Positions 1 through 64,000 of a stretch of 64,000 nt of DNA are shown here, piece by piece. Source of the DNA: Mustelus asterias (Eukaryota). The stretch spans positions 21,824,001-21,888,000 of the forward strand of contig NC_135808.1 in assembly GCF_964213995.1 (NCBI RefSeq), read 5' to 3'. A program made the position numbers and the translations under genes. The notes beneath the pieces are model-generated. The model ran no database searches. It was not told where the DNA came from and was given only the letters and a program-made list of their open reading frames with translations. Numbering within the stretch: the stretch's first letter is position 1; each line of letters opens with the position of its first letter.

Positions 1-3000
1 CCCTCTCTCGCTCGCTCTCTGCGCTCCTCTCTCTCTCGCTCTCTGCGCTCCTCTCTCTCTCTCGCTCTCTGCGCTCCTCTCTCTCTCGCTCTCTGCGCCT
101 CTCTCGCTCTCTGCGCCTCTCTCTCTCGCTCTCTGCGCTCCTCTCTCTCTCGCTCTCTGCGTTCCTCTCTCGCTCGCTCTCAGCGCACCTCTCTCTCTCG
201 CTCTCTGCGCTCCTCTCTCTCTCGCTCTCTGCGCGCCTCTCTCTCTCGCTCTCTGCGCACCTCTCTCTCTCGCTCTCTGCGCTCCTCTATCTCGCTCTCT
301 GCGCCCCTCTCTCACTCGCTCTCTGCGCCCCTCTCTCTCTCGCTCTCTGCGCTCCTCTCTCTCTCGCTCTCTGCGCTCCTCTCTCTCGCTCTCTGCTCCT
401 CTCTCGCTCGCTCTCTGCGCCTCCCTCGCTCTCTGCACGCCTCTCTCTCTCGCACTCTGCGCCTCTCTCGCTCGCTCTCTGCGCCTCTCTCTCTCACTCT
501 CTGCGCGCCTCTCTCGCTCACTCTCTGCTCCTCTCTCGCTCACTCTCTGCGCCTCTCTCACTCGTTCTCTGCGCGCCTCTCTCGCTCACTCTCTGCTCCT
601 CTCTTGCTCATTCTCTGCTCCTCTCTCGCTCGCTCTCTGCTCCCCTCTCTCTCGCTCTCTGCGTGCCTCTCTCTCTCTCGCTCTCTGCGCGCCTCACTCT
701 CTCGCTCTCTGAGCCTCTCTCGCACGCTCTCTGTGCCTCTCTCGCTCGCTCTCTGCGCGCCTCTCTCGCTCGCTCTCTGCGCCTCTCTCGCCCGCTCTAT
801 GCGTGCCTCTCTCGCTCGCTCTCTGCGCCTCTCTCGCCCGCTCTCTGCGTGCCTCTCTCGCTCGCTCTCTGCGCGCCTCTCTCGCTCGCTCTCTTCGCCT
901 CTCCCGCTCGCTCTCTGCGCCTCTCTCGCCCGCTCTCTGCGCGCCTCTCTCGCTCGCTCTCTGCGCCTCTCTCGCTCGCTCTCTGTGCGCCTCACTCGCT
1001 CGCTCTCTGCACCACTCTCGCCCGCTCTCTGCGCGCCTCTCTCGCTCGCTCTCTGCTCCTCTCTCGCTCGTTCTCTGCTCCTCTCTCTCTCGCTCTCTGC
1101 GCCTCTCTCGTTCGCTCTCTGCACCTCTCTCTCTCGCTCTCTGCGCGCCTCTCTCGCTCACTCTCTGCGACTCTCTCTCTCGCTCTCTGCGCCCTTCTCT
1201 CTCTCGCTCTCTGCGCCCCTCTCTCTCTCGCTCTCTGCAGCTCTCTCGCTCGCTTTCTGCGCGCCTCTCCCGCTCGCTCTCTGCGCGCCTCTCCCGCCCG
1301 CTCTCTGCGCGCCTCTCCCGCCCGCTCTCTGCGCCTCTCTCGCTCGCACTCTGCGCGCCTCTCTCGCTCGCTCTCTGCGCCTCTCTCGCTCTCTGCACCT
1401 CTCTCTCTCGCTCTCTGCGCGACTCTCTCGCTCGCTCTCAGCGCGGCTCTCTCTCTCGCTCTCTGCGCCTCTCTCGCTCGCTCTCTGCGTGCCTCTCACT
1501 CGCTCTCTGCGCCTCTCTCTCTCGCTCTCTGCGCCTCTCTCACTCGCTCTCTGCGCCTCTCTCGCACGCTCTCTGCACCCCTCTCTCTCTCGCTCTCTGC
1601 CCCTCTCTCGCTCGCTCTCTGCGCCCCTCTCTCTCTTGCTCTCTTCGCCTCTCTCGCTCGCTCTCTGCGCGCCTCTCTCTCTCGCTCTCTGCGCCCCTCT
1701 CTCGCTCGCTCTCTGCGCTCCTCTCTCTCTCGCTCTCTGCGCCTCTCTCGCTCACTCTCTGCGCCTCTCTCTCTCGCTCTCTGCGTGCCTCTCTCGCTCG
1801 CTCCCTGCGCCCCTCTCTCGCTCGCTCTCTGCGCCCCTCTCTCGCTCGCTCTCTGCGCCTCTCTCGCTCGCTCTCTGCGCCCCTCTCTCGCTCGCTCTCT
1901 GCCCCTCTCTCGCTCGCTCTCTGCGCCACTCTCTCGCTCGCTCTCTGCGCCCCTCTCTCTCTCGCTCTCTGCGACTCTCTCGCTCGCTATCTGCACCCCT
2001 CTCTCGCTCGCTCTCGGCGCGCCTCTCTCTCGCTCTCTGCGCCTCTCTCGCTTGTTCTCTGCTCGTCTGTCTCGCTCGCTCTCTGCGCCCTCTCTCTCTC
2101 GCTCTCTGCGCGCCTCTCTCTCTCACTCTCTGCACGCCTCTCTCTCTCGCTCTCTGCGCCCCTCTCTCTCTCGCTCTCTGCGCGCCTCTCTCGCTCGCTC
2201 TCTGCGCCTCTCTCGCTCGCTCTCTGCGCCTCCCTCGCTCTCTGCGCGCCTCTCTCTCTCGCTCTCTGCGCCTCTCTCGCTCACTCTCTGCGCCTCTCTC
2301 TCTCGCTCTCTGCGCGCCTCTCTCGCTCACTCTCTGCTCCTCTCTCGCTCACTCTCTGCTCCTCTCTCGCTTGCTCTCTGCTCCTCATCTCTCGCTCTCT
2401 GCGTGCCTCTCTCTCTCGCTCTCTGCGCGCCTCTCTCTCTCACTCTCTGCGCCTCTCTCGCTCGCTCTCTCTGCCTCTCTCGCTCGCTCTCTGCGCACCT
2501 CTCTCTCTCGCTCTCTGCAACTCTCTCGCTCGCTCTCTGCGCGCCTCTCTCGCTCGCTCTCTGCGCCTCTCTCACCCGCTCTCTGCGTGCCTCTCTCGCT
2601 CGCTCCCTGCGCCTCTCTCGCCCGCTCTCTGCGTGCCTCTCTCGCTCGCTCTCTGCGCCTCTCTCGCTCGCTCTCTTCGCCTCTCCCGCTCGCTCTCTGC
2701 GCCTCTCTCGCCCGCTCTCTGTGCCTCTCTCGCCCGCTCTCTGTGCGCCTCTCTCGCTCGCTCTCTGCGCCACTCTCGCCCGCTCTCTGCTCCTCTCTCG
2801 CTCGCTCTCTGCTCCTCTCTCTCGCTCTCTGCGCCTCTCTCGCTCGCTCTCTGCACCTCTCTCACTCGCTCTCTGCGCGCCTCTTTCTCTCGCTCTCTGC
2901 GCGCCTCTCTCGCTCACTCTCTGTGACTCTCTCTCTCGCTCTCTGCGCCTCTCTCGCTCGCTCTCTGCGCGCCTCTCTCGCTCGCTCTCTGCGCGCCTCT

Positions 3001-6000
3001 CTCGCTCGCTCTCTGCGCGCCTCTCTCGCTCTCTGCGCCTCTCTCTCTCGCTCTCTGCGCCCCTCTCTCTCTCGCTCTCTGCGCCCCTCTCTCTCTCGCT
3101 CTCTGCGCCCCTCTCTCTCTTGCTCTCTGCAGCTCTCTCGCTCGCTTTCTGCGCGCCTCTCCCGCTCGCTCTCTGCGTGCCTCTCCCGCCCGCTCTCTGC
3201 GCGCCTCTCCCGCCCGCTCTCTGCGCCTCTCTCGCTCGCTCTCTGCGCGCCTCTCTCGCTCGCTCTCTGCGCCTCTCTCGCTCGCTCTCTGCGCCTCTCT
3301 CGCTCGCTCTCTGCGCGACTCTCTCGCTGGCTCTCTGCGCGGCTCTCTCTATCGCTCTCTGCGCCTCTCTCGCTCGCTCTCTGCGTGCCTCTCTCTCGCT
3401 CTCTGCGCCTCTCTCGCTCGCTCTCTGCGCGTCTCTCTCGCTCTCTGCGCCCCTCTCTCTCTCGCTCTCTGTGCCTCTCTCACTTGCTCTCTGCGCCTCT
3501 CTCGCACGCTCTCTGCGCCCCTCTCTCTCTCGCTCTCTGCGCCTCTCTCGCTCGCTCTCTGCGCCCCTCTCTCTCTCGCTCTCTGCGCCCCTCTCTCGCT
3601 CGCTCTCTGCGCTCCTCTCTCTCTCGCTCTCTGCGCCTCTCTCGCTCTCTGCGCCTCTCTCTCTCGCTCTCTGCGCTCCTCTCTCTCTCGCTCTCTGCGC
3701 TCCTCTCTCGCTCGCTCTCAGCGCACCTCTCTCTCTCGCTCTCTGCGCTCCTCTATCTCGCTCTCTGCGCCCCTCTCTCACTCGCTCTCTGCACCCCTCT
3801 CTCTCTCGCTCTCTGCGCTCCTCTCTCTCTCGCTCTCTGCGCTCCTCTGTCTCGCTCTCTGCGGCTCTCTCGCTCGCTCTCTGCGCCTCCCTCGCTCTCT
3901 GCGCGCCTCTCTCTCTCGCACTCTGCGCCTCTCTCGCTCGCTCTCTGCGCCTCTCTCTCTCGCTCTCTGCGCGCCTCTCTCGCTCACTCTCTGCTCCTCT
4001 CTCGCTCACTCTCTGCGCCTCTCTCGCTCGCTTTCTGCGCGCCTCTCTCGCTCACTCTCTGCTCCTCTCTCGCTCACTCTCTGCTCCTCTCTCGCTCGCT
4101 CTCTGCTCCTCTCTCTCTCGCTCTCTGCGTGCCTCTCTCTCTCTCGCTCTCTGCGCGCCTCTCTCTCTCGCTCTCTGTGCCTCTCTCGCTCGCTCTCTGC
4201 GCGCCTCTCTCGCTCGCTCTCTGCGCCTCTCTCGCCCGCTCTATGCGTGCCTCTCTCGCTCGCTCTCTGCGCCTCTCTCGCCCGCTCTCTGCGTGCCTCT
4301 CTCGCTCGCTCTCTGTGCGCCTCTCTCGCTCGCTCTCTTCGCCTCTCTCGCCCGCTCTCTGCGCCTCTCTCGCTCGCTCTCTGTGCGCCTCACTCGCTCG
4401 CTCTCTGCACCACTCTTGCCCGCTCTCTGCGCACCTCTCTCGCTCGCTCTCTGCTCCTCTCTCGCTCGCTCTCTGCTCCTCTCTCTCTCGCTCTCTGCGC
4501 CTCTCTCGTTCGCTCTCTGCACCTCTCTCTCTCGCTCTCTGCGCGCCTCTCTCGCTCACTCTCTGCGACTCTCTCTCTCTGCGCCTCTCTCGCTCGCTCT
4601 CTGCGCCCCTCTCTCTCTCGCTCTCTGCGCCCCTCTCTCTCTCGCTCTCTGCAGCTCTCTCGCTCACTTTCTGCGCGCCTCTCCCGCTCGCTCTCTGCGC
4701 GCCTCTCCCGCCCGCTCTCTGCGCGCCTCTCCCGCCCGCTCTCTGCGCCTCTCTCGCTCGCACTCTGCGCGCCTCTCTCGCTCGCTCTCTGCGCCTCTCT
4801 CGCTCGCTCTCTGCGCCTCTCTCTCTCGCTCTCTGCGCGACTCTCTCGCTCGCTCTCTGCGCGACTCTCTCGCTCGCTCTCTGCGCGGCTCTCTCTCTCG
4901 CTCTCTGCACCTCTCTCGCTCGCTCTCTGCGTGCCTCTCTCTCGCTCTCTGCACCTCTCTCTCTCGCTCTCTGCGCCTCTCTCACTCGCTCTCTGCGCCT
5001 GTCTCGCACGCTCTCTGCACCCCTCTCTCTCTCACTCTCTGCCCCTCTCTCGCTCGCTCTCTGCGCCCCTCTCTCTCTTGCTCTCTGCGCCTCTCTCGCT
5101 CGCTCTCTGCGCCCCTCTCTCGCTCGCTCTCTGCGCTCCTCTCTCTCTCGCTCTCTGCGCCTCTCTCGCTCACTCTCTGCGCCTCTCTCTCTCGCTCTCT
5201 GCGTGCCTCTCTCGCTCGCTCTCTGCGCCCCTCTCTCGCTCTCTGCGCCCCTCTCTCGCTCGCTCTCTGCGCCTCTCTCGCTCGCTCTCTGCGCCCCTCT
5301 CTCGCTCGCTCTCTGCCCCTCTCTCGCTCGCTCTCTGCGCCACTCTCTCGCTCGCTCTCTGCGCCCCTCCCTCTCTCGCTCTCTGCGACTCTCTCGCTCG
5401 CTATCTGCACCCCTCTCTCGCTCGCTCTCTGCGCTCCTCTCTCTCGCTCTCTGCGCCTCTCTCGCTCGCTCTCTGCTCGTCTGTCTCGCTCGCTCTCTGC
5501 GCCCCTCTCTCTCTCGCTCTCTGCGCGCCTCTCTCACTCTCTGCGCGTCTCTCTCTCTCGCTCTCTGCGCCCCTCTCTCTCTCGCTCTCTGCGCGCCTCT
5601 CTCGCTCGCTCTCTGCGCCTCTCTCGCTCGCTCTCTGCGTGCCTCTCGCTCGCTCTCTGCGCCCCTCTCTCTCTCGCTCTCTGCGACTCTCTCGCTCGCT
5701 CTCTGCACGCCTCTCTCGCTCGCTCTCTGCGCGCCTCTCTCTCGCTCTCTGCGCCTCTCTCGCTCGCTCTCTGCTCGTCTGTCTCGCTCGCTCTCTGCGC
5801 CCCTCTCTCTCTCACTCTCTGCGCGCCTCTCTCTCTCACTCTCTGCGCGCCTCTCTCTCTCGCTCTCTGCGCGCCTCTCTCGCTCGCTCTCTGCGCCTCT
5901 CTCGCTCGCTCTCTGCGTGCCTCTCTCTCGCTCTCTGCGCCCCTCTCTCTCTCGCTCTCTGCGCCTCTCTTGCTCGCTCTCTGCGCCCCTCTCTCTCTCG

Positions 6001-9000
6001 CTCTCTGCGCCTCTCTCGCTCGCTCTCTGCGCCACTCTCTCGCTCTCTGCGCCTCTCTTGCTCGCTCTCTGTGCGCCTCTCTCTCTCGCTCTCTGCGCCC
6101 CTCTCTCGCTCGCTCTCTACATTCCTCTCTCTCTCGCGCTCTGTGCCTCTCTCGCTCACTCTCTGCGCCTCTCTCTCTCGCTCTCTGCGCGCCTCTCTCG
6201 CTCGCTCTCTGCGCCGCTCTCTCGCTCGCTCTCTGCGCCCCTCTCTCGCTCGCTCTCAGCGCCTCTCTCGCTCGCTCTCTGCGCCCCTCTCTCGCACGCT
6301 CTCTGCGCCTCTCCCGCTCGCTCTCTGCGCACTTCTCTCGCTCGCTCTCTGCGCCCCTCTCTCTCGCTCTCTGCGCCTCTCTCACTCGCTCTCTGCGCCC
6401 CTCTCTCGCTCGCTCTCTGCGCGCCTCTCTCTCTCACTCTCTGCGCCTCTCTCGCTCGCTCTCTGCGCCACTTTCTCTCTCGCTCTCTGCGCCTCTCTCT
6501 CTCGCTCTCTGCGCGCCTCTCTCTCTCGCTCTCTGCGCGCCTCTCTCGCTCGCTCTCTGCGCCTCTCTCTCGCTCTCTGCGCGCCTCTCTCGCTCGCTCT
6601 CTGCGCGCTTCTCTTGCTCGCTCTCTGCACGCCTCTCTCGCTCGCTCTCTGTGCCTCTCTCGCTCGCTATCTGCGCGCCTCCCTCGCTCGCTCTCTGCGC
6701 CCCTCTCTCTCTGGCTCTCTGCGCGCCTCTCTCTCTCGCTCTCTGCGCCTCTCTCGCTCGCTCTCTGCGCCTCTCTCGCTCTCTGCGCGCCTCTCTCTCT
6801 CGCTCTCTGCGCCTCTCTCGCTCGCTGTCTGCGCCTCTCTCTCTCGCTCTCTGCGTGCCTCTCTCTCTTGCTCGCTGCGCCCTTCTCTCGCTCACTCTCT
6901 GCTCCTCTCTCTCGCTCGCTCTCTGCTCCTCTCTCTCTCGCTCTCTGCATGCCTCCCTCGCTCGCTCTCTGCACCTCTCTCGCTCGCTCTCTGCTCCTCT
7001 CTCTCTCGCTCTCTGCGTGCCTCTCTTGCTCGCTCTCTGCGTGCCTCTCTTGCTCGCTCTCTGCGTGCCTCTCTCTCTCGCTCTCTGCGCGCCTCTCTCG
7101 CTCGCTCTCTGCGCCTCTCTCGATCGCTCTCTGCGCCTCTCTCGCTCGCTCTCTGCGCACCTCTCTCTCTCGCTCTCTGCGCCTCTCTCGCTCGCTGTCT
7201 GCACGCCTCTCTTGCTCGCTCTCTGCGCCTCTCTTGCCCGCTCTTTGCGTGCCTCTCTCGCTCGCTCTCTGCGCCTCTCCCGCTCGCTCTCTGCGCCTCT
7301 CTCGCCCACTCTCTGCGTGCCTCTCTCGCTCGCTCTCTGCGCACCTCTCTCGCTCGCTCTCTTCGCCTCTCCCGCTCGCTCTCTGCGCCTCTCTCGCCCG
7401 CTCTCTGCGCGCCTCTCTCGCTCGCTCTCTGCACCTCTCTCGCTCGCTCTCTGCTCCTCTCTCGCTCGCTCTCTGCGTGCCTCTCTCTCTCGCTCTCTGC
7501 CCCTCTCTCGCTCCCTCTCTGCGCGCCTCTCTCGCTCGCTCTCTGCGCCTCTCTTGCTCGCTCTCTGCGCGACTCTCTCGCTCGCTCTCTGCGCTTCTCT
7601 CGCTCGCTCTCTGCGCGCCTCTCCCGCCCGCTCTCTGCGCGCCTCTCCCGCCCGCTCTCTGCGCCTCTCTCGCTCGCACTCTGCGCGCCTCTCTCGCTCG
7701 CTCTCTGCGCCTCTCTCGCTCGCTCTCTGCGCCTCTCTCTCTCGCTCTCTGCGCGACTCTCTCGCTCGCTCTCTGCGCGACTCTCTCGCTCGCTCTCTGC
7801 GCGGCTCTCTCTCTCTGCACCTCTCTCGCTCGCTCTCTGCGTGCCTCTCTCTCGCTCTCTGCACCTCTCTCTCTCGCTCTCTGCGCCTCTCTCACTCGCT
7901 CTCTGCGCCTGTCTCGCACGCTCTCTGCACCCCTCTCTCTCTCACTCTCTGCCCCTCTCTCGCTCGCTCTCTGCGCCCCTCTCTCTCTTGCTCTCTGCGC
8001 CTCTCTCGCTCGCTCTCTGCGCCCCTCTCTCGCTCGCTCTCTGCGCTCCTCTCTCTCTCGCTCTCTGCGCCTCTCTCGCTCACTCTCTGCGCCTCTCTCT
8101 CTCGCTCTCTGCGTGCCTCTCTCGCTCGCTCTCTGCGCCCCTCTCTCGCTCTCTGCGCCCCTCTCTCGCTCGCTCTCTGCGCCTCTCTCGCTCGCTCTCT
8201 GCGCCCCTCTCTCGCTCGCTCTCTGCCCCTCTCTCGCTCGCTCTCTGCGCCACTCTCTCGCTCGCTCTCTGCGCCCCTCCCTCTCTCGCTCTCTGCGACT
8301 CTCTCGCTCGCTATCTGCACCCCTCTCTCGCTCGCTCTCTGCGCTCCTCTCTCTCGCTCTCTGCGCCTCTCTTGCTCGCTCTCTGCTCGTCTGTCTCGCT
8401 CGCTCTCTGCGCCCCTCTCTCTCTCGCTCTCTGCGCGCCTCTCTCACTCTCTGCGCGTCTCTCTCTCTCGCTCTCTGCGCCCCTCTCTCTCTCGCTCTCT
8501 GCGCGCCTCTCTCGCTCGCTCTCTGCGCCTCTCTCGCTCGCTCTCTGCGTGCCTCTCGCTCGCTCTCTGCGCCCCTCTCTCTCTCGCTCTCTGCGACTCT
8601 CTCGCTCGCTCTCTGCACGCCTCTCTCGCTCGCTCTCTGCGTGCCTCTCTCTCGCTCTCTGCGCCTCTCTCGCTCGCTCTCTGCTCGTCTGTCTCGCTCG
8701 CTCTCTGCGCCCCTCTCTCTCTCACTCTCTGCGCGCCTCTCTCTCTCACTCTCTGCGCGCCTCTCTCTCTCGCTCTCTGCGCGCCTCTCTCGCTCGCTCT
8801 CTGCGCCTCTCTCGCTCGCTCTCTGCGTGCCTCTCTCTCGCTCTCTGCGCCCCTCTCTCTCTCGCTCTCTGCGCCTCTCTTGCTCGCTCTCTGCGCCCCT
8901 CTCTCTCTCGCTCTCTGCGCCTCTCTCGCTCGCTCTCTGCGCCACTCTCTCGCTCTCTGCGCCTCTCTTGCTCGCTCTCTGTGCGCCTCTCTCTCTCGCT

Positions 9001-12000
9001 CTCTGCGCCCCTCTCTCGCTCGCTCTCTACATTCCTCTCTCTCTCGCGCTCTGTGCCTCTCTCGCTCACTCTCTGCGCCTCTCTCTCTCGCTCTCTGCGC
9101 GCCTCTCTCGCTCGCTCTCTGCGCCGCTCTCTCGCTCGCTCTCTGCGCCCCTCTCTCGCTCGCTCTCAGCGCCTCTCTCGCTCGCTCTCTGCGCCCCTCT
9201 CTCGCACGCTCTCTGCGCCTCTCCCGCTCGCTCTCTGCGCACTTCTCTCGCTCGCTCTCTGCGCCCCTCTCTCTCGCTCTCTGCGCCTCTCTCACTCGCT
9301 CTCTGCGCCCCTCTCTCGCTCGCTCTCTGCGCGCCTCTCTCTCTCACTCTCTGCGCCTCTCTCGCTCGCTCTCTGCGCCACTTTCTCTCTCGCTCTCTGC
9401 GCCTCTCTCTCTCGCTCTCTGCGCGCCTCTCTCTCTCGCTCTCTGCGCGCCTCTCTCGCTCGCTCTCTGCGCCTCTCTCTCGCTCTCTGCGCGCCTCTCT
9501 CGCTCGCTCTCTGCGCGCTTCTCTTGCTCGCTCTCTGCACGCCTCTCTCGCTCGCTCTCTGTGCCTCTCTCGCTCGCTATCTGCGCGCCTCCCTCGCTCG
9601 CTCTCTGCGCCCCTCTCTCTCTGGCTCTCTGCGCGCCTCTCTCTCTCGCTCTCTGCGCCTCTCTCGCTCGCTCTCTGCGCCTCTCTCGCTCTCTGCGCGC
9701 CTCTCTCTCTCGCTCTCTGCGCCTCTCTCGCTCGCTGTCTGCGCCTCTCTCTCTCGCTCTCTGCGTGCCTCTCTCTCTTGCTCGCTGCGCCCTTCTCTCG
9801 CTCACTCTCTGCTCCTCTCTCTCGCTCGCTCTCTGCTCCTCTCTCTCTCGCTCTCTGCATGCCTCCCTCGCTCGCTCTCTGCACCTCTCTCGCTCGCTCT
9901 CTGCTCCTCTCTCTCTCGCTCTCTGCGTGCCTCTCTTGCTCGCTCTCTGCGTGCCTCTCTTGCTCGCTCTCTGCGTGCCTCTCTCTCTCGCTCTCTGCGC
10001 GCCTCTCTCGCTCGCTCTCTGCGCCTCTCTCGATCGCTCTCTGCGCCTCTCTCGCTCGCTCTCTGCGCACCTCTCTCTCTCGCTCTCTGCGCCTCTCTCG
10101 CTCGCTCTCTGCGCCACTCTCTCGCTCTCTGCGCCTCTCTTGCTCGCTCTCTGTGCGCCTCTCTCTCTCGCTCTCTGCGCCCCTCTCTCGCTCGCTCTCT
10201 ACATTCCTCTCTCTCTCGCGCTCTGTGCCTCTCTCGCTCACTCTCTGCGCCTCTCTCTCTCGCTCTCTGCGCGCCTCTCTCGCTCGCTCTCTGCGCCGCT
10301 CTCTCGCTCGCTCTCTGCGCCCCTCTCTCGCTCGCTCTCAGCGCCTCTCTCGCTCGCTCTCTGCGCCCCTCTCTCGCACGCTCTCTGCGCCTCTCCCGCT
10401 CGCTCTCTGCGCACTTCTCTCGCTCGCTCTCTGCGCCCCTCTCTCTCGCTCTCTGCGCCTCTCTCACTCGCTCTCTGCGCCCCTCTCTCGCTCGCTCTCT
10501 GCGCGCCTCTCTCTCTCACTCTCTGCGCCTCTCTCGCTCGCTCTCTGCGCCACTTTCTCTCTCGCTCTCTGCGCCTCTCTCTCTCGCTCTCTGCGCGCCT
10601 CTCTCTCTCGCTCTCTGCGCGCCTCTCTCGCTCGCTCTCTGCGCCTCTCTCTCGCTCTCTGCGCGCCTCTCTCGCTCGCTCTCTGCGCGCTTCTCTTGCT
10701 CGCTCTCTGCACGCCTCTCTCGCTCGCTCTCTGTGCCTCTCTCGCTCGCTATCTGCGCGCCTCCCTCGCTCGCTCTCTGCGCCCCTCTCTCTCTGGCTCT
10801 CTGCGCGCCTCTCTCTCTCGCTCTCTGCGCCTCTCTCGCTCGCTCTCTGCGCCTCTCTCGCTCTCTGCGCGCCTCTCTCTCTCGCTCTCTGCGCCTCTCT
10901 CGCTCGCTGTCTGCGCCTCTCTCTCTCGCTCTCTGCGTGCCTCTCTCTCTTGCTCGCTGCGCCCTTCTCTCGCTCACTCTCTGCTCCTCTCTCTCGCTCG
11001 CTCTCTGCTCCTCTCTCTCTCGCTCTCTGCATGCCTCCCTCGCTCGCTCTCTGCACCTCTCTCGCTCGCTCTCTGCTCCTCTCTCTCTCGCTCTCTGCGT
11101 GCCTCTCTTGCTCGCTCTCTGCGTGCCTCTCTTGCTCGCTCTCTGCGTGCCTCTCTCTCTCGCTCTCTGCGCGCCTCTCTCGCTCGCTCTCTGCGCCTCT
11201 CTCGATCGCTCTCTGCGCCTCTCTCGCTCGCTCTCTGCGCACCTCTCTCTCTCGCTCTCTGCGCCTCTCTCGCTCGCTGTCTGCACGCCTCTCTTGCTCG
11301 CTCTCTGCGCCTCTCTTGCCCGCTCTTTGCGTCCCTCTCTCGCTCGCTCTCTGCGCCTCTCCCGCTCGCTCTCTGCGCCTCTCTCGCCCACTCTCTGCGT
11401 GCCTCTCTCGCTCGCTCTCTGCGCACCTCTCTCGCTCGCTCTCTTCGCCTCTCCCGCTCGCTCTCTGCGCCTCTCTCGCCCGCTCTCTGCGCGCCTCTCT
11501 CGCTCGCTCTCTGCTCCTCTCTCGCTCGCTCTCTGCGTGCCTCTCTCTCTCGCTCTCTGCCCCTCTCTCGCTCCCTCTCTGCGCGCCTCTCTCGCTCGCT
11601 CTCTGCGCCTCTCTTGCTCGCTCTCTGCGCGACTCTCTCGCTCGCTCTCTGCGCTTCTCTCGCTCGCTCTCTGCGCGCCTCTCCCGCCCGCTCTCTGCGC
11701 GCCTCTCCCGCCCGCTCTCTGCGCCTCTCTCGCTCGCACTCTGCGCGCCTCTCTCGCTCGCTCTCTGCGCCTCTCTCGCTCGCTCTCTGCGCCTCTCTCT
11801 CTCGCTCTCTGCGCGACTCTCTCGCTCGCTCTCTGCGCGACTCTCTCGCTCGCTCTCTGCGCGGCTCTCTCTCTCGCTCTCTGCACCTCTCTCGCTCGCT
11901 CTCTGCGTGCCTCTCTCTCGCTCTCTGCACCTCTCTCTCTCGCTCTCTGCGCCTCTCTCACTCGCTCTCTGCGCCTGTCTCGCACGCTCTCTGCACCCCT

Positions 12001-15000
12001 CTCTCTCTCACTCTCTGCCCCTCTCTCGCTCGCTCTCTGCGCCCCTCTCTCTCTTGCTCTCTGCGCCTCTCTCGCTCGCTCTCTGCGCCCCTCTCTCGCT
12101 CGCTCTCTGCGCTCCTCTCTCTCTCGCTCTCTGCGCCTCTCTCGCTCACTCTCTGCGCCTCTCTCTCTCGCTCTCTGCGTGCCTCTCTCGCTCGCTCTCT
12201 GCGCCCCTCTCTCGCTCTCTGCGCCCCTCTCTCGCTCGCTCTCTGCGCCTCTCTCGCTCGCTCTCTGCGCCCCTCTCTCGCTCGCTCTCTGCCCCTCTCT
12301 CGCTCGCTCTCTGCGCCACTCTCTCGCTCGCTCTCTGCGCCCCTCCCTCTCTCGCTCTCTGCGACTCTCTCGCTCGCTATCTGCACCCCTCTCTCGCTCG
12401 CTCTCTGCGCTCCTCTCTCTCGCTCTCTGCGCCTCTCTCGCTCGCTCTCTGCTCGTCTGTCTCGCTCGCTCTCTGCGCCCCTCTCTCTCTCGCTCTCTGC
12501 GCGCCTCTCTCACTCTCTGCGCGTCTCTCTCTCTCGCTCTCTGCGCCCCTCTCTCTCTCGCTCTCTGCGCGCCTCTCTCGCTCGCTCTCTGCGCCTCTCT
12601 CGCTCGCTCTCTGCGTGCCTCTCGCTCGCTCTCTGCGCCCCTCTCTCTCTCGCTCTCTGCGACTCTCTCGCTCGCTCTCTGCACGCCTCTCTCGCTCGCT
12701 CTCTGCGCGCCTCTCTCTCGCTCTCTGCGCCTCTCTCGCTCGCTCTCTGCTCGTCTGTCTCGCTCGCTCTCTGCGCCCCTCTCTCTCTCACTCTCTGCGC
12801 GCCTCTCTCTCTCACTCTCTGCGCGCCTCTCTCTCTCGCTCTCTGCGCGCCTCTCTCGCTCGCTCTCTGCGCCTCTCTCGCTCGCTCTCTGCGTGCCTCT
12901 CTCTCGCTCTCTGCGCCCCTCTCTCTCTCGCTCTCTGCGCCTCTCTTGCTCGCTCTCTGCGCCCCTCTCTCTCTCGCTCTCTGCGCCTCTCTCGCTCGCT
13001 CTCTGCGCCACTCTCTCGCTCTCTGCGCCTCTCTTGCTCGCTCTCTGTGCGCCTCTCTCTCTCGCTCTCTGCGCCCCTCTCTCGCTCGCTCTCTACATTC
13101 CTCTCTCTCTCGCGCTCTGTGCCTCTCTCGCTCACTCTCTGCGCCTCTCTCTCTCGCTCTCTGCGCGCCTCTCTCGCTCGCTCTCTGCGCCGCTCTCTCG
13201 CTCGCTCTCTGCGCCCCTCTCTCGCTCGCTCTCAGCGCCTCTCTCGCTCGCTCTCTGCGCCCCTCTCTCGCACGCTCTCTGCGCCTCTCCCGCTCGCTCT
13301 CTGCGCACTTCTCTCGCTCGCTCTCTGCGCCCCTCTCTCTCGCTCTCTGCGCCTCTCTCACTCGCTCTCTGCGCCCCTCTCTCGCTCGCTCTCTGCGCGC
13401 CTCTCTCTCTCACTCTCTGCGCCTCTCTCGCTCGCTCTCTGCGCCACTTTCTCTCTCGCTCTCTGCGCCTCTCTCTCTCGCTCTCTGCGCGCCTCTCTCT
13501 CTCGCTCTCTGCGCGCCTCTCTCGCTCGCTCTCTGCGCCTCTCTCTCGCTCTCTGCGCGCCTCTCTCGCTCGCTCTCTGCGCGCTTCTCTTGCTCGCTCT
13601 CTGCACGCCTCTCTCGCTCGCTCTCTGTGCCTCTCTCGCTCGCTATCTGCGCGCCTCCCTCGCTCGCTCTCTGCGCCCCTCTCTCTCTGGCTCTCTGCGC
13701 GCCTCTCTCTCTCGCTCTCTGCGCCTCTCTCGCTCGCTCTCTGCGCCTCTCTCGCTCTCTGCGCGCCTCTCTCTCTCGCTCTCTGCGCCTCTCTCGCTCG
13801 CTGTCTGCGCCTCTCTCTCTCGCGCTCTGCGTGCCTCTCTCTCTTGCTCGCTGCGCCCTTCTCTCGCTCACTCTCTGCTCCTCTCTCTCGCTCGCTCTCT
13901 GCTCCTCTCTCTCTCGCTCTCTGCATGCCTCCCTCGCTCGCTCTCTGCACCTCTCTCGCTCGCTCTCTGCTCCTCTCTCTCTCGCTCTCTGCGTGCCTCT
14001 CTTGCTCGCTCTCTGCGTGCCTCTCTTGCTCGCTCTCTGCGTGCCTCTCTCTCTCGCTCTCTGCGCGCCTCTCTCGCTCGCTCTCTGCGCCTCTCTCGAT
14101 CGCTCTCTGCGCCTCTCTCGCTCGCTCTCTGCGCACCTCTCTCTCTCGCTCTCTGCGCCTCTCTCGCTCGCTGTCTGCACGCCTCTCTTGCTCGCTCTCT
14201 GCGCCTCTCTTGCCCGCTCTTTGCGTCCCTCTCTCGCTCGCTCTCTGCGCCTCTCCCGCTCGCTCTCTGCGCCTCTCTCGCCCACTCTCTGCGTGCCTCT
14301 CTCGCTCGCTCTCTGCGCACCTCTCTCGCTCGCTCTCTTCGCCTCTCCCGCTCGCTCTCTGCGCCTCTCTCGCCCGCTCTCTGCGCGCCTCTCTCGCTCG
14401 CTCTCTGCACCTCTCTCGCTCGCTCTCTGCTCCTCTCTCGCTCGCTCTCTGCGTGCCTCTCTCTCTCGCTCTCTGCCCCTCTCTCGCTCGCTCTCTGCGC
14501 GCCTCTCTCGCTCGCTCTCTGCGCCTCTCTTGCTCGCTCTCTGCGCGACTCTCTCGCTCGCTCTCTGCGCTTCTCTCGCTCGCTCTCTGCGTGCCTCTCT
14601 TGCTCGCTCTCTGCGCGTCTCTTTCGCTCGCTCTCCGCGCCTCTCTCGCTCACTCTCTGCGCCTCTCTCGCTCGCTCTCTGCGCGCCTCTCTCACTCGCT
14701 CTCTGCGCCTCTCTCGCTCGTTCTCTGCGCGCCTCTCTCGCTCGCTCTCTGCGCCTCTCTCGCTCGCTCTCTGCGCCTCTCTCTCTCGCTCTCTGCGCGA
14801 CTCTCTCGCTCGCTCTCTGCGCGACTCTCTCGCTCGCTCTCTGCGCGGCTCTCTCTCTCGCTCTCTGCACCTCTCTCGCTCGCTCTCTGCGTGCCTCTCT
14901 CTCGCTCTCTGCACCTCTCTCTCTCGCTCTCTGCGCCTCTCTCGCTCGCTCTCTGCGCCCCTCTCTCTCTTGCTCTCTGCGCCTCTCTCGCTCGCTCTCT

Positions 15001-18000
15001 GCGCCCCTCTCTCGCTCGCTCTCTGCGCTCCTCTCTCTCTCGCTCTCTGCGCCTCTCTCGCTCACTCTCTGCGCCTCTCTCTCTCGCTCTCTGCGTGCCT
15101 CTCTCGCTCGCTCTCTGCGCCCCTCTCTCGCTCTCTGCGCCCCTCTCTCGCTCGCTCTCTGCGCCTCTCTCGCTCGCTCTCTGCGCCCCTCTCTCGCTCG
15201 CTCTCTGCCCCTCTCTCGCTCGCTCTCTGCGCCACTCCCTCGCTCGCTCTCTGCACCCCTCCCTCTCTCGCTCTCTGCGACTCTCTCGCTCGCTATCTGC
15301 ACCCCTCTCTCGCTCGCTCTCTGCGCTCCTCTCTCTCGCTCTCTGCGCCTCTCTCGCTCGCTCTCTGCTCGTCTGTCTCGCTCGCTCTCTGCGCCCCTCT
15401 CTCTCTCGCTCTCTGCGCGCCTCTCTCACTCTCTGCGCGCCTCTCTCTCTCGCTCTCTGCGCCCCTCTCTCTCTCGCTCTCTGCGCGCCTCTCTCGCTCG
15501 CTCTCTGCGCCTCTCTCGCTCGCTCTCTGCGTGCCTCTCGCTCGCTCTCTGCGCCCCTCTCTCTCTCGCTCTCTGCGACTCTCTCGCTCGCTCTCTGCAC
15601 GCCTCTCTCGCTCGCTCTCTGCGCGCCTCTCTCTCGCTCTCTGCGCCTCTCTCGCTCGCTCTCTGCTCGTCTGTCTCGCTCGCTCTCTGCGCCCCTCTCT
15701 CTCTCACTCTCTGCGCGCCTCTCTCTCTCACTCTCTGCGCGCCTCTCTCTCTCGCTCTCTGCGCGCCTCTCTCGCTCGCTCTCTGCGCCTCTCTCGCTCG
15801 CTCTCTGCGTGCCTCTCTCTCGCTCTCTGCGCCCCTCTCTCTCTCGCTCTCTGCGCCTCTCTTGCTCGCTCTCTGCGCCCCTCTCTCTCTCGCTCTCTGC
15901 GCCTCTCTCGCTCGCTCTCTGCGCCACTCTCTCGCTCTCTGCGCCTCTCTTGCTCGCTCTCTGTGCGCCTCTCTCTCTCGCTCTCTGCGCCCCTCTCTCG
16001 CTCGCTCTCTACATTCCTCTCTCTCTCGCGCTCTGTGCCTCTCTCGCTCACTCTCTGCGCCTCTCTCTCTCGCTCTCTGCGCGCCTCTCTCGCTCGCTCT
16101 CTGCGCCGCTCTCTCGCTCGCTCTCTGCGCCCCTCTCTCGCTCGCTCTCAGCGCCTCTCTCGCACGCTCTCTGCGCCCCTCTCTCTCTCGCTCTCTGCGC
16201 CTCTCTTGCTCGCTCTCTGCGCCCCTCTCTCTCTCGCTCTCTGCGCCTCTCTCGCTCGCTCTCTGCGCCACTCTCTCGCTCTCTGCGCCTCTCTTGCTCG
16301 CTCTCTGTGCCTCTCTCTCTCTCGCTCTCTGCGCCCCTCTCTCGCTCGCTCTCTACATTCCTCTCTCTCTCGCGCTCTGTGCCTCTCTCGCTCACTCTCT
16401 GCGCCTCTCTCTCTCGCTCTCTGCGCGCCTCTCTCGCTCGCTCTCTGCGCCGCTCTCTCGCTCGCTCTCTGCGCCCCTCTCTCGCTCGCTCTCTGCGCGC
16501 CTCTCTCTCTCACTCTCTGCGCCTCTCTCGCTCGCTCTCTGCGCCACTTTCTCTCTCGCTCTCTGCGCCTCTCTCTCTCGCTCTCTGCGCGCCTCTCTCT
16601 CTCGCTCTCTGCGCGCCTCTCTCGCTCGCTCTCTGCGCCTCTCTCTCGCTCTCTGCGCGCCTCTCTCGCTCGCTCTCTGCGCGCTTCTCTTGCTCGCTCT
16701 CTGCACGCCTCTCTCGCTCGCTCTCTGTGCCTCTCTCGCTCGCTATCTGCGCGCCTCCCTCGCTCGCTCTCTGCGCCCCTCTCTCTCTGGCTCTCTGCGC
16801 GCCTCTCTCTCTCGCTCTCTGCGCCTCTCTCGCTCGCTCTCTGCGCCTCTCTCGCTCTCTGCGCGCCTCTCTCTCTCGCTCTCTGCGCCTCTCTCGCTCG
16901 CTGTCTGCGCCTCTCTCTCTCGCTCTCTGCGTGCCTCTCTCTCTTGCTCGCTGCGCCCTTCTCTCGCTCACTCTCTGCTCCTCTCTCTCGCTCGCTCTCT
17001 GCTCCTCTCTCTCTCGCTCTCTGCATGCCTCCCTCGCTCGCTCTCTGCACCTCTCTCGCTCGCTCTCTGCTCCTCTCTCTCTCGCTCTCTGCGTGCCTCT
17101 CTTGCTCGCTCTCTGCGTGCCTCTCTTGCTCGCTCTCTGCGTGCCTCTCTCTCTCGCTCTCTGCGCGCCTCTCTCGCTCGCTCTCTGCGCCTCTCTCGAT
17201 CGCTCTCTGCGCCTCTCTCGCTCGCTCTCTGCGCACCTCTCTCTCTCGCTCTCTGCGCCTCTCTCGCTCGCTGTCTGCACGCCTCTCTTGCTCGCTCTCT
17301 GCGCCTCTCTTGCCCGCTCTTTGCGTGCCTCTCTCGCTCGCTCTCTGCGCCTCTCCCGCTCGCTCTCTGCGCCTCTCTCGCCCACTCTCTGCGTGCCTCT
17401 CTCGCTCGCTCTCTGCGCACCTCTCTCGCTCGCTCTCTTCGCCTCTCCCGCTCGCTCTCTGCGCCTCTCTCGCCCGCTCTCTGCGCGCCTCTCTCGCTCG
17501 CTCTCTGCACCTCTCTCGCTCGCTCTCTGCTCCTCTCTCGCTCGCTCTCTGCGTGCCTCTCTCTCTCGCTCTCTGCCCCTCTCTCGCTCGCTCTCTGCGC
17601 GCCTCTCTCGCTCGCTCTCTGCGCCTCTCTTGCTCGCTCTCTGCGCGACTCTCTCGCTCGCTCTCTGCGCCTCTCTCGCTCGCTCTCTGCGCGCCTCTCT
17701 CGCTCGCTCTCTGTGCCTCTCTCGCTCGCTCTCTGCGCTTCTCTCGCTCGCTCTCTGCGTGCCTCTCTCGCTCGCTCTCTGCGCGTCTCTTTCGCTCGCT
17801 CTCCGCGCCTCTCTCGCTCACTCTCTGCGCCTCTCTCGCTCGCTCTCTGCGCGCCTCTCTCACTCGCTCTCTGCGCCTCTCTCGCTCGTTCTCTGCGCGC
17901 CTCTCTCGCTCGCTCTCTGCGCCTCTCTCGCTCGCTCTCTGCGCGCCTCTCTCGCTCGCTCTCTGCGCCCCTCTCTCGCTCGCTCTCTGCGCCCCTCTCT

Positions 18001-21000
18001 CGCTCGCTCTCTGCGCACCTCTCTCTCTCTGCAACTCTCTCGCTCGCTCTCTGCGCGCCTCTCTCACTCGCTCTCTGCGCCTCTCTCGCCCGCTCTCTGC
18101 GTGCCTCTCTCGCTCGCTTTCTGCGCGCCTCTCTCGCTCGCTCTCTTCGCCTCTCCCGCTCGCTCTCTGCGCCTCTCTCGCCCGCTCTCTGCGCCTCTCT
18201 CGCCCGCTCTCTGCGCGCCTCTCTCGCTCGCTCTCTGCGCCACTCTCGCCCGCTCTCTGTGCGCCTCTCTCGCTCGCTCTCTCCGCCACTCTCGCCCGCT
18301 CTCTGCGCGCCTCTCTCGCTCACTCTCTGCTCCTCTCTCGCCCGCTCTCTGCTCCTCTCTCTCTCGCTCTCTGCGCCTCTCTCGCTCGCTCTCTGCACCT
18401 CTCTGACTCGCTCTCTGCGCGCCTCTTTCTCTCGCTCTCTGCGCGCCTCTCTCGCTCACTCTCTGCGACTCTCTCTCTCGCTCTCTGCGCCTCTCTCGCT
18501 CGCTCTCTGCGCGCCTCTCTCGCTCGCTCTCTGCGTGCCTCTCTCGCTCGCTCTCTGCGCGCCTCTCTCGATCTCTGCGCCTCTCTCTCTCGCTCTCTAC
18601 TCCCCTCTCTCTCTCGCTCTCTGCGCCCCTCTCTCTCTCGCTCTCTGCGCCCCTCTCTCTCTCGCTCTCTGCGCCTCTCTCGCTCGCTTTCTGCGCGCCT
18701 CTCCCGCTCGCTCTCTGCGCGCCTCTCCCGCCCGCTCTCTGCGCGCCTCTCCCGCCCGCTCTCTGCGCCTCTCTCGCTCGCTCTCTGGGCGCCTCTCTCG
18801 CTCGCTCTCTGCGCCTCTCTCGCTCGCTCTCTGCGCCTCTCTCTCTCGCTCTCTGCGCGACTCTCTCGCTTGCTCTCTGCGCGGCTCTCTCTCTCGCTCT
18901 CTGCAGCTCTCTCGCTCGCGCTCTGCATGTCTCTCTCTCGCTCTCTGCGCCCCTCTCTCTCTCGCTCTCTGCGCCTCTCTCACTCGCTCTCTGCGCCTCT
19001 CTCGCACGCTCTCTGCGCCCCTCTCTCTCTCGCTCTCTGCCCCTCTCTCGCTCGCTCTCTGTGCCCCTCTCTCTCTCGCTCTCTGCGCCTCTCTCGCTCG
19101 CTCTCTGCGCGTCTCTCTCTCTCGCTGTCTGCGCCCCTCTCTCGCTCGCTCTCTGTGCGCCTCTCTCGCTCGCTCTCTGCGCCTCTCCCACTCGCTCTCT
19201 GTGCCTCTCTCGCCCGATCTCTGCGCGCCCCTCTCGCTCGCTCTCTGCTTCTCTCTCGCTCGCTCTCTGCGCGCCTCTCTCGCTCGCTCTCTGCGCCCCT
19301 CTCTCTCTCGCTCTCTGCGCGCCTCTCTCGCTCGCTCTCTGCGCCTCTCTCGCTCGCTCTCTGCGTGCCTCTCGCTCGCTCTCTGCGCCCCTCTCTCTCT
19401 CGCTCTCTGCGACTCTCTCGCTCGCTCTCTGCACGCCTCTCTCGCTCGCTCTCTGCGCGCCTCTCTCTCGCTCTCTGCGCCTCTCTCGCTCGCTCTCTGC
19501 TCGTCTGTCTCGCTCGCTCTCTGCGCCCCTCTCTCTCTCACTCTCTGCGCGCCTCTCTCTCTCGCTCTCTGCGCGCCTCTCTCGCTCGCTCTCTGCGCCT
19601 CTCTCGCTCGCTCTCTGCGTGCCTCTCTCTCGCTCTCTGCGCCCCTCTCTCTCTCGCTCTCTGCGCCTCTCTTGCTCGCTCTCTGCGCCCCTCTCTCTCT
19701 CGCTCTCTGCGCCTCTCTCGCTCGCTCTCTGCGCCACTCTCTCGCTCTCTGCGCCTCTCTTGCTCGCTCTCTGTGCGCCTCTCTCTCTCGCTCTCTGCGC
19801 CCCTCTCTCGCTCGCTCTCTACATTCCTCTCTCTCTCGCGCTCTGTGCCTCTCTCGCTCACTCTCTGCGCCTCTCTCTCTCGCTCTCTGCGCGCCTCTCT
19901 CGCTCGCTCTCTGCGCCGCTCTCTCGCTCGCTCTCTGCGCCCCTCTCTCGCTCGCTCTCAGCGCCTCTCTCGCTCGCTCTCTGCGCCCCTCTCTCGCACG
20001 CTCTCTGCGCCTCTCCCGCTCGCTCTCTGCGCACTTCTCTCGCTCGCTCTCTGCGCCCCTCTCTCTCGCTCTCTGCGCCTCTCTCACTCGCTCTCTGCGC
20101 CCCTCTCTCGCTCGCTCTCTGCGCGCCTCTCTCTCTCACTCTCTGCGCCTCTCTCGCTCGCTCTCTGCGCCACTTTCTCTCTCGCTCTCTGCGCCTCTCT
20201 CTCTCGCTCTCTGCGCGCCTCTCTCTCTCGCTCTCTGCGCGCCTCTCTCGCTCGCTCTCTGCGCCTCTCTCTCGCTCTCTGCGCGCCTCTCTCGCTCGCT
20301 CTCTGCGCGCTTCTCTTGCTCGCTCTCTGCACGCCTCTCTCGCTCGCTCTCTGTGCCTCTCTCGCTCGCTATCTGCGCGCCTCCCTCGCTCGCTCTCTGC
20401 GCCCCTCTCTCTCTGGCTCTCTGCGCGCCTCTCTCTCTCGCTCTCTGCGCCTCTCTCGCTCGCTCTCTGCGCCTCTCTCGCTCTCTGCGCGCCTCTCTCT
20501 CTCGCTCTCTGCGCCTCTCTCGCTCGCTGTCTGCGCCTCTCTCTCTCGCTCTCTGCGTGCCTCTCTCTCTTGCTCGCTGCGCCCTTCTCTCGCTCACTCT
20601 CTGCTCCTCTCTCTCGCTCGCTCTCTGCTCCTCTCTCTCTCGCTCTCTGCATGCCTCCCTCGCTCGCTCTCTGCACCTCTCTCGCTCGCTCTCTGCTCCT
20701 CTCTCTCTCGCTCTCTGCGTGCCTCTCTTGCTCGCTCTCTGCGTGCCTCTCTTGCTCGCTCTCTGCGTGCCTCTCTCTCTCGCTCTCTGCGCGCCTCTCT
20801 CGCTCGCTCTCTGCGCCTCTCTCGATCGCTCTCTGCGCCTCTCTCGCTCGCTCTCTGCGCACCTCTCTCTCTCGCTCTCTGCGCCTCTCTCGCTCGCTGT
20901 CTGCGCGCCTCTCTTGCTCGCTCTCTGCGCCTCTCTTGCCCGCTCTTTGCGTGCCTCTCTCGCTCGCTCTCTGCGCCTCTCCCGCTCGCTCTCTGCGCCT

Positions 21001-24000
21001 CTCTCGCCCACTCTCTGCGTGCCTCTCTCGCTCGCTCTCTGCGCACCTCTCTCGCTCGCTCTCTTCGCCTCTCCCGCTCGCTCTCTGCGCCTCTCTCGCC
21101 CGCTCTCTGCGCGCCTCTCTCGCTCGCTCTCTGCACCTCTCTCGCTCGCTCTCTGCTCCTCTCTCGCTCGCTCTCTGCGTGCCTCTCTCTCTCGCTCTCT
21201 GCCCCTCTCTCGCTCGCTCTCTGTGCGCCTCTCGCGCTCGCTCTCTGCGCCTCTCTTGCTCGCTCTCTGCGCGACTCTCTCGCTCGCTCTCTGCGCCTCT
21301 CTCGCTCGCTCTCTGCGCGCCTCTCTCGCTCGCTCTCTGTGCCTCTCTCGCTCGCTCTCTGCGCTTCTCTCGCTCGCTCTCTGCGTGCCTCTCTCGCTCG
21401 CTCTCTGCGCGTCTCTTTCGCTCGCTCTCCGCGCCTCTCTCGCTCACTCTCTGCGCCTCTCTCGCTCGCTCTCTGCGCGCCTCTCTCACTCGCTCTCTGC
21501 GCCTCTCTCGCTCGTTCTCTGCGCGCCTCTCTCGCTCGCTCTCTGCGCCTCTCTCGCTCGCTCTCTGCGCGCCTCTCTCGCTCGCTCTCTGCGCCCCTCT
21601 CTCGCTCGCTCTCTGCGCCCCTCTCTCGCTCGCTCTCTGCGCACCTCTCTCTCTCGCTCTCTGCAACTCTCTCGCTCGCTCTCTGCGCGCCTCTCTCACT
21701 CGCTCTCTGCGCCTCTCTCGCCCGCTCTCTGCGTGCCTCTCTCGCTCGCTTTCTGCGCGCCTCTCTCGCTCGCTCTCTTCGCCTCTCCCGCTCGCTCTCT
21801 GCGCCTCTCTCGCCCGCTCTCTGCGCCTCTCTCGCCCGCTCTCTGCGCGCCTCTCTCGCTCGCTCTCTGCGCCACTCTCGCCCGCTCTCTGTGCGCCTCT
21901 CTCGCTCGCTCTCTCCGCCACTCTCGCCCGCTCTCTGCGCGCCTCTCTCGCTCACTCTCTGCTCCTCTCTCGCCCGCTCTCTGCTCCTCTCTCTCTCGCT
22001 CTCTGCGCCTCTCTCGCTCGCTCTCTGCACCTCTCTGACTCGCTCTCTGCGCGCCTCTTTCTCTCGCTCTCTGCGCGCCTCTCTCGCTCACTCTCTGCGA
22101 CTCTCTCTCTCGCTCTCTGCGCCTCTCTCGCTCGCTCTCTGCGCGCCTCTCTCGCTCGCTCTCTGCGTGCCTCTCTCGCTCGCTCTCTGCGCGCCTCTCT
22201 CGATCTCTGCGCCTCTCTCTCTCGCTCTCTACACCCCTCTCCCTCTCGCTCTCTGCGCCCCTCTCTCTCTCGCTCTCTGCGCCCCTCTCTCTCTCGCTCT
22301 CTGCGCCTCTCTCACTCGCTTTCTGCGCGCCTCTCCCGCTCGCTCTCTGCGCGCCTCTCCCGCCCGCTCTCTGTGCGCCTCTCCCGCCCGCTCTCTGCGC
22401 CTCTCTCGCTCGCTCTCTGCGCGCCTCTCTCGCTCGCTCTCTGCGCCTCTCTCGCTCGCTCTCTGCGCCTCTCTCTCTCGCTCTCTGCGCGACTCTCTCG
22501 CTTGCTCTCTGCGCGGCTCTCTCTCTCGCTCTCTGCAGCTCTCTCGCTCGCGCTCTGCATGTCTCTCTCTCGCTCTCTGCGCCCCTCTCTCTCTCGCTCT
22601 CTGCGCCTCTCTCACTCGCTCTCTGCGCCTCTCTCGCACGCTCTCTGCGCCCCTCTCTCTCTCGCTCTCTGCCCCTCTCTCGCTCGCTCTCTGCCCCTCT
22701 CTCTCTCGCTCTCTGCGCCTCTCTCGCTCGCTCTCTGCGCGTCTCTCTCTCTCGCTGTCTGCGCCCCTCTCTCGCTCGCTCTCTGTGCGCCTCTCTCGCT
22801 CGCTCTCTGCGCCTCTCCCACTCGCTCTCTGTGCCTCTCTCGCCCGATCTCTGCGCGCCCCTCTCGCTCGCTCTCTGCTTCTCTCTCGCTCGCTCTCTGC
22901 GCGCCTCTCTCGCTCGCTCTCTGCTCCTCTCTCTCTCTGCGCCTCTCTCGCTCGCTCTCTGCTCCTCTCTCGCTCGCTCTCTGCGTGCCTCTCTCTCTCG
23001 CTCTCTGCGCGCCTCTCTCGCTCGCTCTCTGCGCCTCTCTCTCTTGTTCTCTGCGCCTCTCTCACTCGCTCTCTGCGCTCCTCTCTCTCTCGCTCTCTGC
23101 GCGTCTCTCTCACTCGCTCTCTGCGCCTCTCTCGCTCGCTCTCTGCGTGCCTCTCTCGCTCGCTCTCTGCACGCCTGTTTCGCTCGCTCTCTTCGCCTCT
23201 CCCGCTCGCTCTCTGCGCCTCTGTCGCCTGCTCTCTGCGCGCCTCTCTCGCTCGCTCTCTGCGCCTCTCTCGCTCGGTCTCTGCGCCTCTCTCGCTCGCT
23301 CTCTGTGCGCCTCTCTCGCTCGCACTCCGCACCTCTCCCACTCGCTCTCTTCGCCTCTCTCGCCCGCTCTCCGCGGGCCCCTCTCGCTCGCTCTCTGCTC
23401 CTCTCTCGCTCGCTCTCTGCTCCTCTCTCTCTCGCTCTCTGCGCCTCTCTCGCTCGCTCTCTGCTCCTCTCTCGCTCGCTCTCTGCGCGCCTCTCCCTCT
23501 TGCTCTCTGCGCGCCTCTCTCGCTCGCTCTCTGCGCCTCTCTCTCTCGCTCTCTGCGCCTCTCTCACTCGCTCTCTGCGCGCCTCTCTCGCTCGCTCTCT
23601 GCGCGCCTCTCTCGCTTGCTCTCTGCGCGCCTATCTCGCTCGCTCTCTGCGCACCTCTCTCGCTCTCTGCGCCTCTCTCTCTCGCTCTCTGCACCCCTCT
23701 CTCTCTCGCTTTCTGCGCCCCTCTCTATCTCGCTCTCTGCGCCTCTCCCGCCCGCTCTCTGCGCGCCTCTCCCGCCCGCTCTCTGCGCCTCTCTCGCTCG
23801 CTCTCTGCGCGCCTCTCTCGCTCGCTCTCTGCGCCTCTCTCGCTCGCTCTCTGCGCCTCTTTCACTCGCTCTCTGCGTGCCTCTCCCGCCCGCTCTCTGC
23901 GCCTCTCTTGCTCGCTCTCTGCGCGCCTCTCTCGCTCGCTCTCTGCGCCCCTCTCTCGCTCGCTCTCTGCGTGCCTCTCTCGCTCGCTCTCTGCACGGCT

Positions 24001-27000
24001 CTCTCGCTCGCTCTCTTCGCCTCTCCCGCTCGCTCTCTGCGCCTCTCTCGCCTGCTCTCTGCGCGCCTCTCTCGCTCGCTCTCTGCGCCTCTCTCGCTCG
24101 CTCTCTGCGCCTCTCTCGCTCGCTCTCTGCGCGTCTCTCGCTCTCTGCGCGCCTCTGTCTCTCGCTCTCTGCGCCTCTCTCGCCCGCTCTCCGCGGGCCC
24201 CTCTCGCTCGCTCTCTGCTCCTCTCTCGCTCGCTCTCTGCTCCTCTCTCTCTCGCTCTCTGCACCTCTCTCGCTCGCTCTCGGCTGCTCTCTCGCTCGCT
24301 CTCTGCGCGCCTCTCTCTCTTGCTCTCTGNNNNNNNNNNNNNNNNNNNNNNNNNNNNNNNNNNNNNNNNNNNNNNNNNNNNNNNNNNNNNNNNNNNNNNN
24401 NNNNNNNNNNNNNNNNNNNNNNNNNNNNNNNNNNNNNNNNNNNNNNNNNNNNNNNNNNNNNNNNNNNNNNNNNNNNNNNNNNNNNNNNNNNNNNNNNNNN
24501 NNNNNNNNNNNNNNNNNNNNNNNNNNNNNTCTCTCACTCGCTCTCTGCGCGCCTCTCTCGCTCGCTCTCTGCGCGCCTCTCTCGCTTGCTCTCTGCGCGC
24601 CTATCTCGCTCGCTCTCTGCGCACCTCTCTCGCTCTCTGCGCCTCTCTCTCTCGCTCTCTGCACCCCTCTCTCTCTCGCTTTCTGCGCCCCTCTCTATCT
24701 CGCTCTCTGCGCCTCTCCCGCCCGCTCTCTGCGCGCCTCTCCCGCCCGCTCTCTGCGCCTCTCTCGCTCGCTCTCTGCGCGCCTCTCTCGCTCGCTCTCT
24801 GCGCCTCTCTCGCTCGCTCTCTGCGCCTCTTTCACTCGCTCTCTGCGTGCCTCTCCCGCCCGCTCTCTGCGCCTCTCTTGCTCGCTCTCTGCGCGCCTCT
24901 CTCGCTCGCTCTCTGCGCCCCTCTCTCGCTCGCTCTCTGCGTGCCTCTCTCGCTCGCTCTCTGCACGGCTCTCTCGCTCGCTCTCTTCGCCTCTCCCGCT
25001 CGCTCTCTGCGCCTCTCTCGCCTGCTCTCTGCGCGCCTCTCTCGCTCGCTCTCTGCGCCTCTCTCGCTCGCTCTCTGCGCCTCTCTCGCTCGCTCTCTGC
25101 GCGTCTCTCGCTCTCTGCGCGCCTCTGTCTCTCGCTCTCTGCGCCTCTCTCGCCCGCTCTCCGCGGGCCCCTCTCGCTCGCTCTCTGCTCCTCTCTCGCT
25201 CGCTCTCTGCTCCTCTCTCTCTCGCTCTCTGCACCTCTCTCGCTCGCTCTCGGCTGCTCTCTCGCTCGCTCTCTGCGCGCCTCTCTCTCTTGCTCTCTGC
25301 GCGCCTCTCTCGCTCGCTCTCTGCGCCTCTCTCTCGCTCTCTGCGCCTCTCTCACTCGCTCTCTGCGCGCCTCTCTCGCTCGCTCTCTGCGCGCCTCTCT
25401 CGCTCGCTCTCTGCACCTCTCTCGCTCGCTCTCTGCTCCTCTCTCGCTCGCTCTCTGCGTGCCTCTCTCTCTCGCTCTCTGCCCCTCTCTCGCTCGCTCT
25501 CTGCGCGCCTCTCGCGCTCGCTCTCTGCGCCTCTCTTGCTCGCTCTCTGCGCGACTCTCTCGCTCGCTCTCTGCGCCTCTCTCGCTCGCTCTCTGCGCGC
25601 CTCTCTCGCTCGCTCTCTGTGCCTCTCTCGCTCGCTCTCTGCGCTTCTCTCGCTCGCTCTCTGCGTGCCTCTCTCGCTCGCTCTCTGCGCGTCTCTTTCG
25701 CTCGCTCTCCGCGCCTCTCTCGCTCACTCTCTGCGCCTCTCTCGCTCGCTCTCTGCGCGCCTCTCTCACTCGCTCTCTGCGCCTCTCTCGCTCGTTCTCT
25801 GCGCGCCTCTCTCGCTCGCTCTCTGCGCCTCTCTCGCTCGCTCTCTGCGCGCCTCTCTCGCTCGCTCTCTGCGCCCCTCTCTCGCTCGCTCTCTGCGCCC
25901 CTCTCTCGCTCGCTCTCTGCGCACCTCTCTCTCTCGCTCTCTGCAACTCTCTCGCTCGCTCTCTGCGCGCCTCTCTCACTCGCTCTCTGCGCCTCTCTCG
26001 CCCGCTCTCTGCGTGCCTCTCTCGCTCGCTTTCTGCGCGCCTCTCTCGCTCGCTCTCTTCGCCTCTCCCGCTCGCTCTCTGCGCCTCTCTCGCCCGCTCT
26101 CTGCGCCTCTCTCGCCCGCTCTCTGCGCGCCTCTCTCGCTCGCTCTCTGCGCCACTCTCGCCCGCTCTCTGTGCGCCTCTCTCGCTCGCTCTCTCCGCCA
26201 CTCTCGCCCGCTCTCTGCGCGCCTCTCTCGCTCACTCTCTGCTCCTCTCTCGCCCGCTCTCTGCTCCTCTCTCTCTCGCTCTCTGCGCCTCTCTCGCTCG
26301 CTCTCTGCACCTCTCTGACTCGCTCTCTGCGCGCCTCTTTCTCTCGCTCTCTGCGCGCCTCTCTCGCTCACTCTCTGCGACTCTCTCTCTCGCTCTCTGC
26401 GCCTCTCTCGCTCGCTCTCTGCGCGCCTCTCTCGCTCGCTCTCTGCGTGCCTCTCTCGCTCGCTCTCTGCGCGCCTCTCTCGATCTCTGCGCCTCTCTCT
26501 CTCGCTCTCTACACCCTCTCCCTCTCGCTCTCTGCGCCCCTCTCTCTCTCGCTCTCTGCGCCCCTCTCTCTCTCGCTCTCTGCGCCTCTCTCACTCGCTT
26601 TCTGCGCGCCTCTCCCGCTCGCTCTCTGCGCGCCTCTCCCGCCCGCTCTCTGTGCGCCTCTCCCGCCCGCTCTCTGCGCCTCTCTCGCTCGCTCTCTGCG
26701 CGCCTCTCTCGCTCGCTCTCTGCGCCTCTCTCGCTCGCTCTCTGCGCCTCTCTCTCTCGCTCTCTGCGCGACTCTCTCGCTTGCTCTCTGCGCGGCTCTC
26801 TCTCTCGCTCTCTGCAGCTCTCTCGCTCGCGCTCTGCATGTCTCTCTCTCGCTCTCTGCGCCCCTCTCTCTCTCGCTCTCTGCGCCTCTCTCACTCGCTC
26901 TCTGCGCCTCTCTCGCACGCTCTCTGCGCCCCTCTCTCTCTCGCTCTCTGCCCCTCTCTCGCTCGCTCTCTGTGCCCCTCTCTCTCTCGCTCTCTGCGCC

Positions 27001-30000
27001 TCTCTCGCTCGCTCTCTGCGCGTCTCTCTCTCTCGCTGTCTGCGCCCCTCTCTCGCTCGCTCTCTGTGCGCCTCTCTCGCTCGCTCTCTGCGCCTCTCCC
27101 ACTCGCTCTCTGTGCCTCTCTCGCCCGATCTCTGCGCGCCCCTCTCGCTCGCTCTCTGCTTCTCTCTCGCTCGCTCTCTGCGCGCCTCTCTCGCTCGCTC
27201 TCTGCTCCTCTCTCTCTCTGCGCCTCTCTCGCTCGCTCTCTGCTCCTCTCTCGCTCGCTCTCTGCGTGCCTCTCTCTCTCGCTCTCTGCGCGCCTCTCTC
27301 GCTCGCTCTCTGCGCCTCTCTCTCTTGTTCTCTGCGCCTCTCTCACTCGCTCTCTGCGCTCCTCTCTCTCTCGCTCTCTGCGCGTCTCTCTCACTCGCTC
27401 TCTGCGCCTCTCTCGCTCGCTCTCTGCGTGCCTCTCTCGCTCGCTCTCTGCACGCCTGTTTCGCTCGCTCTCTTCGCCTCTCCCGCTCGCTCTCTGCGCC
27501 TCTGTCGCCTGCTCTCTGCGCGCCTCTCTCGCTCGCTCTCTGCGCCTCTCTCGCTCGGTCTCTGCGCCTCTCTCGCTCGCTCTCTGTGCGCCTCTCTCGC
27601 TCGCACTCCGCACCTCTCCCACTCGCTCTCTTCGCCTCTCTCGCCCGCTCTCCGCGGGCCCCTCTCGCTCGCTCTCTGCTCCTCTCTCGCTCGCTCTCTG
27701 CTCCTCTCTCTCTCGCTCTCTGCGCCTCTCTCGCTCGCTCTCTGCTCCTCTCTCGCTCGCTCTCTGCGCGCCTCTCCCTCTTGCTCTCTGCGCGCCTCTC
27801 TCGCTCGCTCTCTGCGCCTCTCTCTCTCGCTCTCTGCGCCTCTCTCACTCGCTCTCTGCGCGCCTCTCTCGCTCGCTCTCTGCGCGCCTCTCTCGCTTGC
27901 TCTCTGCGCGCCTATCTCGCTCGCTCTCTGCGCACCTCTCTCGCTCTCTGCGCCTCTCTCTCTCGCTCTCTGCACCCCTCTCTCTCTCGCTTTCTGCGCC
28001 CCTCTCTATCTCGCTCTCTGCGCCTCTCCCGCCCGCTCTCTGCGCGCCTCTCCCGCCCGCTCTCTGCGCCTCTCTCGCTCGCTCTCTGCGCGCCTCTCTC
28101 GCTCGCTCTCTGCGCCTCTCTCGCTCGCTCTCTGCGCCTCTTTCACTCGCTCTCTGCGTGCCTCTCCCGCCCGCTCTCTGCGCCTCTCTTGCTCGCTCTC
28201 TGCGCGCCTCTCTCGCTCGCTCTCTGCGCCCCTCTCTCGCTCGCTCTCTGCGTGCCTCTCTCGCTCGCTCTCTGCACGGCTCTCTCGCTCGCTCTCTTCG
28301 CCTCTCCCGCTCGCTCTCTGCGCCTCTCTCGCCTGCTCTCTGCGCGCCTCTCTCGCTCGCTCTCTGCGCCTCTCTCGCTCGCTCTCTGCGCCTCTCTCGC
28401 TCGCTCTCTGCGCGTCTCTCGCTCTCTGCGCGCCTCTGTCTCTCGCTCTCTGCGCCTCTCTCGCCCGCTCTCCGCGGGCCCCTCTCGCTCGCTCTCTGCT
28501 CCTCTCTCGCTCGCTCTCTGCTCCTCTCTCTCTCGCTCTCTGCACCTCTCTCGCTCGCTCTCGGCTGCTCTCTCGCTCGCTCTCTGCGCGCCTCTCTCTC
28601 TTGCTCTCTGCGCGCCTCTCTCGCTCGCTCTCTGCGCCTCTCTCTCTCGCTCTCTGCGCCTCTCTCACTCGCTCTCTGCGCGCCTCTCTCGCTCGCTCTC
28701 TGCGCGCCTCTCTCGCTTGCTCTCTGCGCGCCTATCTCGCTCGCTCTCTGCGCACCTCTCTCGCTCTCTGCACCTCTCTCTCTCGCTCTCTGCACCCCTC
28801 TCTCTCTCGCTTTCTGCGCCCCTCTCTCTCTCGCTCTCTGCGCCTCTCCCGCCCGCTCTCTGCGCGCCTCTCCCGCCCGCTCTCTGCGCCTCTCTCGCTC
28901 GCTCTCTGCGCGCCTCTCTCGCTCACTCTCTGCGCCTCTCTCGCTTGCTCTCTGCCCCTCTTTCACTCGCTCTCTGCGTGCCTCTCCCGCTCGCTCTCTG
29001 CGCCTCTCTTGCTCGCTCTCTGCGCGCCTCTCTCGCTCGCTCTCTGCACCCCTCTCTCGCTCGCTCTCTGCGTGCCTCTCTCGCTTGCTCTCTGCACGCC
29101 TCTCTTGCTCGCTCTCTGCGCTTCTCTCGCTCGCTCTCTGCGTGCCTCTCTCGCTCGCTCTCTGCGCGCCTCTCTCGCTCGCTCTCTGCGCTTCTCTCGC
29201 TCGCTCTCTGCGTGCCTCCCTCTCTCGCTCGCTGCGCCCCTCTCTCGCTCGCTCTCTGCTCCTCTCTCTCTCGCTCTCTGCCTGCACCTCTCACTCGCTC
29301 TCTGCGCCTCTCTCGTTCGCTCTCTGCTCCTCTCTCTCTCACTCTCTGCGTGCCTCTCTTGCTCGCTCTCTGCGTGCCTCTCTCGCTCGCTCTCTGCGTG
29401 CCTCTCTCTCTCGCTCTCTGCGCGCCTCTCTCGCTCACTCTCTGCGCCTCTCTCGCTTGCTCTCTGCGCCTCTCTCGCTCGCTCTCTGCGCACCTCTCTC
29501 TCTCGCTCTCTGCGCCTCTCTCGCTCGCTCTCTGCGCGTCTCTCGCTCTCTGCGCGCCTCTCTCTCTCGCTCTCTGCGCCTCTATCGCTCGCCCTCTGCG
29601 CCTCTCTCTCTCGCTCTCTGCGTGCCTCTCTCTCTCGCTCGCTGCGCCCCTCTCTCGCTCACTCTCTGCTCCTCTCTCTCGCTCGCTCTCTGCTCCTCTC
29701 TCTCTCGCTCTCTGCGTGCATCGCTCGCTCGCTCTCTGCGCCTCTCTCGTTCGCTCTCTGCTCCTCTCTCTCTCGCTCTCTGCGTGCCTCTCTTGCTCGC
29801 TCTCTGCGTGCCTCTCTCGCTCGCTCTCTGCGTGCTTCTCTCTCTCACTCTCTGCGCGCCTCTCTCGCTCATTCTCTGCGCCTCTCTCGCTCCTTCTCTG
29901 CGCCTCTCTCGCTCGCTCTCTGCGCGCCTCTCTCGCTCGCTCTCTTCGCCTCTCTCGCCCGCTCTCTGTGTGCTTCTCTCGCTCACTCTCTGCGCCTGTC

Positions 30001-33000
30001 CCGCTCGCTCTCTGCGCCTCTCCCGCTCGCTCTCTGCGCCTCTCTCGCCCACTCTCTGCGCCTCTCTCGCTCGCTCTCTGCGCCTCTCTCGCTCGCTCTC
30101 TGCACCTCTCTCGCCCGCTCTCTGCGCGCCCCTCTCGCTCGCTCTCTGCTTCTCTCTCGCTCGCTCTCTGCTCCTCTCTCTCTCGCTCTCTGCACCTCTC
30201 TCGCTCGCTCTCTGCTCCTCTCTCGCTCGCTCTCTGCGTGCCTCTCTCTCGCTCTCTGCGTGTCTCTCTCTCTCGCTCTCTGCGCCTCTCTCTCTCGCTC
30301 TCTACGCCTCTCTCGCTCGCTCTCTGCGCGCCTCTCTCTCTCGCTCTCTGCGCGCCTCTCTCGCTCGCTCTCTGCGCCTCTCTCTCTCGCTCTCTACACC
30401 TCTCTCGCTCGCTCTCTGCGCGCCTCTCTCTCTCGCTCTCTGCTCCTCTCTCTCTCGCTCTCTGCGCTCCTCTCTCTCGCTCTCTGCGCCCCTCTCTCGC
30501 TCGCTCTCTGCGCGCCTCTCTCTCTCCCTCTCTGCGCTCCTCTCTCTCTCGCTCTCTGCGCTCCTCTCTCTCTCGCTCTCTGCGCCTCTCTCGCTCGCTC
30601 TCTGCGCCTCCCTTGCTCTCTGAGCGCCTCTCCCTCTCGCTCTCTGCACCTCTCTCGCTCGCTCTCTGCGCCTCTCTCTCTCGCTCTCTGCGCGCCTCTC
30701 TCGCTCACTCTCTGCTCCTCTCTCGCTCGCTCTCTGCTCCTCTCTCTCTCGCTCTCTGCGCGCCTCTCTCGCTCACTCTCTGCTCCTCTCTCGCTCGCTC
30801 TCTGCTCCTCTCTCTCTCACTCTCTGCTCCTCTCTCGCTCGCTCTCTGCTCCTCTCTCTCTCGCTCCCTGCGTGCCTCTCTCGCCCGTTCTCTGCGTGCC
30901 TCTCTCGCTCGTTCTCTGCGCGCCTCTCTCGCTCGCTCTCTGCGTGCCTCTCTCGCTCGCTCTCTGCGCCTCTCTCGCCCGTTCTCTGCGTGCCTCTCTC
31001 GCTCGTTCTCTGCGCGCCTCTCTCGCCCGCTCTCTGCGTGCCTCTCTCGCTCGCTCTCTTCGCCTCTCTCGCCCGCTCTCTGTGTGCTTCTCCCACTCGA
31101 TCTCAGCGCGCCTCTCCCGCTCGCTCTCTGCGCCTCTCTCGCCCACTCTCTGCGCCTCTCTCGCTCGCTCTCTGCGCCTCTCTCGCTCGCTCTCTGCGCC
31201 TCTCTCGCCCGCTCTCTGCGCGCCCCTCTCGCTCGCTCTCTGCTCCTCTCTCGCTCGCTCTCTGCGTGCCTCTCTCTCGCTCTCCGCGCGCCTCTCTCGC
31301 TCGCTCTCTGCGCCTCTCTCTCTTGCTCTCTACGCCTCTCTCGCTCGCTCTCTGCGCGCCTCTCTCTCCCGCTCTCTGCGCGCCTCTCTCGCTCGCTCTC
31401 TGCGCCTCTCTCTCTCGCTCTCTACACCTCTCTCGCTCGCTCTCTGCGCGCCTCTCTCTCTCGCTCTCTGCTCCTCTCTCTCTCGCTCTCTGCGCTCCTC
31501 TCTCTCGCTCTCTGCGCCCCTCTCTCGCTCGCTCTCTGCGCGCCTCTCTCTCTCCCTCTCTGCGCTCCTTTCTCTCTCGCTCTCTGCGCTCCTCTCTCTC
31601 TCGCTCTCTGCGCCTCTCTCGCTCGCTCTCTGCGCCTTCCTCGCTCTCTGAGCGCCTCTCTCTCTCGCTCTCTGCGCCTCTCTCGCTCGCTCTCTGCGCC
31701 TCTCTCTCTCGCTCTCTGCGCGCCTCTCTCGCTCACTCTCTGCTCCTCTCTCGCTCGCTCTCTGCTCCTCTCTCTCTCGCTCTCTGCGCGCCTCTCTCGC
31801 TCACTCTCTGCTCCTCTCTCGCTCACTCTCTGCTCCTCTCTCGCTCGCTCTCTGCTCCTCTCTCTCTCGCTCCCTGCGTGCCTCTCTCGCCCGTTCTCTG
31901 CTTGCCTCTCTCGCTCGTTCTCTGCGCGCCTCTCTCGCTCGCTCTCTGCGTGCCTCTCTCGCTCGCTCTCTGCGCCTCTCTCGCTCGTTCTCTGCGTGCC
32001 TCTCTCGCTCGTTCTCTGCGCGCCTCTCTCGCCCGCTCTCTGCGTGCCTCTCATGCTCGCTCTCTGCGCGCCTCTCTCTCTCGCTCTCTGCGCCTCTCTC
32101 TCGCTCGCTCTCTGCGCCCCTCTCTCGCTCGCTCTCTGCGTCCCTCTCTCTCTCGCTCTCTGCGCGCCTGTACCGCCCGCTCTCTGCACCTCTCTCACTC
32201 GCTCTCTGCGCCTCTCTCTCCCGCTCTCTGCGCCCCTCTCCCTGTCGCTCTCTGCGCCTCTCTCGCTCGCTCTCTGCGCCTCTCTCGCTCGCTCTCTGTG
32301 CCTCTCTCTCGCTCTCTGCGCCTCTCTCGCTCGCTCTCTGCGCCTCTCTCTCCCGCTCTCTGCGCCCCCTCTCCCTCGCTCTCTGCGCGCCTCTCTCGCT
32401 CGCTCTCTGCGCCTCTCTCGCTCGCTCTCTGCGCCTCCCTCGCTCGCTCTCTGCGCGCCTCTCTCTCTCGCTCTCTGCGCGCCTCTCTCTCTCGCTCTCT
32501 GCGCCTCTCTCTCGCTCGCTTTCTGCACCCCTCTCGCTCGCTCTCTGCGCCTCTCTCGCTCGCTCTCTGCGCGCCTCTCTCTTGCTCTCTGCGCCTCTCT
32601 CGCTCGCTCTCTGCGCCTCTCTCGCTCCCTCTGCGCGCCTCTCTCTCTTTGCGCGCCTCTCACTCTTGCTCTCTGCGTCTCTCTCACTCGCTCTCTGCGC
32701 GCCTCTCATGCTCGCTCTCTGCGCGCCTCTCTCTCTCGCTCTCTGCGCGCCTCTCTCTCTCGCTCTCTGCGCCTCTCTCTCGCTCGCTCTCTGCGCCCCT
32801 CTCTCGCTCGCTCTCTGCGCCCCTCTCTCTCTCGCTCTCTGCGCGCCTGTACCACCCGCTCTCTGCACCTCTCTCGGTCGCTCTCTGCGCCTCTCTCTCC
32901 CGCTCTCTGCGCCTCTCTCTCGCTCGCTCTCTGCGCCCCTCTCTCGCTCGCTCTCTGCGCCTCTCTCGCTCACTCTCTGCGCCTCTCTTGCTCCCTCTGC

Positions 33001-36000
33001 GCGCCTCTCTCTCTCTGCGCGCCTCTCTCTCTCGCTCTCTGCGCCTCTCTCGCTCGCTCTCTGCGCGCCTCTCATGCTCGCTCTCTGAGCGCCTCTCTCT
33101 CTCGCTCTCTGCGCCTCTCTCGCTCGCTCTCTGCGCCTCTCTCTCTCGCTCTCTGCGCGCCTCTCTCGCTCACTCTCTGCTCCTCTCTCGCTCGCTCTCT
33201 GCTCCTCTCTCTCTCGCTCTCTGCGCGCCTCTCTCGCTCACTCTCTGCTCCTCTCTCGCTCACTCTCTGCTCCTCTCTCGCTCGCTCTCTGCTCCTCTCT
33301 CTCTCGCTCCCTGCGTGCCTCTCTCGCCCGTTCTCTGCGTGCCTCTCTCGCTCGTTCTCTGCGCGCCTCTCTCGCTTGCTCTCTGCGTGCCTCTCTCGCT
33401 CGCTCTCTGCGCCTCTCTCGCCCGTTCTCTGCGTGCCTCTCTCGCTCGTTCTCTGCGCGCCTCTCTCGCCCGCTCTCTGCGTGCCTCTCTCGCTCGCTCT
33501 CTTCGCCTCTCTCGCCCGCTCTCTTTGTGCTTCTCTCGCTCGATCTCAGCGTGCCTCTCCCGCTCGCTCTCTGCGCCTCTCTCGCCCACTCTCTGCGCCT
33601 CTCTCGCTCGCTCTCTGCGCCTCTCTCGCTCGCTCTCTGCGCCTCTCTCGCCCGCTCTCTGCGCGCCCCTCTCGCTCGCTCTCTGCTCCTCTCTCGCTCG
33701 CTCTCTGCGTGCCTCTCTCTCGCTCTCTGCGCGCCTCTCTCGCTCGCTCTCTGCGCCTCTCTCTCTCGCTCTCTACGCCTCTCTCGCTCGCTCTCTGCGC
33801 GCCTCTGTCTCTCGCTCTCTGCGCGCCTCTCTCGCTCGCTCTCTGCGCCTCTCTCTCTCGCTCTCTACACCTCTCTCGCTCGCTCTCTGCGCGCCTCTCT
33901 CTCTCGCTCTCTGCTCCTCTCCCTCTCACTCTCTGCACTCCTCTCTCTCGCTCTCTGCGCCCCTCTCTCGCTCGCTCTCTGCGCGCCTCTCTCTCCCTCT
34001 CTGCGCTCCTCTCTCTCTCGCTCTCTGTGCTCCTCTCTCTCTCACTCGCTCTCTGCGCCTCCCTCGCTCTCTGAGCGCCTCTCTCTCTCGCTCTCTGCGC
34101 CTCTCTCGCTCGCTCTCTGCGCCTCTCTCTCTCGCTCTCTGCGCGCCTCTCTCGCTCACTCTCTGCTCCTCTCTCGCTCACTCTCTGCTCCTCTCTCTCT
34201 CGCTCTCTGCGCGCCTCTCTCGCTCACTCTCTGCTCCTCTCTCGCTCACTCTCTGCTCCTCTCTCGCTCGCTCTCTGCTCCTCTCTCTCTCGCTCCCTGC
34301 GTGCCTCTCTCGCCCGTTCTCTGCGTGCCTCTCTCGCTCGTTCTCTGCGCGCCTCTCTCGCTCGTTCTCTGCGCGCCTCTCTCGCCCGCTCTCTGCGTGC
34401 CTCTCTCGCTCGCTCTCTGCGCCTCTCTCGCCAGTTCTCTGCGTGCCTCTCTCGCTCGCTCTCTGCGCGCCTCTCTCTCTCGCTCTCTGCTCCTCTCTCG
34501 CTCGATCTCAGCGCACCTCTCATGCTCGCTCTCTGCGCGCCTCTCTCTCTCGCTCTCTGCGCCTCTCTCTCGCTCGCTCTCTGCGCCCCTCTCTCGCTCG
34601 CTCTCTGCGTCCCTCTCTCTCTCGCTCTCTGCGCGCCTGTACCGCCCGCTCTCTGCATCTCTCTCGCTCGCTCTCTGCGCCTCTCTCTCCCGCTCTCTGC
34701 GCCCCTCTCTCTCTCGCTCTCTGCACCTCTCTCGCTCACTCTCTGCGCCTCTCTCTCCCGCTCTCTGCGCCCCTCTCTCTCTCGCTCTCTGCGCCTCTCT
34801 CGCTCGCTCTCTGTGCCTCTCTCTCTCGCTCTCTGTGTCTCTCTCACTCGCTCTTTGCGCCTCTCTCTCCCGAACTCTGTGACCCCTCTCCCTCGCTCTC
34901 TGCGCCTCTCTCACTCGCTCTCTGCGCCTCTCTCGCTCGCTATCTGCGCGCCTCTCTCGCTCGCTCTCTGCGCGCCTCTCTCGCTCGCTCTCTGCGCCTC
35001 TCCCGCCCGCTCTCTGCGCCTCTCTCTCTCTCGCTCTCTGCGCGCCTCTCTCGCTCTCTGCGCCTCTCTCGCTCGCTCTCTGCGCCTCTCTCACTCGCTC
35101 TCTGCGCCTCTCTCGCTCGCTCTCTGCGCGCCTCTCTCTCTCGCTATCTGCGCCTCTCTCTCGCTCGCTCTCTGCGCGCCTCTCTCGCACGCTCTCTGCG
35201 CGCCTCTCTCGCTCACTCTCTGCGCCTCTCTCTCTCGCTCTCTGCGCCTCTCTCTCTCGCTCTCTGCCCCTCTCTCTCTCGCTCTCTGCTCCTCTCTCTC
35301 GCTCGCTCTCTGCGCGCCTCTCTTGCTCGCTCTCTGCGCGCCTCTCTCGCTCGCTCTCTGCGCGCCTCTCTCGCTCGCTCTCTGTGCTCCTCTCTCTCTC
35401 GCTCTCTGCGCCCCTCTCTCTCTTGCTCTCTGCGCCTCTCGCTCTCGCTCTCTGCGCCCCTCTCTCTCTCGCTCTCTGCGCCTCTCTCTCTCTGCCTCTC
35501 TCTCTCGCTCTCTGCGCGCCTCTCTCGCTCGCTCTCTGCGCCTCTCTGTCTCGCTCACTGCGGGCCTCTTTCGCTCGCTCTCTGCGCGCCTCTCTCGCTC
35601 GCTCTCTGCGCGCCTCTCTCGCTCGCTCTCTGCGCACCTCTCTCGCTTGCTCTCTGTGCGCCTCTTTCGCTCGCTCTCTGCGCGCCTCTCTCTCTCGCTC
35701 TCTGCGCCCCTCTCTCTCTCGCTCTCTGCGCCCCTCTCTCTCTGCCTCTCTCTCTCTCGCTCTCTGCGCGCCTCTCTCGCCCGCTCTCTGCGCCCCTCTC
35801 TCGCTCGCTCTCTGCGCGCCTCTCTCGCTCGGTCTCTGCGCTCCTCTTTCGCTCGCTCTCTGCTCCTCTCTCGCTCGCTCTCTGCGCCTCTCTCGCTCGC
35901 TCTCTGCGCCTCTCTCGCTCGCTCTCTGTGCGCCTCTTTCGCTCGCTCTCTGCGCACCTCTCTCGCTCGCTCTCTGCGCGCCTCTCTCGCTCGCTCTCTG

Positions 36001-37345
36001 CGCACCTCTCTCGCTTGCTCTCTGTGCGCCTCTTTCGCTCGCTCTCTGCGCGCCTCTCTCTCTCGCTATCTGCGCCTCTCTCTCGCTCGCTCTCTGCGCG
36101 CCTCTCTCGCACGCTCTCTGCGCCTCTCTCTCGCTCACTCTCTGCGCCTCTCTCTCTCGCTCTCTGCGCCTCTCTCTCTCGCTCTCTGCGCCTCTCTCTC
36201 TCGCTCTCTGCTCCTCTCTCTCGCTCGCTCTCTGCGCGCCTCTCTCGCTCGCTCTCTGCGCGCCTCTCTCGCTCGCTCTCTGCGCGCCTCTCTCGCTCGC
36301 TCTCTGTGCTCCTCTCTCTCTCGCTCTCTGCGCCCCTCTCTCTCTCGCTCTCTGCGCCTCTCGCTCTCGCTCTCTGCGCCCCTCTCTCTCTCGCTCTCTG
36401 CGCCTCTCTCTCTCTGCCTCTCTCTCTCGCTCTCTGCGCGCCTCTCTCGCTCGCTCTCTGCGCCTCTCTGTCTCGCTCACTGCGGGCCTCTTTCGCTCGC
36501 TCTCTGCGCGCCTCTCTCGCTCACTCTCTGTGGGCCTCTCTCTCTCGCTCTCTGCGCCCCTCTCTCTCTCGCTCTCTGCGCCCCTCTCTCTCTGCCTCTC
36601 TCTCTCGCTCTCTGCGCGCCTCTCTCGCCCGCTCTCTGCGCCCCTCTCTCGCTCGCTCTCTGCGCGCCTCTCTCGCTCGGTCTCTGCGCTCCTCTTTCGC
36701 TCGCTCTCTGCTCCTCTCTCGCTCGCTCTCTGCGCCTCTCTCGCTCGCTCTCTGCGCCTCTCTCGCTCGCTCTCTGTGCGCCTCTTTCGCTCGCTCTCTG
36801 CGCGCCTCTCTCGCTCGCTCTCTGCGCGCCTCTCTCGCTCGCTCTCTGCGCACCTCTCTCGCTTGCTCTCTGTGTGCCTCTTTCGCTCGCTCTCTGCGCG
36901 CCTCTCTCTCTCGCTCTCTGCGCCCCTCTCTCTCTCGCTCTCTGCGCCCCTCTCTCTCTGCCTCTCTCTCTCTCGCTCTCTGCGCGCCTCTCTCGCCCGC
37001 TCTCTGCGCCCCTCTCTCGCTCGCTCTCTGCGCGCCTCTCTCGCTCGGTCTCTGCGCTCCTCTTTCGCTCGCTCTCTGCTCCTCTCTCGCTCGCTCTCTG
37101 CGCCTCTCTCGCTCGCTCTCTGCGCCTCTCTCGCTCGCTCTCTGTGCGCCGCTTTCGCTCGCTCTCTGCGCACCTCTCTCGCTCGCTCTCTGCGCGCCTC
37201 TCTCGCTCGCTCTCTGCGCACCTCTCTCGCTTGCTCTCTGTGCGCCTCTTTCGCTCGCTCTCTGCGCGCCTCTCTCGCTCGCTCTCTGCGCACCTCTCTC
37301 GCTCGCTCTCTGCGCCCCTCTCTCGCTCGCTCTCTGCCTCTCTCT
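1..37345. repeat. Giant CT/CpG-rich satellite, basic unit ~22-24 bp (CCTCTCTCGCTCGCTCTCTGCG[CG]), with kb-scale higher-order repeats; runs off the window start
   Basis: Directly visible over 37 kb. The + strand is almost entirely C/T/G with very few A, and units vary mostly in 2-bp steps. Rare marker variants recur at ~2.9, ~3.3 and ~3.6 kb offsets. Confidence 0.98.
24330..24529. other. Assembly gap (200 N)
   Basis: Run of exactly 200 N, a round placeholder length. Confidence 0.99.
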
Positions 37346-37370
37346 CTGTCTGTCTGTCTGTCTGACTATT

Positions 37371-37475
37371 TCTCTGTATCTACCCGAACAGGCAACGAGG
37401 GGATTTTCACAGTAATTTAATTGCAATGTTAATGTAAGCCTACTTGTGACACCAATAAATGAACTTATAACTTAG
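37371..37475 (+). mobile_element. 3' tail fragment of a tRNA-derived SINE (same family as 41931-42240)
   Basis: TACCCGAACAGG...GGATTTTCACAGTAA...GTTAATGTAAGCCTACTTGTGACACCAATAAA matches the tails of the SINE copies at 42130-42240 and 43925-44040. Confidence 0.85.
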
Positions 37476-37627
37476 AAATTGCTTTCTCTTTCTCTCTTTT
37501 TCTCTCTCTCTCTTTCTCTCCCTCTCCTTTCTCTCACTCTCTCTCTCCATCTTTATCTCTCCATATCTCATGCACTGATTCTGTCTGATGACAAACTGTA
37601 TTTTAATGCCTCTCCTTCCTTTAACAG

Positions 37628-37674
37628 CTTCTGATAAAGGGGATTCCACAACCATTTCCTCCGCAGGTTCCTGA
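37628..37674 (+). CDS. Putative terminal cytoplasmic-tail exon of an upstream MHC class I gene (xSDKGDSTTISSAGS*)
   Basis: Polypyrimidine tract plus TTAACAG acceptor (AG 37626-27), phase-1 entry, TGA at 37672-74, then G|GTATGA donor. The peptide resembles the Ser-rich 'TSDK.ES..S' C-terminus recalled for shark class I chains, and an MHC-I gene lies downstream on the same strand. Confidence 0.7.
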
Positions 37675-38092
37675 GGTATGAACTGTATTGATCAATATTG
37701 GGAGCTGATCCTTCTAGCTGGGATATTCCCGCTGGATTTAACTGTACAATCTGGTGGGTGGGATGTGAGCTCAGTGTCTGTCTCTCGCTGTATAGTCACT
37801 AAAGAGCAGCTCATCCAATCCAACACTGAGCTTTGAGACTGGCCTTCTGGAGACGGCTGCTCCTGTACAGTCTGAGGGTGGAGACATTGTGGGTGTTGAG
37901 GTGTCGAGACATCCGGAAACATCTCACCCTGGACAGCCTCCGCTAAGCTGCTCAATTTCCTTTGGAAGTCGGAATTCCCAAGTGTTTTCCCTGATGTTGG
38001 TCACTGAGCTGTGTCACTCCCACAGGATTCAACATTTAACGTTTTGTGATGGGTTTGATCTTTTTCTGGATGTTTGGGAAGCGGAGTGAATC

Positions 38093-38222
38093 TTAGGGGT
38101 TTAGTTGGTGTTTGGGGGTTTGATGGGTTTAGCTGGTGTTTGGGGGTTTGATGGGTTTAGCTGGTGTTTGGGGTCTGATGGGTTTTGCTGGTGTTTGGGG
38201 GTCTGATGAATTTAGCTGGTGT
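38093..38222. repeat. Short ~28-bp tandem repeat (GGGTTTAGCTGGTGTTTGGGGGTTTGAT), ~4.5 copies
   Basis: Visible tandem units; a related degenerate unit reappears at ~40430-40495 beyond the LINE. Confidence 0.8.
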
Positions 38223-38324
38223 TGTGTGGATGGAAAGTTGAATGATATAAAATTTATGTTTGACAGCAAGCTCATTCAGCCCATCACATCCTTTCCGGAG
38301 TCTTTATCATGCGATCCTAGAATC

Positions 38325-38653
38325 AGAATTTATGTCACACTATTTGTAACTCCCACAGTTGCGTGGACCTGCAGAGTTTCACTGGCTGTCTTGTCTGGAG
38401 ACAATACACATCTTTTTAGCCTGTCTTGATGCTCTCTCCACTCCCATTGTTTTGTTTCTTAAAGACTGGATTAGTTGTAAGTATTCGCATTCCAACCATT
38501 ATTCATGTAAATTGAGTCTGTGTCTTATAAGTTCTGTTTGTGAACAGAATTCCCACTCACCTGAAGAAGGGGCTCAGAGCCTCGAAAGCTTGTGTGGCTT
38601 TTGCTACCAAATAAACCTGTTGGACTTTAACCTGGTGTTGTTAAACTTCTTAC
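38325..38653 (+). mobile_element. Penelope-like element 3' end / pseudo-LTR
   Basis: Starts with an ORF-terminal FMSHYL* (TTTATGTCACACTATTTGTAA), carries a hammerhead core and ends AATAAACCTGTTGGACTTTAACCTGGTGTTGT, as recalled for elasmobranch Penelope ends. Confidence 0.75.
38556..38596 (+). ncRNA. Minimal type I hammerhead ribozyme motif
   Basis: CAC-CTGAAGA-A-GGGGC(TCAGA)GCCTC-GAAAGCTT-GTG: CUGANGA and GAAA core boxes, a pairing stem II, palindromic AAGCTT and a CAC/GTG stem I. Confidence 0.7.
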
Positions 38654-38654
38654 A

Positions 38655-39900
38655 ATGAAGAGCTCTCCAGCCTAATCTCACCTTCCTGTACTCAGTCTGC
38701 AGCTCTGTCGATCACAGCTCTTCAACTTGACATCCAATAATTGATTCAATGTGATGAGAGTGTCTGCGTCCAGCATCCTTTCACAGTGGATCCCGGGTCC
38801 CTACCACCCGCTGGGTGAAAAACTCTTTCGTCATTTTCCCCCCTGATCTTTCTACCAATTACTTTAAATCTGTGCCCCTGGTTTTTGACCCTCTGCTAAG
38901 GTAAATGTGTCATCTCCATTTACCATGGCTCCTCATAATTATATCCACCCCAATTAAATCTCCCCTCGGCCTCCTCTATTCTACAGGATCCTATTCCAGC
39001 CTATCCGCTCTTTCCTCACAGTGAACATTCTCCAGTCCTGTCCACATTAAACAATCTCCTCTGCATTCTCTCCAATACAATCACATCTTTTGTGTAATGT
39101 GCTGACCAGACTGTCTGCAATGCTTCAGCTATCGTCTATCTGGTGGTGTTTGCAGTTCGAGCAAAACCATTCTGTTCTGTGCCTTGGCTAATAAAGGAAG
39201 GCATGTTATATACCTTTTTAACTACATTATCAACCTGTCCTGACACCTTTCCCAATCTGTGGACATACACTCCTGGGTCCCTCTGTTCCTCCACATTAGT
39301 CATTATCCTCCCATTTATTGGGGAATCCCTTTGCCTTGTTAATCCTCCCGAAATCCATCACCTCTCACTGCTCCAGATTGAATTCCATTTTCCACTGTTC
39401 TCCCAACTGCCCAGACCATCTCTATCTTCCTGCAGTCTGAAGCTTTCCTCCTCATTGTCACCCATACAGACAATATTTGTACATCTCTAAACTTCATCAT
39501 CATTCTCCCGACATTTAAATCTAAATCATTCACCTGAACCACAAAAAGCGAGGGAGTGAGAGCTGGGCCCCATGGAACCCCCACTGGTAACATCATTCCA
39601 GTCGCAATAAACCCCTTAACCCTTTGCTTCCTGCCACTGAGCTAATTTGGGCTCTGATTTGTCATTGTCTCTTGGATCTCAATGTGTTTTTATATTTCTG
39701 ACCAGCCTGCCATGTGGAACCTTGTCTAAAACATTAAAATCTATGTTGACCACATCCACCTCACTGTCCTCATCAACCGATCCTTCTCACCTCTTCCAAA
39801 TTTTCAATCAGTTCAGCCTGAGATGATCGCCCCTTAAATCCACGCTAATCTGTGCCTTTCTAAATGAAGGTTTATACAGTTCCTCACAATTGATTTCGGT
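38655..39900 (-). mobile_element. Decayed CR1-type LINE, 3' part of ORF2
   Basis: Minus-strand remnants of RT motifs: VGVPWGPALTP (from GVPQGSVLGP), VNDLDLNV, and LDKVPH near 39710-39730; many stops and frameshifts. Confidence 0.75.
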
Positions 39901-40559
39901 ATGTCCACCCAAGTTACACTAACTGGTGTGTAATTACTCAGATTGCCCCTTCTTCCCTTTTCAATCCATGGTGTGATATTGACAGTCCTTTAATCTTCTT
40001 CCACACTCATGTAGCCCGGGAGGAATGATTCTGATGGTCAGAGCCTCTGCAATTTCCTCCCTTGTTTCTTTGAACCCGGTGATTCACCGTCTTTCAAAGT
40101 TGTAAAATCCATTAATATGTAATCTCTTACGCAGTCATTCACACACTTCTTCCTTCATTGCAATGTCAGCATTGCTCCCTGTTTCCCAAAGACAGGGGCA
40201 ATGTATTTATTCACAACCTCACCACATTCCCCACCCTCTCACATGCACTTCTTATTGGTCTCCACAAGGCCTTACTCTTTCCTTATCCTTTTCTCTACAT
40301 GTGCATCCTTGGAGGTTCTTTGTTTTTCCTTGGCAGCATTTTTTATGCCTTTCTTTACTTTCCTGGTTTCCCTTCCAATTTCACCCCTACTCTCTCTGTA
40401 CTCTTCCAGGTTTCTGCAGTGTTAGGCATGAGGGGTCTGATGGATTTGGCTGCTGGTATTTGTGGGGGTCAGGTGGATCTGATGGGTTTTGTTGAGGGGT
40501 GTTCCAGCTCTGCTGGGTTTGCCTCCCTCGATAGTGATGTATTTCTTTCTCATCCCCAG

Positions 40560-40900
40560 TGTTCTCCAGTGCCCCAGGGACACCAGTTCCCAAGATCAGC
40601 AGCAGGAGTGGATGAGAGAATCAGGAAGGATGTGGTTTCATCGAGATGACAGCGACTGACTCATTTAAACACGACATATGTGACGCTGTGTAAATGGAAC
40701 TGTGATGATGGTTTGTCAGGAATTACTCTATCTGGAGCTGCACTTCTTAAGCTATTCTGATCTGCACTTGAAAGGCTATTATGATCTGCCCTGTTTCTAC
40801 AGACTCTCGGAATCTGTCTGGTTCACTGCCAACTCAGTCACCTGTTACTGCAGTCTGTAACATTGCTGCAATTTCTACAATAAATGTGATTTAGTTTTTC
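40560..40900 (+). other. Putative non-coding 3'UTR exon of the upstream MHC-I gene with polyA signal
   Basis: ATTTCTTTCTCATCCCCAG acceptor (AG 40558-59), non-repetitive sequence, AATAAA at 40879-40884 followed by T-rich sequence; would partner the donor at 37676. Confidence 0.45.
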
Positions 40901-41417
40901 ATTTCCTGCCTCTGAAAAGTCTTCAGTACAAAACTATCAATGGGGTAGGGTAACACCACTGCAATGGGGAACATTTTAAGACTTTTAAGAACAATTTACC
41001 AAAAATGCACATCAAGAGGAATTAATCGCAATAAATTAGCAGCAAACACATATTTTAAAAGGGAAGATGGTGCTTGTCAAAGCTCCGAGTATTCGTTGAG
41101 ATGGTAACAGACATGGTGATGGGAAAATGTGATAGATATACTTATATGGACTTTAGAAAAAAGTTACGACATGGGGGTTTATTAGTTAAGATTAAACGAA
41201 TACTTTGCACATCTCTTGAGCTGGATCACAATGTTCTTTCCCCATTCCAGCCTCTCATTCCAGATTAAGACTTGGAAGATGCAGGAAGGTGACAACAAGT
41301 AACTTTCATGATCCTGTCCAGTTCCACCGCCCCAATCAGTAATTCCTGATTTTGAGAACCCACCACACATCCAGGTGCGTGACACATGTCCAGTACGCCC
41401 ATGTGGAGTTTGGGCTG

Positions 41418-41710
41418 TCGGCGGTGTAGAGGTATTGTCAGTGGACTAGGAATCCTGAGACACAGGAGAAAGCTCTGGGAACCTGGATTTGAATCCCACC
41501 AAGGCAGAGGGTGGAATTTGAACTCAATTAAAGAATAAAATCTGGAATTAAAAGTCGAATGATGACTATGAAGCCATTGTTGATTGCTGTAAAAACCTAT
41601 CTTGTTTAATGTTCTTTAGGGAAGGAAATCTGCGGTCTCTATCTGGTCTGGCCTACAGAGCCACAGCAATGTGGTTGACCATTAAATGTCTTCTGAAATT
41701 ACCCAGCAGG
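41418..41710 (+). mobile_element. tRNA-derived SINE, SacSINE1-like, decayed
   Basis: Box-B-like GGATTTGAATCCC and body TTTAGGGAAGGAAATCTG...CTGGTCTGGCCTAC...GCCACAGCAATGTGGTTGAC, recalled from shark SINEs. Confidence 0.7.
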
Positions 41711-41930
41711 ATCGAGGTGGAGGCCGTGCAATGTTCATGTTCCCAATTCTTCTGCATAACTGTAGCCTTGCCCAGACAGCCCACTGTATATTTTATTTCT
41801 TAATATTCAGTGAAAGGAGCTAAGATGTATTTTAATTCTCCTTTAATGTTTTAAAATATTAATTCATATGTATTGAATTGATGAATTCCAATTTTGTCTG
41901 CCCTTTCATGTTTCTCGAAATTAGTGCTAT

Positions 41931-42240
41931 GGGACGGCAAGGTGGCACAGTGAATGGCACTGCTGCCTCACAGCACCAGGGACCCGGCTTCTTTTTCCGC
42001 CTTGGATCATTGTACAGAATCTGTATGTTCTCCCTGTGAGTGCATGGGTTTCCTCCGGCAATCCGGTTTTCTTCCCATAGTCTGAAAGACAAGCTGGTAA
42101 AGTGTATTGGTCATGCTAAATTCTCCCTCAGTGTACCCCAACAGGCGCCAGAGTGTGGCGACCAGGGGGTTTTCATAGTAACTTCATTGCAGTGTAAATG
42201 TAAGCCTATTTGTGACACTAATAAACAAACTTAAACTTAA
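41931..42240 (+). mobile_element. Full-length tRNA-derived SINE with HE1-like head and a non-CR1 tail
   Basis: GGTGGCACAGTG...CACTGCTGCCTCACAGC head, GGGTTTCCTCCGG...CCGGTTTT core, tail ending in (TAAACT)n. Confidence 0.88.
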
Positions 42241-43340
42241 TTGGTTAGTGTGTTGACGTCAAGATCTCCCATTCCCAAGCACTCTCGGGAAATAATAAAC
42301 ATCTTTGAAATATCAGAGCCTTTGTACCAAATCGGTGTCTGCAAATGTTTCCAAATTCTTGTGCTGCTGGAAATATTGTTACACTTTTCAGTACTGAACA
42401 CAATTGTCACCTGCGCGTGTATGTGTTTATAAAACCAACACAAAAGGTTCATCCTGCTCGGAGCTGAATGGGTTAATTCTAAATTAAAACACGTTTGGTG
42501 AAGGAATTCACTGTCATCGCGATTTCAAAAAGTGACTGGGTGACAATGTTCTCAGAGTAATGGCGGTTTCAGCAGAACAAAGATATTTCTTCAAGTTTTG
42601 TGGATTCACCATTTCAAACTGGATACTTCTGAATAAAAACCTTGGAGCACAATGGATTAGAAGATAAAGTCCCAAATGTTCTCCAGGGTTGTTTTTATGT
42701 AGATTTTAAACACAAGAATAATCCATCAACAATCACCTTAAATTCCGCTCCTCAATTCAAAATTACACCGTCGAAATTTAAGAAACGACTCTACTCTGAC
42801 AGATGTGAATTTGTATCTGGATTAGAAATCGACATGTTTCACCAGCTTCAACAGAGTTTCATTGTAGCCGGTAACAACCTACCAGTTTCAAAACTTTTAA
42901 CTGTTCTCCCCCTTTAGACCTGACCATTTTCAGGAAAACAGATCAGAGTTGGAGCCGGTCTGAAGGAACAGCAACACAGAGCATTCACACAGCCTTTCCT
43001 CATTCACTAACAGGACGTTTACACACTCACATCTGTACACACAATTCTTTCTCACAGCACTTCAAGTTTCACTCTGGATCTTTTCAAAATTAAAAACGTG
43101 TCTTTTAAAAGGGGATAACATAAATTCCATCACATCTTTTTTCATTAATGTCTGTTGTTGAAATTAAGGGAAAATCGCGTTTCACAAATAACAGGAAAGG
43201 AAGCATTGAAGATTGTTACATTGAAACAACAGAGGGCGGAGTTTCCAACAGAGTGTGTTTCAATTCCAAAACTTCTACACATTTTTTCAACCTAAAAAGT
43301 AAAACTTGTTTTATTTTCTCAATTCTGGGGACACAATCTG

Positions 43341-43385
43341 AATTTCCTTTCACTCACTCTAATTTCTATTTCACTGGAATTTTCC
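43341..43385 (+). promoter_or_regulatory. Two ISRE/IRF-like motifs abutting an NF-kB-like site
   Basis: AATTTCCTTTCACT (43341-54), AATTTCTATTTCACT (43361-75; TTTCNNTTTC) and GGAATTTTCC (43376-85), ~2.1 kb upstream of the MHC-I leader. Confidence 0.45.
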
Positions 43386-43681
43386 TGTTTAATTTCTTCC
43401 ACCCGGAAGCCGAGGATCCGCTTCAGTCACTGTTTCGATTTGAAACTTATTTTAACTTTCTCTCTTTCCGACAACAGTCAATCCCGCAGCTCATTTTCCA
43501 TCATCTCAACGGCATTGCCCCAGGTCTGTCTCCCCGCGGTTACAATCCGGACAACAGCATCAAACTGCCTCACTTCACCCAGAATTTTCTAACTTCAACA
43601 CGGACTTCACAGAACATCAACAACCGCGCCCGCGCCTTCCCCCCGTCTCTCTTTATTGGTTGTCTCAACACAACTCAATCC

Positions 43682-43752
43682 GACAGTGCAGAAGGAGGCC
43701 ATTCGGCCCATCGTCTGCACCACTTGCACCAACCCTCCGAAAGAGCATCTTG
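43682..43752 (-). mobile_element. CR1/HE1-type 3' tail fragment
   Basis: ACAGTGCAGAAGGAGGCCATTCGGCCCATCG is the reverse complement of the conserved GATGGGCCGAATGGCCTCCTTCTGCACTGT tail. Confidence 0.8.
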
Positions 43753-43774
43753 CATAAGTGGTGAGTTACTGGGG

Positions 43775-44041
43775 TTGGTGGCACAACGCCAGGGACCCTG
43801 CTTCGATTCCTTGTTTTGGTCACTGTTTGCACGGAGTCTGCATGTTCTCCCCGTATCTGCATGAGATTCTTCCGGGAGCTCCGGACGTGCTGGTTGGATG
43901 CACTGGTCATGCTATATTTCTCCCTCAGTGTACTCGAACAGACACTGGAGTGTGGCAACTGGAGGACTTTCACAGTAACGTCATTACAGTGTTAATATAA
44001 ACCTATGTGTGATAGTAAAACATAAACTTAAAATTTAAACT
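43775..44041 (+). mobile_element. SINE, same family as 41931-42240, 5'-degraded
   Basis: CGCCAGGGACCC...TTCGATTCC box B, GGAGTCTGCATGTTCTCCCC, and the same tail with a (TAAACT)n end. Confidence 0.85.
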
Positions 44042-44049
44042 ATCCACAA

Positions 44050-44560
44050 AATTCCCAGCCTCTAACCCACTGTTGTAGCTACAGTGTTTATATGGCTGGT
44101 TCAGTTCAATTTCTGGTCAATGGTAATCCCCAGGATGTTCATAATCAGTCCTCAATGGTTTTCCACATATACTTCAAATAGGACCCCTGGTTCTGGACTC
44201 CCCTGCCATCGGGAACATCCTTCCGCATCTAGCCTGTCTCTTCCTTTAGAATTTTATAGGTTTTGATGAGATCCTCCTCATTTTTCTAAACTCCAGCGAA
44301 CACAATCCTATCTGAGTCAATCTCTCCTCATTTCCACCGAGGTTTGGAGCTGCTGTAAATTTAGATACATTACACTTGGCCTCTTGGTCTGAGTCACGAA
44401 TAAAGATTGTAAATGGCTGATTGTCCCAGCACTGATCCTCGTGACAATCCACTAGTCACAGCTGGCCAACTTGGAAATGGCCCATTTATGCCAAATCAAT
44501 GTTTATTGTCCATTAACCAATCCTCTGTTCATGCAACAATATTAACCCCAACTCCTGAGC
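44050..44560 (-). mobile_element. Patchwork of LINE fragments (CR1-type, plus a piece of the 49360-51865 family)
   Basis: 44050-44140 matches 49940-50020; the minus ORF has FTIFIRD...CNVSKF and GLCSLEFRKMR CR1 motifs. Confidence 0.7.
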
Positions 44561-44958
44561 ACTGACAAAGGACAAACAGATCAATTCACTCTGCAGAGAT
44601 GTGCTTTAGAGGATCGGCTCTTCACAATAAAGTATAAAGTTTGATAGCATGGAAAAACTTATTCCCTCGGGTTTAGAATGTTGAGGGATGATCTGATCGA
44701 TATGTTTATAATGTTAAAATGATTCAGCAGTGTGAAATCCACATCCAGTCTCTGCACAAAAAAATGTGAACAATTGGAGCTTTCAAATGTATGAGTGATA
44801 GATTTTTATTGGGGAATAATTTTATTGGGTAATAATATTATAGTCAGAAGCTGGGGTTGAGATCAGCAGTGATCCAATTGAATGGTTAGCTCAGATCTGC
44901 TGCTCTTCTTCATGTCCTTCCCTTTGTCATTGTATTAAACTCCTTTTGGTTTATTCTA

Positions 44959-44976
44959 CCCGGCAACTGATGATGT
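44959..44976 (+). promoter_or_regulatory. Putative X box (X1/X2) of an MHC SXY module
   Basis: CCCGGCAACTGATGATGT closely resembles the MHC X-box consensus CCYAGMRACNGATGA; an S-box-like AAACTCCTT lies ~15 bp upstream. Confidence 0.55.
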
Positions 44977-45293
44977 TAGAATCATAGAATGAGCCCATTC
45001 AAGTCAGCACCAAATCTCAGACAGAGCATCTTTACCCAGGCTCCATCTCTGTAACCCTACATATTTACCATGGCTAATCACCTATCACACACATCTTTAG
45101 ACAGTAAGGGGCAATTTAGCTTGGCCTGTCCACATAACCTGCACATCTTTGGAGTGCAGGAGGAAGCAGGAGTACCCGGAGGATACCCACACAGGGAGAA
45201 TGTACAAACTCCACACAGACAGTCACCCAAGGCTGAAATTGAACCTGGGTCCCTGGCGCTGTGAGGCAGCAGTGCTAACCACTGAGCAAACAT
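44977..45293 (-). mobile_element. HE1-type SINE
   Basis: Minus strand reads GTGGTTAGCACTGCTGCCTCACAGCGCCAGGGACCCAGGTTCAATTTC..., core GGAGTTTGTACATTCTCCC, and ends in an ATTCTATGATTCTA tail. Confidence 0.9.
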
Positions 45294-45314
45294 AATATAA
45301 CCAGTTGTATTTAC

Positions 45315-45322
45315 CTGATTGG
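45315..45322 (+). promoter_or_regulatory. Putative Y box (inverted CCAAT)
   Basis: Exact CTGATTGG ~160 bp upstream of the leader ATG. Confidence 0.55.
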
Positions 45323-45482
45323 AGAATTCTGAATATTGAGGACGTTTGCCAACCTGTTTTGTGTCTAATCAGATTGCGGCTTCGTGTGAACAGAAAAAGA
45401 CAGAAGGAACAAGTTGAGAAGATCCCCTTTCTTTAGAAAAGAGTTTCCTCCAAAGGTTTCTCCCAACATGAGGGAAGCAGCA

Positions 45483-45531
45483 ATGATTGGACTGATAGAG
45501 CTGGTCCTTCTGTGTGGAGAGGTGTCCGCAG
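45483..45531 (+). CDS. MHC class I exon 1, leader MIGLIELVLLCGEVSA(G); in-frame upstream ATG at 45468
   Basis: LLCGxVSA signal-peptide end typical of shark class I; phase-1 G|GTGAGT donor joins in frame to GT-TCT-CAC (GSH) of exon 2. Confidence 0.85.
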
Positions 45532-45941
45532 GTGAGTGATGGGGTGTGAGAGGGGCAATGCCAGGCTGGGTACTGGGGCATTAGCCCTGGGTCAGTGAGT
45601 GATGGGGTGTGAGAGGGGCAATGCCAGACTGGGTACTGGGGCATTAACCCTGGGTCAGTGAGTGATGGGGTGTGAGAGGGGCAATGCCAGGCTGGGTACT
45701 GGGGCATTAACCCTGGGTCAGTGAGTGATGGGGTGAGAGAGGGGCAATGCCAGGCTGGGTACTGGGGCATTAACCCTGGGTCAGTGAGTGATGGGGTGTG
45801 AGAGGGGCAATGCCAGACTGGGTACTGGGGCATTAACCCTGGGTCATTGGGTGATGGGTGTGAGAGGGGCAATGCCAGGCTGGGTACTGGGGCATTAATC
45901 CTGGGTCAGTGAGTGATGGGGTGCGAGAGGGGCAATGTCAA
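45532..45941. repeat. 63-bp minisatellite, ~6.5 copies, starting exactly at the intron 1 donor
   Basis: Units start at 45532, 45595, 45658, 45721, 45784, 45847 and 45909. Confidence 0.95.
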
Positions 45942-45974
45942 GCTCGGTGGAGCTCTTGCTCTCAGTTTAGAATT

Positions 45975-46298
45975 CACATTTTGGGATTCATACCCTGATG
46001 TTTCACTATCTGTGACAGTGGGTGTTTTGGGGTCCATGGCTTGATGTCTCTCTCTGTGGTGTTGATATTTTGGGTTTGTACCTAAATTTCTGTGTGTTTG
46101 TGTGTGTATGTATGTTTTGGTGTTTGGGGGTTCACACCCTGATGTCTCTCTCTCTCTCTCTGGGTGTTGGTGTTTTGGGGTTCACACCCTGATGTTTCTC
46201 TCTCTCTCTGGGTGTTGGTGTTTTGTGTTTCTTACCCTGAGGTCTCTCTCTCTCTGGGTGTTGGTAGGGTTCATACCCTGATGTCTCTCTCTCTGTGG
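45975..46298. repeat. Degenerate ~45-55-bp tandem repeat (GGGTGTTGGTGTTTTGGGGTTCAYACCCTGATGTCTCTCTCT)
   Basis: About seven degenerate units; one more unit resumes at 54418-54467 after the LTR element. Confidence 0.85.
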
Positions 46299-47039
46299 GT
46301 TGACGTGCCTTCAAGGAAGATTTTTATATCATGTTTCTTGTGAAGGGAATGTTTTAAACTCAGCACTGAGCACCGTGCTGATTTGTTTGCAACCTGCAGT
46401 CTACCTGATGAGAACGCAGCAGCATAATTAATCCTAGATAATGGGTTGTTTTGTTTATCGTCTGGGTTGTCCCCTGGGGTTTCAGAGTCGGGTTTGATTT
46501 GGTTGATTTACAAGAGGAAGTCATCTGCTAATGGAGGAAGCTATTCTTACAGAGAAACAAAGCAGGCAGTTATCTGCTTCGGTCTGTCATCAGCAAGAAG
46601 TGTTATTCTCTCTCACTCTCTCTCTTTTAGGATTCTAGTTTGGGACCTGTTTGAAAATAGGTCTCTCTCCATATTTGTTCTGGGGCTTAAGGACTAGCAG
46701 TCGCTGACCAGCACATAAGCCTGTTGTTTGCTAACTGATGTTAAAGATGAGTTTACGTCTCTGAGGAATATTGCTTAAATTGGGACTAATACAGATAGAC
46801 AAGCAGCAAAGAATTTTATCTTGTCTTGTTTCAGTATTTAAGTTGGTAAGATATACATCAATTCTTTTTGTTATAGTTTAAACTGTTTTGTTCATTTTTT
46901 TAAAGCTTCCCATTGGGTCAATAGACTCACAGCTGGGGTGATTCACTTCATCCTCACACTCATACCAAAATAAAAATAAAAATGTGGGTCTAGTCTAACT
47001 TCATAATATAACTTGGAGTTTGAGGTCTGGTCCCTAAAA
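46299..47039 (+). repeat. 5' LTR
   Basis: Collinear with 53657-54417 (TATATCATGTTTCTTGTGAAGGGA, CCTGGGGTTTCAGAGT, TGAGGAATATTGCTTAAATTGG) but visibly diverged. Confidence 0.85.
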
Positions 47040-47727
47040 AAATTTAGGAAGTGACCGAGATCAGAGTTGAGAATTCCTTGTTTAGCTTAGGATTACTGAA
47101 CTCAAAGTCAGTGAGTGTTGAGTTTTTGTGTGTTCTCTTGAGGTGAATGCCGTATGGAATAAATGGTTCTTTTACTGGCTGAGGTTTTCCTGGGTGTGGA
47201 AGAAGTGGCTCAGGATGGTTTACAAAAAGTGGTTAAAGCAAAACGTCTGGAATTGCCAAACAAGTTGCAGCTTTCAGTGATAGGTCGGCACTTAAAATTG
47301 CCAGAAACATTGGAATTGGCTTGAATTCTACTCCAAATCTCACAGCTTGAATTAGAGGCAAAGGAAAGAAAACACAATTGAAACTGTTGAAATTGCAATT
47401 AAAAGCAAATGAAAAAGAGTTGAGATAGTTTGAATTGTAATTTAAGGAAAAAGAAAGCGAGAGAGAATAGCCCTGGCAGAGCAGAACAAAGAGAAAAAGA
47501 ATGAGAACTTCAGGAAGTGAAAAGGCAATTTGAACTTGAAATGTCTGAAAGGCAAATGCATAAAACTGCGCGTGTATCAGGAAAAGGACAGATGATTTTG
47601 AATTGGTTTGTGAATCAAATGTTGGCTTTCAACATCAGTTTCAGCCTGTGAGAGACAGATAAATCCTCAGGTGGTAAAGGTAAAGGAGATGCCATTGGAG
47701 ATCGTAAAGATAGTTTCCCTCAGGTAA

Positions 47728-48330
47728 ATTCTTTCCACTAACTGAACTTCAACTTCTTTATCTTTGCTTTGTGATTTCCCCTCCTGGCTCAACCTGTGAC
47801 TTTGTAATCTTGTTATCCCGCAGTCAGGAAAAAAATCCCAGGATATGCTTCCTGCATCACCTCAGCTGTCTGATTTTCCACTGGCTTTTCAACCACAGTA
47901 ACCATCACTCCCACCTGTGACCCAGCTTTATCATTACCCAGGATAAACTGTATTCCTGGAAAAGATCATTTCCCTATCACTCCAACCCCCACTTCACCAC
48001 TTTCGCCAGAATCTCCAACCTTACACTTTCTAATGGAACACGACTCTTTTCACCAGCAATTTCACTTATTTCCACATTTTTCTGGCAATACTCCTTCCAA
48101 ACTACATATCTCCTCATCTTTCACCATCAAAGATTGACTTGATCCTGTACCTTTTAAAATCTGAACTTCTTTACCTCCTCCTCCTGGTACACATAAGTAA
48201 ACCTTACCCACATAAGTAAATTATTTTAAACGACTTAACACTTGCTTATCAACCAATCCCTGACCAGGCTGGACACTTTTTCACCTGTTCAGCTTCAACT
48301 ATGGTTTCCTTTATCAGTTAACAGACCCCA
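47728..48330 (-). pseudogene. Retrotransposon protease region, inverted relative to the rest of the element
   Basis: Minus strand encodes GKEVQILKGTGSSQSLMV (degenerate ILRDTGASQSL) and GIQFILGNDKAG. Confidence 0.8.
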
Positions 48331-49019
48331 GATGGTTGAGCAAGAACATAAACTGTTGGAGGATGGAGGTCACTATTTTTAGTTCAGAAAGTTGTCAGAA
48401 TTACAGCAGAAGGATATAGAAATAAAGCAATTGTATCAGAAAGCATATACAGAAGAAGAATCTGAGTGTCTACCAGAGTGATACTACATTACAAGTGATG
48501 AATTGATGAGATGCTGGAGATCATTACATATTCAGGCAGATGCATCAAAGTTATTCCGGGAAGTTTTGGATAGCTTAGGAGTAAAGCAATTTAAATCAAC
48601 TCTGTACCATTCAGAATCGCAAGGAATATTGAAACGCGAGCGTCAAATTTTAAAGGCCATGTTGAGGACCTCCAGGCAAGATTATCCAGAGGATTAGGAT
48701 AAAGGATGCACCTAATGAATTAACTAAATTCAGTCTATTTGAATTAAGTTTTGTCATGAGATAAGTGGACCACTTAAATTCATCAAGGAAAAATTGGTGA
48801 GTCAGCATTCTGGGACTATGTTGGACTATGTGTCAAACTTTATGGAGAGATTAACTAGGGCTGGGAAGTTCACGAGACAGCAATTAAAGGTGGCACAGCA
48901 TGTGAAGAAAAAAGTGGACAAGAAAAGTTCCTCGTTTTGCTCGCAGGGATAAGGTGTTAGCATTATTAGCAGTGCTCGGTGAACATTTAACAGCTAGGTT
49001 TAGTGGGCCTTATCAAATA
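48331..49019 (+). pseudogene. Integrase remnant (internally deleted); C-terminus resumes at ~51870
   Basis: SKLFREVLDSLGVKQFKSTLYHSESQGILKRERQILKAMLR and ARFSGPYQI, then NYLTRTLDRRKSHRV...NILKQY after the nested LINEs. Confidence 0.85.
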
Positions 49020-49331
49020 GGGTGGCATGGTGGCACAGTCCTTAGCACTGCTGCCTCACAATATCAGGAAGCGGAGTTCAATTCCAGCCTCAGGTGACTG
49101 TCTGAATGGAGTTTGCACTTTCTCCCGTGTCTGCGTGAGTTTCCTCTGGGTGCTCCGGTTTCCTCCCACAATCCAAAGGTGTACAAGAGAGGTTGATTGT
49201 CCATAATAGCTTGTCCCCTTCGTGTCAGGGGAATTAGTGGGGTCGATGCAATGATGGGGTCGAGGTGGGATTGTTGTTGGTGCAGGCTTGATGGGCCAAG
49301 TGGCCTCCTTCTGCACTATAGGGCTTCAATG
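49020..49331 (+). mobile_element. HE1-type SINE nested in the integrase
   Basis: GGTGGCATGGTGGCACAG head, GTTTCCTCTGGGTGCTCCGGTTTCCTCCCACA core, CR1-type tail GATGGGCCAAGTGGCCTCCTTCTGCACT. Confidence 0.9.
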
Positions 49332-49359
49332 AAATTGAAAGAAAATTGAATAAGATGAT

Positions 49360-51865
49360 TTTTAAAAATTCATTCATAGGACATGGGCATGGCTGCTGGC
49401 CAGCATTCATTGCTCATACCTAGTTGCCCTTGAGAAGGTGATAGTGAGCTGCCTTCTTGAATCGCTGCAGTCTATGTGCTGTAGGTTGACCCACACTGCC
49501 ATTAGAGAGGCAATTCCAGGATTTTGACACAGCGACTGTGAAGGAATGGTGATACATTTCCAAGTCACCATGGTGAGTAGCTTGGAGGGGAACTTGCAGG
49601 TGGTGGTGTTCCCATGTATCTGCTGCCCTTGTCCTTCGAGATGGATGTGGTTGTGGGTTTGAAAGGTGCTGTCAAGGATATTTGGTGAATTGTTGCAGTG
49701 CATCTTGTAGATAGTACACACTATTGCTATTGAGCGTCAGTGGTGGAGAGAGTGGATGTTTGTGGATATGGTACCAATCAAGTGGGATGCTCTGTCCAGG
49801 ATGGTGTCAAGCTTCTTGAGTGTTGCTGGACCTCATCCCATCCAGGCAAGTGGGGAGTATTCCATCATACTCCAGATTTCTGCCTTGTAGATGGTGGGCA
49901 GACTTTGGGGAATCAAGAGGTGAGTTACTCGTCACAGTATTCCCAGCCTCTCACCGGCTCTTGTGTTTATGTGGCGAGTCCAGTTGAGTTTCTGGTCAAT
50001 AGTAATGCCAAGGATGTTGACAGTGGGTAACAGTGGTAACACCATTGAATGTCAAGGGGTGGTTATTAGAGTGTCTCTTATTCATGATGATAATTGCCTG
50101 ACATTTGTGTTGCTCGAATGTTACTTGCCACTTGTCAGCCGAAGCTTGGATATTGTCCAGATCTTGTTGCATTTGAACATGGACTGCTTCAGTATATGTG
50201 GAGTCATGAGTGGTACTGAAAATTGTGCAATCATCAGCAAACATCCCCACTTCTGACCTTATGATGGGGGGGAAGATCATTGATGAAGCAGTTGAAGATG
50301 GTTGGGCTGACGACACTACTCTAAGGGATTCATAAGAACATAAGAACTAGGAGCAGGAGTAGGCATCTGGCCCCTCGAGATGCTCTGCCATTCAATAAGA
50401 TCATGGGTGATCTTCTCGTAGACTCAGCTCCACTCAGCCGCCTGCTCACCATAACCCTTAATTCCTTTACTGTTCAAAAATTTATCTATCCTTGCCTTAA
50501 AAACATTCAATGAGGTAGCCTCAACTGCTTCACTGAGCAGGGAATTCCACAGATTCAAACCCATTGTGTGAAGAAGTTCCTCCTCAATTCAGTCCTAAAT
50601 CTGCTTCCCCTTATTTTGAGGCTCTGCCCCCTCGTTCTTGTTTCACCCGCCAGTGGAAAAAACTTCCCTGCTTCTATCTTATCTATTCCCTTCATAATCT
50701 TATATGTTTCCTTCAGATCTCCCCTCATTCTTCTGAATTCCAATGAGTATAGCCCCAGTCTACTCAGTCTCTCCTCAAAAGCCAACCCTCTCAACTCTGG
50801 AATCAACCCTAGTGAATCTCCTCTGCAACCCCTCCAGTGCCAATATATCCTTTCTCAAGTAAGGAGACCAAAACTGTACACAGTACTCCAGGTGTGGCCT
50901 CACCAGCACCTTATACAGCTGCAACATCACCTCGCTGTTTTTCAACTCCAATAAAGGACAACATTCCATTTGCCTTATTAATTACCTGCTCCACCTACAA
51001 ACCAACTCCTTGAAATTCTGCACAAGGACACCCAGGTCCCTCTGCACAGCAGCATGCTGCAATTTTTTACCATTTAAATAATAGTCCATTTTGCTGTAAT
51101 TCCTACCAAAATGGATGACTTCCCATTTACCAACACTATACTCCATCTGCCAAACCCTCGCCCACTCACTTAGCCTATCTATATCCCTTTGCAGACTTTC
51201 AGCGTCCTCTGCACACTTTGCTCTGCCACTCATCTTAGTGTCATCTGTGAATTTTGACACACTACACTTAGTCCCCAACTCCAAATCATCTCTGTAAATT
51301 GTAAACAATTGCGGTCCCAACACTGAACCATGAGGCACACCACTAGTCACTGATCACCAACCAGAAAAACACCAATTTACCCTCACTCTTTGCTTTCTGT
51401 TAGTTAACCAATCCTCTATCCATGCTAGTACATTACCCGTAATACCGTGCACCTTTATCTTGTGTAGCAGTCTTTGGTGGGTCACCTTGTCAAATGCCTT
51501 CTGGAAATCCAGATACACCACATCCACAGGTTCCCCATTGTCTATTCCTGCACAGATGTCCTGGAGCTGAGATGACTGACCCTCCACAATCACATTCCTA
51601 TGTGCCAGGTATGACTCCAACCAGCGTAGAGTTTGCCACCTGATACCCATTGATTTCAGTTTTGCTAGAGTTCCTTGATGCCACACTTGGCCGAATGTGG
51701 CCTTGATATCAAGGGCTGTCACTTTCACCTCACCTCTGGAATTCAGCTATTTTGTCCATGTTTGAACCAAGGCTGTAATGAGGTCAGGAGCTGAGTGACC
51801 CTGGTGAAACCCAAACTGGACGTCACTGAGCAGGTTATCATTAAGCAGGTGCTGCTTGATAGTAC
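49360..51865 (-). mobile_element. 5'-truncated CR1/L2-group LINE nested in the Gypsy element, itself interrupted at 50332-51543
   Basis: Minus ORFs VTALDIKATFGQVWHQG and VGMFADDCTIF...MQQDLDNIQASADKWQVTF; 3' end CACCTTCTCAAGGGCAACTAGG...ATGAATGAA. Confidence 0.85.
50332..51543 (-). mobile_element. 5'-truncated CR1 LINE nested within the previous LINE
   Basis: (CATAAGAA)n tail at 50331; motifs VYLDFQKAFDKV, SGVPHGSVLGP, SKFTDDTK and LVRPHLEYCVQFWSP; candidate ATTC TSD (50328-31 / 51544-47). Confidence 0.92.
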
Positions 51866-52189
51866 CTGTGAAGAATTATTTGACAAGAACGTTGGATCGA
51901 AGGAAATCTCACAGAGTGTTTCCTGAGAATATACTCAAGCAATATTTTGATAGGGAAGGAAAGCAGAAGGAGGATGCATTAGTTATGACAATGCAGAGTG
52001 AAGAAATAAGTCCAGATGATCCTGCATTTGACATTCTTCAAATTAGATTGGATAATGTGGAAGTAATTGGAAATTGAAATAAACGATTGAGTTACCTTCT
52101 GGAGGAAAATCAAAATGGCCTGAAAGAGTTATTACAACCACATGGAGAGATATGTGGGAATAAACTGGGAAGGACTAAAATAATTATGC

Positions 52190-53460
52190 ACAACGTAGAT
52201 GTAAGAAATGCTGTTCCAATTAAGCAATATCTGTACAAGCTTAACCCTCTAAAGTTGGCATAGGTTCAAAAGGAGATTGAAAGCATATTTAAAAATTACA
52301 TCATTGAAGTGAGTTGGAGCGAGTGCAGCTCACCCGTAGTGATGGTTCCAAAATGAGATGACACCCAACAATTCTGTGTGGACTAAGGAAAGTTAATGCA
52401 GTTACAAAATAAAATTCATATCCCAATCCTTAATTGGGAGACTGCATTCAGAAGGTGGGACAAGTGACTTTTATTTCCAAACTTGACTTACTGAAAGGAT
52501 ACTGGCGGGTACCTTTATCCGAAAGGGCAAAGGAGATTTTGGCTTTCATGACAAAAAATGGTCAGTACCAGTTTAAAGTCATGCCATTTGAAATGAAAAA
52601 TGCACAAGCCACATTTCAAACATTAACTAATAAGGTCATTTCTGGACTACCTAATTGTGTTGTGTACATAAAGAATCCGGTGGTTTTCAGTCAGACGTGG
52701 AAGTAACATTTGGAGCACCGAGCGGAATTGTTCAATTGGCTTCAGGATGCAGGCTTGGTGGTAAACTTGGCTAAGAACGAGTTTACAAAAGCCAAAGTCA
52801 CATTCATCGTCCATACAATTAGACATGGATGGAAGGCCCTACGGTCGGTGAAAACAAAGGTTACTGGGGAGTGCCCATTACTGCCGGTGAAAAGTGAAGT
52901 ACTGCATTCTTGGACCTGGATGGTTTTTGTAGGAATTTTGTGCCAAACATTTGCATTATGGTTGCTGCACTGACTGACTTGCTGAAAAAACATGCAAAAT
53001 TTCAGTGGACGGTGAATGTCAGAGGGCATTTGGCAGCCTGAATAATGTGTTAACCACTGCACCTGTGTTGGCAAGAACAAATTATGCAAAACAATTCAAC
53101 ATGGCCATTGATGCGAGTGATGCAGCTGTTCTATTACAAGAAGATGACAAAAGGATATAAAGACCGATTGGGTACTTTTTTCTGGAAAACTAAATAACCA
53201 TCAAAAGAGATTCAACCATTGAGAAAAAAAACATTGAGTTTGGTGTTGGCATTGCAACATTTTCACGTTTATGTTGTCAGCAATTCATCTGAGACAGTTA
53301 TTTACACTGATCATAATCCATTGACGTCTCTGGAGACATTTAGAGATCAAAGTGAAAGGCAGTTTAGATGGAGTTTATTATTGCAGCCATTTTATATGAG
53401 AATTACAATGTGGCAGAAAGTGAGAATGTGATTGCTGATGCTTCATCAACAATTTCATGA
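52190..53460 (+). pseudogene. Gypsy reverse transcriptase and RNase H remnants
   Basis: SKLDLLKGYWRVPL, YQFKVMPFEMKNAQATFQ, YIKN in place of YIDD, IDASD and YTDHNPL...RWSLLLQPF; multiple stops and frameshifts. Confidence 0.9.
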
Positions 53461-53656
53461 AAGAGGAAGGAATATTCAATGTCGGAAGAGAATGACTGAA
53501 CTGGACAATAGAACTATTATACTTGCATGCACAGATTTACTAGAATGTGTATATTTTATATATATTTTATATATTATAGATGTAGTACTAACAGTGTGAA
53601 ACTTGAAGTTTTGAAAAATGAAGCCATTTTTTATTGCTGTTTTTTTAAGGGGGAGG

Positions 53657-54417
53657 TGTGAGGATACTGTGCCTTTAAGAAATGTATCTATATCATGTTT
53701 CTTGTGAAGGGATTGTTTTCAACTTCAGCTCTGATTACAGTGCCGATTTGCCCACAAACAGCAGCCCACATGCTGAGAGTGCAGAAGCATAATTTATCCC
53801 AGATAATGTTTTTTTTTGCTTTTATCTGAGCTGTTTTGTTTATTTTTTTGGGTTGTCCCTGGGGTTTCAGAGTAAGGTTTAATTCGGTTGATTGACAAGA
53901 GGAAGTCATATGCTGATGGGAAGAGCTAAGCTTACAGGAAGACAGGCAGGCAGTTGTCTGCCTGGACCTGCCAGAAGCATTATTCTCTCTCTCTTTCTCT
54001 AAAGACTGTAGTTTGGGACCTGCTAGAAAATAGGTCTCTCTCCTGAGGTGTTTTGGAGGCTGGAGATACCCAGCTCAGATACCCACATGTAAGGCTGTTT
54101 GCTGACTGATTTTGAGGAGGAGTTTCTGTCTATGAGGAATATTGCTTAAATTGGAACAATTAGAAATAATCCAGCAGTTAAGAGTTGTATCTTGTCACAT
54201 TTAAGAATTTCAGTTCGTAAAAATTGAGGCTATTTCTTTTTGTTATAGTTAAACTGTACTGTTAAATAAAGTTTGTTTTGACAAAAGCTTCCTAGTGGGT
54301 CATTGGAATGACACCTCGAGTGAAACACTTTATCCTCACACGAATGTCAAAGTCAACAAAGAGAGTTGGGGTCTGGTCTAAATTCATAGCATGGAGTTTC
54401 TAATCTGGTCGCTAACA
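53657..54417 (+). repeat. 3' LTR (TG...CA)
   Basis: Starts TGTGAG immediately after the PPT, ends CTAACA, and has an internal AATAAA near 54265. Confidence 0.88.
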
Positions 54418-54467
54418 GTGGATGCTGGTGTTTTGTGCTCATACCTTGATCTCTCTCTGTTTTTCAG

Positions 54468-54728
54468 GTTCTCACTCTCTCCAGATTTTCGTCACGGGAA
54501 TGACTCCAATCCCGGGTTTCCCGGAGTTTGTGATTGTCGGTTATGTGGATGATCTCCAGGTTGTTGTGTACGACAGCGATCGGAAGGAGCTGATCCCCCG
54601 GGAGCAGTGGATGGTGGAGAGAGACGGACATGAGGCTTGGGAACAGAAGAAGATTCTCGCACAAGAGCTGGGGATGATTTTCAAAGTGTTTATTCCGTCC
54701 TTCATTTCTCTGTCCCAGCAGACAGGAA
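54468..54728 (+). CDS. MHC class I exon 2 (alpha1 domain), non-classical
   Basis: TTTTCAG acceptor; 261 bp, phase 1/1; GSHSLQIFVTGMTPIPGFPEFVIVGYVDD...YDSD...PREQW...QQTG; A|GTGAGT donor. Confidence 0.96.
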
Positions 54729-55100
54729 GTGAGTCCTCACTTTCCCACCACTCGGGGGTGCAGGTGGGAAGATACCAAGAATGGATCAGGAACTGGGAGC
54801 CAGAGGCTGATTGGCTACGATTGGATATGTGACAGGAAATTTGATTGGTGATCAATGAGTGGAGGGAATGTATCCAAGAGAGACTGGTTTGGATTGGCTG
54901 TGTGTGGAGGACATGAGATCCACTTAGTGTAACTGCCGCTGATTGGCTTTCTATGTGGTGGGAGGTGCCTCCCAGCCTCCCTTGATTTAATTGGCTCTTG
55001 ATAGAGTGTGTCTGGCTTCTGAGTGGAACTAGCTTGGATTGGCTGTGGGGGTGGGATCTCACATTGGGACTGACTCTAATTGGCTGTTTGTGATCCACAG

Positions 55101-55373
55101 GCATCCATGTTTTACAGCTGACGACTGGCTGCAACCTGAGGGACGATGGGACCACGAGTGCATTCAACCAGTTTGGGTGGAATGGACAGGATGTGCTCAG
55201 CTTCGACAAGGATCACATGGTGTGGGTGACCCCAGTGCCCTGGGGAGAGAGCATCAAAAACAAACTTGACAGGGACACTGCCAACAATGAGCGATGCAAA
55301 CAATTACTGGAGGTGCACTGTATTGAGTGGCTGAGGAAATTCCTCGAGTTCGGACAGAATGAACTGACAGCCG
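55101..55373 (+). CDS. MHC class I exon 3 (alpha2 domain)
   Basis: CCACAG acceptor; 273 bp, phase 1/1, open; (S)IHVLQLTTGCNLRDDGTT...GWNGQDVLSFDK...HCIEWLRKFLEFG with both canonical Cys; G|GTGAGT donor. Confidence 0.96.
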
Positions 55374-56100
55374 GTGAGTGAGGGGGGAGCAAGAGTCGGT
55401 GAGTGAGGGGGGAGCGAGAGTCGGTGAGCGAGGGGGGGAGCGAGAGTCGGTGAGCGAGGGGGGGAGCGAGAGTCGGTGAGCGAGTGGGGAGCGAGAGTCG
55501 GTGAGCGAGGGGGGAGCGAGAGTCGGTGAGCGAGGGGGGAGCGAGAGTCGGTGAGCGAGGGGGGAGCGAGAGTCGGTGAGCGAGGGGGGAGCGAGAGTCG
55601 GTGAGCGAGGGGGGAGCGAGAGTCGGTGAGCGAGGGGGGAGCGAGAGTCGGTGAGCGAGGGGGGAGCGAGAGTCGGTGAGCGAGGGGGGAGCGAGAGTCG
55701 GTGAGCGAGGGGGGAGCGAGAGTCGGTGAGCGAGGGGGGAGCGAGAGTCGGTGAGCGAGGGGGGAGCGAGAGTCGGTGAGCGAGGGGGGAGCGAGAGTCG
55801 GTGAGCGAGGGGGGAGCGAGAGTCGGTGAGCGAGGGGGGAGCGAGAGTCGGTGAGTGAGGGGGGAGCGAGAGTCGGTGAGTGAGAGTCGGTGAGTGAGGG
55901 GGGAGTGAGAGTCGGTGAGTGAGGGGGGAGTGAGAGTCAGTGAGTGAGGGCGTGGAGTGAGAGTCGGTGAGTGAAGGAGTGGACAGAGTCGGTGAGTGAA
56001 ATGTGAGTGAGAGTCGGGGAGGGGGTGGGAATCAGTGGGTGAGTGAGGGGGGAGTGGGAATCAGTGGGTGAGTGAGGGGGGAGTGGGAATCAGTGGGTGA
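55374..56100. repeat. 25-bp purine-rich minisatellite (GTGAGCGAGGGGGGAGCGAGAGTCG)n starting at the intron 3 donor
   Basis: Perfect 25-bp period from 55501 to ~55850 with degenerate flanks. Confidence 0.95.
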
Positions 56101-56129
56101 GGTGGACTGAGTCATTGAGTGACGCGGGA

Positions 56130-57380
56130 CAGATAGAGAGAAAGGTAGAAAACACCTCCTGCATTTTACAGAAAGCTGGAGGGAGATACTTATTTTCTAT
56201 CAGCTTCCAGACTGCAATTTCCAGACAGGGAAAGGGAGAGAGAAAGAGCTGCTCCTTCCTTTTTCAAATTGAAACAGCAACTGCCTGCCTGTCCCTCTGT
56301 AACCCGAACTGCTCCCATTGACATGATTTCATTCTTGCCAATCAACCTAATTACACCCGACTCTGAAACACCAGGAGAAAACCAGAACATTTCACAAAAC
56401 TGCATTAGCTCAGATTAAAACAAACACCCCAATAATTAGGAGCAATTGCTCTTCTGCATTACATTGTGAAGTTTGTTTTTAAAATTATAAAACAATTGTA
56501 ACAATGCTAGGAGCAGAAGGCATTGCATGGTCTGTTTTAAAAAAGGTAGTTTTTTTTCTGTACTGAAGAGTAGGAGGTGCATGCTGTACACTGTACATTG
56601 TATCGTGAGCCTGGGCAGTAACTTTAACCAATCAGTTTAAATTAGGCATTTGAATAGCAGCAGCCTCTCAGATTTGAATTTGATGTTTTGACAACTAGTG
56701 GTAAACCAATCCTATTGTGGGGATTTTTGATATGTCATCAGGGGTATAAAAGCCACACTCCCGCCTCTGCCAGCAAATGCACCTGCCACAGTTTACAGCT
56801 TGAGAGAGAGACAGACAGCAACTGTCTCTAACAGAGTAACAGCCACATTTATGTCTTAACAGAAAGCCTCATCTCAAGCGTAAAGGTAAAAACGGAAGAT
56901 AGTGGGAACAGAAGATAAAGACAGAGCATTCCGGAAGATGACAAACCTGGTTAAAATTTTGAGAGTGACTAGAAAATCAAATTGTTTTGTAAAAAATGGG
57001 AATTGGATTTTTCTAAACAGCATTCCATTGGAATCGTGCTTTATTCGGTTTGTTAATTGTTTAGTTAACCTGATTGCTATTAGTGAGATAAATAAAGTGT
57101 TACTTGTTGCTTTACAGAGGGAATCTCAGGTAGTTATTTTGATTTGACCACTGAAGGTTGCTGAAGAGCAGATTTTAACCCTTCTCACACACACATTAAC
57201 AGATTATGAAGGGACGTAATGCTCTTTCAGTGGCTGAGTATCAGCTCTTAGAGAGGAGATCAACTTCCACTTCGTAACAATTATCAGCATGTGGGCTGCT
57301 GCAGTAATCAGAGTTGACACATAAAACAGTCCCTTTAGAAGAAATGCAAATAAATTCCTTAAAAGCACAGTTCTGACACA
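56130..57380 (-). mobile_element. Partial LTR related to the intron 1 Gypsy LTR (copy 1), interrupted by a solo LTR
   Basis: Reverse complement aligns with 53657-53960 (CTGTGCYTTTAAG, CAGCAGCCCACATGCTGA, CCTGG.GTTTCAGAGT, ACAGGCAGGCAGTTG). Confidence 0.75.
56465..57279 (+). mobile_element. Solo LTR (copy 1)
   Basis: TGTGAAG...CGTAACA termini, TATAAAA near 56745, AATAAA near 57091; splits a contiguous host LTR. Confidence 0.75.
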
Positions 57381-57384
57381 GGGG

Positions 57385-58635
57385 ACTTAGAGTGAATGAG
57401 GGAGGGAGGGAGTCAGATTCGGTGAGTGAAGGAGGCGAGAGAGCCAGTGAGTGAGGGGGGGGGGAGTGAGAGTCGGTGAGTGAGGGGGGGAGTGAGAGTC
57501 GGTGAGTGAGGGGGGGAGTGAGAGTCGGTGAGTGAGGGGGGAAGTGAGAGTCGGTGAGTGAGGGGGGAGTGAGAGTCGGTGAGTGAGGGGGGGAGTGAGA
57601 GTCGGTGAGTGAGGGGGGAGTGAGAGTTGTTGAGTGAGGGGGGAGTGGGTGAGTGAGGGGGGAGTGAGAGTCGGTGAGTGGGGGGGGAGTGAGAGTCGGT
57701 GAGTGAGAGTCGGTGAGTGAGGGGGGAGTGAGAGTCGGTGAGTGAGGGGGGAGTGAGAGTCAGTGAGTGAGGGGGGAATGAGACTCGGTGAGTGAGGGGG
57801 TGGAGTGAGAGTCGGTGAGTGGGGGGGGGGAGTGAGAGTCGGTGAGTGAGAGTCGGTGAGTGAGGGGGGAGTGAGAGTCGGTGAGTGAGGGGGGAGTGAG
57901 AGTCAGTGAGTGAGGGGGGAGTGAGACTCGGTGAGTGAGGGGGTGGAGTGAGAGTCGGTGAGTGGGGTGGAGTGAGTTGGTGAGTGAGGGGGGAGTGAGA
58001 GTCGTTGAGTGAGGGGGGAGTGAGAGTCGTTGAGTGAGGGGGGACTCAGAGTCGTTGAGTGAGGGGGGAGTGAGAGCTGCTGAGTGAGGGGGGACTGGGA
58101 GTCGGTGAGTGAGGGGGGGACTGGGAGTCGGTGAGTGAGGGGGGGACTGGGAGTCGGTGAGTGAGGGGGGGAGTGAGAGTCGGTAAGTGAGGGGGGGAGT
58201 GAGAGTCGGTAAGTGAGAGGGGGAGTGAGAGTTGGTGATTGAGGGCGGAGTGGGAGTCGATGGGTGAGGGGGGAGCGAGAGTCGGTGAGTGAGGGGGAAC
58301 TGAGTCGTTGTGCGAATGTGACTGAGGGGGGAGTGAGAGTCGTTGAGTGAGGAGGGAATGAGAGTCGGTTAGTGAGGGGGGAGTGGGAATCAGTGGGTGA
58401 GGGAGGAGTGAGTGGGAATCGGTGAGTGAGGGGGGAGCGAGGGTCGGTGAGTGAGGGTCGGTGAGTAAGGAGGGTTTGGGAATCAGTGGGTGAGCTCGGA
58501 GTGAGTGGGAATCGGTGAGTGAGGGAGGGAGAGTCGGTGAGTGAGGGAGGGAGAGTTGGTGAGTGAGGGGGGGACTGAGAGTCAGTGAGTGAAATGTGAG
58601 TGAGAGTCGGGGAGGGGTGGGAATCAGTGGGTGAG
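57385..58635. repeat. 25-bp purine-rich minisatellite, second block (GTGAGTGAGGGGGGAGTGAGAGTCG)n
   Basis: Same unit with TG in place of CG; more degenerate toward its 3' end. Confidence 0.93.
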
Positions 58636-58663
58636 GTGGACTGAGTCATTCAGTGACGCGGGA

Positions 58664-59912
58664 CAGATAGAGAGAAAGGTAGAAAACAGCTCCTGCATTT
58701 TACAGAATGTGGAGGGAGATACTTATTTTCTATCAGCTTCCAGACTGCAATTTCCAGACACAGAAAGGGAGAGAGAAAGAGCTGCTCCTTCCTTTTTCAA
58801 ATTGAAACAGCAACTGCCTGCCTGTCCCTCTGTAACCCGAACTGCTCCCATTGACATGATTTCATTCTTGCCAATCAACCTAATTACACCCGACTCTGAA
58901 ACACCAGGAGAAAACCAGAACATTTCACAAAACTGCCTTAGCTGAGTTTAAAACAATCACCCCAATAATTAGGAGCAATTATTCTTCCGCATTATCTTGT
59001 GAAGTTTATGTTTTTAAAATGATAACACAATTGTAAAAATGCTAGAAGCAGAAAGCATGGCCTGTTTTTTTTAAAAAAGGGGTTTTTTTCTGTACTGAAG
59101 AGTAGGAAGTGCATGCTGTACACTGTACATTGTACCGTGAGCCTGGGCAGTAACTTTAACCAACCAGCTTAAATTTGGCATTTGAATAGCAGCAGCCTCT
59201 CAGATTTGAATTTGATGTTTTGATAACCAGTGGTAAACCAATCATATTGTGGGGATTTTTGATATGTCATCAGGTGTATAAAAGCCACACTCCCGCCTCT
59301 GCCAGCAAATGCATCTGCCACGGTTTACAGCTTGAGAGAGAGACAGACAGCAACTGTCTCTAACAGAGTAACAGCCACATTTATGTCTTAAAAGAAAGCC
59401 TCATCTCAAGCATAAAGGTACAAACGGAAGATAGTGAAAACAGAAGATAAAGACAGGGCATTCCGGAAGGTGACAAAACTGGTTAAAATTTTGAGAGTGA
59501 CTAGAAATTCAAATTGTTTTGTAAAAAATGGGAATTGGATTTCTCTAAACTGCATTCCATTGGAATCGTGTTTAATTCTGTTTGTTAATTGTTCAGTTAA
59601 CCTGATTGCTGTTAGTTAGATAAATAAAGTGTTACTTGTTGCTTTACAGAGGGAATCTCAGGTAGTTATTTTGATTTGACAACTAAAAGTTGCTGAAGAG
59701 CAGATATTAACCCTTCTCACACACACTTTAACGGATTATAAAGGGACGTAATGCTCTTTCAGTGGCTGAGTATCAGTTCTCAGAGAGGAGATCAACTTCC
59801 ACTTCATAACAATTATCAGCATGTGGGCTGCTGCAGTCATCAGAGTTGACACATAAAACAGTCCCTTTGGAAGAAATGCAAATACATTCCTGAAAGGCAC
59901 AGTTCTGACACA
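58664..59912 (-). mobile_element. Partial LTR, copy 2 (tandem duplicate of 56130-57380)
   Basis: Highly similar to copy 1 at an offset of ~2,534 bp. Confidence 0.75.
58998..59811 (+). mobile_element. Solo LTR (copy 2)
   Basis: TGTGAAG...CATAACA termini; ATTATC on both flanks (58991-96 and 59812-17). Confidence 0.75.
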
Positions 59913-59945
59913 GGGGACTTAGAGTGAGGGAGGGAGGGAGGGACA

Positions 59946-60672
59946 ACAAAGAACAAAGAACAAAGAACAATACAGCACAGGAACAGGCCCTTCGGCCCTC
60001 CAAGCCCGCGCCGCTCCCCGGTCCAGGATTGAATCCTGAATCCAGGATCCCCGCCCAATTTTCCAGCCTATCTACATACCAATATCCTATCCACCGAGCT
60101 GTCCCTCACAGCTATGATGCTTTGTTCATTACAACCTATTAACTTACCCCCACCCCCCCATTCCAGACCATGTGATCTCCAGGGAGAGGCGAAAACCCAG
60201 AGTGAAAAACCCCAGGGCCAATATGGGGAAAAAAAAAAATCTGGGAAATTCCTCTCCGACCCCCTGAGGCGATCGAAACGAGTCCAGGAGATCACAATGG
60301 CCCCGATCGGAAAATGCTTCCCAACCCTAGTCATTTCCACTTCCACGAACACCATATGAATTCCCTGCCCCCGAGACAGGTTCCCAACTATCCGCAGTCT
60401 CACTCTGTACTGGCACCAGCAAGATGATCGTAGAATGAAGCCTTGAAACGAGAAACCAGGAACAATTAGCCCGCGCCGCTCCCTGGTCCAAACTAGACCA
60501 CTCTTTTGTATCCCTCCATTCCCACTCCGTTCATATAGCTGTCTAGATAAGTCTTAAACGTTCCCAGTGTGTCCGCCTCCACCACCTTGCCCGGCAACAC
60601 ATTCCAGGCCCCCACGACCCTCTGTGTGAAATATGTCCTTCTGATATCTTGTGAAATATGTCCTTCTGATAT
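59946..60672 (-). mobile_element. Young 5'-truncated CR1 3' end with a long structured 3'UTR
   Basis: (ACAAAGA)n tail and GGCCCTTCGGCCC terminal stem-loop; minus frame reads FTQRVVGAWNVLPGKVVEADTLGTFKTYLD; CpGs are retained. Confidence 0.85.
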
Positions 60673-61470
60673 GTGGGTGAGTGAGGGGGGAGTGAGGGGG
60701 GAGTGAGAGTGGGTGAGTGAGGGGGGAGTGAGAGTGGGTGAGGGAGGGAGGGAGGGAGTGAGAGTGGGTGAGGGAGGGAGGGAGGGAGCAAGAGTGGGTG
60801 AGTGAGGGGGGAGTGAGAGTCGGTGAGTGAGGGGGGAGTGAGAGCGGGTGATTGAGGGGGGAGTGAGAGCGGGTGAGTGAGAGCGGGTGAGTGCGGGTGA
60901 GTGAGAGCGGGTGAGTGAGAGCGGGTGAGTGAGAGCGGGTGAGTGAGAGCGGGTGAGTGAGAGCGGGTGAGTGAGAGCGGGTGAGTGAGGGCGGGTGAGT
61001 GAGGGCGGGTGAGTGAGGGCGGGTGAGTGAGGGCGGGTGAGTGAGGGCGGGTGAGTGCGGGCGAGTGAGTGCGGGCGAGTGAGTGCGGGCGAGTGAGTGC
61101 GGGCGAGTGAGTGCGGGCGAGTGAGTGCGGGCGAGTGAGTGCGGGCGAGTGAGTGCGGGCGAGTGAGTGCGGGCGAGTGAGTGCGGGCGAGTGAGTGCGG
61201 GCGAGTGAGTGCGGGCGAGTGAGTGCGGGCGAGTGAGTGCGGGCGAGTGAGTGCGGGCGAGTGAGTGGTGGGGTGGGAGTGTGGGGTGGGGGGGAGGTGT
61301 GGGGTGTGTGGTGGGGGGGGGGAGTGTGGGGTGGGGGGGGGAGTGTGGGGTGGGAGTGTGGGGTGGGGGGGGGGAGTGTGGGGTGGGGGGGGGAGTGTGG
61401 GGTGGGGGGGGCGAGTGTGGGGTGGGGGGGGGGAGTGTGGGGTGGGTGGGGGGGGAGTGAGAGTCGGTGA
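60673..61470. repeat. G-rich minisatellite grading from 25-bp to 14-bp units to G-run units
   Basis: (GTGAGTGAGAGCGG)n, (GTGAGTGAGGGCGG)n and (GAGTGAGTGCGGGC)n, then GGGGTGGGGGGGGAGTGT units. Confidence 0.93.
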
Positions 61471-61536
61471 AGGGGGTGATGCCGGGACTCTTTATCTCGA
61501 GGTTCCTGTACTGACTCCTCTTTCTTTCTCTCTCAG

Positions 61537-61800
61537 TTGCCCCCGTCGTGTCCTTTACCCGTCTGGGTGATTCTAACCGGTTGTCTTGCGCCGTCACCGG
61601 GTTTTACCCTCAACCCATCGAGGTGAATCTGTGGAGAGATGTAGTGGTGATTGTTGAGACTCTGTCTAGTGGGATCTTACCCAATCAGGACAGCACCTAC
61701 CAGATCCGGAAATGGATCGCGTTTGATCCAGAGGACCAGGCCGAGTATTCCTGTCGGGTGGAACACAGCGGGATGAAGGAGACACTGGTGGTGATTTATG
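61537..61800 (+). CDS. MHC class I exon 4 (alpha3, Ig C1 domain)
   Basis: Polypyrimidine tract plus CAG acceptor; 264 bp, phase 1/1; LSCAVTGFYPQPIEVNLWRD...ILPNQDSTYQI...YSCRVEHSG; G|GTAAGA donor. Confidence 0.96.
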
Positions 61801-62127
61801 GTAAGACTGTTTCTCACTGTTAGAGAGGACCCAGCCTCAGACCAGGATCACAGGAGGGAGGGTCAGTGCTGAGCTGTCAGCCCAGGACAGCCTGAGGCCC
61901 AGTATAGAGCAAGAAGGAAATAAATATTAATCTTCAATGCATTACATAATCATGGTGTCACCATTAAAGGAAAGTGATTGTGTGTCCTGGGGTTTTACTG
62001 TGCAATCTGCCCCAGTGTATCCTACGATTTTATACCATGACAGGGCCCGGTGCATTGTGGCAAATAACAGGAAGTGCAGGACCATTGCATTGTTGAATAT
62101 TATAGTAGGAAAGGGCGCCTGTGGATC

Positions 62128-62425
62128 GTGAGATATTACTGTGTGACAGGCCAGTGTATCCTGAGATATTGCAGTATGACAGGGCCAGTGTATCCTGGGA
62201 TATTACAGTATTACAGGGCCAGTGTATCCTGGGATATTACTGTGTGACAGGCCAGTGTATCCTGGATATTACAGTATTACAGGGCCAGTGTATCCTGGGA
62301 TATTACAGTATGACAGGGCCAGTGTATCCTGGGATATTACTGTGTGACAGGCCAGTGTATCCTGGGATATTACAGTATGACAGGGCCAGTGTATCCTGGG
62401 ATATTACAGTATGACAGGGCCTAGT
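62128..62425. repeat. ~33-34-bp minisatellite (CCAGTGTATCCTGGGATATTACAGTATGACAGGG), ~9 copies
   Basis: Visible tandem units with interspersed variants. Confidence 0.92.
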
Positions 62426-62519
62426 GTATTCTGGATGTTTACTCCAGTCAACTTCGGATCAATGTTCAGAAAAATACTGGAACTCTGTCTATTGGAGGGA
62501 ATTCATGAAAATCTAGAAA

Positions 62520-63691
62520 GTCAATTTGGACTTCAGTAAGGCCTTTGATAAATTTCCATATGGCAGGCTGCTCTGGAAGGTGAGATCACATGGAATCCAG
62601 GGAGAGCTGGCAAATTGCTGATATAATTGTCGTGGTGATAGGAAGGAGAAGGTAATGGTGGAAGGGTGCTTGTCGGACTGGATGCCTGTGACTAGTGTAT
62701 GCCCCAGGGGTCGGTGCTGGGCCCATTGCTGTTTGTTATCTATATCAACAATTTGGATGAGAATGTACAAGGCATGATCAGTAAGTTTGCAGAAGACACT
62801 AAAGTAGTGGTATTTTAGGCAGTGAGGAAGGTTGTCAAAAATTGCAGCAGGATCTTGATCAGCTGGAGAAGTGGGCCGAGAAATGGCAAATGGAGTTCAA
62901 CACAGATAAGTGTGAGCTGTTGCATTTTGGAAAGTCAAATCAAGCTCAGACTTTAACGGTGAATTGGAGGACCTTAGGGAGTTTCGTGGAACTGAGGGAC
63001 CTTGGAGTTCAGGTGCACAGTTCTCTGAAAGTGGAGTCATAGGGAGATAGGGCAGTGAAGAAGCCTTTTGGCACGCTGGCCTTCAGTCAAGTCACTGAGT
63101 ATAGAAGTTGGGAAGTTATGTTGCAGTTGCACAGGACGTTGGTGAGGCCGCACCTGGAGTATTGTGTTCAGTTTTGGTCGCCCTGCTGCAGGAAAGATGT
63201 TATTAAACTCGAAAGAGTACAGAAGAGATTTACAAGGATGTTGCCAGGACTGAAGGGACTGTGTTGTAGGGAGAGATTGGACATGCTAGGACTTTTTTCC
63301 TTTGGAGCGTAGGAGACGAAGGGGTGATCTTAGAGGTATATAATAAGATCATGAGGGACATGGATAGGGTAATGCAGTCTTTTTCCCAGGGTTGGGGAAT
63401 CGAGAACTCGAGGGCATAGGTTTACGTTAAGAGGGGAAAAAATTAATGGAAACCTGAGGATCAACTGTGTTGCACAGAGAGTGGTACATATGTGCAATGA
63501 GCTGCTGGAGGAAGTGGTTGAGGCAGGGACATTGACAACATTTAAAAGGCATTTGGACAGATACATAGATAGGAAAGGTTTAGGGGGATATGGGCCAAAT
63601 ACAGGCAAATGGAGTTAAGTTAGATGGGTATTTTGGCCGGCTAGGGCCAGTTTGGGCCAAAGGGCCTGCCTCTGTGCCGTAGATTCTATGA
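62520..63691 (+). mobile_element. CR1 LINE 3' fragment, decayed
   Basis: DFSKAFDK, SKFAEDTK, QQDLDQLEKWAEKWQMEFN and LVRPHLEYCVQFWSP; tail GGGCCAAAGGGCCTG...ATTCTATG. Confidence 0.92.
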
Positions 63692-64000
63692 AAGCAAAAA
63701 ATATGATAGTTGTGATAACCCCCAGCACCTACAAGGGGAATCCCTGATTGACCCCCCAGTCAGACTCATGGGAATCTGAGTTCCAGTGGAGATAGGCAAT
63801 TGCCTAACCAGGTGGAACTCGTGTCCAGAGCCCTTGATAAGTCAATCCCTTGAGCGGGTCCGGTGTTCTATCATCCTGGATGGGACTCATGTACATGTAC
63901 CACAAAGTTGTGTTTTAACTTTTACTTTGACAAATAAAATGTCGAATGATGAAAATGTGAGCTGGAAACTATGTTTGGCGGCCTGGTACAGATGGGGACA

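What the first reader, a model, noticed from the sequence alone, without database searches (positions are those of the whole stretch)
54468..55373. Intact non-classical shark MHC-I with a hydrophobic, possibly lipid-binding groove
Seen: both groove exons are open and splice in frame. By eye alignment to classical numbering, the peptide-terminus anchors Y7/Y59/R84/T143/K146/W147/Y159/Y171 read I/A/L/I/K/L/L/F, so only K146 remains and every change is to a hydrophobic residue. The alpha1 helix is unusually apolar (ILAQELGMIFKVFIPSFISL), while fold residues (H3, D29, H93, Q96, C101, C164, W167) are kept. Established: these anchors define peptide binding, CD1-like molecules have apolar grooves, and sharks have several non-classical lineages (UBA to UFA). 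Inference: because the backbone (MTPIPGFPEFV.VGYVDD) still looks close to classical shark UAA, this may be a separate shift from peptide to lipid or hydrophobic ligand.
Basis: partly seen in the sequence, partly recalled or inferred. Interest (0 to 1): 0.8.

Follow-up and report, generated by a model that had tools for sequence, protein, structure and literature searches.

The report
Shark MHC subfamily with oily groove
This is one copy of a known, many-copy shark immune-display gene family (UBA), in a small young subgroup that has lost the peptide grips, the usual sugar site and the normal cytoplasmic tail while its binding groove turned oily and kept diversifying, so it likely displays fatty molecules rather than peptides.

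Summary
Observation confirmed: exons are open and in frame, and the eight anchors read I/A/L/I/K/L/L/F. The gene is not a new lineage and not CD1/UFA/UGA. It is a UBA class Ib gene in a cluster of about 55 copies, which the scan already noted elsewhere in this genome. Three of the seven anchor changes (59, 143, 147) are shared with other UBA copies. What is specific is a six-copy subfamily (three types). Its groove is the most apolar of 93 aligned proteins (KD 1.86; other UBA 0.43). It carries N86Q, lacks both cytoplasmic exons, and shows groove-focused amino-acid change (pN 0.36 vs pS 0.07), with 2 of 25 helix-top sites varying. A relative's RNA-like contigs splice leader-alpha1-alpha2 of this type; expression of this copy is not shown. 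Best reading (0.55): a recent, tapasin-independent shift to lipid or acyl ligands on a classical scaffold, like chicken YF1. Apolar UBA copies in zebra and horn shark arose separately. The ligand is untested, the cavity was not measured, and two key papers could not be read. New variant of a known kind; interest 0.5.

The parts
45468..45531 (+). Leader (signal peptide) exon, ATG to phase-1 donor
   Evidence: tblastn 100% to paralogue leaders, GT donor at 45532
54468..54728 (+). alpha1 exon: I7, A59, K63, L70, I73, F74, F77, F81, L84; N86Q removes the conserved glycan site
   Evidence: (PF00129); donor used in a relative's spliced contig
54729..55100 (+). 372-bp GT..AG intron; 1.4-3.0% divergent between the three subfamily types (neutral yardstick)
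55101..55373 (+). alpha2 exon: L95, D119N, V123, I143, K146, L147, unpaired C156, L159, H163, F171; C101 and C164 kept
55372..55884 (+). 25-bp minisatellite (20.4 copies, 98% matches) starting at the alpha2 splice donor
61537..61800 (+). alpha3 exon, UBA type (92% to a cluster paralogue, 75% to nurse shark UBA, 52-53% to classical UAA); private D to V at the position of 6LUP Asp220
   Evidence: (C1-set)
61801..64000 (+). Start of the intron leading to the transmembrane exon, which lies outside the window (L031:4196-4300, 4.2 kb past the end). No cytoplasmic exon or family 3'UTR follows in the 140 kb read beyond the window end

Best explanation
This is a UBA-lineage shark class Ib gene in a young six-copy subfamily with an apolar groove, no N86 glycan site and no canonical cytoplasmic exons, and it likely binds lipid or acylated ligands rather than peptides and is predicted to load them without tapasin. 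Shown: lineage, residues, exon loss and groove-focused substitution excess. Inferred mechanism: loss of Y7/Y59/Y159/Y171 and R84/T143/W147 removes the hydrogen-bond networks for both peptide ends. Smaller apolar side chains likely open the A/B end for an acyl chain, and the few polar residues left (K63, N114, K146, N152, R155, H163) would hold a head group. N86Q likely frees it from calreticulin/tapasin. Tail loss likely alters recycling. A conserved helix top over a varying groove suggests one receptor reading different ligands.
For: Groove KD 1.86, top of 93 rows, with 28 of 36 positions apolar; above the genome's own UGA-like genes (1.02 and 1.19, rough alignments at 25-32% identity). Neutral simulation 1 of 25,000. 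On the stem, 11 of 13 groove changes raise hydropathy (mean +3.9) against 9 of 19 elsewhere (+0.7). Among the three types 20 of 36 groove positions vary against 17 of 138 others (p=2e-7); 29 nonsynonymous changes on 81 groove sites against 8 synonymous on 112 sites (p=7e-7); helix-top 2 of 25; intron divergence 1.4-3.0%. All three types share the tail loss and the downstream sequence, so the groove diversified after the tail was lost. N86 is kept in 89 of 93 rows and is Q only in this subfamily; in HLA, N86Q abolishes efficient tapasin binding (PMC6859791, passages). A-pocket side-chain volume is 1611 vs 1768 +/- 45 cubic angstrom in classical rows, total 5682 vs 5798 +/- 159, so the groove is not overfilled. 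Confident class I fold, pLDDT 92.8. Spliced leader-alpha1-alpha2 contigs of subfamily type in coded run X1. Precedent: chicken YF1*7.1 (PMC2998441, PMC12212280, passages).
Against: No ligand data. The model came without coordinates, so cavity shape was not measured. Fold search cannot separate YF1 (Z 26.3) from classical BF2 (Z 26.7). Outside the groove the subfamily shows no clear purifying selection (pN 0.058 vs pS 0.071, p=0.65), and the four-copy type carries W51R, F8S and Y171S. Groove-biased change is cluster-wide (up to 3.4 x pS in 51 control pairs vs 4.0-6.4 x here), so it shows function, not lipid. Without tail exons the terminal exon and poly(A) site are unknown. HLA N86Q mutants reach the surface poorly, and the target ectodomain has no sequon at all. 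One X1 contig reads C164F. Four further copies are alpha2-only relics with two stops each.
Confidence: 0.55

Rival explanations
1. It binds hydrophobic peptides (signal-peptide or membrane-derived) or small apolar metabolites held by side-chain contacts, in the manner of HLA-E/Qa-1, H2-M3 or MR1 (recalled).
For: Variation lies inside the groove as in peptide binders, whereas chicken MHCY polymorphism points away from it (PMC9635633 abstract). Total groove side-chain volume is near classical. K63 is family-wide and C156 is unpaired.
Against: 7 of 8 terminal anchors are gone, more than in YF1, which keeps Tyr7, Arg82, Thr139 and Trp143 and uses the last three to hold the peptide part of lipopeptides. 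N86Q points away from the peptide-loading complex.
Confidence: 0.2
2. The subfamily is a set of 3'-truncated duplicates now decaying; the apolar groove is a relic of an earlier function, and this copy may be silent.
For: Both tail exons and the family 3'UTR are missing. Non-groove pN is about equal to pS. Four copies are alpha2-only with stops. This copy has the most private alpha3 changes of 22 compared, including D to V at the CD8-loop position (1 of 93 rows) (PMC10140343 passages). No run shows expression of this exact copy.
Against: Groove-directed nonsynonymous excess arose after the shared tail loss. Private alpha3 changes are 5 nonsynonymous to 4 synonymous, below the roughly 3:1 neutral ratio (small counts). 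All five exons are open with canonical sites. Spliced subfamily contigs exist in X1.
Confidence: 0.15
3. The groove collapses on its own apolar side chains and the protein is a ligand-free receptor ligand (MIC/HFE-like, recalled).
For: Bulky F74, F77, F81 and F116 cluster at the F end; the helix top is conserved (2 of 25 vary).
Against: A packed core would be expected to be conserved, yet it is the fastest-changing part, with polar swaps (S80/V/D, N152/Q/Y). Side-chain volume is not raised.
Confidence: 0.1

Closest known systems
Elasmobranch MHC-Ib UBA lineage (nurse shark AAC60347, labelled UBA in the PMC10751288 supplement; horn shark AAC60348)
   Same: Nests in the clade holding both (97/92); UBA-type alpha3; multi-copy cluster apart from UAA and from the UDA/UCA-UEA/UGA cluster; K63, I143 and Y59 loss are family traits.
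   Different: The subfamily adds Y7I, R84L, Y159L, Y171F/S, Q70L, Y73I, D77F, Y95L, N86Q, D119N and loss of both tail exons; groove KD 1.6-1.9 vs 0.43 +/- 0.23.
Chicken MHCY class I YF1*7.1 (PMC2998441, PMC12212280, PMC9635633)
   Same: Classical scaffold with a hydrophobic groove, derived from peptide-binding class I, in a multi-copy block-duplicated cluster.
   Different: Not orthologous (34% identity). YF1 keeps Tyr7 and the F-pocket anchors and binds N-myristoylated peptides; its polymorphism faces away from the groove. Here both ends lost anchors and variation is inside the groove. YF1 binding is shown; this one is predicted.
Shark CD1-like UFA and UGA (PMC12562908, cited there as personal communication; PMC10751288, unpublished data)
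   Same: Apolar groove, MHC-linked, reported lipid binding.
   Different: Ancient single- or low-copy lineages; the target is only 25-32% identical in alpha1/alpha2 to the genome's UGA-like genes 9 Mb away.
Classical shark UAA (6LUP; Triakis UAA)
   Same: Same fold (best match, Z 27.4, rmsd 3.7, 266 aligned); beta2m-facing residues largely kept.
   Different: 1 of 8 anchors; a clade with UAA is rejected (p-AU 5e-5).

Membership tests
UBA lineage | Groups with reference UBA AAC60347 in a tree | tested here: met
   alpha1+2 without groove columns: 34-row clade, 97/92; label from supplement
UBA lineage | UBA-type alpha3 domain | tested here: met
   75% to AAC60347, 82-92% to three other shark UBA, 52-56% to UAA, 47% to the ray sequence P0057
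UBA lineage | Multi-copy cluster separate from class Ia and from the UDA/UEA cluster | tested here: met
   57 of 81 alpha2 matches at C8 21.6-24.8 Mb; UGA/UDA/UCA-UEA-like at 31-33.6 Mb; UAA-type at 41.6-43.4 Mb
UBA lineage | Flanked by c4 | tested here: inconclusive
   Anaphylatoxin exons at C8 21.07 and 20.31 Mb; C3a and C4 score alike
UBA lineage | Flanked by rxrb | not tested
   no search run
Classical class Ia (UAA) | Eight peptide-terminus anchors | tested here: not met
   1 of 8
Classical class Ia (UAA) | N86 glycan site and Tyr-bearing cytoplasmic exon | tested here: not met
Classical class Ia (UAA) | Clade with UAA | tested here: not met
   p-AU 5e-5
UFA/UGA/CD1 | Sequence lineage | tested here: not met
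   25-32% alpha1/alpha2 identity to in-genome UGA-like genes vs 56-67% to UBA; UFA and CD1 compared by eye only in the supplement
UFA/UGA/CD1 | Apolar groove lining | tested here: met
   28 of 36 apolar, KD 1.86
UFA/UGA/CD1 | Deep CD1-type A'/F' cavity | tested here: inconclusive
   no coordinates for a cavity measure; fold rows tied
YF1-like lipid binders (works-like) | Classical fold with hydrophobic groove | tested here: met
YF1-like lipid binders (works-like) | F-pocket R/T/K/W kept for lipopeptide backbone | tested here: not met
   L84, I143, L147 vs Arg82, Thr139, Trp143
YF1-like lipid binders (works-like) | Bound lipid shown | not testable with these tools
   needs refolding and mass spectrometry

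The most novel reading that the evidence does not exclude
Shark UBA clusters repeatedly spin off lipid-presenting class I genes from a peptide-binding ancestor (houndshark subfamily here; separately in zebra shark P0024 and horn shark P0039, the latter also with I7, L84 and no N86). The houndshark set is a tail-less lipid presenter without the N86 glycan, under diversifying selection inside the groove: a lipid repertoire diversified like classical MHC, unlike conserved CD1.
Probability: 0.3. Interest if true: 0.8.

Novelty: new variant of a known kind. Interest (0 to 1): 0.5.

Why it matters
Lipid presentation in sharks is so far credited to ancient CD1-like UFA/UGA, and UBA ligands are unknown. 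A recent, copy-rich shift inside UBA, with close polar-groove paralogues in the same genome, gives a natural series for asking how many changes turn a peptide groove into a lipid groove, and whether tapasin independence and tail loss go with it. If the ligand proves to be peptide, or the genes are silent, this is an ordinary birth-and-death branch of a known family.

Tried and rejected
New lineage, or CD1/UFA/UGA membership: rejected. Descent directly from classical UAA: rejected. One ancient apolar UBA sub-lineage: rejected (with zebra shark P0024 p-AU 0.003; with P0024 and horn shark P0039 p-AU 1e-5); the groups were chosen by hydropathy after a first tree had been seen, LG+G4 without mixture, and P0039 is a long branch. 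Gene conversion from other cluster members as the source of groove variants: 5 of 28 singleton codons occur in the 17 other types sampled (26 of about 55 loci had both exons in hand). Fold search was uninformative on ligand, and no CD1 row was listed. PF16497 search of the genome gave 10 matches, none over the cut-off, and did not locate UFA. Run search: no RNA holder listed; 0 of 5 runs hold half the words. The transcript end after the transmembrane exon was not obtained. Homologue searches found subfamily proteins only in this species' annotation, which is weak evidence of absence. Eight promoter motif patterns upstream of the leader gave only CCAAT/ATTGG and TATAA words. Almeida 2020 (PMC7002201) and 2021 (PMC8454915) are not held and may describe UBA groove chemistry. 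Seven paper searches on shark class Ib listed nothing on an apolar UBA subfamily. No complex prediction was run (beta2m pairing is a textbook case; no lipid ligand is offered).

Full report
Observation. Both groove exons are open and have canonical splice sites in phase 1. Pfam gives MHC_I for both and C1-set for a third exon at 61537-61800. The leader is at 45468-45531 and the transmembrane exon 4.2 kb beyond the window. alpha2 is 100% identical to an NCBI model named for Mustelus asterias; that model is a chimera of this gene and one about 260 kb upstream. HLA-type numbering (recalled) was anchored on alignments to solved structures and checked on a 93-row alignment, where the eight anchor columns read Y/Y/R/T/K/W/Y/Y in 30 rows.

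More than chance. Over 36 groove positions (list, hydropathy scale and residue volumes recalled) the target scores 1.86, first of 93 rows, with 28 apolar residues. Classical-type rows give -0.08 +/- 0.39 (n=30) and other UBA rows 0.43 +/- 0.23 (n=20); non-groove positions are unchanged. Random mutation from five paralogues reached 1.86 in 1 of 25,000 runs. The gene was picked for being apolar, but this margin survives a correction for about 55 copies.

What it is. All 81 alpha2 matches in the genome are on one chromosome; 57 fall in a 3.2-Mb cluster that holds the window (lower bounds). The PMC10751288 supplement labels AAC60347 as nurse shark UBA. With groove columns removed, the target sits in a 34-row clade with AAC60347 and horn shark AAC60348 (97/92, 55 of 93 rows used), among the species' own paralogues. 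A clade with classical UAA is rejected. The genome's UDA-, UGA-, UCA/UEA- and UAA-2-like genes, labelled by eye from the supplement, lie 9 Mb or more away; UDA, UGA-like and UCA/UEA are 22-37% identical in the groove domains, the UAA-2-like gene 40-58%. The papers describe UBA as multi-copy, UAA-derived and in its own cluster (PMC10751288 section 9 and passages; PMC12562908 passages). So the gene is a UBA member, and Y59 loss, T143I, E63K and partly W147L are family traits.

The subfamily. Six of 58 alpha1 matches are at least 86% identical: the target, four near-identical copies (L002-L005) and L006. Four more copies are alpha2 relics with two stops (flanks read for 2 of the 4). The three types form a 100/100 clade. 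Shared derived changes include Y7I, Q70L, R84L, Y95L, Y159L, N86Q and D119N; Y73I, D77F and Y171F are each replaced again in one type. N86 is present in 89 of 93 rows. Both cytoplasmic exons and the family 3'UTR are absent from 140 kb (target), 79 kb (L002) and 80 kb (L006) downstream, but found in 3 of 3 control copies. By motif they were found in 4 of 5 other copies with a transmembrane exon; the miss was a stop-containing gene. Homology to a tailed paralogue ends about 100 bp before the first tail exon in all three types, which share the sequence beyond. A genome search with the tail region listed no match between this gene and 22.58 Mb, but scored only 40 of 155 candidates. Target and L006 lie in an inverted duplicate of at least 77 kb at 95-99% identity.

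Selection. Among the three types, 20 of 36 groove positions vary against 17 of 138 others (p=2e-7), and groove pN is 0.36 against pS 0.07 (p=7e-7, simple counts over three branches). The intervening intron differs by 1.4-3.0%. Only 2 of 25 helix-top positions vary. Because tail loss is shared and the groove differences are not, selection acted on tail-less genes. Against this: non-groove pN (0.058) is not below pS, and groove excess is seen across the cluster, up to 3.4 x pS in 51 control pairs against 4.0-6.4 x here. It shows a working groove, not a lipid.

Expression. No run holds this copy closely. Laid at 85% likeness, coded run X1 (RNA guessed, another coded organism) has one contig that skips exactly the 372-bp intron, two contigs joining the leader exon, one piece with 5 differences in 130 bases, and a loose end reading HVLQ, the subfamily's alpha2 start. 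The three other runs laid hold unspliced pieces, two of them running from alpha1 into the intron at 96-98%. One X1 alpha2 contig reads C164F (my translation, table 3). The subfamily type is thus likely transcribed in a relative; this copy is untested.

Structure. The AlphaFold2 model has pLDDT 92.8 and pTM 0.76. The best match is 6LUP (Z 27.4, rmsd 3.7, 266 aligned); chicken BF2 (26.7) and YF1 (26.3) are tied. No coordinates were returned. Summed side-chain volume is about 150 cubic angstrom lower at the A pocket and near normal overall, which fits an open groove but does not prove one. beta2m-facing residues are mostly kept. This copy alone has V at the position of 6LUP Asp220, named as the key CD8-loop residue (PMC10140343 passages).

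Mechanism. Shown: loss of both terminal hydrogen-bond sets (role of Y7, Y59, 63, Y159, Y171 in PMC8236899 passages), apolar lining, N86Q, tail loss. Inferred: an acyl chain in the A/B end, a head group at the remaining polar residues, loading outside the tapasin complex (N86Q effect in HLA: PMC6859791 passages, which also report poor surface expression), and altered recycling (tail Tyr role recalled). I put this at 0.55, hydrophobic peptide or metabolite at 0.2, decaying duplicates at 0.15, and ligand-free at 0.1.

Comparison and novelty. It works like chicken YF1*7.1, a classical scaffold with 16 of 30 hydrophobic groove residues that binds lipids and N-myristoylated peptides (PMC2998441, PMC12212280 passages). 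It differs in having lost the F-pocket anchors too and in varying inside the groove (PMC9635633 abstract). It is not UFA/UGA/CD1. Apolar UBA copies in zebra shark (KD 1.35) and horn shark (1.44; I7, L84, no N86) do not group with it, which suggests recurrence. PMC6523485 (passages) has no occurrence of 'hydrophobic' or 'lipid'. Seven searches on shark class Ib listed no description of such a subfamily, but two primary papers were unavailable. Earlier scan notes cover the same UBA cluster on other DNA and call it known; none of those shown describes this subfamily. Verdict: new variant of a known kind, interest 0.5.

Noticed in passing
P0001; window 42702-42878 and 45390-45533; L047: The 726-aa NCBI model fuses a UBA gene at C8 21.62 Mb with this gene through spurious linker exons; it is an annotation chimera.
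   Followed up: yes
window 37601-38029 (+): Last cytoplasmic exon and 3'UTR of an upstream UBA gene, 86-91% to a paralogue.
   Followed up: partly
window 1-37400: About 37 kb of C/T-rich simple repeat with a 200-N gap at 24330-24529, just before that tail exon.
   Followed up: no
window 45532-45948 and 55372-55884: Two minisatellites start at splice donors: 63 bp x 6.6 after the leader and 25 bp x 20.4 after alpha2; each unit repeats the donor.
   Followed up: partly
L031:4301-4470: Read-through of the transmembrane exon into the intron would give a basic tail of about 55 residues containing YSRV; in L002 it stops after 7 residues. Probably chance.
   Followed up: no
L036 (C8 42.40 Mb), L037 (C8 41.59 Mb): Of the two genes closest to Triakis UAA, one has a frameshifted alpha1 and the other a divergent alpha1 (E59); the canonical class Ia allele of this assembly is not obvious.
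   Followed up: no
P0024 (zebra shark), P0039 and P0025 (horn shark): Other UBA copies with apolar grooves; P0039 shares I7, L84 and loss of N86 with the target but not its ancestry.
   Followed up: partly
L042 (C8 31.15 Mb), L043 (C8 31.05 Mb): Two UGA-like genes side by side, one with an alpha3 nearer the chimaera UGA reference by eye.
   Followed up: no
C8 22.6-24.7 Mb (L002-L005 and neighbours): A block of about 410 kb is present four times with near-identical genes; recent duplication or assembly artefact not resolved.
   Followed up: no
L046 (C8 3.66 Mb), L045 (C8 40.1 Mb): UCA/UEA-type class I genes far from the main 32-33 Mb cluster.
   Followed up: no
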